64,000 nt of DNA. It comes from Eledone cirrhosa. Lineage: Eukaryota. Each line of letters opens with the position of its first letter. Position 1 is the stretch's first letter. Positions 1-64,000 of this stretch are shown one piece after another. The stretch spans positions 68,758,001 to 68,822,000 of the forward strand of contig OZ024743.1 of assembly GCA_964016885.1 (NCBI GenBank), read 5' to 3'. The position numbers and the translations under genes are program-made. The notes under the pieces were generated by a model. That model made no database searches. It saw nothing but the letters and a program-made list of their open reading frames with translations, and was not told where the DNA came from.

Positions 1-308
1 TTCATCCTCAGTGTATCCTGATTAATGTTCAGAGCCATCCTCAGCATTCTCGTGTAGCACCCATCCACCACCTGAGTGAGTTTCTTGGTCAGTGTCCAAG
101 TCTCAGACCCATACAGCAGCACAGACTCCACTACAGCAATGAAGAGGCGGATTTTCAGGTCTCTACGAAGGTCCGACTTCCACACCGATCTCAAGCTGTG
201 ACACGCCGCCCAGGCCTTGCTCTTCCTCTCAACCACATCATCCTCCGTATTCCCAATCTTTGCTCCCAAATACAGGAAGTCCTCAACCAATTCCAGCGGC
301 TTCCCGCC
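1..308 (-). mobile_element. RTE-clade LINE fragment (RT C-terminal region), 5'-truncated against (TA)n and running off the window edge
   Basis: Minus-strand translation GGKPLELVEDFLYLGAKI...KAWAACHSLRSVWKS...KIRLFIAVVESVLLYGSETWTLTK...DGCYTRMLRMAL carries the typical RTE FxYLG and LLYGSETW motifs. Confidence 0.85.
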
Positions 309-390
<82 letters not shown>

Positions 391-409
391 TGTATGTGTG
401 TGTGTGTGT

Positions 410-591
410 AATAAACAACACAATACGATTATTACAATTACCAAATGTGTCACGAAAACAGGTGTGCTCAATAGAGACGTCTAAAATCGTTCATCGTTCC
501 TTTCTAATGAACGGTTTCAGACGTGTCTATTGAGGTCACCTGTCTTCGCGAAACCTTTGGTAAATGGAATAATTGTATTGTTTTGTTTATT
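410..591. repeat. Imperfect fold-back (~85-bp arms, short loop)
   Basis: ataaacaacacaatacgattatt...gacgtctaaaatcgttcat pairs with atgaacggtttcagacgt...aataattgtattgttttgtttat. Confidence 0.8.
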
Positions 592-677
592 ACACAATTA
601 GATAGTTCTGTTGTATACATATAACACTCTTCCTTTTTTACCCTTTATACGGAAATACTCAATGTATATATACATAC

Positions 678-1320
<643 letters not shown>

Positions 1321-2669
1321 ACACACAGAGAGAAAGAGAGTGAGAGAAGCTGTTGCATGAAATCCCTAATGTCACTCCACTAGAGTAACCAGTAGCCACA
1401 TACATGTCAAAGTGATGGATCACTAAACCTTCTGTGGGGATTTATCTTAAAAGGGCTGGGATTACGGAGAATATGTCTTGCAATTGAAGATAACTAAACC
1501 CTCATTAATTATCGAATGGAGGGTATGGATGGCAACGAGGACAATATAACAATGGCTGAATCCTTAATAAAATATGAAGTAACAGCATGTTTCTTTCTCT
1601 TATTATCTTATTGATTTTCATCCCCAGCTGATAATTGGCTAATTTTAAGATTTAGAAGTATGTGATGCAATGCATCTGATAATAGTGATTTCTAATATAG
1701 GCACAAGGCAAGAAATTAGGTGGAAAAAGACAGTCGGATATTGACATATTCGTAATGGCATCAGCTTGAAAATACCTCAGTATTTATTTCAGCACATTAC
1801 ACTTGGAGTCCAGGGTTCATCGAAGTAATCTCTAACTTTTTTCTTCCAAAAGAAATCGACTGTGATTTGACCTGGAAATTTATTGGAAATGATACGTCAT
1901 ATATCAGGACGTTGCCCCTTAAGATTACATATGAAGTTGAAAACCCTTTAACTTCCCTTTAAATTATCGACTCCTAAAGAATGGAAGCTAACGTTTAATT
2001 CGACACGATTTAAACTTGGAAGGTAAGAGTCGTAAAGTATACGCAAATGATATATTCTTACGCTCTAATGATCTTGGCATTCTATAAATAATCGAAATTC
2101 GTTTCAAAATCCGGAAAGAGTGTTCTGCTTTTTATCTATTCAACTATTTCTACAAATAGAATTAATTCAGCTCTAAATCCGGAAAGAATTCTATTGGTCG
2201 GTCTTACACAACGCATTCTATAACGGATTCAGGAGATGTGAAAGAAATCTCCAACAGAATATTACACTAGTGTAACTCAAATGACGAATTTGTTGGTGGT
2301 TTCAACAGATGAGAGCCAAATCTCTAAAGGTATGCTGAAATATTCCATCTCTCAAGGTTCCTAGAATATCCAGATGTAAGAATACATCAAGGGCATCGCA
2401 TGGTTCGCGGACATTTCACCTATTCTACTTTCATCTGGAGACAGCCAGAAAATATTTACATCCAGTGTTTCCAAATATTATCACAGTGAAATCAAACGAA
2501 ACCTTTATTCAAATGAGTTTTTCTACAGACACTCTTCCTAAAATTAATCCCTTCCACATTGCTATATGTTGAAAATAAGAATGAAGAGAGAGAAATATAT
2601 ATATAAGTAGATAAAAATAGATACATAATAGTGTATGAATGCGTTAGGAGTTTGAATATATATCAGGAA

Positions 2670-2694
2670 CAGCAGCAGCAGCAGCAGCAGTAGC

Positions 2695-2755
<61 letters not shown>

Positions 2756-2831
2756 ATAATAGTGGTGGTGGTACTGGTAGTAGTAGCAGGAGTAGTAGTA
2801 GTAGTAGTAGCAGTAGTAGTAGTTGTTGTTC

Positions 2832-2873
<42 letters not shown>
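2670..2873. repeat. (AGC)n/(AGT)n trinucleotide microsatellite
   Basis: Read directly from the sequence. Confidence 0.95.
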
Positions 2874-3179
2874 ATCTGATGAAATAAAATGTATTTTACG
2901 CCTAAAGATACTACAATACAGAAGATACATAATATAGAAGAATGGAATAAATGAATTGAAAAAATGAAAATAAAAAACTAAACAGTAATAAGAATATATG
3001 TGTATATATATATGTGTGTGTATATATATATATGTGTGTGTGTATGTATGTGTGTTGAATATATGCATACATACATTCATACACTCATACATATCCATAT
3101 GTATCTATACATATTCATATATATATTTATATATTAATTCAAAATATAAATAAATATTGACATTCACGTAATCAAATAG

Positions 3180-3244
3180 ATTTTATTATATATATTTCAG
3201 ACGGTACTGTGCTTTTTTTTCAGTACATCCTCATCAGATAATAT
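3180..3244 (-). ncRNA. Minimal type I hammerhead ribozyme (family A)
   Basis: Reverse complement: tat CTGATGA ggatgtactg..cagtaccgtct GAAA tatata TA ataaaat. Confidence 0.7.
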
Positions 3245-4095
3245 ATATAAATTGATGTATGACATACCTCAACTGTACTGATGGTTCAATTCCAGTCTTG
3301 GTAGTGATTAATTACAACAAATCTCAATATTTATATATCCATAAGTACTAACATGATAAACTAAATATAATGGAGGGGGTGAGTAGGAGAATGTGTTGAA
3401 AAAATAAATAAATACATAAATAAGTATTTACTATATTTGTAAGCATTCATTGTTAGTTAATACCGTTCTAACTTTGAATTTATAACTAAATTATTGAATG
3501 TATTTATTAATATAACTATGCTCCAGATTATCATTGAAAATATTTTATATTATTTTATATTATTGTATATTGTTTAATTTTGATATAATATAATAGTATA
3601 ATTTCTATCAAATACAATAGATTAAAAATTTCACGGTGTTTAATTGATCGCTTCTACCTGACTTAATATTTGAAAAAAAAACTGTCACGCACTCATGTCC
3701 CTCTTTTCTTCCTTTCTTTTCCTTATGCAATTATATATTCTACCATCTCTATCTCCTTTCTTTGTTTTTATCTTCATCTCCTTATCTTTTCCCTTTCTCT
3801 TTATTTAGCTCTCTCTCTCTCTCATTTGGTTTTTTTATCTCTAATACGGATATTTACATATTTAAATATTTAAATATTTTACATTTATGTACTTATGTGT
3901 TTAAGTAGTTATTTATTTTATTTATGTATTTATTTATTTTTTCTACACTTTCTCCTACTCACCCTCTACATTATATTTGGTTTGTCATGTTAGTACTTAT
4001 GGTATATAAATATTGAGTTTTGTTGTAATTAATCACTGCCAAGACTGGAATTGAACCATCAACACAGGTGGGGTTTGTCATACATCAATTTATAT

Positions 4096-4159
4096 ATTTT
4101 ATCTGATGAGGACGTACTGAAAAGAGAGCACAGTACCGCTGAAATATATATAATAAAAT
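4096..4159 (+). ncRNA. Minimal type I hammerhead ribozyme (family A)
   Basis: attttat CTGATGA ggac gtactg/cagtac cgct GAAA tatata TA ataaaat; 7-bp stem I and palindromic stem III. Confidence 0.8.
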
Positions 4160-4238
4160 TATATATTACATATATATATATATAATATATATATATATAT
4201 AATATATATATTTATATATATATATATATGTATATATA

Positions 4239-4285
<47 letters not shown>

Positions 4286-4368
4286 CATATATATATATAT
4301 TACATATATATATATATATACTAATATTACATATATATATATATATATTATATATAATATATATCATA

Positions 4369-4596
<228 letters not shown>

Positions 4597-4751
4597 GTCA
4601 ACTTCCTTCGGACCTGCGCCTGCCCAGACCGGTGGGGGTGAATTGGTACTCACAAGGGAACAGATGAAGAACCCAAGAGCACACACTTCGTCCGTTCCCA
4701 TGTCGATTCAATTTGGATTGCCTCGGAAACATAACCAAGCTTATCATATAA

Positions 4752-4828
4752 CAAGCTGTCTGACGATGTCGCTGCACTGGCGCACGAAACAGTGTGGCCA
4801 CTGTCACCTTTGAAATATATATCACAGC
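4752..4828 (+). ncRNA. Type I hammerhead ribozyme with two alternative 3' halves
   Basis: gctgt CTGACGA ... GAAA cagtg-tggc-cactg TC (4786-4805), plus a second GAAA tatata TC acagc (4812-4828) that pairs with gctgt. Confidence 0.6.
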
Positions 4829-4984
4829 ATTATTATCAAAAGACTTGAACATCTGAAACTACTACACTTTTCCTTATTCGATATTTACACCGTCACTCCT
4901 ATGTGGAATAAGTACGTTGACGATCCACAATGTGAAACAATTGTCCTCGATAATGGTGAATTGTTGAATTAATCTATGTATGTT

Positions 4985-5101
<117 letters not shown>

Positions 5102-5117
5102 GTATATATATATTTAC

Positions 5118-5171
<54 letters not shown>

Positions 5172-5434
5172 GTATTTTGATACGTACACACGCCTACGTG
5201 CATACGGCGCTCATCACGCCATATATATAATATTACTGGGTGTGTATTTGAAAATCACTGAATATAACACCTTTGAAAGAAGCCTAAGTAATGAGTTTAT
5301 GGACTTATATAAACATTTTTGTCACTCTTCCCTATTGCTTTCATTGTTTTGTTCTCGTGTTTGCTGTTTCATTCGTCGTCGTCGTTGTTATGTTTGTTGT
5401 AGTTTTTATTTTTACAACTCTTGTGTTTGTTGTG

Positions 5435-5469
<35 letters not shown>

Positions 5470-5944
5470 CTCACTTTTGTCTTACCTTTAAATCACGCAT
5501 GAAATATGAATCGAGATGTGAAAAAAAATATTTATTACATGATGACATATTGAAATAACCGCCCCATGGTAATTCAATTTATTAGAAATTGACGGTAAAT
5601 CTACCTCAAATTAATTGATTTTCTTTTAAGAAAATGATTAAATAACTTTAGATGCAATAGCCCTTCCACTACTTCATTACAAAGGCGTCGTGACTGGAAT
5701 GAGTTTAATTGTATGTCCACTGTCTCATGCCGTTAAGGGTTAAATAACGACAACAAGATTAGACTTCTCCTCTGCTATGCTTCAATACTGGTTTATTTTA
5801 ATTTTATTGCGATTGCTATGAATATTTTTGTTTTTGTAAGTCTGTTAGGCTTATCTGACAAACATTTAGCTTATTTCTTTCGCCACATTACGTTTTGACT
5901 TCAAGAAATCCTCTATCTATCTATACATCAAATATATCTATCTA

Positions 5945-6060
5945 TCTGAAGGACTAGCGTCCGAAACGTTAAAACCCTCTGCCTACTATATCAAGCGTTA
6001 ACCTAATATATCCCTTCCATATACTGTAACGATTGTGGTGTTATTTCTCTTTACCTTTTA
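5945..6060 (+). mobile_element. PLE 3'-terminal fragment with a truncated HHR; other copies at 17720-17825(-), 34250-34370(-) and 39450-39580(-)
   Basis: tgaa ggac tagc gtcc GAAA cgt TA followed by the shared tail tatcaagcgttaacctaatatatcccttccat...gttatttctctttacc. Confidence 0.65.
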
Positions 6061-6076
6061 CACACACACACACATA

Positions 6077-6145
<69 letters not shown>

Positions 6146-6875
6146 GAAAGACGTAAAATAAGAACATTTTAAAAATTAAAAATTAACTTACTTACTAACT
6201 ACTACCATGAACCATAGCAGTACATTTTGGCAAGTTTCGCTCAACAAATAATTTGGAGATAAATATAGAGAATTAGTATATCTACCAACATATGTATACA
6301 GATGTATACCCATGCTAGCAGATGTTATATCTTAGTACCTTTGTGGTTCTATGCAGAGGGATGCAGATCAATTATAGGAAAGACGTAAAATAAGAGAATT
6401 TTAAAAATTAAAAATTAACTTACTAAAATTTTCACTCCAACTAATTAGTTTCCCTAAGGGAATAAATATAGTTAATAGAATTTGCCACTGACCAAGTAGG
6501 CAGTGAATTTTTCAATGCCCTGGAATTTAGTCCCCGCTAGCTTTATTCCATCCACTGAATTATTATTTTTATATGGGTTCCTAGTGTCCGCGCATTGCCT
6601 GGGAACTTAGCTGAGAATAGACTCCCTGATGACGTAAGGACTTCTCTATAGTTACATTACGTAACTATATTTATTCCCTTAGAGAAACTAATTAGTTGGA
6701 GTGAACATTTTAGTAAGTTAATTTTTAATTTTTATAAATGTTCTTATTTTACGTCTTTCATATAATTGTTCTGCATCCCCCTGCATAGAACCACAAATGT
6801 ACTAGGACATAACATATATATCTGCTAGCATGGGTATACATCTGTATACACATGTTGGTAGATATACTAATTCTC
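6146..6875. mobile_element. Fold-back copy of the 550-nt retrozyme-like family (diverged subfamily of 45381-47297)
   Basis: Shared aaagacgtaaaataaga..., agtgtccgcgcattgcctgg and ctgagaatagactccctgatgacg; direct repeat at 6146/6378, then an inversion at ~6475; (TA)n on both sides. Confidence 0.8.
6621..6702 (+). ncRNA. Type I HHR with extended two-helix stem II
   Basis: actcc CTGATGA c gtaagg..tatagtt..aactata..ccttag a GAAA ctaattag TT ggagt. Confidence 0.8.
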
Positions 6876-6884
6876 TCTCTCTCT

Positions 6885-7032
<148 letters not shown>

Positions 7033-7078
7033 AAGTAAAATAAATAAGTTAAATGTTTAAAATTTAGCTTCGTTTATT

Positions 7079-7133
7079 ACTGCTATATATATTTCGGTGA
7101 CAGCCATCTTTGGCTGTGACCTCTTCAGGCAGT
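7079..7133 (-). ncRNA. Minimal type I HHR in a ~110-nt PLE end; second copy at 27032-27086
   Basis: Reverse complement: actgc CTGAAGA ggtcacagcc-aaagat-ggctgtcacc GAAA tatata TA gcagt aataaa. Confidence 0.85.
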
Positions 7134-7134
7134 C

Positions 7135-7182
<48 letters not shown>

Positions 7183-7835
7183 ACGTATATACATATGTAT
7201 ATATACACACGTATATACATGTATATATAATCATATATATACGTATTTAATAACTTTTTATTCATTATATATTTTCCCCACTTTTCGTAGACGTTATGCC
7301 CTTCTCTCTAGAGGTTCTCTACCCCTTATAATTGAAAACATACCCTTATTGTGTTGTCTTTTCTATATACTGTATTATAAAGAGCCCGGTACTTATTCCT
7401 TGAGCTTATTAAATTACAGGGGATTAACGGCAGTCTTTAACTCCATGGAGTATAGTGAGTGCTTTCAAGCTAATACTATATACACTTCAAGTCTTCCTTA
7501 CCACCCCTTCTGTAGCCTCAGCATTGTATTAATGCCCCCTCCGACATTCGTGGCATTTTTCGTTGCCTACAAGAGATTTAGCTCCGTTTTTTTACCGATG
7601 TATCACGTGATAGCCCACCCCCCTCCGGCTTCCCGAGATTCTTTCGCACGGTGCAGACCCGTTTTGAAACTTTAAATGAGGTATTCTCTTGATAAGTTGG
7701 CAAACCTCACAAGAATACTACATCTCTATGATATTGGATTTTTGCAAAGTAGCCACGAAACTGTACAATCGGGAATTTGAAGAAAATATAGATATTTATT
7801 TATTTATGTCTAATATTTCTTCTTTCTTTATAATG

Positions 7836-7890
<55 letters not shown>

Positions 7891-8308
7891 CCTATATATC
7901 TCTATGGGTACTTAGTACTCAGTGAGATATTTACTTCATTTTTATACATTCTCCAATCTATGTAGAGAAAAAATTCGTTGTTGCTTACTGCTATTTTTTT
8001 AGCAGCCAAGCCATCAACAAGTCTTTAATATTCCCGCTTGCACTAGCGGCTGGTTCACGTGTGGGTCACTTTAACGGCCATAACTCATACGAGCTTGTAG
8101 TTGGCATTATATTTGCGGACCGTGGGATATATGTCCTATAGAAAGGAAATAGCTATCTGATGAAATCTACTTTCCGTTGGAAATTCTCTGAATTTCCAAT
8201 CTTTTGTAGATGGAACCCGCCGGTAATAGCAATATGAACAGGTAGATATTTAAATCATTTTTTAATTTATTTAAAGGATTGTTTAATGTTTCTTTGTTCT
8301 TCTCATCA

Positions 8309-8339
<31 letters not shown>

Positions 8340-8342
<3 letters not shown>

Positions 8343-9215
8343 GAAAAATGGCGTGCTGTGTTGTTGCTAATGTGATATACAAATTAAAATGAAGAATTAG
8401 AAATAGAATCCAGGTCAATCCATCATCAGTCGTCTACTAGCCATCATAGGTATTTCTTCGAATTAAAGACCAGATACCTCAGGCTAGCGCGAACAATAAT
8501 TAAAATAAGTTATTGTGATAAAAAGAATTGGATGGAGAAATAGAGACAGGTAAACAAATACGAATGGTGAGGCACGTAAAGAGAGGAAAAAAATGAGAAA
8601 ATCAAGTCAATGATTCATTTGAACATAAGAACTTGCTAATATTGACGAGAAGACGAAACACACATCTTAACCGTGCGAAAGTAAGCGAGAAAAAGAATTT
8701 CGCACGGTGTGGGACGATGGAGGAAGTGAGAAGAGGGTGAGTAGCAGAGCGTGAGTGAGTGAAAAAGTATGAGGTAGAGGCTAGCCGAGAGAGAGTGACT
8801 AGCAGAGGGGATTAATGAAAGTAAGAGGTAGGAGAGAGAAAGGAGAGAGAGAAAGGGATATCAGTAAGGGAAGAAAAAAAGACAGGTCACAGCGAAGGGG
8901 AAAGCATATAGGAATGAAAAATGGCATGCTGTGTTGTTGCAATTGTGATATACAAATTAAAATGAAGAATTAGAAATAGAAGCCAGGACTATCCATCATC
9001 AGTGGTCTACTAGCCATCATAGGTATTTCTTCACATTAAAGACCAGATACCTCAGGCTAGCGCGAACAATAACTAAAATAAATTATTGGGATTAAAAAAA
9101 TGGGGTGGAGAAAGAGAGACAGGTAAACAAACACGAATGGTGAGGCAACGTAAAGAGAGGAAAAAATGAGAAAATCAAGTCAATGATTCTATTTCTAATT
9201 CTTCATTTTAATTTA
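8340..9215 (-). mobile_element. ~573-nt tandem (1.5x) non-coding retroelement-like unit with a short terminal inversion; copies at 19515-20035 and 52207-53003(+)
   Basis: Direct repeat at 8340/8913; short inversion 9187-9215; same 3' end (gc(c/a)atttt-cat + (TA)n) as the 52-kb copy. Confidence 0.75.
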
Positions 9216-9596
9216 TATGTATTTCTCTATATATATGTCTGTGTGTGTGTGTCTGTGTTGTTTTTCTCGCACAAACCACAAGCCCCTCATCTCAATTCTA
9301 GTTTTGAAAAGCATAAGAACTCTGAAACCAGTAAACAAAACAAATATATATTCTATAAAATACTCCAGTTGCATTTTCGATTTCTTTTCATTATACTTTC
9401 ACTCCTGTAGGACATCTCGTTTTGTTCATATATTAGTTTGACCTGTGTTAGTTTGACAACATATCGACATTTTGTTGTTTTTATATTATATATATATTAT
9501 TTTAGAAATGACTTCTCCAGAACTAGAACTGTGTTATTCTTAAGGAATCTTTTGTGTGGTTACCACCTGATCTGCAACGTAAATACACACACACAC

Positions 9597-9663
<67 letters not shown>

Positions 9664-9956
9664 AACATTTACTCATAGTTAACTAATGAAGGATTGCCAG
9701 TGAATAATTTAAGCTAAATGTGTTTATGTCATAGATAGAAATATAGAGAACTTTCATTAAATTGTAGTAGAGGAAAGGTGACATATTTAACAAAGAGCAT
9801 ATATATCAAGTTGAGATGATAGATAAGTGTTCGTAAAATATTTAGTCCTTTACCATTGTCTCACACACATTCCTCAATAAATCTCAAGATTAAACCTATC
9901 TAACTACACTTAAACCTTCACACTGAAAAATTGTACTAATAATATGAATAGTAATA

Positions 9957-10102
9957 ATTGTTTCTACATTTGGCACATGGCCAGCAATTAAACCAGTGTA
10001 TTATTTGTGCTTTATTTTACCGATCCTTGGCGGAATTTGAAATCAGACCGTAAAGAGTTGGAAAACATGGCGTCCGACACTCTACCGATACTGCCAATCC
10101 AT
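9957..10102 (-). mobile_element. tRNA-derived SINE, degenerate (same family as 18084-18268)
   Basis: tttctacatttggcacatggccagcaatt...ggcggaatttgaaatcaga...ctctaccgatactgccaatcc. Confidence 0.7.
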
Positions 10103-10509
10103 TAATATGAATAGTACATAATAACACAACTAACCTTTTCCCTGACCAAATTACTAAATCTAACAATTCTGAATTTAACTGTAAAATTCCTAGTAGATGT
10201 CACCTAAATGGCTATTGCTGTATATACATATATACTTGTGTTATTATGTGTATATATATTTATATGTATATTTTATTTATTTTTCAATAATTATTTGTAT
10301 CTGTATTAATTTCTTGAATGGATAAATACAGTGACATTAATATGTAGTTTTTCTCCTAAATTCTCTGCACAACTTCATTTGTGATTCTAATGGTAGTATT
10401 TTGTGTTCTCAAACATGGGCTAGGGTTATTTCTTCGGTATTACCATCCATACCTCGAATGATCACATACGGATTTGAAACCCCAAAACGTTCGACTTACA
10501 CCGGATATC

Positions 10510-10546
<37 letters not shown>

Positions 10547-11758
10547 TTTAAGTCTGTCTGCATTCATATCGGTATTGAAACGTCTTATAACTCTGAGTAG
10601 TTTCAGAATTCTTACAATTATCGCATTAGATTTTTCTAGTAAGTAATTCATTTAGCTAAATATTATTAAGATAAGCAACGTAACGATGTTGTGAGCGATA
10701 TATCAGCTGTGCCGAAAATGCTGTGATGACTATTTTCTTCTTTCATTTCTTGCGACCAGCATTCTTTGTATTCCCACCCCGTCCAAGGTACTCACATTGT
10801 TGCACCAGTTTTCGATGTATCAACCATCCACATTTATATTTTAGGTGGAAGGCAAACATTTTCCTCGCCTAACCACCAAATATGCATTTTTGTACACAGT
10901 AATTGTCATTCCGATGTGTGTGTGGAATATCGGTTAATGAGATCCAATTACGTTTTTATACGATTGACCCTAGGTCCATACAAATCATATTTACTGCAAA
11001 GAAATGTTGAGAGATGTTTCTAGATTCAGGTTATTTATTTCTGTAAACACTATGTTTTGTGAGTAGGAATGATAAAAGATTTAATGAGAAGACAAAAGCA
11101 CAAGTAACAAGTTATCACACTACAGGAAGTCATTTTGTTAACGTGTGATGTCAGATTTGATTTGTTTGTTGTCAACATTCAAATGTAAGCGTTATACTAA
11201 GTCCTGGTTGGTTAGATGTTGAATATCAACTACAAGTGCTTATGAAAACTTAGGATAATTATAATATTTTGATATTTCATCCATATGGTACAAAGATAAT
11301 GCGTTCTTCTTGTTCACTTACACGGCAACCACATTTATACGATTCTTTACAGTATTTTTTTTTGTTTTTTTTTTGTCTTTACGCCTTGCTCTGTATAAAT
11401 TTGTTACTGACTTGCTGTTTTATATAGCATTATACTTCCGTTTTGTCAGCCGTGTTGTATCAGTCTTGGAATCATAATGACCATTACGATCAGATTGAAA
11501 TAGTGTAAATATTATACATAATCTCCAAGTTGAATCTTATTATAGTGTATATTTTATTGCTTCAATGTACATGTTAATAACAATAAAATTCTTCGTTTGG
11601 CTATCATTATGAATGCAAATGCAATATAATTTCACTGCTATTTGGGCATGTCTAATCTCGACGAATGCCTTGTTTGTGAAACTTTGTAAAGGGAAACAAA
11701 GTAAAAGCGTGTCGTATACATATATAAACAAATATATATATATATATATTTATATATG

Positions 11759-11869
<111 letters not shown>

Positions 11870-11877
11870 GGAATAGA

Positions 11878-12256
11878 ATGGAATGAAATTTCATTTCTCA
11901 CTCTTAGTACGACAGTTACTTAAATGTAAGTATGTATGTATACGTACATACATATATGTATACAGACGTACAGTAGTATGTATATATATACATACACGCA
12001 CACATATATATATGCACGTATCGGTTTACCGAACATTTATTATAATGCTCGGTTTGTTTGTAAACAAACAAACAGCCCGAATTATGCAGTACAGTGTTTA
12101 GGCAACCACGTCACCTTTTTGTTAAACATTGACCGCGTATTATAATAAATGTTCGGTAAACCCATACGTGCATATATATATGTGTGCATGTATGTATATA
12201 TATACATACTACTGTACGTCTGTATAAATATATGTATGTACGTATACATACATACT

Positions 12257-12260
<4 letters not shown>
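11878..12260. mobile_element. Fold-back element; circularly permuted relative at 13790-14240
   Basis: Inverted arms around 12045-12133 (ccgaacatttattataat / attataataaatgttcgg); gaaatttcatttctca begins this copy and ends the other. Confidence 0.65.
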
Positions 12261-12306
<46 letters not shown>

Positions 12307-12311
<5 letters not shown>

Positions 12312-12478
12312 GAAAAAGTATGACCCCGACGGCAGAGATCAAGCCGTTTTAGTCCAGAAATAGCCGTCGAAACGACTTGAGCTCTGCCGTCGGGGTCATA
12401 CGTCTTCTTATTTCCCACTCTACTACCCTAAGTATTGAGTACTCTTGTGCGTGATGATCCATCTGGTTCCTTGCGACA

Positions 12479-12480
<2 letters not shown>
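12307..12480 (+). mobile_element. Short fold-back element carrying the 3' half of an HHR; copies at 24171-24426 and 58557-58699
   Basis: tagccgtc GAAA cg(a/g)c-ttgagctc(t/a)-gcc(g/a) TC ggggtc preceded by its own reverse complement; shared tail ccactctactacc-ctaagtattgagtact. Confidence 0.7.
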
Positions 12481-12555
<75 letters not shown>

Positions 12556-12590
12556 AATATATATATATATATATATATGTAAGAATATTT

Positions 12591-12644
<54 letters not shown>

Positions 12645-12801
12645 TTTGTGCTCTAAAATAGCGATATGTGTATGAATGTATATATAGTGTATTTTCAAAT
12701 ACACTGTATGCTTAATTAAAAATATTTCGAAGACCTTACGCTATTGTTTTAGAGTAGTGACAGTCTCACTTACTTTAATTTTCAGCAAACAGGGGAGATA
12801 A

Positions 12802-12846
12802 AACTGACAGAGCTCTGTTTCGCACTTTTTGGTGCTTATCAAAGCC
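12802..12846 (-). ncRNA. Type I HHR, U3-A8 core variant
   Basis: Reverse complement: ggct TTGATAA gcac-caaaaa-gtgc GAAA cagagctctg TC agtt. Confidence 0.75.
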
Positions 12847-13127
12847 AAGTATTCGGCCTGTTTGTTGAAAATCATAAATGTTTGATTCTTATAGAATTCT
12901 AGTAATAATCAGGAACTGATAATACAGAGCCGTTGCCGGTCAAACAGAAATTGAAAATTAGAATTGGTGCCCTGAAATAGCAATATATATATGAATGTAT
13001 ATATGGTGTATTTTGCAATACACTGTATGCTTAACCGGCAACCGCTCTGTATAATCAGTTCCTGATTATTACTAGAATTCTATAAGAATCAAACATTCAT
13101 GACTTTCAGCAAACAGGCGGAGTACTT

Positions 13128-13172
13128 AGCTTTGATAAGCACCAATAAGTGCGAAAAAGAGCACTGTCAGCT
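13128..13172 (+). ncRNA. Type I HHR, U3-A8 core variant
   Basis: agct TTGATAA gcac-caataa-gtgc GAAA aagagcactg TC agct. Confidence 0.7.
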
Positions 13173-13304
13173 TTATCTCCCCTGATTGCTGAAAATAAAA
13201 GTAATTGAGACTGTCACTACTCTAAAGCAATAGCGTAAGGTCTTCGATCTTCGAAATGCTTTTAATTAAGAATACAGGGTACTGCAAAATTCACTATATA
13301 TACA

Positions 13305-13429
<125 letters not shown>

Positions 13430-13436
13430 TTATATA

Positions 13437-13497
<61 letters not shown>

Positions 13498-13538
13498 CAA
13501 AATAATAATAAATATAGACATTCACGTAATCAAAATAT

Positions 13539-13603
13539 ATTTTATTATATATATTTCGGAGGTACTGTGCTGTTTTTTTCAGTACGTTCTCATCAGATAA
13601 AAT
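13539..13603 (-). ncRNA. Minimal type I HHR (family A solo copy)
   Basis: Reverse complement: attttat CTGATGA gaac gtactg/cagtac ctcc GAAA tatata TA ataaaat. Confidence 0.75.
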
Positions 13604-13705
13604 ATATAAATTGATGTATGACACACCTCAACTCTGCTGATGGTTCAATTCTAATCTTGTTTAACTTTTAGTAATATATATATATATACATATATTCATA
13701 TACAT

Positions 13706-13775
<70 letters not shown>

Positions 13776-14256
13776 TTGTATATATATATATATATACATA
13801 TAAATATAAGTATGTATACGTACATACATATATATGTATACAGACGTACAGTAGTATGTATATACATATATACATGCACAAATATATATATATATATATA
13901 TGTACGTAGGGGTTCACCGAACATTTATTATAATGCTCGGTCTCGGTTTGTTTGTAAACAAACAGCCCGAATTATTAGCTGTACAGTGTTCGGCAACCAT
14001 CGCTGCCCTTTTGTTCAACACTGACAAAGGAACGATGAATTAGTTTCTAGCTTATTAGCTTTCATCACCACTGTGTACCTTCCTGTCTGTCGATTGAACG
14101 TTTTAAAGTATATACTTTCCTTATGCATATTAACGGGTGAGCAACCTAATTTGCATATCCAGTGAGTTAGTCGGCCGCGTGTACCGAAAACGCTAAATGG
14201 AAAAAAATGAAATTTCATTTCTCAATCTTAGTACGGCTGACATATATATATATATG

Positions 14257-14776
14257 TCAGGTCGCTCTCGAGTGCTACTAGTAACTTGTAATCCTACAAA
14301 ACCTGTCTCCTGGTCGGGTAGTCGGCGACTAAATGGCCAACTCAACCAAGCTTGCGTGGTGAGGAGGATGATATTTGGCATCCTGCGGTATGAAATACAA
14401 GACCCGGCAAAAGGCGGCGGAACTCAGCAGAGTCAACGGCCATCCAAATAGTACTTTTGTTTTTTATTTCACCTGAGAGTGAAAGGCCGCCAGTTGTTGC
14501 CACAACTCCTTTCTAGGAGAATGAAACTCTGAAAAAAACCAGCGGCTTCTGTAGCATTGGATGATATTGACCAGTTCTCCTTTTCGGGTAGTATTTTCGA
14601 TGCTCAAAGAAGAGGATTGGTCGAGTGCAAGGCATTTCCCTACTTAAAAAAACCTTCAAATCACAGGCATTACTTGTTCAGGATATGTTACAGGTTCGTG
14701 GGGCTGGCCGTAGCCTAAAAGTGCTCCACTTTCTGTAATCTGACCAGCGATTGCAATAAATTTAGCAGTCTTTGCA

Positions 14777-14782
<6 letters not shown>
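14257..14782. mobile_element. GC-richer interspersed repeat between (TA)n tracts, possibly a LINE 5' UTR
   Basis: Sharp compositional shift bounded by TA tracts; no convincing protein motif. Confidence 0.3.
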
Positions 14783-14844
<62 letters not shown>

Positions 14845-15244
14845 CTGTGTGTGTGTGTGTGGTTATATATATATATATGAGTTACAAGTACTTGGGGCAT
14901 CGTATTCTGATTTAATGAGCGATTTTAAAACTCTGTTCATATTGTTAATATATTATTGTGTATGTATATGCTTAAGCATTCCTGTCTGCAAATACAGCTT
15001 ATACGGAGATGTTCATTTGGATATATTAACTATCAGATTATTTGGCCTCAGTACTTTGTGGGTGAACATCACCGAAAATACGGATAAGCATGCTTAATTA
15101 TTTGTACTCAACGTCCCATTACGTTACTCGGGTAACTAGGATATAAACAGCTTAAAATACTCACAACGCAACATATGTTAATTGTACATAAGCATGCTTC
15201 TATTGTGATTCACACTGTATAATTACTACTACTACTGTTGGTAA

Positions 15245-15435
15245 TGCTAAGGTCGGTAAGGCTAATGCCGGGTTTACGATCATGAGGTTGTAAGTTTGAC
15301 ACTCGGACCTGGCTTTACGTTGTGTTCTTGAGCAATACACTTTATTTCACGTTGCTCCAGTTTACGCAGCTGTAGAAATGAGTTGCAACGCACTTGAGCC
15401 TCGGAGGGGAATTTTTAGGTGTAAATCCCGTGGTT
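15245..15435 (+). mobile_element. tRNA-derived SINE (second family), degenerate; better copy at 51898-52080
   Basis: aggttgtaagtttgacactcggacc...tgtgttcttgagcaatacactttatttcacgttgctccag. Confidence 0.65.
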
Positions 15436-15474
15436 ATTCTTGAACGAAGGTGGTCTTTACACATATATATATAT

Positions 15475-15620
<146 letters not shown>

Positions 15621-15739
15621 ATGTGTGTGTGTATGTGTCTATAATGTTTTGAAGTCTGTAGCACGCAGGTGGTCTTTCGAAACTGAGCTGCTATCTCTAT
15701 TGTCTTAAATCATAATAGAACAACAGACACATTGATAAG

Positions 15740-16320
15740 AGGCAACATACACTTTGACGATCTGCATGACAGCGAAGCCATCTGAGTATCAACTTGCATT
15801 CTTGAATTTCATGAATATATCGTTTTTCAATTTGTTATATTTTTTTAATAAAATTCAAAAACAGCTAACATAAACAGAAATGGAAATTAAAAGAACGAGA
15901 AGATAAATGAAAAAAGCTTGTGGGAGTTCTACACACTTGTCGGGGCGATATATTTCAGCTGCGCCACTCAGACAAATTGGGAAAGTATTGTCGCAGTGAA
16001 CAGCAACACTATACTCTCTCCAGCAACCATCCAACAAAATTGCGGCCCCTTTCATCATATCATATGTGATGTTCTACTTTCGATCTGGCGTAGACAACGG
16101 TCTATCCGGGTACGGGGGGCTCCGAAGGTCTCGTGGCCAATCGATTTAAAAAGGAAACATACAATCTGTATTAGTTATGATCCATTATATTTACGTTTTC
16201 TATAGATCTGCAGCCCATCATTGCTTGCGTCACCACGTTGATATGTAATTTACTACACCGCAAATATCGTCAGTATCTATGTTCAGATATCATCGGTTTG
16301 TCAGTATTGCTTCACATGAT
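15740..16320 (-). pseudogene. Possible decayed PIF1-family helicase (Helitron-type) remnant
   Basis: Broken frames read IGHETF...IDRCLRQI...GAAILLDGCWRE...CVELPQ, echoing PIF1 MxGxxxFxxIDxxLRxI...GGxxILLxGDxxQ; many stops. Confidence 0.4.
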
Positions 16321-16399
16321 TGTATCATTTGTCCATATATAGAGCTGGGGAATTGATATACCTATACTCACACACATACACATGTATATACGTACACGC

Positions 16400-16481
<82 letters not shown>

Positions 16482-16555
16482 ATGTTTATATATGCATACA
16501 TATATTTATATATATATATATGTATATATATTTATACATACATATATATATATAA

Positions 16556-16622
<67 letters not shown>

Positions 16623-16706
16623 CATATATATGTGTGTGTCTGTGTGTGCGTGTGTGTGTATGTATACACACTATTGTATCTCTTCCCCACAAACATACAT
16701 ATATTT

Positions 16707-16787
<81 letters not shown>

Positions 16788-17597
16788 CCAAGTATATATA
16801 TAATCAAGTATATACATACAGTGTCATTGTTTGCAGATCTGGAAAGAGCCATTCACTGGATCACGACCTTTATGACGGCAACCTTAACAAAACATGCGGT
16901 AACTAAAACACGGCACCAGCACTATCTTCATGATCTTTGTACAGAAAACATCGCTTATTTGCTTTGCCCTCAGGTCTTTGTAATCTATCTATCTATCTTT
17001 TTCTCACTCTGTCGCTCTCTTCCTCCAGATATATATATAAAGAGAGAGAGGGGGGAATAAACTTACACACACCTATATATATATACACACTTATATACAC
17101 ACATGTATATATACACACATACATATATATGTATATAATAGCTATACATCGAAGTCTGAATAGATTCTTTGTTCAGTTTTTCCTAAGCGCAGTATTGCAG
17201 GCACAATGTAAATAAGTCAATATCTACCTGTAAATGACAGCCCATCAGAAAAACATGTTGAAGGCTACAGTTAGTCTATAGGGTAAATATATGATAAGTT
17301 CAACAAGTAAGCTGTATCAAGTAAGGAAATTGAAAACAGACCCTGAAAATCATTTTTTTTTTCCTTTATTGGTTTAAGTCAATAGACGGCAGCCATGCAA
17401 GCACAAACACTTGTAATGCCTCAACCAATCATATTGATCCCGTTATAGCATTGTTTCAAGGCTGGTACTTAATTCACCCCCCCCCCTCTCTCTCTCTCTC
17501 GACGAGCTAATATTACGTGCATAAACAAACACATATTTACACACACACATACTGTGTATATATATATATATCGGATTCTCAGTTCGGTCTGATTCAG

Positions 17598-17640
17598 ACC
17601 GAGCTGAGGATCCGAAAAAGGTGAAACATTTGTTCTCGGT
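17598..17640 (+). ncRNA. Minimal type I HHR preceded by a short 5' fold-back; degenerate copies at 4911-4950(+) and 41497-41540(-)
   Basis: accgag CTGAGGA tcc-gaaaaa-ggt GAAA catttg TT ctcggt; caattg palindrome in the other copies. Confidence 0.75.
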
Positions 17641-17667
17641 ATGGTGAACTAACTGTTGTGGAACTAC

Positions 17668-17719
<52 letters not shown>

Positions 17720-17903
17720 AAAAGGTAAACAGAAATAACAAAACAATCGGTGCAGTATATGGAAGGGATATATTAGATTAACGCTTGATATAGCAGGAAA
17801 AGAGTCTTAACGTTTCGGACGTTAAGACCATTTTCATATCCGATATGAACTCATAACATTAAGTTCATGTATGAATATGTCACTATCTTTAAACCAAATA
17901 TTG

Positions 17904-17963
17904 TATTTAATCTGACGAAAGCGTACCAAAATATTGGTACTCTTGAAATATGTATAATAAATA
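17904..17963 (+). ncRNA. Minimal type I HHR (family A relative)
   Basis: tatttaat CTGACGA aagc gtacca-aaatat-tggtac tctt GAAA tatgta TA ataaata. Confidence 0.75.
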
Positions 17964-18013
17964 TGGTTCTATAAAGATATTTTCCATTTATTAATATTTT
18001 TGATATTATAATA

Positions 18014-18534
18014 AAAAAGAAAATGTTCGCTCTACATGGCTGAATACAATAAATATAACCTGAGTTTTTCGAATATTAATAATTGTTTCTACTTTAGGCA
18101 CAAGGCCAGCAATTACCCAGTGCATTACTGGTACTTTATTTTATCGACCCCGTAAGCATGAAAGGCAAAGTCAACCTCGGCGGGATTTGAACTCAGATCG
18201 TAAAGGGACGTAACTATGCTGGAAAGCATGGCGTGCGAACCTCTACCGATAGTGCCAATCCACCGCCCTTTTCGAATATTAATAATAACATTCGATTCGT
18301 TTGCAATTATGCCAACAAGATCCAATTTTATAACCATCTCAGTAGAATGTACCCTTCATTCTTGCTCTTGTGTTGGCATGTAACATAATTGCAGTTCTGT
18401 TCACATGCCAACACAAGAGCAAGAATGAAAGAATCATTCTACTGACATGGCTATAAAATGGAACCTTGTTTGCATAATTGCAAACGAATCGAATGTTATT
18501 ATTAATATTCGAAAAACTCAAATTACATTTATTG

Positions 18535-18535
<1 letters not shown>
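18014..18535. mobile_element. Fold-back element interrupted by a SINE; family also at 42108-42440 and 59378-59685
   Basis: Arms cattcgattcgtttgcaatt.../...aattgcaaacgaatcgaatg; centre at ~18390. Confidence 0.75.
18084..18268 (-). mobile_element. tRNA-derived SINE with an 18-bp TSD (central domain resembles the Meta-SINE type)
   Basis: Reverse complement: ggcggtggattggcactatcggtag (A box)...gagttcaaatccc (B box)...gactttgcctttcatgcttacggggtcgataaaataaagtaccag; TSD ttttcgaatattaataat at 18066-18083 and 18269-18286. Confidence 0.85.
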
Positions 18536-18575
<40 letters not shown>

Positions 18576-19514
18576 GAGTGTATATGCCCGTGCGTACGTA
18601 CGTATTTATGTGTCTATATGTATAAGGGTATTTAAAGAGACAAAAGGAGAAGTCGACAAACACTTCAGACGTCAGTGCTTAAAGCAGGACAAACTAAAAG
18701 TTGAAGATAACACATGGTTGACAAAATATATGCGCATAAAAATATGAACATCATGTATATAGTGATAACATTTCTGCAGAATAAAGAATGCAGAATATAT
18801 TTGATGTTTTGGGTTAAAACCTGTATGTAGAGTGAGAACCGTTTAATCCTTTAGCATTTAAACCGGCCATATCCGGCCAGAATTCTCTCACCTTTTCTGT
18901 TCAAACTGGCTGTAACTGGCCACTCATACTGAAGTTAAGTTATTATTCTTAAAATAAATAATATCAAAATCTCATAGATTCGATATTATGTGAGATAATC
19001 ATATGATATAAAGTGTTAAACATGAAAATACAATAGTAAATATAGAGTAATGTAAATTCTAAATAGTTAAATAGTGGATGTGGTTAAATTAGGTTCATCA
19101 CCTAAAATAGAGGTACGTCTCTTAGGACAGGAAGTGGACAATCAAACCAGGTAGCAATCTTCAGGTTCATATTCAATGGTGACCGTCAAGGTGGCAAGTG
19201 AAAATTGCCAACATGTCTGTCAACACTGAATATGAACTGAATATGTTTTATTATTGATGTTATTGTTTCAATTATACGCTATTCTTCTATATATGTCTTG
19301 CCTCGAGTAAATTATTTTTATATCTACGTACTCTGATGTGTTGACCAGAGGTAAATAATGCATTGGAGATCGAGTGACGCAACTTCAAGTGATTAGCGAC
19401 CGCTAGACTCACCTGATCAACGAAACAATTGTCAGTACTTGAAATAAAGCCCCTTATTGTACAGCCAACCATGTTACTCTTCATTCTTTCACTATATATA
19501 TATTTAAATATATA

Positions 19515-20035
19515 ATAAATGAAGAATTAGAAATAGAAGCCAGGAATATCCGTCATTAGTGGTCTACTAGCCATCATAGGTATTTCTTCGCATTACAGAC
19601 CATATACCTCAAGCTAGGGCGATACAATAACTAAATTAAGTTATTGGGATAAAAAGAGTTGGGTGGAGAAAGAGAGACAGGTAAACAAACACGAATGGTG
19701 AGGCAACGTACACAGAAGAAAAAAATGAGAAAATCAAGTCATTAATTCATTTTGAACATAAGAACTTGCGAATATTGACGAGAAGGCAAAGACACATCTT
19801 GGCCGTGCGGATGTGAGCGAGAAAAGAATCTCGTACGGTGTGGGACGATGGAGGAAGTGAGAGAAAGGGCGAGTAGCAGAGAGTGAGTGAGTGAAAGTGT
19901 GAGGAAGAACTAGCCGAGAGAGGGTGACTAGCAGAGGGGGTGAGTGAAAGTAAGAGGGAGAAGGAGAGAGACGGGGGAGAGAGAAAGAGGATAGCAGTAA
20001 AGGAAGAGAAAAAGACAGGTCAGAGCGAAGGGGAA
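19515..20035 (-). mobile_element. Copy of the ~570-nt family (see 8340-9215)
   Basis: Colinear similarity over ~520 nt; TA flanks. Confidence 0.8.
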
Positions 20036-20646
20036 TATATTTATATATATATATATATGAATATGTATCTGTGTGTGTATGTATGTATCCATATTTCTAT
20101 GTATATATGTATGGATGTGATATAGTTGCGTATATATATATATATAAACAGTCCGAACGACATCGACCGTTCCAGACTAGAGACATGCTGAAGATAAAAT
20201 ACTTCATAGCAGCAACCAGATTCTCCAATTCTATACAAATGTTGTCCTGTAGCAGTTAGACGTAGATTAAGGTCTTCCTCTTAATTATTTACCATGAATA
20301 GCTTTCTATTGCAATAATTATTGCAGTACATCTTCTTGGCTTCTCTACGAGTGACCGATGGATCATATTCATATTTGCTGAAACGTGTTTGTTATTGGTG
20401 GTCAACTGCCATGAATTTCAACATTGGTGTTATGTTCCACCAATAAAGTGTTGTATGTTGCGTGTATCAATCTTGTGTAGGATACGTGTTAATATACATA
20501 CTTTGGCATCGTACAACAGCACAATCTCTAGTTTTGCTCTAAGGAATACATTCTTCAGGTTTCGATTTAGCTTTTATTTCCTTATTCTTGCCATTTGGTT
20601 AAGTGACGAGCAAGCTTGAGCTATGCGAGCATTAGTAGCGATTATG

Positions 20647-20727
<81 letters not shown>

Positions 20728-21201
20728 ATGTGTGCGTGTATGTGTGTATTTATTACACATATATATGTGCATGCTTGTCTATATGCACTCAATTATATAT
20801 ACATACATACAAATACACAGTCCTTTTATTTATTCATCTATATTTATTTATAAAATTATATTATATATATATATGGTGGGGTGATACATGTGTATACATG
20901 TGATTGTGTGTGTGAAACAGGGATCGTGTGCGTGCGTGTGTTATCGTATGTATGTGTGTTAAGGTGTATATGTGTGTTACCGTGTGTATGTGTACGTTAC
21001 CGGTTGTATGTGTATTACCGTGTGTATATGTATTCAAGTATCGTGTTTAAGTGTTCATATTCTACCTGCAAACGTTTGAGTGGCAACAGAGGTAAAACTA
21101 CTTTGATAGAATCTAAGTGAGTAGGCATATATCAGGCAATTGATTTCTCTTTTTTAAAGGACTAAAATGTTATTAAACTGCTACATATATGTATGTGTGT
21201 G

Positions 21202-21280
<79 letters not shown>

Positions 21281-21388
21281 GTATATATATATGCATATAT
21301 AAATGCAAATATACATTTTGTAATGCCACCTGATATATATATATATATATATATGTGTGTGAGTGTGTGCGCACGCGTGTGTGCGTGT

Positions 21389-21486
<98 letters not shown>

Positions 21487-21879
21487 GCATATATAACTGC
21501 ATATATATATATATACACACACACGCGCGCACACATAGACTATACATGCACTCAAACGCTTTAATATACATTTTGTAATGCCACAAAATTCACTCATATA
21601 CATACACTTCCGCTCACCTTCGCATACACTTAAAAGGGTTCAAGCAAGATGTCTATTAGATATATATACATATTCTCGTAAAGAATGCGTAACTTTTTTC
21701 GAATCTTCTCATCTTTCAAAATCACCGATAATGCTGAAAAGCAGCTAATGCACTAAATTTTGCGGTGGCTCCCTTCAAAATAGCTGCAATTATTGCAGTT
21801 TCTATTGCATATTGCATGACGAGATTACTATTATGAATGTTATCACTTTATAAAGCATTGAACCAATATTAATATTGTA

Positions 21880-23390
21880 CCTCCCTCACCAGTATTAGCA
21901 TCCCTACTATCTCTACACTTCTATAATCATTTACAATACTGTTGCTACAACAATACATCCATCACCACCATTGCTATCATCATCCCCATCACCTCCACAG
22001 CTGGTGAAACCACATAACTACATCATAAACAGCACTAATACTAATAATACAATCACCACCATCAGTTGAGTGGTGGTGGTGGTACCACGACTATTACTTG
22101 TAATTGTACCCTCAATACATCTACCACCACCCGTACCATTAAACCACTACCATTTTCCCACCATTATTATCGTTACCCAAATAAGCACCATCAACACCAT
22201 TACCGCGTATGCCAGCATCACACTCACACCTATCATCACAGCATATACATCTACCCCACCATACATACCATTGTACACATTACGATCGTATCCACAGCTC
22301 CCTTATTCATATATGAATACCACTACTACTGCTATAACGACTGCATCACCCTTCAACAAATCTACCGCAGTCGTCACCAGCACCACCATTAATATTACAG
22401 CACTATCACCAACACTACTATATTATCAACCCTACTATTAAAACCAGCATCACGATCACTATCACCATTGCCCCTAGTAACAGCACCAACAGCACCACCA
22501 ACACTACCACGAAAATAACCACCACTAAAACAACCACCACCAACACCACCACGAGAACTACCACCACCAACACTACCACGAAAACAACCACCACCAACAC
22601 TTCCACGAAAACCACCACCACGAAAACAACCACCACCAACACCACCACGAGAACTACCACCACCAACACTACCACGAAAACAACCACCGCCAACACTACC
22701 ACGAAAAGAACCACCACAACCACCTCTACCACGAAAACAACCACCACCACCACTACCACGAAAACAACCTCTACCAACACCACCTTGAAAACAACCACCA
22801 CCAACACCATCACGAAAACAACCTCTACCACCACTACTACGAAAACAACCACCAACAATACTACCACAATTACTACTACTTAACCATGACCTGCAGTAAC
22901 ACCACCATAACAACCACGAAAACAGCCACCACAATCACTACCACAGTTACCACAACAATCACTACCACTAATATATTTACCACCAGAACTACCACAATTG
23001 AAACGAACACCACCACCAACACCACTATCCCCAACACCACTATCCCCAACACCACTACCCCAATTACCACCAAATTAACCTCGCCAGCACTACTACCAAA
23101 ACCGCTATTTCAAACACTAGTCATTACCACAAGTAACACTACCTATACTACTACAATTACAACCACACCACCACCACCACCACCAGTAGCAGCACCGACT
23201 CTACCACAATTAGTAACACTTAACCCTCACAACCACGAGAAACACTAATACTACCACCACCAACACTACCACAATTACTACCGCATTAACCTCGCCAGCA
23301 CTGCTACCAAAACCACCATTGCAAACATTAGCGACTACTATCATATCACCATCATCACAACTAAAATATGACTACAATCAACACCATGAT
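21880..23390. repeat. Degenerate (ACC/ACT)n tract with an internal ~27-bp minisatellite at 22490-22860 (ccaccaccaacactaccacgaaaacaa)
   Basis: Read directly from the sequence. Confidence 0.85.
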
Positions 23391-24118
23391 TAAATTGTTC
23401 AGAATTCCCATGGCTATGTTGTTTACTAATGTGATATCATATAAACTGAGACTAATCACATATCTAATTGATTATAACTTTTACATATATATCAATTAGT
23501 TTATATGCTGATAAACATCTTGTTATTGCCAAAATATCATGCACCAATTCTTGTATAGCTATAGGCCAGTTCCAATATTTGCACGAGCTTTTAACATGTT
23601 TCAACCCATTTCAAGATTCATGATTTTCGATGAGTTGTTTATTAACCGAAAAATCGGGTCCCACATAAATTTAAAATTATATTCAGTTTTACAATATTTT
23701 AAGGATAAAAAAAGGAAATATTATGTTCAATAAAAGATTGACGTAAATATAAAACGAATTTCAATGTAACTTAATGAGAAAATCCTATTTAAATCACATG
23801 GAATATGTCGTTGACCAAAAATATAAATCACACGACACATATTCCAGCGAGAGATATATTATATAGTAATACACAAACTTGCTATAAAACGCATAGGAAA
23901 ACCATTTTGCACACAGATACATCTCTCTCGACCTCTCTATCTCATCTTTCTCTCTCTTTATCTCTCTACCCCCCCCCCCCCACACACACACACACACTCT
24001 CTCTCTCACTATAACCCTGTGATAAATATATAAACTCATTTTATTAAGGCGAAATAGTAAGTCTTTTTAATCTGGAGTTACGCTCCTTTATCACAGGGTT
24101 AGCAGACATCAACGAGAT

Positions 24119-24175
<57 letters not shown>

Positions 24176-24488
24176 AACGAGTAGGACCCCGACGGCTGAG
24201 CTCAAGCCGTTTCGACGGCTAACTCTGGACTAAAAAAAAAAATGAAAACAAATAAAAAATCATTTTTTTTAAATTTTTTTTTTTTACTCCAGAATTAGCC
24301 GTCGAAACGGCTTGAGCTCAGCCATCGGGGTCCTACTCGTTCCTATTATCCACTCTACTACCCTAAGTATTGAGTACTTTGGTGCGTTATGGTCCACCTG
24401 GTTCCTTGCCAAATTTCCTTCGTTATATATATATATGTGTGTATATATATAATATATAAGAACAAAAGATGGTTAAAAGAGTTCCATG

Positions 24489-24559
24489 TATTTTATTATG
24501 CGCATTTCAAAAACAAATATCATCATGCAATAATATTTGTGTTTTCATCAGATAAAATA
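24489..24559 (-). ncRNA. Minimal type I HHR (tgcgca family)
   Basis: Reverse complement: tattttat CTGATGA aaacacaaatat..atatttgttttt GAAA tgcgca TA ataaaata. Confidence 0.85.
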
Positions 24560-26332
24560 GGAAGACATGATATGAAGGTTAAAAAACACTTGTGGATAGT
24601 GCAGTTTTAAATCAACATATGAGAAGTAGTTTTAGATTGATGTGTGATATTGAGAAATGAATATTTTTTTTGAGGGGGGGGGATGAAAAAGATGAGGAGA
24701 TGAGAGTAAAAAGTGGAGAGGGAGGAGTATAATGGGGAAGGATGAGATAGGAGGAGAGATGGGTGATAGAGAGAGAGAGATAGCTTTTATAACTGAGAAA
24801 AATATATTGTTTTACATAGAGAGGTTGAATAACCGTTGGAAGATAATGTATAAATTAAAAGAATTTGAAAATTAACGAAGAGAAAAATAATGTAAAGTTA
24901 AGGTTTGTATATTGAATGGTTTAATAATATGTGCGATGAAAAGAAATTGTTAATATGTATTGAGAATAATATTTAGGGGTTTAATAATATGTGCGATGGA
25001 AAGAAAATGTTAATATGTATTAAGAATAATATTTGAGGGTTTAATAATATGTGCGATGGAAAGAAAATGTTAATATGTATTAAGAATAATATTTAAGGGT
25101 TTAATAATATGTGCGATGGAAAGAAAATGTTGATATGTATTATTGAAAAGAACAACAAGTAATGTAAGTAAGGATATATTGTGAGATGAGCATGAGTAAG
25201 TTAGATGAAAGGGAGAAAAAAATAATGAATTGAGGTTGAATAATCTAACGTCAAAAAATGTTTATGTTTACGAAGGATTTTTACAAGGTGATATGAAGTA
25301 AGAATGTATTGTATTGTGTAATAATTGTTTCTATGTTAGGCAACAGTGAGAACAGGTACAGATTAGGGGTTAGACATTAAAAGAAAAAGAGAAGAAAGGG
25401 AAAATGAAGAAAGGGAAGTGATAAATAGGAGTGATATAGAATGAGTAACAAGTATTATATAATGTATAATAAATAACTTTGAAATAAGGTAGAAAGATGG
25501 GTATATTTTTAAAGAAGTATATATATATATATGTGCCTTTGAGAAAAAGATTCTAAATTGATAAAGTTTTGGATATTAGCTGTATACTTTGTGGAATGTT
25601 TTGTGGAATTTATGCAAGCAGAGAGAAAACCAGTCAGTGCGTCTATTTATTATAGAATCTAAATTAGATATAATGGTAAGTTTTTCGTTTAGACAGAGAT
25701 GGCAAATCTTGGATAGAGAACTATTCAGAAGAACCTTTTTTCCAAAAGATGCTATATTTAATATTTTTGTCTTTCAAGGACCATATGAGTTCTGAGAGAG
25801 CCGTGTTGGTTCTTTCAATCGCACATATTATTAAACCCTTAAATATTATTCTTAATACATATTAACATTTTCTTTCCATCGCACATATTATTAAACCCTT
25901 AAATATTATTCTTAATATATATTAACATTTTCTTTTCATCGCACATATTATTAAACCCTTCAATATACAAACCTTAACTTTACATTATTTTTCTCTTCGT
26001 TAATTTTCAAATTCTTTTAATTTATACATTATCTTCCAACGGTTTTTCAACCTCTCTATGTAAAACAATATATTTTTCTCAGTTATAAAAGCTATCTCTC
26101 TCTCTCTATCACCCATCTCTCCTCCTATCTCATCCTTCCTCATTATACTCCTCCTTCTCAACTTTTTACTCTCATCTCCTCCTCTTTTTCATCCTTTCCC
26201 CCCCACCCCCCTCAAAAAAAAAAAATATATATATTTTTCACAATATCACACATCAATCTAAAACTACTTCTCATATGTTGATTTAAAACTGCACTATCCA
26301 CAAGTGTTTTTAACCTTCATATCATGTCTTCC

Positions 26333-26403
26333 TATTTTTTCTGATGAAAACACAAATATTATTGCATGATGATATTTGTTTTTGAAATGCGCATAATAAA
26401 ATA
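26333..26403 (+). ncRNA. Minimal type I HHR (tgcgca family)
   Basis: tatttttt CTGATGA aaacacaaatat..atatttgttttt GAAA tgcgca TA ataaaata. Confidence 0.8.
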
Positions 26404-27031
26404 CATGGAACTCTTTTAACCATCTTTTGTTCTTACATATTATGTATACTCCAGTCCTACAAACTGTAGAGTGCTTCTTATCCGATATCTGCATTGCTTT
26501 ATTGTACTACATTAAAACTCACCTCCTATATATATATATATATATATATATAAATTTTAGTACAGCATTGACGAAGTTTATAATACGGCCAAGCTAGCGT
26601 ATATGCATAATCGGTCTGTAACTTGAGCACTCAGATGAGGAAAGACCCCAGAGTAATAACATTACGTTCAGACAGCTTAGCAAATCAGATATAGCGGTCG
26701 GCAGTCCAGCTGCATCACTTGAGCAACGAAAATACAGGACCCAGGAAAATATTTTATACTGATCCGGACATAGCGGTGAGGCTGAGTGCAAAATATATAA
26801 CTTACATATATAGCATCCAACATCACCGCTAAGCCTCTGCAAATCCAAGATCGATAAATTCCTATTGCAGGAGTCTGCAATATAATGGTTTTTGACGACA
26901 GAACATAGGATTTACTTCTTCAGCAAGTCTTTCGTTCTTAGCCTGAGCGGGGGTATATATATGTATATATATATAAAATAAAATAAATTAAAATAAATAA
27001 GTTAAATATTTAAAATTTGGCTTCGTTTATT

Positions 27032-27086
27032 ACTGCTATATATATTTCGGTGACAGCCATCTTTGACTGTGACCTCTTCAGGCAGT
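27032..27086 (-). ncRNA. Minimal type I HHR (copy of 7079-7133)
   Basis: Reverse complement: actgc CTGAAGA ggtcacagtc..ggctgtcacc GAAA tatata TA gcagt. Confidence 0.8.
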
Positions 27087-27255
27087 CCGAATTAGTGTGG
27101 TAGAGACGAGTACACATGTTGTTGAGGTGTTTAACTGTCAATACTCTGATATGCCCAGTTCCTGGTTGGGTTGTTATTTCACCAACATATAAACAACCAA
27201 CATATACTCAAAATTATACAACCAACATATATACAACCAATGTATACTCAAAATA

Positions 27256-27297
<42 letters not shown>

Positions 27298-27335
27298 TAT
27301 ATAAATATATATATATATATATATTAATATATATA

Positions 27336-27419
<84 letters not shown>

Positions 27420-27440
27420 TATATATATATATATATATAC

Positions 27441-27795
27441 ATTCGCCAGCAGCAACCTGGTGTTGTCTGCAACTAACCTAGGTTCTGCTGCAAATCGATG
27501 TGAGGAGGGCAAACTCTCCAAATATCGGTCGCTCTACGACAGGTTTGCGGTTGAGCCCGTAGCAGTGGAGACTTCTAGTGTCCTTGGCCTTAGGACGACT
27601 TTCCTACTCATCACCATCGCAACGGTGTTGATTACTCGCAGATTTGACCCTCCCGAGGTGGTTTGGCTCTTGCAGCGCATTTTCCTCATCATCCAGTGTG
27701 CCCCATTTGCTCATAATATTGAGAGATGGAGAGACCTGGAATGACGGAGGTAGTGACAGTGGGAGTTTGCTTCCTTTGTGTTCGGACCTGGTGTA
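27441..27795 (+). mobile_element. CRE-clade non-LTR retrotransposon 3' fragment (restriction-like endonuclease tail)
   Basis: GSAANRCEEGKLSKYRSL...FAVEPVAVETSSVLG...DPPEVVWLLQRIFLIIQ matches the AAxxAExxKxxKY...PxAVETxG...LxQRLSxxIQ pattern. Confidence 0.75.
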
Positions 27796-27936
27796 TATGT
27801 ATATAAATATTTATAGTACCACATGTTACATACATATACAGACCTTAAACATAATATCTTCTACACTTGCCATACAGAAGTTATTCACCATAAATGAATT
27901 CCATTTGTATTATATTGAACCGTTCTATACAGGGTG

Positions 27937-27979
<43 letters not shown>

Positions 27980-28189
27980 ATATATATGTAATAATAACAA
28001 TATTTATACTTATATATGATTTATATATGATTATAAATATGGAGGGTAGTACTAAGCACTAGCCAAATGTTCTGAAGACTAGGATTTTAAATAACTGTTG
28101 AAAATATGGTCTACGCTCCTCTGAAACCAGACATTCGTCTGGAAGAAACAATTGTCAGCAATTAAATGTATTAAACTAAGATTTGATTG

Positions 28190-28575
<386 letters not shown>

Positions 28576-28792
28576 GCGCCACTTTATACAACAACAATGC
28601 TAATGTAAACTATTACTAACACTTCACCATCAATCCATATTACAATATTACTACCAACGCCACCACAACCAACATTATCACATTATTAGTAATTTCCACG
28701 GCGATGTTGTATAACTATCTACCATCATATATCATTGTATGTTTTTTCCTACGCATCACATGTACATCCTAGCGCATTTGCACATTAAATTC

Positions 28793-28886
<94 letters not shown>

Positions 28887-28887
28887 T

Positions 28888-28983
<96 letters not shown>

Positions 28984-29267
28984 GAGATAAACACAGATAT
29001 ATACATATGTGTTCAAATCGTAAGCGACCGGATTTTCTTGATTTAATATTTTAAATTGAGTCTGGCAAACCCTATTGTTTATAGTTAGTATTTTTTTCAC
29101 CCTAGCGAATCCGCTCCCTTATTATTTGAACACATATATGTGTATATCTGTGTTTATCTCTCTTTTATATTCAATTATATTACACGGCTCGGAAAAATCT
29201 CTTTCCTTGAGCTATTTAATTGTAAGAGTCTATTTTGAGCTTCTAACTCAACATATACCTTTGATAC

Positions 29268-29720
<453 letters not shown>

Positions 29721-30009
29721 TACCTAATTTATTGTGATTATCAAATGCTGATGTTGGCGGGTTCCTGCACCAGCTCCCGCAACTCTTGCACTTACTTTAG
29801 CCTCCTGAAATCCAATTCTCGTAAACGCGACTTGGATTTATCGACTTGCTTCTGTGGAACTCCACGATCGGATGATTGTCTTAATACTTGCAGCCGCTGA
29901 TTTCCATTCCAACAGTGCAACACTCGGCATCCAAACAATCAAGGGAATGTCGAAGATCACCTTCTGACGGTAATGACGTGATATTTGTTCTATCTCTAAA
30001 CCTATTGAC

Positions 30010-30145
30010 ATCAAATCCCACCTAGGTCAACGTTGCTTTTCTTTCTTCCGGGGTCGATGATATAAAATACAAGTCAAGTACTGTGGTTGATATATTCGAC
30101 ATCTACCGCCTGAATTGCGGGTCTTCAGCCACAATTTCGAACTAT
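30010..30145 (+). mobile_element. SINE 3' part with an (ATT)n tail
   Basis: tcaaatcccacctaggtcaacgttgcttttctttcttccggggtcgatgatataaatac. Confidence 0.6.
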
Positions 30146-30594
30146 TATTATTATCATCATTATTGTTGTTATTATTGTTGTTGTACAGTATTCGTTTCAA
30201 TTCAAGGTGTTCTTATCTAAGCCATCATATGTCAGAAATTCAGCAGTCAGTTGTTACGGTTATCGTGAACTCCCGTTAAATATTTTCAATTATTTCTTAG
30301 CCTTCATATTCACCACCTTCACACTAACTCCTACATATTCCCCACCACCGCATCCACTTCTACTCATTCCCCTACCGTCTCCACCTTTTCTAAGATCACC
30401 TCACATACCTTGCCCTCATACTCCAACATTTCAATTCACTCACTCCGTCTTTCAGTCGTTATCTCTCGATTGTTTGCCTTATCAACATTTCGCACAATTT
30501 TATGTCACTCACATATGACATTTACATTGAACTTACATCATCTTCTCATTTACTTTGCATACATTGTGGAATATATTATATGTATACATCCGTA

Positions 30595-30653
<59 letters not shown>

Positions 30654-30991
30654 TTTTACAGTCATACAGCCATACACATGTATATTATATGTCTATATAT
30701 TATAGCATATATATATATAATGTAATATATATAATATCATTATATACTATATCATTACATCATATATTTAGTTAGATTTGAAGAAATTGTTAGAGTGAAG
30801 GTTTTTATACAGACGTGGCAAGAAAAAGTGGGAAAAATCTGGTTGTCTACCTGTGGGGAGATGGCATATCTTTCGTAACAACTTTACTTGTTCCAGTGAG
30901 ATTGAATCTATATTTACTAAATAACAATACATTTCAAACACGTGCTATCTCTCGCTTTAACATGCAGACACTAATATATATATATATATAA

Positions 30992-31412
30992 TATATATAA
31001 GATCAAAAGATGGTTAAAAGAGATCCATGTATTTTATTATGCGCATTTCAAAAACAAATATCATCATGCAATAACATTTGTGTTTTCATCAGATAAAATA
31101 GGAAGTCATGATATGAAGGTTAAAAAACACTTGTGAATAGTGCAGTTTTAAATCAACATATGTTGATTTAAAACTGCACTATTCACAAGTGTTTTTTAAC
31201 CTTCATATCATGACTTCCTATTTTATCTGATGAAAACACAAATGTTATTGCATGATGATATTTGTTTTTGAAATGCACATAATAAAATACATGGAACTCT
31301 TTTAACCATCTTTGATCTTATATATTATGTATACTCCAGTCCTACAAATTGTAGAGTGCTTCTTATCCCATATCGGCATTGCTTTATTGCACTACAATAA
31401 AACTCACCTCCT
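30992..31412. mobile_element. Spacer-less palindromic copy of the tgcgca-HHR family; HHRs at 31030-31100(-) and 31219-31289(+)
   Basis: Near-perfect ~168-bp arms centred on aacat|atgtt at 31159/31160, then the family 3' tail. Confidence 0.85.
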
Positions 31413-31540
31413 ACATATATATATATACATATATCTACACATATATATATATATTGATATACTTCGGGAAGGTCATAATATTGCCAAGAATAATAACAGA
31501 ACAAACTCACTGTTTGGTTTGGTTTGGTTTTCGCTTCTGT

Positions 31541-31586
<46 letters not shown>

Positions 31587-31706
31587 ATATATAATATATA
31601 TATATATATATGATATATATAATAAAACATTTTATAAAGAACATTTGATGGTTACACTCTCCTAATGTACTGGTTACCTTACTGGGGGTACCCCCAATTA
31701 AACGCG

Positions 31707-31838
<132 letters not shown>

Positions 31839-31902
31839 CTCTCTCTCTCTCGCTCTCTCTCTTTCTCTCCCTCTCTCCCTCTCTCTCTCTATTTATATAT
31901 AT

Positions 31903-31936
<34 letters not shown>

Positions 31937-32406
31937 TATATCTATATATGTATGTGTGTGATGGTGTGTGTGCGTGTCTGTACTTGCGTTTCTGTGTGTG
32001 TGTGTGTGTGCGTGGTGTGTGTGTCACTTTAACCAATGCTGCCTCATCTATCTTCCTTTAAACAATACTCTATGGCATCCCTTTTTCAACCTCCTTTTCT
32101 AAAGATGGCTAATTAGATATAGCAAATATAGACTTTCATTTCTTTCCCCTTTGGTGACTTTCCTTTTTATTCTCATATTACCCCCCCCCCCCCCCCCCCA
32201 CTCCGTCCTATATCCTCATTTTACTATCGTTGTATAATTTGATGAAGGACTAACGTCCGAAACCATACAACTCTTTTCAAACTCTTTTCAAACATACATC
32301 TCTTTTAAAGCGTTGTAGTGGTGCTAATATACCAGTAGAACATTCGTTTTTCGTGTCGTCATTTCTTTGTATATCAATATGTGGTTGTATAGAACATATA
32401 TATATT

Positions 32407-32444
<38 letters not shown>

Positions 32445-32504
32445 CGTATCTATATATAAATTATAAATTACACAATAATCAAAACTATGTTCAAATCGTT
32501 TTAT

Positions 32505-32551
32505 TGCTGACAATCATTTCTTCCAAATTTTCGTTTGGATTCATCGGAGCA
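32505..32551 (-). ncRNA. Minimal type I HHR with a CCGATGA core; degenerate relative at 28114-28160(+)
   Basis: Reverse complement: tgct CCGATGA a tccaaa-cgaaaa-tttgga a GAAA tgattg TC agca; the relative has ccaga/tctgg and caattg TC agca. Confidence 0.6.
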
Positions 32552-33207
32552 CTAGCAAAGTTTGGACATAATTAACCTCCTATTCAACTGAACAATCACA
32601 TAGATTACATGGATATTAATGTTGTCTTCAACAGTTTCGTATTTACAGAGTGGAATGCATGCGACAGACATTACAAGTATAATAGTATAATAATTAAAGA
32701 GGCATTAAGGATTAAAAGTTACTCGTAAAACGATGACACTAGCAGTACATATGCAAGCGTGTAGAGAGAGAAAATGCGTTACGCATATACAGGACAGCTA
32801 GGTAGGAAACAAGCAATGGTACTAGGCATATATATTACAGTATGGCAAAGGTATCACATAAAATAACATAGGTTTACAAGTATATGAAGCAGGCAAAGAT
32901 GTTTGTGTATTAAGAGACTTGTAACTTATATTCCTGCTCTGTAAAGCATCTGCTGTATTTACATTGAGCTATTTTCCTTACTGGTAATAAGGTAGTAATG
33001 GGTTACTGACCTTTCCTGTTTATAGTTGTATCTATCTATCTAAGGCGAGTAAAATTCCCGAGATCCATGGACGAGTTCTCTCCAGCGGTTTCTGTCCCTC
33101 ATTATCGCTGCCATGTCCTGCGTCTCCAACATATGTTGATGCCCTAAGGATAGTTGTATATAGTGTATATATAACTATAAAAAAATATTATTATTATTAT
33201 TATATGG

Positions 33208-33255
<48 letters not shown>

Positions 33256-34186
33256 TCTATACACCCACATATTGATATATAAAGAAATGACGACAAGAAA
33301 AACGAATGCATTAATGATATATTAGCACCACTACAACGCTTTAATAGAGCTGTATGTTTATATATATGCGTGTGTGTATGTGTATGTGTGGTTGTCTGTC
33401 TACCCCTCTTTCTCTCCCTCTCTCTCTCTCTCTCTCTATAAATATAATATAGAGAGAGAGATAGAGATAGAGAGAGATAGGGGGGAGAAAGAGAGAAATA
33501 CAGACAACCACACACACACATACACACACATATATATATAACAGAGTGAGAGAAACTGTGGAGGAACGATGGTGGAGAAATGAGAAAGAGTGTGATAAAG
33601 ATATACAATGGAAAAGAGAAATAGCGTGAACGATCAACCTTATAGCTATCTATTAAGTGATGAATAACAAACCTTCCAAGATATAATGAGTAAATAATGG
33701 GGAAAGTACCTTAATATAGGAATTAACTGAGACTAAATTAGTCACTTGTTCTCTGGTTTATTTAAACATACAGCACAATATCTTTTAATAAGACCTATGA
33801 AATTTATGGCGGCGGGGAAATAAATTTATCTACTTGAAATGAGTTTAGAAATTTTGGCCTGCTGTCAGATTGAGGTAAATTAAATTGTAGTTACTGTTTT
33901 CTTTTTTTAGTTCAGAGGACTTTAAATAGCTGTAGAAAAGGAATAAAAGGTTCTATAAATAGTGGTTAAATTATGGTAGAAAAATAGAAATGTATTGTTG
34001 GGGTATATGTCTACATTTCATAATTACAACATAATATTCATTTAACGTTAAAATCTAAAGGTCATTTAAAGGTGAATGTAGGAAGAGGATTGCTATATCA
34101 CAAGATGTTTTTGCAGAAAGAGACTGCCTGTGTAGGGGCCGAAGGGTGCTTTTTTTCATGTGTTACTTATATATATACACACACAC

Positions 34187-34217
<31 letters not shown>

Positions 34218-34249
34218 CGTGTGTGTGTGTGTATGTATGTATGTATGTA

Positions 34250-35155
34250 AAGGGTAAACAGAAATAACAACACAATCGGTACAGTATATGGAAGGGATAT
34301 ATTAGGCTAACGCTTGATATAGCAGGAAGAGGGTATTAACGTTTCGGACGCTAGTTCTTCATAAGAAGAAAGAATGAGAAATAAGACAGATTGAGGGGAC
34401 GGGCGGGATGGAATTGGAAAAAATGTCTTTAGATAAAAATAACTGGTCCATTCATGTTGTAATCTGTTGCAAAACTGTTGGTCCTGGCGTTTTTTGTATG
34501 ATTTGTTTTTTAGAAAAGTAAAAGATGGAGCGCGTCTACCTGAAATAAAAAAAAAAAAACGTTTTGTAAAAAGAGTTATACTTGAGCACGTGCGTAGTCA
34601 TGCATTTGTGTGCGTGCGTGTGTGCGTGTATGTGAGTGTGTGTGTTATTATAAGTCCGTATGAAGCTAAGAAGATATGTGTGTGTATATGTGAATAAAAG
34701 AGTGTGTGTGCATGTAAGTACGAAGCTATGAGCAAAAGTATGTTAATATCAGGGTGTGTATGTGTGTATACAGAGCAGTGAAAGGAAAAGTGGAGTGAGC
34801 ATATATAGTCGGTGTGTATTAGTTGTAACAGAAGCTGCTAATGATCAATGGAAAGCGATAGGAATTTAGGGGTGTGATAATGGACGGGGTATTAGAAAAT
34901 TTGGGAGGTGAGTTGAGTCCAAGAGGGGTATAGGACCCAAGACGGTGAATCAGACTTTGTTCAGTCCTGGTGCGTGAGCCTATAAAAGGACACCTAGGAC
35001 AATATTCATACGAGTTATGTCAGTATTTTAACAGGACTTACTGTGCTGTGTGAGCTATGAGTGGTGTCGGTATAAGTGTGTTGCGTCACCATGTGATGTA
35101 ATATCCGACGAGTACATTACTGCGGCCATGTGGTTGCTTTGTCACATGTTTTTGT
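34250..35155 (-). mobile_element. PLE 3' remnant (GIY-YIG C-terminus, 3' UTR, degenerate HHR)
   Basis: Reverse complement of 34910-34970 reads RTEQSLIHRLGSYTPLGLNS (PLE ExxxIxxLGTxxPxGLN); terminal cttatga agaactagcgtcc GAAA cgt TA. Confidence 0.7.
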
Positions 35156-35164
35156 TAACTGATC

Positions 35165-35834
35165 CTCAATTCTAGGCCATCGAGCGATGGGCTCAGAGCA
35201 AGGAACCAACATAAATTGTCTGGCCTGGCTCGGGAAAACTCTGTCTGAAGCACAGGGAATAATCCATCAATGGTACAAAGATGAGACGAGGACGTATTAA
35301 CGGGTTTTCGACTGGCACAAATGATTCAAATAGGGATGCGAAGACATGGAAGATGGTCCCAACAGCGGAAGGCCTTCAACGAGCAGGTCTGAGGCCAACA
35401 TTGAGCACGAGAGGCACAAGGTGCGTGACTTCATCGGGTTAATGTTCAACTGATCATAAGTGAGTTGTGCATGATCTACGACTGCGTTTGGAAGATTATC
35501 AACGAAGGTTTGGGTGTCAGCTTAAAACACCCTGAGCATCCGACAGTTCCCAGGCGAGAAAAATGTTGACGTGCTCCAGCGAACTCACTTCTCATCAGGC
35601 ATGGCTATGTGTAATTATTCCCTTTTATCCAAACTCAAGTGAGTCATGAAGTGAACCGATTCATTGGATGTGGAAGCCATGTCGAGAGCCGTGACTATGA
35701 AGCCGCGAAGAATCCCAGGGGGAATCGTTCAAAGAGGGCATTGAGATGCGGCAGAGAAGGATGTAAAAGTGCGTTAGATGGATTTGAAATATTTTTTGCG
35801 ACCCCACTCCTTGATCTTTCTGGACACACCTGTA
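35165..35834 (+). mobile_element. Internally deleted mariner (Tc1/mariner) transposon remnant
   Basis: EQGTNINCLAWLGKTLSEA...RVFDWHK*FK*GCEDMEDGPNSGRPSTS; decayed YSPDLAPCD/FPKLK-like region; ends ctttctggacacacctg+TA. Confidence 0.75.
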
Positions 35835-36161
35835 TATATATATATATATGTTTGTGTGTTTGTGTGTGTATAAATATATATATATATATCAGTGATAATA
35901 AGTATTTATGCACACACACACATCTCTATTTCTCTCTCTCTATCTATCTCTTTCTCTCTCACTCTTTCTCTCCCCTCTCTGTATATATATATATATATAT
36001 ATAGTTTGGTTGACAATTATACTGATGAGCACAGACACTCAGATATATTGTCTTTGGTACGACATTATGGTTTTAGCTCAATGTAGAATAACTAGTATAC
36101 TACAGAGCCGTTATAAGTTTCGAAATAAACAAAGAGTGCTTAGAAATACGTTGTTTTATTT

Positions 36162-36206
36162 GCTAACAGTGTTTCATCCATACCCGAGGGCAGGAATCAT
36201 CAGAGC
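36162..36206 (-). ncRNA. Minimal type I HHR
   Basis: Reverse complement: gct CTGATGA ttcc tgccc-tc-gggta tgga t GAAA cactg TT agc. Confidence 0.75.
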
Positions 36207-37762
36207 CTATAAACAAAAGTATATCAAAGGTTGCAGGCTCCATAGAGCCTAGCCACCAGAACAAGGAAGAAGGACAAGTAGAGGGGGGGTACACAATACA
36301 TGATACATATAATATCATAAAAAATGACATCATGAAAAAATTACGTCAAAAGTTCATCACATAAATGGTGCAATAGATCATAAGAGGTTGAGAGAGTAGA
36401 CTACGGATCGGGTAGACTACGTCCCACATGATCGATCAAACCCCGGTAGGGTTTGAATCGACAACGGGTTTGCCCCTAGCGTCCCGGGGATATCTAATGA
36501 GTCCGCCCTCTATCACGCGAGCTGCCTCCCATACTTTTCATAAGCGCACAACGACTTCCCGCGTTCGTTTTTTGACAACCGTTAAGATTTACTAAGGAGA
36601 TGGTAAATATTGAAATTGTGGAATAAGAATTGTGCTGCAAATACGATGAATTATATAACAACATTAAAGGCAATTTGCGACAGTTGATATTGATTGCTAG
36701 CCGACCCAGGAGGGGTTACACCCGACTGTGAAAGGATTACAACCTCCAGATTCAGTGATCTCCACGAAAACTACGTGGTGGACATGTAAACAACATTGTT
36801 GTCATCTGTAGTTCTCGCCGTAAGTTTACTTTATCTTCTGCAGTACTTGAACACACCAGAAATTTACACTTTTTTTATAATAAGCTCGCCTATTAACCTA
36901 ACCATAACTGATTTTCCTTCACTCTGCCCTAGGTAATTCAATAGGAGGAGTTTTCTATATATATTTTCTACATACGCTTTCTGTCTACGAGACTAACTAG
37001 CTATTACGAATAACATTTACTGTAGTATATTTACATATGGTATTTTAGCCAGATGCAGACTAGGCCATACTGTGTATTTCACGTCGGACATTGGGGGTGC
37101 GTAACCGAACGTGAAGACTGTGAGAGATAGCAGATATTGCGGACCCGTTTTATTTCCACTTCCTTCATTGGAGTGCCAGCAGTGCATGTACTCCGCTTTA
37201 CCTCATTTCATTGTATTCTGTTTTGCATTTAAGGTGTTCGTTGCAGACTGCCTCTGTGGAAAAATCCACAATGCGTGTATTTGGAAACCTAGTATTATGT
37301 CGCCTAATACTTGGAACTAGAACCAATGGATAGAGGGTGGTGGTCGGATATGGAGAAATCAACCTATTACAAGGCGATACTACTGGAGTGCACCATTTTT
37401 CCTATAAACAATCCTGCACCACAGCTAACCAACTTTTCTGTTTACTGATTCCTGCTTACAAGCTTTCATACTCTGCCTGTAAATCATGTGCTTGCAATGC
37501 TTGTGAATTGATGTATCTGTGCTTGATTTGTTTTTTGATGATGCTGAATAACATCCTCATTCATTTCTTGCCCTCCTCTCTCAACCTCCTTAAGATCTAT
37601 TGCACCATCTATGTGATAAACCATTGACGTAATTTGTTATGATGTAATTTTTTGTGACACTATATGTATCATGTATTGTGTGCCCCCCTACTTGTCCTTC
37701 TTCCTTCTTCTGGTGGCTAGGCTCAATGGAGCCTGCAACCTTTGATATACTTTTGTTTATAG

Positions 37763-37807
37763 GTTCTGATGATTCCTGCTCTAGGGTATGGATGAAACAC
37801 TGTTAGC
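37763..37807 (+). ncRNA. Minimal type I HHR
   Basis: gtt CTGATGA ttcc tgctctagggta tgga t GAAA cactg TT agc. Confidence 0.7.
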
Positions 37808-38017
37808 AAATAAAACAATGTATTTCTAAGCACTCTTTGGTTATTCCTAAACTTATATATATATATATATAATATAAATATTTACAAATACACCAATTAA
37901 ACAAAGTCACAGGTATATATGTGTTTTTGCAACTTTTCATGATGTGGCTCAATGGAGAATTAATAAATAAATCGGAGCGAAATACTATAGAGTGAAGCAT
38001 GTCCAGAGAATTATTTG

Positions 38018-38116
<99 letters not shown>

Positions 38117-38695
38117 CATCTCTACTCCCAATCAGCATAATTAACCACACAAAAAAATCAATTAGACCAGGCAATAAGAATAAAGGGCATCTATGAAGAA
38201 ACAGTAAATAAATACGCTTCCGTGGTGTCTTCGCGTGCAACCACTATAGAATATTTATCCAACATTTCAACAGCACGTGGAAATTAATTAAATACACAGT
38301 CAACCATACATAATTAGGTAAAAATTAATGTTAGAAATGATTATATACATACCAGGACTAAATCACTAAATCCCAACACTTTGGTTTCGCTCACTTTTGA
38401 GATACCTTATTTAAGGTTCATACTCGAGTTTTAGAGCTATTCAGGGAATAAACTCACTAGGACATATTATTTTCTGAAGTGGCCCCCGCCAAACACGAAT
38501 TCAAAAGGTTGAGAACTGTGACGTGGTAGTGGTCAAGTCAGGAAGGGTGTGATTGGTTGTTTACGACGAGTGGGCTGGTTGCTAGAAAGCGCAGCCCAAT
38601 ATCGCCCAAACTTCTATCTCAACCTTATAGGTGATTATTAAATATATGATGTATATATATTATCAAATAATTCTCTGGACATGCTTTACTCTATA

Positions 38696-38737
<42 letters not shown>

Positions 38738-38799
38738 TTATAATGCTTCCATTTAATTTACGTACAATGCCAACACTTTTCGAGAAAGTCGATTAAACG

Positions 38800-38948
38800 G
38801 CCGCCAGTGCGTTACTGGTACCTTATGTTATCGAACCCGTAAAGATGTGAGGCAAAGCTAACCGCGATCTCAGAACGTAGAGGGCCGTGTGTCTATGACG
38901 GAAGACATGTTATCCAACGTGACACCGATACTGTCAATCTACCTCGGA
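38800..38948 (-). mobile_element. tRNA-derived SINE, degenerate (18084 family)
   Basis: ccagtgcgttactggtaccttatgttatcgaacccgtaaagatgtgaggcaaag. Confidence 0.65.
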
Positions 38949-39035
38949 TAATATTATTTAAATAATAATAACTGTTATAATTATTTACGTATATATATAT
39001 ATATATATTTATATATATACACACATATATATATG

Positions 39036-39134
<99 letters not shown>

Positions 39135-39138
39135 ACAC

Positions 39139-39169
<31 letters not shown>

Positions 39170-39215
39170 CATATACATATGTATGTGTGTGTGTGTGTCC
39201 GTGTGTATGTGTGTA

Positions 39216-39248
<33 letters not shown>

Positions 39249-39419
39249 ACGTCGTTTCTGTATTTGTTTTGCAAGATTTCTTATCAAATAAACAAACATC
39301 CGGTTACTAAACAAACCAACTGGAAGTTTATAATAAATTGAAGTGAAAACCAACAGGTGCGTTTTCATTGGCAGCGTAACCCTCCCAAACATAACAATAT
39401 ATATATGTATAAATGTGTG

Positions 39420-39451
<32 letters not shown>

Positions 39452-40513
39452 AAAGGTAAACAGAAATAACAAAGGTAACAAAACAAGCGGCAAAGTAAAT
39501 GGAAGAAATATATTAGTTTAATACTTGAAATAGAAGGAAGATAGTCTTAACGTGTTGGGCACTAGTCCTTCACCAGAAGATAGAGTTAGAATAGACAAAA
39601 ATAGAAGGCAGAGAGTGGTTAACGGAAGAAACGTGGAAAAGTGAGAAAAAATGCGTATTCAGTTGGCCATATTGGTGAGTGATTGGTCAAGTGGTATCTC
39701 CTGCGTTAGAGAGGTTTAGGAAAAGAGGTAATCAACGTATAGAGAGTATGTGTGTTGGTGTGCGTGTGTGCTTGTGTGTGCGTGGGAATGTGTGCTTGTA
39801 TGTTTGAAGGAATGCCTTGAACCGTGACAAGTTTGCTGTTGAGGGAGTGGGGATGCTGGAGTGTCCATATAAATGTAAAGGGTAAAGTAACAAAATATAC
39901 TTATTTTTTTCTTCGAAATCCCGACTTGACAGTTTCGCCGAACGGTATGCAGTCATGAGGCTATAGGATTTTCAAGAGAGCCCTCAATGGAAGGACGAAT
40001 TCTTGAACTGACTGCTATAAATGAAAATGTTTCAGGAGGTAGAATTATTACGTGGTATAACGATCACAAAAAGGTAGTAAACATTGGACGTCTGGTACGT
40101 AAAATATTTGCTGGAAGTAGCAGCCATTATTAAAACTTGTAATAACTGTATGTATGTACGATTGTATGTATGTAGTTATGTAGGAAGGCATTTATATAAC
40201 TCCGACATAAAACCTACAGCTCAGTAGTTACCGATGATGATGATCTTTTCTTCTTTTCGGGTTATAGCTACTGTCACTCAGAGAGTGGGATTGGCTCAGT
40301 GCAGTCTTTCCTCATTTCAAAAACAATCTTCACGCACAGGCATTGCACGAGAGCATTAATTGATAATCATTAAAAATGTTATGTCGTGCAATGGCCATAC
40401 ACAATAGCGAGAGGGCAGCCATCATATATATGTATATGCAGCGATTTTGCAGAATCCTTAGAACGTTGTATAAAATGGTGTGTAGTATTCTTTACGGGAC
40501 ACTGAACTTTAAG

Positions 40514-40583
40514 TTCAAAATGGTTCAGTGGAAAATATTCGCCTACCACGCCGGCGTCCAGGGTTCGGTTCCCGGCCGAGACA
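40514..40583 (+). pseudogene. tRNA-Gly-like pseudogene or SINE head
   Basis: tggttcagtggaaaatattcgcctaccacgccggcgtccagggttcggttcccggcc resembles tRNA-Gly(GCC) TGGTTCAGTGGTAGAATTCTCGCCTGCCACGCGGGAGGCCCGGGTTCGATTCCCGGCC; acceptor stem broken. Confidence 0.6.
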
Positions 40584-40672
40584 CGTTATTTTCCAAGGGC
40601 GTGTCCCAGCATCGCCTCAGCCAGATGGCTGGAACAGTCGTCACGGTCGTCAAAAAATACCAGTCCTCTACA

Positions 40673-40732
<60 letters not shown>

Positions 40733-40996
40733 TTCTTTCTTAATCTCTCTCTACCTCTCTCTCTCTAATTATCTCTATCCCTCTCTCTTTCTCTTTCTCT
40801 TACTCTCTCTCTCTGGCTGTCGCTCTCTCTCTACTATTCCCGGAGGTGTAGTTGTTCGCAAACCTGCACATGTATGGTCTCTGCAAGGTTTTTAAAAAAT
40901 GCCCAAAACACGCTGTATATCACTACTCCACAACTACGACTCCATCAGGAATTATGAGCCCCTGTGTACGTGTGTGTTTGTCTGTCTGTGTGCGTA

Positions 40997-41033
<37 letters not shown>

Positions 41034-41328
41034 GTGTGTGTGCGTGTGTGTGTGTGTGCGTGTGTGTGTGTTCATGTCTGCTAAGTGAGTGACATGATCA
41101 GAGAACCTGTATATAAAATATACCAATTACAGTATTCCTTTTAGTCATCGAAAACCACACGAAACCTGTTAACTTCACATAATATTTATCGTCTCTTTAT
41201 TGCTGTTAACGTTTTCGTCTCAAAGTTTAGCACATTTCCACAGCCAATCAGATATGTCATAGATTAAGTCGGTGATTTTCAGACGAACAATTTGACACAA
41301 AGAAATCAATGATGAATATATTGATATT

Positions 41329-41411
<83 letters not shown>

Positions 41412-41557
41412 GTGGTGGAACACTGTAAGGTAATATTCGTAGTGGTAGAGCACTCAGTCCATGGTTGAAGTGGTTACACAACAGTTAGTTCACCATACCG
41501 AGAACAATTGTTTGACCTTAGCGGATCCTCACCTCGGAATAGGCATGGTTATAGGAA

Positions 41558-41594
<37 letters not shown>

Positions 41595-41949
41595 TATAAT
41601 CAAGGTCTAGCAAATAGAGAAAATGATTTAAAATAAATTTAAAAAAATTACCAGTACTTACTATATGTGCCTTTACCGCGGTTTCATGCTCCAGAATAAA
41701 CGGAAAATCCAAGATGATTTACATTGATAAGGGAGCAATCTTCAGAGGGCTCTTCTCTCTCGGAGAATATAAAATTCCCGAGTTCAAATCAGAAACTGAC
41801 GCCATACAAAACCATTCCGAAATGAGAGCGAATGATGGAAGAAATAATGTTGTCTGGTGCCGTGTGCAAAGACAAAAGGCAGGGTGGACAGGTCAATGTC
41901 CTGCCACTAGAAATAGTAGCAGTCCAAACGGCCAAAATTGCATCTCTAC

Positions 41950-41994
<45 letters not shown>

Positions 41995-42004
41995 TATATA
42001 TAAA

Positions 42005-42440
<436 letters not shown>

Positions 42441-42457
42441 TATATATATATATATAT

Positions 42458-42705
42458 TTGTTTCGCGAGGTTTTGATATGAAATCGTGTGTCTAAACAAC
42501 TATTGTTAAACTTGGGGAGGGTCATATTCTTGTAATAATATTGCCAGATATAATAACAGATCACACTCAATGTTCGGTTGGTTTTCGCTTCTGTATATTT
42601 TATATCTCCACAGTTAAATCATTCGGTCCTCAATGTTTACCATTGACTGACCAACGGTCAAAAATACAGATATAATATAGATATAACCACATATATATAG
42701 TCTAA
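42458..42705 (-). mobile_element. Solo 3'-terminal (pLTR) fragment related to the 47571-51091 PLE; others at 31455-31523, 58752-59052, 51353-51730 and 39250-39400
   Basis: Shared ttggggagggtcat...ataacaga-cacactca...ggttttcgcttct. Confidence 0.8.
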
Positions 42706-42740
42706 CATATATATATATATATATGTACATATATATATGG

Positions 42741-42788
42741 CTTCTACAGGACTAGAACTGTTTCATTCGAAGGAAATCATCAGGAAAG
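42741..42788 (-). ncRNA. Type I HHR; family copy at 59187-59239 and a decayed copy at ~9510-9550
   Basis: Reverse complement: ctttc CTGATGA t ttc-cttc-gaa t GAAA cag-ttctagtc-ctg TA gaag. Confidence 0.75.
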
Positions 42789-42935
42789 TCGACTTTAAAT
42801 TTGATATGGTGGTATTTATACATTTTCTGGTGTTAGAGGAAGGTGGTAATTGGGATGCGTGGAGGGCATTGGCTGATGGATTTAACGAATGGGGATTCTT
42901 TGAAAACATATATTTACAGAATAATACATTCTTCT

Positions 42936-44760
42936 TCGGTTTAGTAGATAAGTGCAGCTATAACTATACAGAAAAGAAGTGCTGATAGTACATCCCTCTG
43001 CTCAACTGCCTTTAAGATGTCTATAGAGCGTATAGTTCCAAGTCTGTTTTGATATATGCTGTTGAGTTGGTGTAAGTTTCTTTCAATATGTTGATGTACT
43101 TTTGTGTTAATTGATGTCTTGATTAAGAGTTTCCACAAGCTGGGTAGTTTCACGTTGTCAACAGCTTTTGTGAAATCAATGAAGGTGATGTGCACAGGGT
43201 TGTTGAATTCTATTGAATTCTCAATGATTTGTTCAATAGATAGGATCTGCACAATGGTGACTCTTCCAGGTTGATACGCAGCTTGTGTTTCAGGAAATGA
43301 GGTGTAAAGTTCTGACTTCACTCGTGCTGCAATGATACTCATAAAAACCTTGTAAACCTGACTCAGTTAGCTGAACGGACGATTGTTCCCACAATCGTCT
43401 GCTACCTTTTTTGTAGAGTGCAACTATCAATGCCTTCTTTAACATGTCTGGACTTTTTCCTGTAGAGATAATACAGTTAAAGAGGTGTTGAAGTGCTTTG
43501 ATAACTGGCCCACCTCCAGCTTTGATGAATTCTGAGTACATGATGTCCAGTCCAGGGCTCGCTTCAAATTTTTGATGACATGATATATCTCGCTAGTTAA
43601 GATAGATGGAATGGCATCTGATGTCGAATCGTGAATGGTTGTTTGTTCTGAGTTGCTGAAGTGCAGTTCTTTATAGAATTTAGCCCAGCGTTCAACGATA
43701 TCATCTTTGAAAGTAAGGATAGTATCGTTTGAATCTTTAATACCCCAAATAAGATTTCTTGGTTTAGTCTTTAGTTTCTTCAGAACAACATGGTATAACC
43801 TGTTGGGTGCTAGGTTATTCAGCTCCTCAATGTTGTTGTACATTTGCTTAAGTTTGTCTGATTCAATGAATTTTTTGGATTCAGCCTTTGCTATTCTATA
43901 TTGGGTTGGTTTGTGGACACATTCGATTCTGATTCAATGTTTTTCAGATATTGCTTTGTTTGTTTGTTATGACGTCCACTATGGGATGGAAAGGCTTTCC
44001 TTAGGTAAAATCATCTGGCCATCATGAGTAACTCTAGAACTGATATGTAAGAATATCTGAATATTCTGGGCAAACATTCGCTGGAGGCTGGCATACACAT
44101 CAACATCTCCAAAACAAAGTGTATGACAACTGATAAAAACAATGCCAATCTCCACCTCACAATCTACAACATGCACATTGCTCAAGTTACAGAGTTTATA
44201 TATCTTGGCCACAAACTATCATTAAACAACAATGGAATGGTTGCTTTGTTGCACAATATCGAATCGCTGTAGGTTGGGCAGCTTTGAACAAGTAAAAGAA
44301 AGTACTAACATCAAAACGAGTATCCTTTCATTTTCAAGGCTAAGATCTTTGATACTTACATTCTACCAGTTGTGTTATATGGTCTTGTTAATTGGACGAC
44401 AAGATCACTTCAGATGCTCTCTACATTCCAGAGCCACAACATGAGATTTATGACTGGCAAGCCGCTCAGTGACCATATCTGTATCAAACTTAGTGACCAT
44501 ATCTGCATCAAACTTAGCCCAATTACATCAATTGTCAAGTCAAGAGTACTCAAAGTATACGGTCATATATAAAGATTAACTCGTGGTGGGAGTAGGTTAT
44601 GCTTGGAAGGAAGGTTGGCTGGTAAGTGAAGCAGAGGCCAGCAGCCAAAACGATGGCTTGGCAATGTCAATTTATGGACTGCACTTGATATTTGCTACAT
44701 GAACTCTGCTGCTGGTGATCGAAATTTGTTAATGCGCAGTTTGCAACTGGTGGACGTTAG
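42936..44760. mobile_element. RTE-clade LINE pseudogene with a 5' inversion (minus 43990->42936, plus 44000->44760)
   Basis: Minus: ALIVALYKKG, ETQAAYQPGR, ITFIDFTKAVDNV, VEQRDVLSALLF. Plus: GIHINISKTKCM, VTEFIYLGH, VLKVYGHI, RGQQPKRW. Confidence 0.85.
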
Positions 44761-45252
44761 CGTCACAAGAAGATATAGTGATACAAATGCAGGCATTCCT
44801 AATTTTCAAGGTTCATTTATTGTAAGCAAACAAAGGGTTTTCATTAAGTGGCTATAATAAATGATGGAGAGACCTGCAAAAATGGTCAAGTGTCTACAAT
44901 CACCACCCCTCCCCCACACACACATAAACCACACATATATATATAAAAAACACACTCTTATACCTATATATGTATATAGAACATTAGTCTACGACCTCTT
45001 TTATACCATAAACGTGGTTTTGTCTTTGCGCGTAATTGTTTTTCACCGCTCCTATTAATGACGTATTATTCGTTTTTTCCCGTTCTTTGCAAGCGAACGT
45101 TACCACGAACCAATGTATCGTCTTCCTGTCTTCCTCCGGTTGCAACGTTTTTTTAAATATCCAGTTCTGCGTTTACAGATTGACTTTGTTAGTTTCAGAA
45201 GATCCCGTTAAGGGTGAAAGCAGCGATTCTTTGCTTAAACTTTAATCTGTTA

Positions 45253-45328
<76 letters not shown>

Positions 45329-45341
45329 TATATATATACAG

Positions 45342-45380
<39 letters not shown>

Positions 45381-45447
45381 AAAGACGTAAAATAAGAAAA
45401 TACTTTTTTAAAAAATTTTAAAAAATTTTTTACTTACTTAAATTTTC

Positions 45448-45529
45448 ACTCCAACTAATTAGTTTCTGCAATGGGATGAAGACAGTTACGTAATCCAACT
45501 GTCAAGAATTCATTGCGTCATCAGGGAGT
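45448..45529 (-). ncRNA. Type I HHR with extended stem II; the tandem partner at 46001-46082 has GAAA->CAAA
   Basis: Reverse complement: actcc CTGATGA c gcaatg..gacagtt..aactgtc..cattgc a GAAA ctaattag TT ggagt. Confidence 0.85.
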
Positions 45530-46478
45530 CTATTCTCAGCTGAGTCTCCAGGCAATGCGCGGACACTGGCGGCTCATATAAAAATAATAATAATTCGGTA
45601 GATAGAACAGCTAGCGAGGACTGGATTCCATGTACTGAAATTGGCACTGCTTCTAGTCAAATGGCCGATTCTAAAGAATCAATCACGTGACACAGAGGCT
45701 AGTTAGAAGGAATCAGATGGTAAGATGACTGACGCCTACTAACACCCCCAAAAATTTAGAAGTGGTTTTGGCAGGTTTGCTCGACAAATCAGTGATTTGG
45801 AGATAAATATAGATAATTTAATATATCAACTAGCATAAGCGCACAGGTGCACGTCCATGCCAGCAAATACACAGGTTATGTCATAGTACCTAGGTGATTC
45901 AATGCAGGAGGATGCAGAACAATAATATAAAAGACGTAAAATAAGAAAATATTTTTTTAAAAAAAATTTTTAATTTTTTTACTTACTTACTTAAATTTTC
46001 ACTCCAACTAATTAGTTTGTGCAATGGGATAAAGACAGTTACGTAATCAAACTGTCGAGAATTCATTGCGTCATCAGGGAGTCTATTCTCAGCTGAGTCT
46101 CCAGGCAATGCGCGGACACTGGCGGCTCATATAAAAATAATAATAATTCGGTAGATAGAACAGCTAGCAAGGACTGGATTCCATGTACTGAAATTCTCAC
46201 TGCTTCTAGTCAAATGGCCGATTCTAAAGAATCAATCACGTGACACAGAGGCTAGTTAGAAGGAATGGGATGGTAAGATGACTGACGCCTACTAACACCC
46301 CAAAAAATTTAGATGTGTCACGTGATTGATTCTTTAGAATCGGCCATTTGACTAGAAGCAGTGAGAATTTCAGTACATGGAATCCAGTCCTCGCTAGCTG
46401 TTCTATCTACCGAATTATTATTATTTTTATATGAGCCGCCAGTGTCCGCGCATTGCCTGGAGACTCAGCTGAGAATAG

Positions 46479-46560
46479 ACTCCCTGATGACGCAATGAAT
46501 TCTCGACAGTTGGATTACGTAACTGTCTTTATCCCATTGCAGAAACTAATTAGTTGGAGT
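46479..46560 (+). ncRNA. Type I HHR with extended stem II; the tandem partner at 47029-47110 has CCGATGA
   Basis: actcc CTGATGA c gcaatg aattctc gacagtt ggattacgt aactgtc tttatcc cattgc a GAAA ctaattag TT ggagt. Confidence 0.85.
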
Positions 46561-47294
46561 GAAAATTTAAGTAAGTAAAAAAATTTTTTAAAATTTTTTT
46601 TAAAAATATTTTCTTATTTTACGTCTTTTATATTATTGTTCTGCATCCTCCTGCATTGAACCACCTAGGTACTATGACATAACCTGTGTATTTGCTGGCA
46701 TGGACGTGCACCTGTGCGCTTATGCTAGTTGATATATTAAATTATCTATATTTATCTCCAAATTACTGATTTGTCGAGCAAACCTGCCAAAACCACTTCT
46801 AAATTTTTTGGGGTGTTAGTAAGCGTCAGTCATCTTACCATCCCATTCCTTCTAACTAGCCTCTGTGTCACGTGATTGATTCTTTAGAATCGGCCATTTG
46901 ACTAGAAGCAGTGAGAATTTCAGTACATGGAATCCAGTCCTCGCTAGCTGTTCTATCTAGCGAATTATTATTATTTTTATATGAGCCGCCAGTGTCCGCG
47001 CATTGCCTGGAGACTCAGCTGAGAATAGACTCCCCGATGACGCAATGAATTCTTGACAGTTGGATTACGTAACTGTCTTTATCCCATTGCAGAAACTAAT
47101 TAGTTGGACTGAAAATTTAAGTAAGTAAAAAAATTAAAAAAAATTTTTTTTTTAAATATTTTCTTATTTTACGTCTTTTATATTATTGTTCTGCATCCTC
47201 CTGCATTGAACCACCTAGGTACTATGACATAACCTGTGTACTTGCTGGCATGGACGTGCACCTGTGCGCTTATGCTAGTTGATATATTAAATTA

Positions 47295-47575
<281 letters not shown>

Positions 47576-47780
47576 ATATTTGGGGAGGGTCATATTTGCG
47601 TAATATTGCCAGAATTAATAACAGAACACACTCACTGTTTGGTTGGTTTTCGCTTCTCGCTGTCTTTTATATATATATATCTGCGATCTAACTTACTCGG
47701 TCCTCAATGTTGCCATTGACTGACCGGCGGTCAAAAATAATACAGATACAATATAGACAAACACATATATATATAGTTTA

Positions 47781-47820
47781 CATAAATCTTTCGTTGCACA
47801 TCTGCAACATCGTCAGTGGT
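47781..47820 (-). ncRNA. pLTR HHR-like motif of the PLE; inverted copy at 50784-50823(+)
   Basis: Reverse complement: acca CTGACGA t gttgca-gatg-tgcaac GAAA gatt TA tg; stem I only ~2 bp. Confidence 0.6.
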
Positions 47821-48098
47821 GTTATATTCATTGTTCCTCCTGTTGTGTTGTATGTCTACGCCATTTTTTTTGTTCAGTCTGTCTATATATTTATTTATTT
47901 ATTTGCTTGTTTGTTTATCTTATTTTATTTTATTTTTTTTTGTCTTCTTTGCGCATGCGTTTGCGTGTGTGTATAGTGTTATGTGTGATGTGTGACTAGT
48001 GTGTATAGTGTTGTGTCTGCTGGGTGACTAGTGTGTGTTTATGTGCTTGTGTATGTATTTATTTATCTTATTTTATTTAATTTAATTTACTTATTTAT

Positions 48099-50120
48099 TT
48101 ATACTTCTCTTAGGTCAGTGTTGTTTGTTTGGGTGTTGTTGTTGTTCCACTCATTCTTTCTGTTTAGCTTTGGTCTTCTAATTTCTATTTCACTGGCCTC
48201 TCTGATTTGCCTATCTGCTGGGTCATTCCTATGTTTAGATATTATTCTAATTTCTATGTTGTCTATGTTACCGTCATGATGTTGTCTAGCATGTTCGTAT
48301 AGTACTGACCCGTTTTTTCGTCCTTTTAGTTCCCCCCAGTGTTGGTCTATCCTTTCACCTATGCTACGAGCTGTCTCACCTATGTATGTTGTTGTCGTGT
48401 TTCTGCAAGTACCCTCTGTACATCTTATGCTATAGACTACGTTTCTAGTTTTACAGTTTATCCGGGGGTTCACCTTACATATGATACATTTCCTATTGGT
48501 ACAGTGGGTTTTCTTAAAAGGGTAGGTTTTGCTGATCAGGGATTTTATGGTGGTTCCTGGCTTTTCTACCACCTTTATTTTTAAGTGGGTCTTTCTCAGG
48601 GCCTTTCTACACTGGTTAGCTAATTTCCCTCCAGGGGTGGCGTCCACAAACATGACACTCTGATATCTCTGGTTGTCGTACCATGATGTGGCCTTCCCTA
48701 TCTTATGTCTAGCCCTATCTAAGCTATTCCATGATTTGCTCCTGTATAGTGGGCAAATTCCTTTCATGTCCAGTTCTATGAGGGTCTTATACTTTTCCAT
48801 GGCTCCTTCGTATACTCTGACTCTGTCTCTTTGGTTGTAGCCAGAGAACTGCATGCGGTTGATGAAGTGTTGGATGTGTCCTTCCATTTCTGTTGGGTCG
48901 CACATGCTGGACACATTCTTCATAACTCGTACCATATCTGCGATCAGAATATTAAACTTAGCACTACTGGACATTGCTGAGTTTTTGAGTATCAGGTATT
49001 TGGAGGCCATGGGTTTAGCATAGTGTGAGTGGAGAATTTGGGCTCTCTCGTCTATAGTGTTAATCCAGAGTTCTGTGTCTAATACAGGTAGTCTATTGTT
49101 AGGGTGTTTGGAAGGGAAGTCTATAGTTACAGTTATACTCTGGTGTATGGAATTAGCTATCTGCTGGATGCTTTCCATCGTGCTACGTTCTAAATCAAAC
49201 TTGTTAGTGCTCTCTAGTGGGGGTGTTCTTATAACTATATTGATATCGTCTACATAACGAGAGTACATGATGAGGTCTATGGAGCTTTCATTAAGGAGAT
49301 CTTTAAGTCTCCTTTCCCACCATACCATGAAAAGGTTGGCAACATCGCCAGCTATGCTGACGCCGATGGCTGCTCCCTCATTTTGGGTGTAGATTTTCTC
49401 ATTGAACTTAAATATGTGGCCCTTTAGGGTAGTTTTGATACTAGCCCCTATTGCATGTGCGACCATTTTTCTTACCTGATCAGTGTTTTGGGGGGTCCGT
49501 ATAGCTTTGGTCCACCCAATCCACCTTCCTATGGGAGTGTTTTTAGCCATTGAGGTTATGGTGGGGGGTCTACCTCTTATAGGTCTACTAGGGCAGAAAC
49601 ATCTAAGGTCATGGCTGTCTAGGTAGTCAGTGTCGTAGGTAAGTCTAAGTAAGAGGCCCAGTTCGTCTGTGTCGACGTCGCAGAACTCCACCTCACTCTC
49701 AATGATCATCTCCACACATCTTTTCACAGCAAAATCAATGTTAATGGATGGGTACAGTGACACCACATCCATGCTGCCTATTATGCAGTTGGATAGGCTC
49801 CTGTTTTTGTTGCACTCACTGATTCTGCTGAGGAGGTCCTCTGTACTTTCACATACATCTGGGGACATCTTGATTATGGGGCGTATAACCATTGAGAGGA
49901 AGTAGGAGATCCTGTAGTTGCTAGCTATATTAGCTCCGCATACAGGTCTTGTTGGTGGTCCTATTGTCGGGTCGTCGACTGTCTTGTGGTCTTTGCGGAG
50001 CCCATACAAGGGTGGTATGCCATTGTTAGACGCCTGGAAGTTGTTGGCAGTGCGTCTGCTTGGCTTTAGGATGTCAGTCCACATCATCATGTGAGCGTTG
50101 AGGATTTTTTTCTCTCCCAT
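48099..50120 (-). CDS. PLE reverse transcriptase plus GIY-YIG endonuclease (673 aa; continues upstream to ~50682 through a 1-nt frameshift at T7, 50105-50111)
   Basis: LYGLRKDHK, PPTRPV, GSMDVVSLYPSI, QNEGAAIG, YSRYVDD, LPVLD, Cys linker CTNRKCIIC..C, NVVYSIRC..YIGET..R..H..H..E; the upstream frame has VVCLPTDKSGRM. Confidence 0.93.
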   Translation of the reverse strand: MGEKKILNAHMMMWTDILKPSRRTANNFQASNNGIPPLYGLRKDHKTVDDPTIGPPTRPVCGANIASNYRISYFLSMVIRPIIKMSPDVCESTEDLLSRISECNKNRSLSNCIIGSMDVVSLYPSINIDFAVKRCVEMIIESEVEFCDVDTDELGLLLRLTYDTDYLDSHDLRCFCPSRPIRGRPPTITSMAKNTPIGRWIGWTKAIRTPQNTDQVRKMVAHAIGASIKTTLKGHIFKFNEKIYTQNEGAAIGVSIAGDVANLFMVWWERRLKDLLNESSIDLIMYSRYVDDINIVIRTPPLESTNKFDLERSTMESIQQIANSIHQSITVTIDFPSKHPNNRLPVLDTELWINTIDERAQILHSHYAKPMASKYLILKNSAMSSSAKFNILIADMVRVMKNVSSMCDPTEMEGHIQHFINRMQFSGYNQRDRVRVYEGAMEKYKTLIELDMKGICPLYRSKSWNSLDRARHKIGKATSWYDNQRYQSVMFVDATPGGKLANQCRKALRKTHLKIKVVEKPGTTIKSLISKTYPFKKTHCTNRKCIICKVNPRINCKTRNVVYSIRCTEGTCRNTTTTYIGETARSIGERIDQHWGELKGRKNGSVLYEHARQHHDGNIDNIEIRIISKHRNDPADRQIREASEIEIRRPKLNRKNEWNNNNTQTNNTDLREV

Positions 50121-51090
50121 CGTGTGTTAGTTGTGCAACTTCGCTCGTGTTGGTGATGTGGGGTTGCATTGCCTCGATGTAGTTCGGCATGCTATCTATT
50201 GACATCCTACCAGACTTATCTGTGGGTAGACACACTACCTCACCATCCCTTGTGCGCTGCTTGAGGCTAACCAAGCCTTCTACAGGTTTTATCCCAAGTT
50301 GTTGGGCCTCTGGTCTGCTCTGTCTCATAGTGTACCTGTCTACTACTTGTCTAATCTTATTTCTAGCTATGGTGAACTGTGCCTCCGTCTCGTCATCTAT
50401 TTGTTGTGGTATGCAAACTCTTTTATTAAAGGGTAACCTCGTAGGATAGATATTACCCATCTTATATGTTTTGTCAGCTGGGTTGAAAAATAGTTTCTCT
50501 AAGGGGTTGTCGTTATTTCTATCGTCATAGTTGTGTGTGTTGCTATTATTGTTATCATGGTGGTTGTTGTTGTTTCTATCCTTAGCATTAATATTATTAT
50601 TGTTATGATTGCTAGATGTATTGTTGTTTACTTCACCGTTATTGTTGTTGTTACTGCTATTTCTACCATTGTGGTTGTTACTAGCAAATAAATAAATAAA
50701 TATATAGACAGACTGAACAAAAAAAATGGCGTAGACATACAACACAACAGGAGGAACAATGAAGGAGGAACAATGAATATAACACCACTGACGATGTTGC
50801 AGATGTGCAACGAAAGATTTATGTAAACTATATATATATGTGTTTGTCTATATTGTATCTGTATTATTTTTGACCGCCGGTCAGTCAATGGCAACATTGA
50901 GGACCGAGTAAGTTAGATCGCAGATATATATATATAAAAGACAGCGAGAAGCGAAAACCAACCAAACAGTGAGTGTGTTCTGTTATTAATTCTGGCAATA
51001 TTACGCAAATATGACCCTCCCCAAATATAACAATATCTGTTTCGACACACGATTTCATATAAAAAACCTCGCAAAACTAATTCATCGCCG

Positions 51091-51355
<265 letters not shown>

Positions 51356-51577
51356 TCGTTTCTGAATTTGTTTAGCAAGATTGTTTATCTGAAATCGTGT
51401 GTTGAAACCGATATTGTTATACTTTGGGAGGGTCATGTTGCCAATAAGAAACACACGCACCAGTTGCTTTCACTTCAATTTAATTTATTAAATATTTATA
51501 AGTTTACAAATTTATAAATTTATAAATTTCTGGTTGGTTGGTTGGTTCCACAACCAGATAGTTGTTTATATATATAT

Positions 51578-51622
51578 AGTCATAGTTCTTTCGTCACACA
51601 CTCTGTGACCTCTTCAGTGACT
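51578..51622 (-). ncRNA. Minimal type I HHR in a sister-family pLTR fragment (51353-51730)
   Basis: Reverse complement: agtca CTGAAGA g gtcaca-gagtg-tgtgac GAAA gaac TA tgact. Confidence 0.8.
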
Positions 51623-51741
51623 GGGGATTTCTTTCTTCGTTTCTGTGCCTTTCCTTTCTTCTATCCTACGCCATTTTTCATGGCATGTGTTTCTTATTGG
51701 CAACATGACCCTCCCAAAGTATAACAATATATATATATGTA

Positions 51742-51818
<77 letters not shown>

Positions 51819-51819
51819 G

Positions 51820-51895
<76 letters not shown>

Positions 51896-51897
51896 CA

Positions 51898-52080
51898 GCG
51901 TGTGGCTGAGTGGTTAGAGAATTGGATCCGCAATCGTAAGGTTGTGAGTTCGATTCCTGGACCAGGCGATGCGTTATGTGCTTGAGCAAGTCACATTATT
52001 TCACGTTGCTGCTTCTACCTGGAGTTGCGACCGATAGATAGTATTAGCAATTGGAAAGACCAACGGAAAAATTGTTCCCT
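51898..52080 (+). mobile_element. tRNA-derived SINE (second family)
   Basis: gtggctgagtggttag (A box)...gagttcgattcc (B box)...tgtgcttgagcaagtcacatt. Confidence 0.8.
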
Positions 52081-52206
52081 CGGTCCGATTTGACGAAAGT
52101 CGATCGTCTTCCTCTATATATATGTACATATATATATGTAGATATATATATGTACATATATATATATGTACATCTATATATGTACATATATATATGTATA
52201 TATTCA

Positions 52207-53003
52207 TGTTTCCACACTTTACGTTGCCTCACCATTCTTGTTTGTTTACATGTCTCTTTTTCTCCACCCAATTCTTTTTATCCTAAAAACTTATTTTAGT
52301 TATTGTTTGCGGTGGCCTAAGGTATCTGATCTTTAATGCGAAGAAATACCTATGATGGCCAGAAAATCACTGATGATGGATAGTCCTGGCTTCTTGCTCT
52401 ATTGTTTAATTCATATGTATCACATTCGCAACAACGCAGCACACCATTTTTTATTCCTATATTTTTTCCCTTCGCTGTGACCTGTCTTTTTCTCTTCCAT
52501 TACTGCTATCCTCTTTCTCTGTCCCTCTTCTCTCTCCTTGTATCTCTTAGTTTCATTCACCCTCTCTTGGCTAGCCTCTTCCTCACACTTTCACTCACTC
52601 ACTCGCTGCTACTCACCCTCTCTCACTTCCTCCCGTCTGACCCGTGTGAAATTCTTTTCTCGCTCACATTTCGCATGGCTTGGATGCGTCTTTCGTCTTC
52701 TCGTCAATGATTCGCTAGATCTTATGTTCACATGTATCACTGACTTGTTTTCTCATTTTTCCACTCTTTACGTTGCCTCACCATTCTTGTTTGTTTACAT
52801 GTCTCTCTTTCTCCACCCAAATCTTTTTATCCCAATAACTTATTTTAGTTATTGTTCGCGCTGGCCTGAGGTATCTGGTCTTTAATGCGAAGAAATAACT
52901 GTGATGGCCAGACGATCACTGATGTTGCATAGTCCTGGTTTTTTGCTCGATTTTTTAATTCATATGTATCACATTCGCAACAAAGCAGCACGGCATTTTC
53001 ACT
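52207..53003 (+). mobile_element. ~550-nt tandem (1.45x) copy of the 8340-9215 family
   Basis: Direct repeat at 52210/52758; reverse complement of the 8340 family. Confidence 0.8.
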
Positions 53004-53024
53004 CATATATATATATATATATAT

Positions 53025-53185
53025 AACATGGACGGAGGTGGTGAGGGCGGACCTCAGATCGCTAAAGTTCATGGAGGAGATGACGAAGGACCGTGACACG
53101 TGGAGAGATGCTGTGCTGAATAGGACCTGTCCCACCCTTGCAAGCAGGGAAAAGCGGACGTAAAATGATGATGATGATGATGATA
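53025..53185 (+). mobile_element. RTE LINE 3' end with a (GAT)n tail
   Basis: TWTEVVRADLRSLKFMEEMTKDRDTWRDAVL followed by atgatgatgatg. Confidence 0.8.
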
Positions 53186-53936
53186 TGTATATATATATAC
53201 GTATATATATGTGTGTGTGTCTCTCTCTTTGTGTCTGTATGTGATTGTGCTTGTGTGTTTGAGTGTGTGTGTGTGTGTATGTGTATATGTGTGTGTGTGT
53301 GTGTGTGCGTGTCTGTGTGTGTGTGTCTGTCTGCCTGTCTGTGTGTGTGTTTATGTGTGGTTGCAGGCTGAGAGAAAAGAGTATACGATACCGGAGTAGA
53401 GTCATAATACTCATTTCATTAAGGCCAAATAGTGAGTCTTGTTAATCTAGTGTTTCGCCTGTTTATCAAAGGATCATTAGCTGCTTCCTTAAAGCATCAT
53501 TTAATTTTCCTATATGCAATTAATATAAGTTACTCAATACATCAGGCAAAGAGTGTAGTTGCATGTTAATGCATAAAAAGAATATTCCGTCGATCAGGAA
53601 AGTTTAATTAATCATCGTGTAAACTGACGGAGTTTCATCATCTATTAATCGTGGAACTATGACGTCAGTTATTTCGCCTTCGCATGAGAAATATAAACAT
53701 TTACATCATGTCATCACCATATAAGCTTAAAAAGCTTTCGTTAACTCCAGCTGTCTCTGTATAACGTATTCAGCAGAGAACTTTTGGTCATTCAGAAATA
53801 TATGATTTACTGTCGAGCCTCTTCTTGTTGATGCGAAAAAGATAACCACTTGTTATTTGCAAAGAAATAAATGACAGAGGATTTAATACCTAATTTCACA
53901 GACGAGAAGACTGTCATTATTCTTGGTTTAAATGGA

Positions 53937-56900
53937 AAATACAGATGCAAAAGATATTGCTAACAATTAGTCTTTTACCTTAAATTTATTTGAATATCCT
54001 TAATTTTCGAGATAATACTTCTTCTTCGGAGGGAAGTAAAGGGGTTAATCCAGTGTTCTAATTAGCTTGCCAAGTCATGCTGACAGGAAATAGTATAGAA
54101 ATTCCATTCTATTTCTAATGTCAAAGAGTGAAGGTCAGGTGGATAAAGGGTTGTCTCCCTTTAAAAGGGTGTGGATATGTGTGTCTAAGTGTGTGTGGGA
54201 GAAACGTGAAGATGTAAGCATGCGTGTGTGTGCGTGTGTGTGTGTGAGTGTGAGAGGATATATTTATATGTAAATGTGGGGGCTAGATGCTCTCTTATGT
54301 TAAAACTGGTCTATGTGTGTGTATGTCAGTGTGTGTGAGAGAATAAGTGAAGGTGTAAACGTGCGTGTGTGTATGTGTGAGATGGTACGTAGAGGAGTAA
54401 GTGTGAGGCTAAGTGCTCTATCATGTTAAAAATTGGGTATTGAGTTCCAGTCTGTTATTGAATTGATTGGTGATTGTATTTTGTCTTTAAATAATGCTTC
54501 TTTAATTATAATATTGCTGAGGTTTCTTTCTTTTGGTTCTATCCTTACTATTATAATTTTTGTCGGTGTATTTGCATTTCACTAGGTGTTTCTTAAATGA
54601 GGAAGTATTAGTGTTGAGGTGTTCTTCTATTCTAATGTGAAGTGGTCTGGTGGTGCTACCTATGTAGAAATTTCTATATTTTTTGCACTATAATCTGTAT
54701 ACGACATAAGCCTGGTGGCATAGGTTTGTGTCGTCGATGGGGCAGTTGGCTATCCTGCAGCGGCTGTCATGTCTGGTGGAGTGTCTTTTGGTTAGCTGTC
54801 CACGTAGAGAAGGAACTGAGTGGGCTAGATAGATATCTAGTCCCTCTCTTCTGATAGCTCTGCGGATGGCTGTTGTTGTTTCGTCACTGAAGTGTGGGAG
54901 TTCAGGAAGCAGGGGTTTGTGCCTCGGGTGTGGTGTCCTCTGTTGTTTCTGGCACGGTTCGCAGTGGATGTCGGGTATCCGTTCAGTTTAAGTACTTCCA
55001 GGAAATGTGTGGTGTGTGTGTCTCTGTCACTTGCGTCGGTGCATTTGTTCCGGATACGTGATAATTCGTTCCTTATGTATCCGAACTTAGCGCTGACTGG
55101 GAGGGCTGATCTGACATATACGAACAGGTCCCTGCTGGCAGCTTTTTTATAGAAGCAGGTGTGGATGTCGCGTTCCTCTCTTACTCTGAGTTGGAAGTCC
55201 AATAGGGATCGGGATCCGCGGTCATCGGGGTGTTCTATGCTGAACTATATATTGGCGTCTATGCTGGAGAATGTCGTGTATATGTTATCCTCTTCTTCAC
55301 GGGATGATGTAAGGTTGAGTAAGTCATCTACATATCGGGTGAAGAAGGTATAGGAATGGCAGGTGTTGAGAGCTCGGCATTCCAGCTGGTTCATATAAGT
55401 GATGGCCAGCAGGCCTTTTAGGCTGGATCCCATGGGTAATCCTGTTGTGTGTCTGTAGGTGGTGTGGTGGAAGGTGAAGTACGTGTTGTCCACTGTGAAG
55501 AACAAAAGCTGGTGTATGTCCGTCGGATGGAGGTCGTAGCAGTGGACGTCCTCTGAGACCACTCAGTCCGTCAATAAATCGACAGCTAGATCAGCAGGGA
55601 CTGTAGTGTAGAGGGAGACAACGTCGAGGCTAAAGGCGTATCTATTTAATTTAAGTTGTTCTGGCTGGAGTTGGTGTAGTCTACGTAATACCTCGTCAGA
55701 GCTACTGATATGCCCGGGTCAGGTGGATAGTAGGGGCTTGAGGACCTGGGAGATTTCGTATAGGGGCCCTTCTATGTTAGAGACGATGGGTCTTATTTGT
55801 GTCTTAGTACTATACTTGTGGATCTTGATAGAAAGTGGGCAGTCTGCTATTTCTAGTGGTGTAAATGAACTTAAATTTATTTGGTAGTTGTCTTCTACTA
55901 CAGATCTAGAACGAGATGGAGTTGGCCGGTTTTTCGATCTGGGCTGCAGTTATGTCTGGGACCTCTGTATACAGTTCGTTGTCGCTTAAGAGTTCAAAGG
56001 CTAGGTTGTTTTATGTGGCTTGAGAGATGACACAAAACTCTTTACCTTTGTCGGATGGTAAGTATATGAGTTCCTTATTCCGCAGGTACTTCAGGGCAAA
56101 TTGTTGCGTCCTGGAGAGGTTTGAGGCTATCTTCTTCTGTTTCCGTAAGATGTTAAATACGGAATGTTTTAGTCTCGAGAGATTTTCTTCCAGCTCACGG
56201 TTGACAGGCGGTCGACAGAGTGGGTGGCCAGTTGGTATATCTGGAATCTGGTTGTGTTAGATTCTGTGGTGCTGTTTCTGAGGACCGATATCCATTTTAG
56301 TTGGTAGGCGGCCCGACAGAAATTCATTTCTATGTTGACCCATAATTTGTCGTCCAGTTTCTGTTTCAATATGAACTTGGGAACCAGGCTGAGGAGGCCT
56401 AGTTCATCTCGGGAGAGGGATACTGTCAAGTGTGTGACGAGGTGTTTTGCGTCAAGAATATTGTTGGTCGGAGCGCCGCTAGGTTCGATGTTGGTACCGT
56501 CAGCAGGTACCTGTTCGTACATTTCAGATCAGCCCTCCTAGTCAGCGTTAAGTTCGGATACATAAGGAACGAACTAACTATCCGGAAGAAATGCACCGAC
56601 GCAAGAGACCGAGACACTCACACCACACATTTCCTGGAAGTACTTAAACTGAACGGATACCCGAGATCCACTGCGAACCGTGCCAGAAACAAAAGAGGAC
56701 ACCACACCCGAGGCACTAACACCTGCTTCCTGAAGCTCCCACACTCCAGTGACGAAACAACAACAGCCAACCGCAGAGCTATCAGATGAGAGGGACTAGA
56801 TATCCATCTAGCCCACTCAGGACCTTCTCTACGCGGACAGCTAACCAAAAGAAACTCCACCAGACATGACAGCCGCTGCAGACTAGCCAACTGCCCCATC

Positions 56901-57756
56901 GACGAAACAGACCTATGCCACCAGGCTTACATTAAATACAGATTTGAGTGCGACAAATGCAGCAATTTCTACATAGGTAGCACCACCAGACCACTTCACA
57001 TTAGAATAGAAGAACACCTCAACACTAATACTTCCTCATTTAAGAAAGACCTAGTGAAATGCAAATACACCGACAAAAAACATAATAGTAAGGATAGAAG
57101 CTAAAGAAAGAAACCTCGGCAATATTAGAATTAAAGAAGCACTAATTATAGACAAAACACATTCACCAATCAATAACAGACTAGAACTCAACACCCAATT
57201 TTTAACATGATAGAGCACCTAGCTCCACTCTCACACCTCCACGTACCATCTCTCTCACACACACACACACGCACGTTTACACCTACACTTATTCTCTCAC
57301 ACATATACACACACACATAGACCAGTTTTAACATGAGTGAGCATCTAGCCCCCACATTTACATATAAACATATCCTCTCACACTCACACACAAACACGCA
57401 CACACAAACACGCACACACACGCATGCTTACACCTTCACGTTTCTCCCAAACACACTTAGATATACATGTCCAAACACTTTTAAAGGGAGACAACCTTTT
57501 ATCCACCTGACCTTCACTTTTTGACATTAGAAATAAAATGGAATTTTTATAATATTTCCTGTCAGCATGACTTGGCAAGCTAATTAGAACACTGGATTAA
57601 CCCCTTTACTTCCCTCCGAAGAAGAGATATTATATCGAAAATTAAGGATATTCGAATAAATTTAAGGTGAAAGACTAATTGTCAGCAATATCTTTTGCAT
57701 TTGTATTTATATTCTATATCCATACCTGCATTGTTCTGGCCTTCTAACTTCAAACG

Positions 57757-57760
<4 letters not shown>
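53937..57760 (-). mobile_element. Decayed Penelope-like element with ~1.2-kb inverted arms
   Basis: Arms 53937-55137 and 56501-57708; HHR-like cct CCGAAGA..GAAA at TA agg at 53998-54032(-) and 57613-57647(+). Confidence 0.88.
54440..56500 (-). pseudogene. PLE RT plus GIY-YIG pseudogene; the EN/thumb region is duplicated on plus at 56501-57190
   Basis: LSRDELGLLSLVPKF, YLPSDKG, FSLDVVSLYT, GLPMGS, FTRYVDD, YKK..SALP, YRFECDKCSNFYIGSTTRPLHIRIEEHL, IKEAL; frameshifts and stops. Confidence 0.88.
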
Positions 57761-57843
<83 letters not shown>

Positions 57844-57925
57844 CCTCTCTATTTCTTTATGTGTATATATATATACATATAGTTTCTTTTTCTCTTTATA
57901 TATATATATACTCACGCTTTTTCTT

Positions 57926-57956
<31 letters not shown>

Positions 57957-57966
57957 TTAGAGAGAG

Positions 57967-58001
<35 letters not shown>

Positions 58002-58126
58002 AGAAGGTGAGTAATATTGTAGAACAATAAAACTATGCATATATCAGATAAGTACCACTCAACAGTTGGTAGAACTGTATATATATTAAAGAAGAAATTA
58101 AAATATGGTTTAAAAAGTTCCATATG

Positions 58127-58192
58127 TTTTATTATGCGCATTTCGAAAACAACATCATCCTGCGACAATAATTGTGTCCTCATCAGATAAAA
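58127..58192 (-). ncRNA. Minimal type I HHR (divergent tgcgca-family copy, element 58000-58255)
   Basis: Reverse complement: ttttat CTGATGA ggacacaatt..gttgttttc GAAA tgcgca TA ataaaa. Confidence 0.75.
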
Positions 58193-58254
58193 TAAGGTAA
58201 CATTATATGAGGCCTAAAAATCTAAAAACTCTTATCAATAGGAAAGTGCAAAGT

Positions 58255-58338
<84 letters not shown>

Positions 58339-58515
58339 GTATATATATATATATATATATACATTATTAGCTATTTGAATAGATGATCGATTTCGCAACT
58401 GGCTGCACCAGGGTTCCTGTTCCTCAGGGAACCACACTATATGGGGGACAGGGAATTCTGGGGCATGAGAGTGAAATCCATCATCTCGACAGTAGTCGAA
58501 GAATGATGATGATTA

Positions 58516-58560
<45 letters not shown>

Positions 58561-59064
58561 AACCAGTAAGACCCCGACAGCTGAGCTCAAGCCGTTTCGA
58601 CGGCTCATTCTGGTTCCTATTACCCACTCTACTACCCCAAGTATTGAGTACTTTGGTGCGTTATGGTCCACCTGGTTCCTTACCACATTTCCTTCGTTAT
58701 ATATATATATATATATATACTTTCTCTTTCTCTTTATATATATATATATATATGACGGCGATGAATTTGTTTCGCAAGGTTTTTGATATGAAATCGTGTG
58801 TCGAAACAAATATTTGTTAAACTTGGGGAGGGTCATTTTTTTGTAATAATATTGCCAGAAATAATAACAGAACACACTCACTGTTTGGTTGGTTTTCGCT
58901 TCTGTATATTTCATACCCCCATAGTAAATTTTTTGGCAATCAATGTTTATCATTGATTGACCAACGGTTAAAGATACAGATATAAATATATATATAGTCT
59001 ATCAATGTTCTTTCATTGCACACTGCAACGTCATCAGTGGTACTATTATCATCTCCCCCCCCAC

Positions 59065-59239
<175 letters not shown>

Positions 59240-59319
59240 ATATATATTAAACTTTTATACTCTGCTATGTATTGAGTACCTTACTTACTGTGGTTACCTC
59301 CGATTCAACCTGGAATAAC

Positions 59320-59361
<42 letters not shown>

Positions 59362-59681
59362 TTATTTATTTATTTGTTTCGCTCTCATATCTGAATACAA
59401 TAAATGTAATCTGAGTTTTTCGAATATTAATAATTGTTTCTACTTTTGCCATGTGGCGAGCAATTATCCCAATATATTACTGGTACTTTATTTCATAAAC
59501 CCCGCAAGGATGAAAGGCAAAGTTAACCTAGGCCGTATATGAGGTTAACTTTGCCTTTCATCCTTACGGGGTCGATAAAATAAAGTACCAGTAATACACT
59601 GGGCATAATAATAATGAATTAGATTCGTTTGCAATTATGGAAACAGCCCCTTTTGTCAAGCCATGTCAGTAGCATGAGCCC

Positions 59682-59744
<63 letters not shown>

Positions 59745-60198
59745 AGAGAGCGAGAGAGATACATATATAGATATAGATATTCAAGGTTCTACCTGTCGAT
59801 AACGTTTTTAAAACGCAATATGGCCTTCAAGAGATGGTTTCACCGAGATTAGGCAGTGAGTGCTATAGTTTTTGTGATAGGTTCTCGTCACTTAAACTTT
59901 CCTCGAAAATTCTGCTCAAGCTGTAATCATTTATATATGTTTGTGTGTATTGAACAATATCAACAATAACAAAATTCAAAGATAGTTTGTTAATCAGTTC
60001 ATTCTTTTTCCCTCGTCTCTGAGGGTTGATTGATCATCGTAGATCGATATATCGATTAGCAGCTAGTGGGTATATCCCTACCTAACTACCTAATTTTAGT
60101 TACGAAAATCCTTGATCTATCGCCTCCACAGAAACAATTATATATATATATGTGTGTGTGTATGTGTGTGTGTGTGTGTGTGTGTGCGTATGTGTGTG

Positions 60199-60241
<43 letters not shown>

Positions 60242-60884
60242 AATGCATACATATATGTAAAACACACACACCGACACAGATCACTGCCGAACGCATACAT
60301 GGACAACGTGCAAGCATAGTCACACGTGTTTGCGTATGTGTGTGTGTGTGTGTGTGCGTGTGCGTGGGTGGGTGTGTGTGTGAGTTAAACCTCTGTCAAT
60401 TTCAGTGACATGCTTTCTTTTTCTTTCAGCAATGGAGCAAACGACATCTGAAATTTATGCACAAGTGGCTGAGCATTCCACAAACGTAATTCTCAGGTTA
60501 GGGGCAGCATGATATACTTTGTGAAAAGGCTACCCGTTTGAAATACAGTACACACCACTTTTCCAGGTGAACGGAGTGGATCATGATACAGGAGGGTACT
60601 GCTAAAAGATAAAACGTACAGCCAGCACTAGAATTCCTAGCGACTAAACCGATTAGATACTAAATCATTATAAAATATTTATCTACAAAGATTATATAAT
60701 GTACTACGTTATATATGAAAGCTATATAATATGATTATACGTAAATCTATATAACATGTATATATATCTGTATGTAAGTGTATGTATGTGGGGGGGGGGG
60801 TATATTTGTATATATATATATCTATGTGTGTGTGTTAGTATATATAAATATATATGTGTGTGAGTGTGTGTGTGTGTGTGTGCG

Positions 60885-60917
<33 letters not shown>

Positions 60918-60949
60918 ATGTATGTATGTATGTATATATATAAATATAA

Positions 60950-61100
60950 TTCGCAGAATCGTTAGAACCTCGGTAAAATGCTTTGCCGTATTCGTTTCGA
61001 CTCTCTGCTCTATGAGTTCAAATTACGTAGCGATCAACTTTGCCTTTCATACATTCGAGTCGATATAAATGTATCCGTCTAATACTGGGGTCGATTATTC
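60950..61100 (+). mobile_element. tRNA-derived SINE (18084 family)
   Basis: gcagaatcgttag...gagttcaaatt...caactttgcctttcatacattcgagtcgatataaatgtatcc. Confidence 0.7.
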
Positions 61101-61159
61101 TTTCATATATCTTCCTCACTTCCATTCTCTCACGCTCTCTCCTTCTCCAGAAGATATCT

Positions 61160-61662
61160 GCTATATTTAAACATGTAGAGGAGATGGGCTCCGCCATATT
61201 TAAACATGTAGAGGAGATGGGTTCCACCATATTTAAACATGTAGAGGAGATGGTCTCCGCCATATTTAAACATGTAGAGGAGATGGGCTCCGCCATATTT
61301 AAACATGTAGAGGAGATGGGTTCCACCATATTTAAACATGTAGAGGAGATGGTCTCCGCCATATTTAAACATGTAGAGGAGATGGGCTCTGCCATATTTA
61401 AACATGTAGAGGAGATGGGTTCCACCATATTTAAACATGTAGAGGAGATGGGCTCCGCCATATTTAAACATGTAGAGGAGATGGGCTCTGCCATATTTAA
61501 ACATGTAGAGGAGATGGGTTCCACCATATTTAAACATGTAGAGTAGATGGGCTCCGCCATATTTAAACATGTAGAGGAGATGGGCTCCGCCATATTTAAA
61601 CATGTTGAGGAGATGGGCTCCGCCATATTTAAACATGTAGAGGAGATGGGTACCACGATATT
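61160..61662. repeat. 33-bp minisatellite, ~15 copies (atatttaaacatgtagaggagatgggctccgcc)
   Basis: Read directly from the sequence; 11-aa periodicity in the ORF track. Confidence 0.95.
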
Positions 61663-62147
61663 TGAAAATGCCCTACAGACACCGAACGACTTCAATATTT
61701 ATGGGACCATAGATACACACACACGCACACACATATATATATATATAAATGCATATATGTGTATTTGGTCGATTTTTACATGCTGTCGAAATGTTAGATA
61801 AATAATCTATCGTTGCCGCCGCGAAGGAGCTGCTTTCGGTTATTTGTCGGAGATTTCTTCATAGAAGCCTTTATTCTTACAACTTTGTCTAATTGATATT
61901 TTATATGGTTAATTATGCTAATTGGGAGAGGAAATGGTATATATTATATCTAGTGATTCTAAAGACATATTTTATGATACATATATATATATATATATAT
62001 ATATATGTGTCTCTGTATGTGTGCCGGTTTCTCTATCTCTCATATATATAATTATATATATATATAGAGAGAGAGATATCACACACCATTTCTGCCAATT
62101 CACCGTTTTAGAATCCTATATAATTCAGGCTCTTCAATATCTCTGCC

Positions 62148-62210
62148 ACTATACTAATACAACAAATACTACTACTACTAGCACTACTACTACTACCATC
62201 ACTACTACTG

Positions 62211-62293
<83 letters not shown>

Positions 62294-62297
62294 GCTG

Positions 62298-62334
<37 letters not shown>

Positions 62335-63850
62335 CCAATACCAGTAACAAAACCAACACTACCACCACTACATCCACCACTACCACCACCATTACCACCA
62401 CCACCACCACCACTACCACTGCCACTACCACCACCACTACTACCACCATTACCACCAATACCGCCACCACTACTACCACAACTACCACCATCACCACCAC
62501 CACTACCACTACCACCACCACCACTACCACCACCACTACTACCACAGCTACCATCACTACCACTACCACAACTACCACCACCGCTAATACTGCCACCACT
62601 ACCACCACTACAACCACCACTACTACCACAACTACCACCACTACCACTACGACAGCTACCACCACTACCACTACCTCCACTACAACCACGACCACTACTA
62701 CCACCACTACCACCATTACAACCACCTCTACCACCACCACTACCACCTCCACCACCACCACTACTACCACAACTACCACCACTACCACCACCACTACTAC
62801 CATAACTACTACCACTACCACCTCCACCACCACCACTACCACCAACGCTACTACCACAACTACCATAACTACCACTACCACTAACACTACCACCACCACT
62901 ATCACCACTTCTACCACCACTAATACCACCACCACTACCACCACCACCAATACCACTACCACCACTAATACCACTACCACTACCACTAATACACCACCAC
63001 TACCACCACCACTACAACGACTACCACTACTACCACTACCACTACCACTACCACCACCAACAATACCACCACTACCACTACCACTATCACCACCACTACC
63101 GCTACCACCACCATTGCCACTGCGACTACCACTCCCACTACCACCACCAATACCACCACCACCACCACCACCACTACCTCCACTACAACCACTACTACCA
63201 CCACCACTGCCACCACTACCGCCACCACCACCACTACCACCACCACCACTACCACTACCACCATCACCACAACCTCCACTACAACCACCACTACCACCAC
63301 TACAACCACCATTACCACCACCACCACAACAACAACACTAGCACCAACACCACCACCGCTACCACCACCACCACCACCACCTTACCACCACTACAACCAT
63401 CAATACAACCACCACTACCACCACTACAACCACCACTACCACCACCACTACCACCACACCACCACCACCACCACCACTGTCACCACTATAACCACCACTA
63501 CCACCAATACCACCACCACCACCACCACTACCACCACCACCACTACTACTACAACCACCACTACAACCACCACTACCACCACTACCACCACTACAACCAC
63601 CATTACCAACACCACCACCACTACCACCACCACCACCACCACCACTACCACCACTACAACCATCACTACCACCAACACTACCACCACTACAACCACCACT
63701 ACCACCACCACTACCACCACTACACCACCACCACCACCACCACTGTCACCACTATAACCACCACTACCACCAATACCTCCACCAATACCACCACCACTGC
63801 CACCACTATTACAACCACTACCACCAACACCTCCACCTCCACTACTACAC
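62148..63850. repeat. (ACT)n / degenerate (ACC/ACT)n tract, ~1.7 kb
   Basis: Read directly from the sequence. Confidence 0.95.
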
Positions 63851-64000
63851 ACTTCTCTCCTACACATATTGGCCTCACATCTAAGTTTAACAAATAAAAA
63901 AATCAATATCTAACCTCGGACAATAAGTTTTCCTTGTTCGATTTCCAGTTCAATTTATATTAAATTCCTTTCATTCTTTCCACTCAGTTCATTCCTTTTT

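Follow-up and report, generated by a model that had tools for sequence, protein, structure and literature searches.

The window analysed here is a 64,000-nucleotide (64-kb) stretch of the microsatellite-rich, 3.0-Gb genome of Eledone cirrhosa. It contains copies of a short repeat whose units each carry a hammerhead motif. The first insertion considered has the following features, those of the hammerhead lying on the + strand:

6146-6870: whole insertion, with truncated inverted - strand pieces head-to-head with a + strand partial unit
~6146 (short) and ~6870 (long): insertion ends, set between dinucleotide microsatellites
6605-6609 (+): 5' strand of an outer stem I helix, predicted partner 6714-6718 (90.9% of cells paired, no double change)
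6613-6617 (+): purine strand on the 5' side of stem I, likely forming a pseudoknot with 6642-6646
6621-6625 (+): 5' strand of stem I, paired with 6698-6702
6626-6633 (+): segment between stem I and proximal stem II, placed by sequence; a feature described in the available text of PMC4209133
6634-6639 (+): 5' strand of proximal stem II, paired with 6677-6682 (6634.6682 broken here)
6640-6646 (+): 5' strand of the stem II internal loop, of which 6642-6646 is conserved and complementary to 6613-6617
6647-6669 (+): distal hairpin of stem II (6647-6655 pairs with 6661-6669), whose sequence and length vary
6670-6676 (+): 3' strand of the stem II internal loop, conserved with two fixed changes, no partner found
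6683-6697 (+): additional A without a partner, second catalytic box, stem III palindrome (6688-6695) and NUH site
after 6697 (+): predicted cut, at the NUH site

The comparison copy lies in an array of a second subfamily:

45381-47300: array of two - and two + units, head-to-head, with a period of 550 nt
45524 (-), 46077 (-), 46484 (+) and 47034 (+): hammerheads of the array, short end left and long end right
46471-46560 (+): hammerhead compared with the copy at 6621; its pseudoknot would join 46471-46475 with 46500-46504
46492-46497 with 46535-46540 (+): its proximal helix
46505-46511 with 46521-46527 (+): its distal helix

Judged by its sequence, the motif is a hammerhead of type I and Penelope style, with self-cleavage predicted. 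Both catalytic boxes, three stems, an open stem I and an NUH site are present, together with the traits typical of Penelope-like elements (PLEs): an extra nucleotide separating position 9 from 10.1, a long helix II, a short helix I and a small palindromic helix III. The G10.1-C11.1 pair directly before the second box is found in 34 of 35 aligned rows and is broken in the copy at 6621; it is followed in all 35 rows by an extra A before the second catalytic box, which is non-canonical. An Rfam scan of the 64-kb window at the gathering threshold returned no hammerhead match. The palindromic stem III is unstable as a lone hairpin and forms a self-dimer of -9.2 kcal/mol; since it pairs with itself but is unstable alone, dimeric action is predicted. 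A search for sister families with another stem III, in which the first stem III base was changed, gave only 54 scattered matches. At L095, L104, L147 and related loci from several subfamilies, the distal helix is capped by a UNCG-type tetraloop closed by C-G, a typical RNA-stabilizing motif. The stretch 6712-6722, which follows closely on stem I and is conserved along with its equivalents in all subfamilies, resembles a tandem 5' splice donor; it is compatible with the predicted outer stem I helix as well. In PLEs, introns may occur close to the hammerhead.

The exact pattern of core plus stem III matched the genome 4,975 times and the control not at all, and four exact patterns covering more subfamilies gave at least 9,408 genome matches in sum, with none in the controls. 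Parsing of 228 fetched loci and the window yielded 405 hits, corresponding to 317 distinct copies of the more than 9,400; the patterns used to sample loci demand an intact core, and core conservation within this sample is therefore partly by construction. The units are arranged head-to-tail with a length of 489-571 nt (50 natural periods), each with a type I hammerhead, and are ORF-less, the longest stop-free frame being 115 aa. The unit is structured, with a circular MFE of -128 versus -105 +/- 6 for shuffles.

Neighbours on opposite strands are head-to-head in 59 of 62 cases. The element stops in two zones, ~50-80 and 160-200 nt downstream of the predicted cut, and one long and one short arm were found in 39 of 60 inverted locus entries, i.e. 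in all 39 that could be resolved, with 21 unresolved and no long-long or short-short case (where fetches overlapped, merging was complete at the level of copies but not of loci). A microsatellite lies at most 30 nt away at 347 of 485 block ends. The inverted truncated copy, the two-end signature and the microsatellite target match the insertion anatomy of PLEs (PMC8557442) and two-site priming (PMC11167929), as far as the available texts of these papers describe them. The element is likely a non-LTR retrozyme, or non-autonomous PLE, mobilized by PLE proteins.

Among the fetched loci (317 of >9,400 copies sampled), no unit ran into an ORF, unlike PLE-type hammerheads in the pLTR of an RT/GIY-YIG ORF, and a rare autonomous parent may exist beyond the 317 copies. 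A 3.7-kb same-strand spacing in L134, considered for such a parent, was without an ORF, and a DNA search with the downstream stretch returned near-identical copies only. As for a helper PLE, PLE-like ORFs near L003, L004, L005 and L033 are separated from the unit by microsatellites and none is linked to it; Pfam gave a sub-threshold GIY-YIG match for L033 only. The open PLE-like pieces are L005:3-866 (+), L003:1865-2723 (+), L003:2-1213 (-), L004:2554-3129 (+) and L033:2175-3026 (-). In those of L005 and L003, which are possible helpers, a linker rich in cysteine precedes a GIY-YIG-like region (Neptune/Nematis-like, by eye). Among three contig sets compared, those of another organism (organism C, from another study) carry related units with 80-95% likeness, with thin cover in organism B, and the repeat family probably reaches beyond the Eledone cirrhosa genome.

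According to the original prediction, which was made from the window only, double substitutions preserve stem II between the copies at 6621 and 46479. Both copies are indeed found there and four double substitutions keep the pairing: the 12 aligned stem II pairs show four double changes and one single change, and 9 of 92 other columns differ. The family-typical copies L007 and L031 differ by four doubles and no singles in stem II pairs, and in 7 of 92 other columns. The chance of eight changes falling as four whole pairs of 13 is 4.6e-4, even before restored pairing is required; this figure is post hoc, and the weight is therefore carried by the tests on other subfamilies. The proximal helix gtaagg/ccttag is paired at five of its six positions, but 6634/6682 is G.G in the copy at 6621, a rare variant of a first proximal pair that is G-C in 34 of 35 aligned rows. 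The same variant occurs in locus L026 and in the truncated inverted copy of the insertion itself. The copy at 6621 is probably impaired, because this first pair is broken. Stem I, core and palindrome were described as unchanged, which is correct for the two window copies but not across subfamilies, where stem I has one double change and position 7 and the extra base after position 9 also vary.

The larger alignment of 35 rows combined 20 automatic cluster medoids, 13 hand-added diverse loci and the two window copies; the row of L039 is shifted by one column, an effect that works against structure. Covariation in a larger alignment was the test named by the original prediction, and it is present: RNAalifold, given no structure, recovered the two stem II helices; 6 of its 14 pairs show doubles, and at one position all four Watson-Crick pairs occur. 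The named structure had 93.8% of 1,077 cells paired, compared with 87.4% when shuffled and 40-50% when slid. It exceeded the shuffles in cells paired, double-change cells and covariation score (0/500 each) as well as all slid controls; two event-like measures, counting pairs or types, showed no gain over shuffles (44/500 and 233/500). The distal helix alone was 84.7% paired versus 72.2% shuffled and 21-59% slid, and on the two event-like measures it did not beat the shuffles (40/500 and 154/500). Other hairpins of the unit covary too.

As the rows are related, a tree was made from the flanks only, using 189 copies with enough upstream sequence and 184 parsed tips, with some nodes weakly supported. 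On this tree, the subfamily-fixed changes in the proximal helix were five doubles and one break, the latter in a subfamily with an inserted base. Distal pairs 2-4 underwent 14 fixed events, of which three were doubles and 11 were to or from G.U, with none broken and no A.C. Private changes in the proximal helix numbered 24 singles and no doubles among 942 pair observations; a parsimony tally gave 38 singles and one double. The first distal pair is loose, being broken in 4 of 17 amplified types. The occurrence of sense-strand G.U 11 times and of A.C never argues for selection on the sense RNA and not for DNA or cDNA hairpin repair. Along a subfamily ladder of ~1.4 substitutions per site of amplified lineage, the core, the helices and the putative contact described below were kept intact. 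Selection on RNA structure with the distal helix included, as had been proposed, holds in both the 35-row alignment and the flank tree.

The sequence of the distal helix and its length (4 to about 10 bp) vary freely; the internal loop that it closes does not. A pattern with a shortened stem II gave 96 matches, 45 of which (by eye) represent the shortest amplified subfamily, in which the loop and a distal helix of 4 bp are retained, the remainder being assorted deletions at one or a few places. The 5' strand of the loop, 6642-6646, is complementary over 5 bp to 6613-6617 upstream of stem I. This complementarity was noted first, and the subfamilies with both middle positions changed were found afterwards. 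In the 35 rows, 98.3% of the cells of this loop-loop helix are paired and one pair shows a double change. Genome-wide, the middle pair is concordant as G-C in 8,588 and as A-U in 614 copies, compared with at most 79 of A.C type, an upper bound that includes variable-gap artefacts (L192 keeps the normal upstream strand) and 10 copies from one local duplication, and 127 of G.U type. The discordant classes amount to ~1-1.5%; most of these copies are scattered, and those with G.U recur in the sister background. All A-U carriers fall into a single clade (n=16, bootstrap 100) in a tree where discordant copies, fetched on purpose, are over-represented; the swap is therefore a single event and the 2x2 counts are not independent. 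The chance of a concordant swap is roughly 0.003-0.008, and parsimony on the flank tree resolved the swap as single steps over poorly supported nodes. The ten sites of the helix accumulated 2-3 fixed changes versus ~14 expected at the flank rate. Pseudoknot-stabilized hammerheads are recognized by at least four Watson-Crick pairs and covariation, and both are seen here, the latter as one independent double change.

By sequence, the pseudoknot strands are antiparallel with stems I and II side by side, each 8 nt from the core. The original prediction guessed at a tertiary contact of the distal helix; a contact is supported, but its likely site is the internal loop closed by the distal helix rather than the helix itself. 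Two other partners for the stem II loop, the strand 3' of stem I and the second catalytic box, were rejected, as neither tracks the loop change. Breaks of the first distal pair could lengthen the pseudoknot by one pair, which fits some subfamilies; the idea was dropped because the position takes all four bases in one subfamily and L203 breaks both. The 3' strand of the loop is as conserved as the 5' strand, leaving room for base triples or protein binding. It also leaves room for an RT-binding role of stem II, the other guess originally made for the distal helix, which is without direct support: the insertion ends, ~50-80 and 160-200 nt downstream of the cleavage site, adjoin other covarying hairpins away from stem II. 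A covarying hairpin at ~46694-46730 (alignment columns 239-256) lies just before the long insertion end and is a better candidate for RT binding or start than stem II.

The data probably describe an ORF-less retrozyme of ~550 nt with a hammerhead whose distal helix closes a loop that pairs upstream of stem I, thereby bracing stems I and II. Multimeric transcripts would fold such that the pseudoknot strands pre-organize the core. Both strands lie 5' of the cut, on the enzyme side, and their pairing could precede arrival of the substrate strand; the pseudoknot is predicted to keep the two stems in a side-by-side arrangement. Palindromic stem III would then pair between neighbouring units in a double hammerhead, and cleavage would release RNA of unit length or oligomers. 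Acting in trans, an RT/GIY-YIG protein from a PLE may nick both strands of an AT microsatellite, and priming at two fixed sites downstream of the ribozyme would give insertions that are head-to-head and have a long end and a short end. Amplification would have continued only in lineages whose fold was intact. A wider reading is offered tentatively, with doubt slightly outweighing belief: the internal stem II loop and the stem I flank form a kissing contact whose two strands both belong to the enzyme half, the core is thereby folded in advance for cleavage as a dimer, a working hammerhead is needed for PLE-driven mobilization, and the end signature ties retrozyme insertion to PLE priming.

The same conservation may be explained without a brace. 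The helices could present the pyrimidine-rich loop to a protein, either the PLE RT or a host chaperone, with the upstream co-change hitchhiking. The conserved, partnerless 3' strand of the loop and the single pseudoknot event are in keeping with such a platform, as is the Anolis PLE hammerhead, which, in the available text of PMC11167929, cleaves only with protein. However, protein binding predicts neither the matched G-C to A-U swap nor the G.U-type excess in the sister background, and the insertion ends and another covarying hairpin are well downstream. We consider this explanation unlikely; it is compatible with pseudoknot bracing, and the two can coexist. The purine strand might instead toggle, pairing either within an extended stem I or with the stem II loop, the loop pairing marking an inactive or post-cleavage state that could, for example, favour circularization or protect the RT template. 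The competing helices have similar predicted energies (-6.9 versus -4.0 and -6.8 kcal/mol), single-sequence folding of the copy at 6621 favours the extended stem I, and an insertion template must hold uncut hammerheads near its 3' end. Nevertheless, the geometry fits an activating contact of stem I with stem II, a pseudoknot role shown in PMC3088659 (available text), and the competing extended helix has no double change in its outer part and carries a mismatch in several subfamilies, making a switch rather improbable.

Compensation might also arise at the DNA level, as a by-product of template switching or hairpin-templated correction in the genome or cDNA, with the RNA unselected. These elements are rich in inverted rearrangements, and parsimony identified a few private doubles (one proximal, three distal), possibly from small unsampled subfamilies. 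Private changes are, however, overwhelmingly single, and the internal loops remain unpaired rather than perfected. Moreover, the one-sided changes of the inner distal pairs gave sense-strand G.U 11 times and A.C 0 times, and cDNA hairpins would favour the opposite. The strand asymmetry has already largely refuted DNA-level compensation, which we regard as very improbable.

Retrozymes as PLE derivatives, covarying PLE hammerheads and bracing by pseudoknots are already known; what is new is a distal helix that closes an internal loop complementary to the strand upstream of stem I. The comparisons below are limited to what the available parts of the cited works describe. Non-LTR retrozymes (Cervera and de la Pena 2020, PMC7229834; Li, Clavereau and Pollet 2026, bioRxiv 10.64898/2026.07.22.740005) are likewise ORF-less head-to-tail units with a type I hammerhead each, present in thousands of copies, and share a structured unit and a proposed PLE dependence with the Eledone repeat. 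The Eledone unit of 489-571 nt compares with ~170-400 nt in PMC7229834, and the 51-972 bp range of the preprint covers it. The Eledone hammerhead is PLE-style with a greatly extended stem II, whereas non-LTR retrozymes have the canonical loop-loop form with a 4-bp stem II. The inverted copy and two-end signature of PLEs are seen directly in the Eledone insertions, whereas the preprint gives co-occurrence and pLTR homology. PLE pLTR hammerheads (Cervera and de la Pena 2014, PMC4209133) share the extra base between 9 and 10.1, G10.1-C11.1 (here in 34 of 35 rows), a short stem I, a long helix II and a helix III that is a small palindrome, predicted to act as a dimer, and the families described there are already noted to be full of covariation; for the Eledone repeat, in contrast, no ORF-bearing copy was found among those sampled.

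Pseudoknot-stabilized hammerheads (Perreault et al. 2011, PMC3088659) share a helix that links the periphery of stems I and II; their 4-6-bp pseudoknot occurs in ~40% of representatives and is needed for fast cleavage. By the text of that paper, it joins a terminal loop with a tail, whereas the Eledone pseudoknot joins an internal loop of stem II with the stem I flank in an animal retroelement. The PK hammerhead (Zhan et al. 2024, PMC11300833) also has a pseudoknot, which there replaces helix II and here is peripheral with helix II intact. In texts including PMC6765202, PMC10085705 and PMC11300833, we found no description of an internal-loop contact in a PLE or retrozyme hammerhead; alignments in figures and supplements may hold similar motifs, and Lunse et al. 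2017, as cited in PMC6765202, may describe long stem II variants.

The Anolis Poseidon PLE (Frangieh et al. 2024, PMC11167929) and PLE anatomy in general (Craig et al. 2021, PMC8557442) resemble what is seen or predicted for the Eledone repeat: both strands of AT-rich DNA are cut, reverse transcription starts at two sites downstream of the hammerhead and leaves a tail at one end, and there are an inverted 5'-truncated copy, a microsatellite bias and non-autonomous head-to-tail derivatives (MRC1). The tail is ~110-120 nt in the Eledone repeat versus 30-40 bp in PLEs, and the Eledone element encodes no protein. Cleavage was dispensable for insertion in vitro in the one reconstituted system (PMC11167929), eight of nine retrozyme dimers did not cleave in the preprint (10.64898/2026.07.22.740005), and PLE hammerheads cleave poorly in vitro (PMC4209133, PMC11167929, PMC8557442).

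With its >9,400 copies, the family amounts to mutagenesis carried out by nature: the fold persists in amplified lineages, dead copies undergo random decay, and single and double variants with which to test rescue already exist. The family points to a tertiary architecture missed by standard hammerhead descriptors and Rfam, and provides insertion-level evidence for a retrozyme-like repeat using PLE machinery. If the wider reading is true, the subfamily ladder is in vivo evidence that PLE-driven mobilization requires a working hammerhead, and the one-long, one-short ends tie retrozyme insertion directly to two-site priming by PLEs.

PLE-derived ends occur at high density in the 64-kb window. Microsatellite-flanked palindromes at 24551 (-), 26341 (+), 31092 (-), 31227 (+) and 58186 (-) hold another hammerhead-like family, whose stem II is long and whose palindromic stem III differs from that of the first, the copy at 58186 differing by apparent paired changes (by eye). 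More hammerhead-like families, mostly as inverted pairs, are located at 3237, 4103, 7128, 13596, 27081, 36203, 37766, 42783, 47816, 50788, 51617, 59037 and 59194. The stretch 44000-44700 resembles, by eye, a decayed C-terminal fragment of a LINE reverse transcriptase. A 60-bp array lies within a large palindrome at 24674-26201, and a 33-bp tandem array of 14.8 copies occupies 61163-61650.
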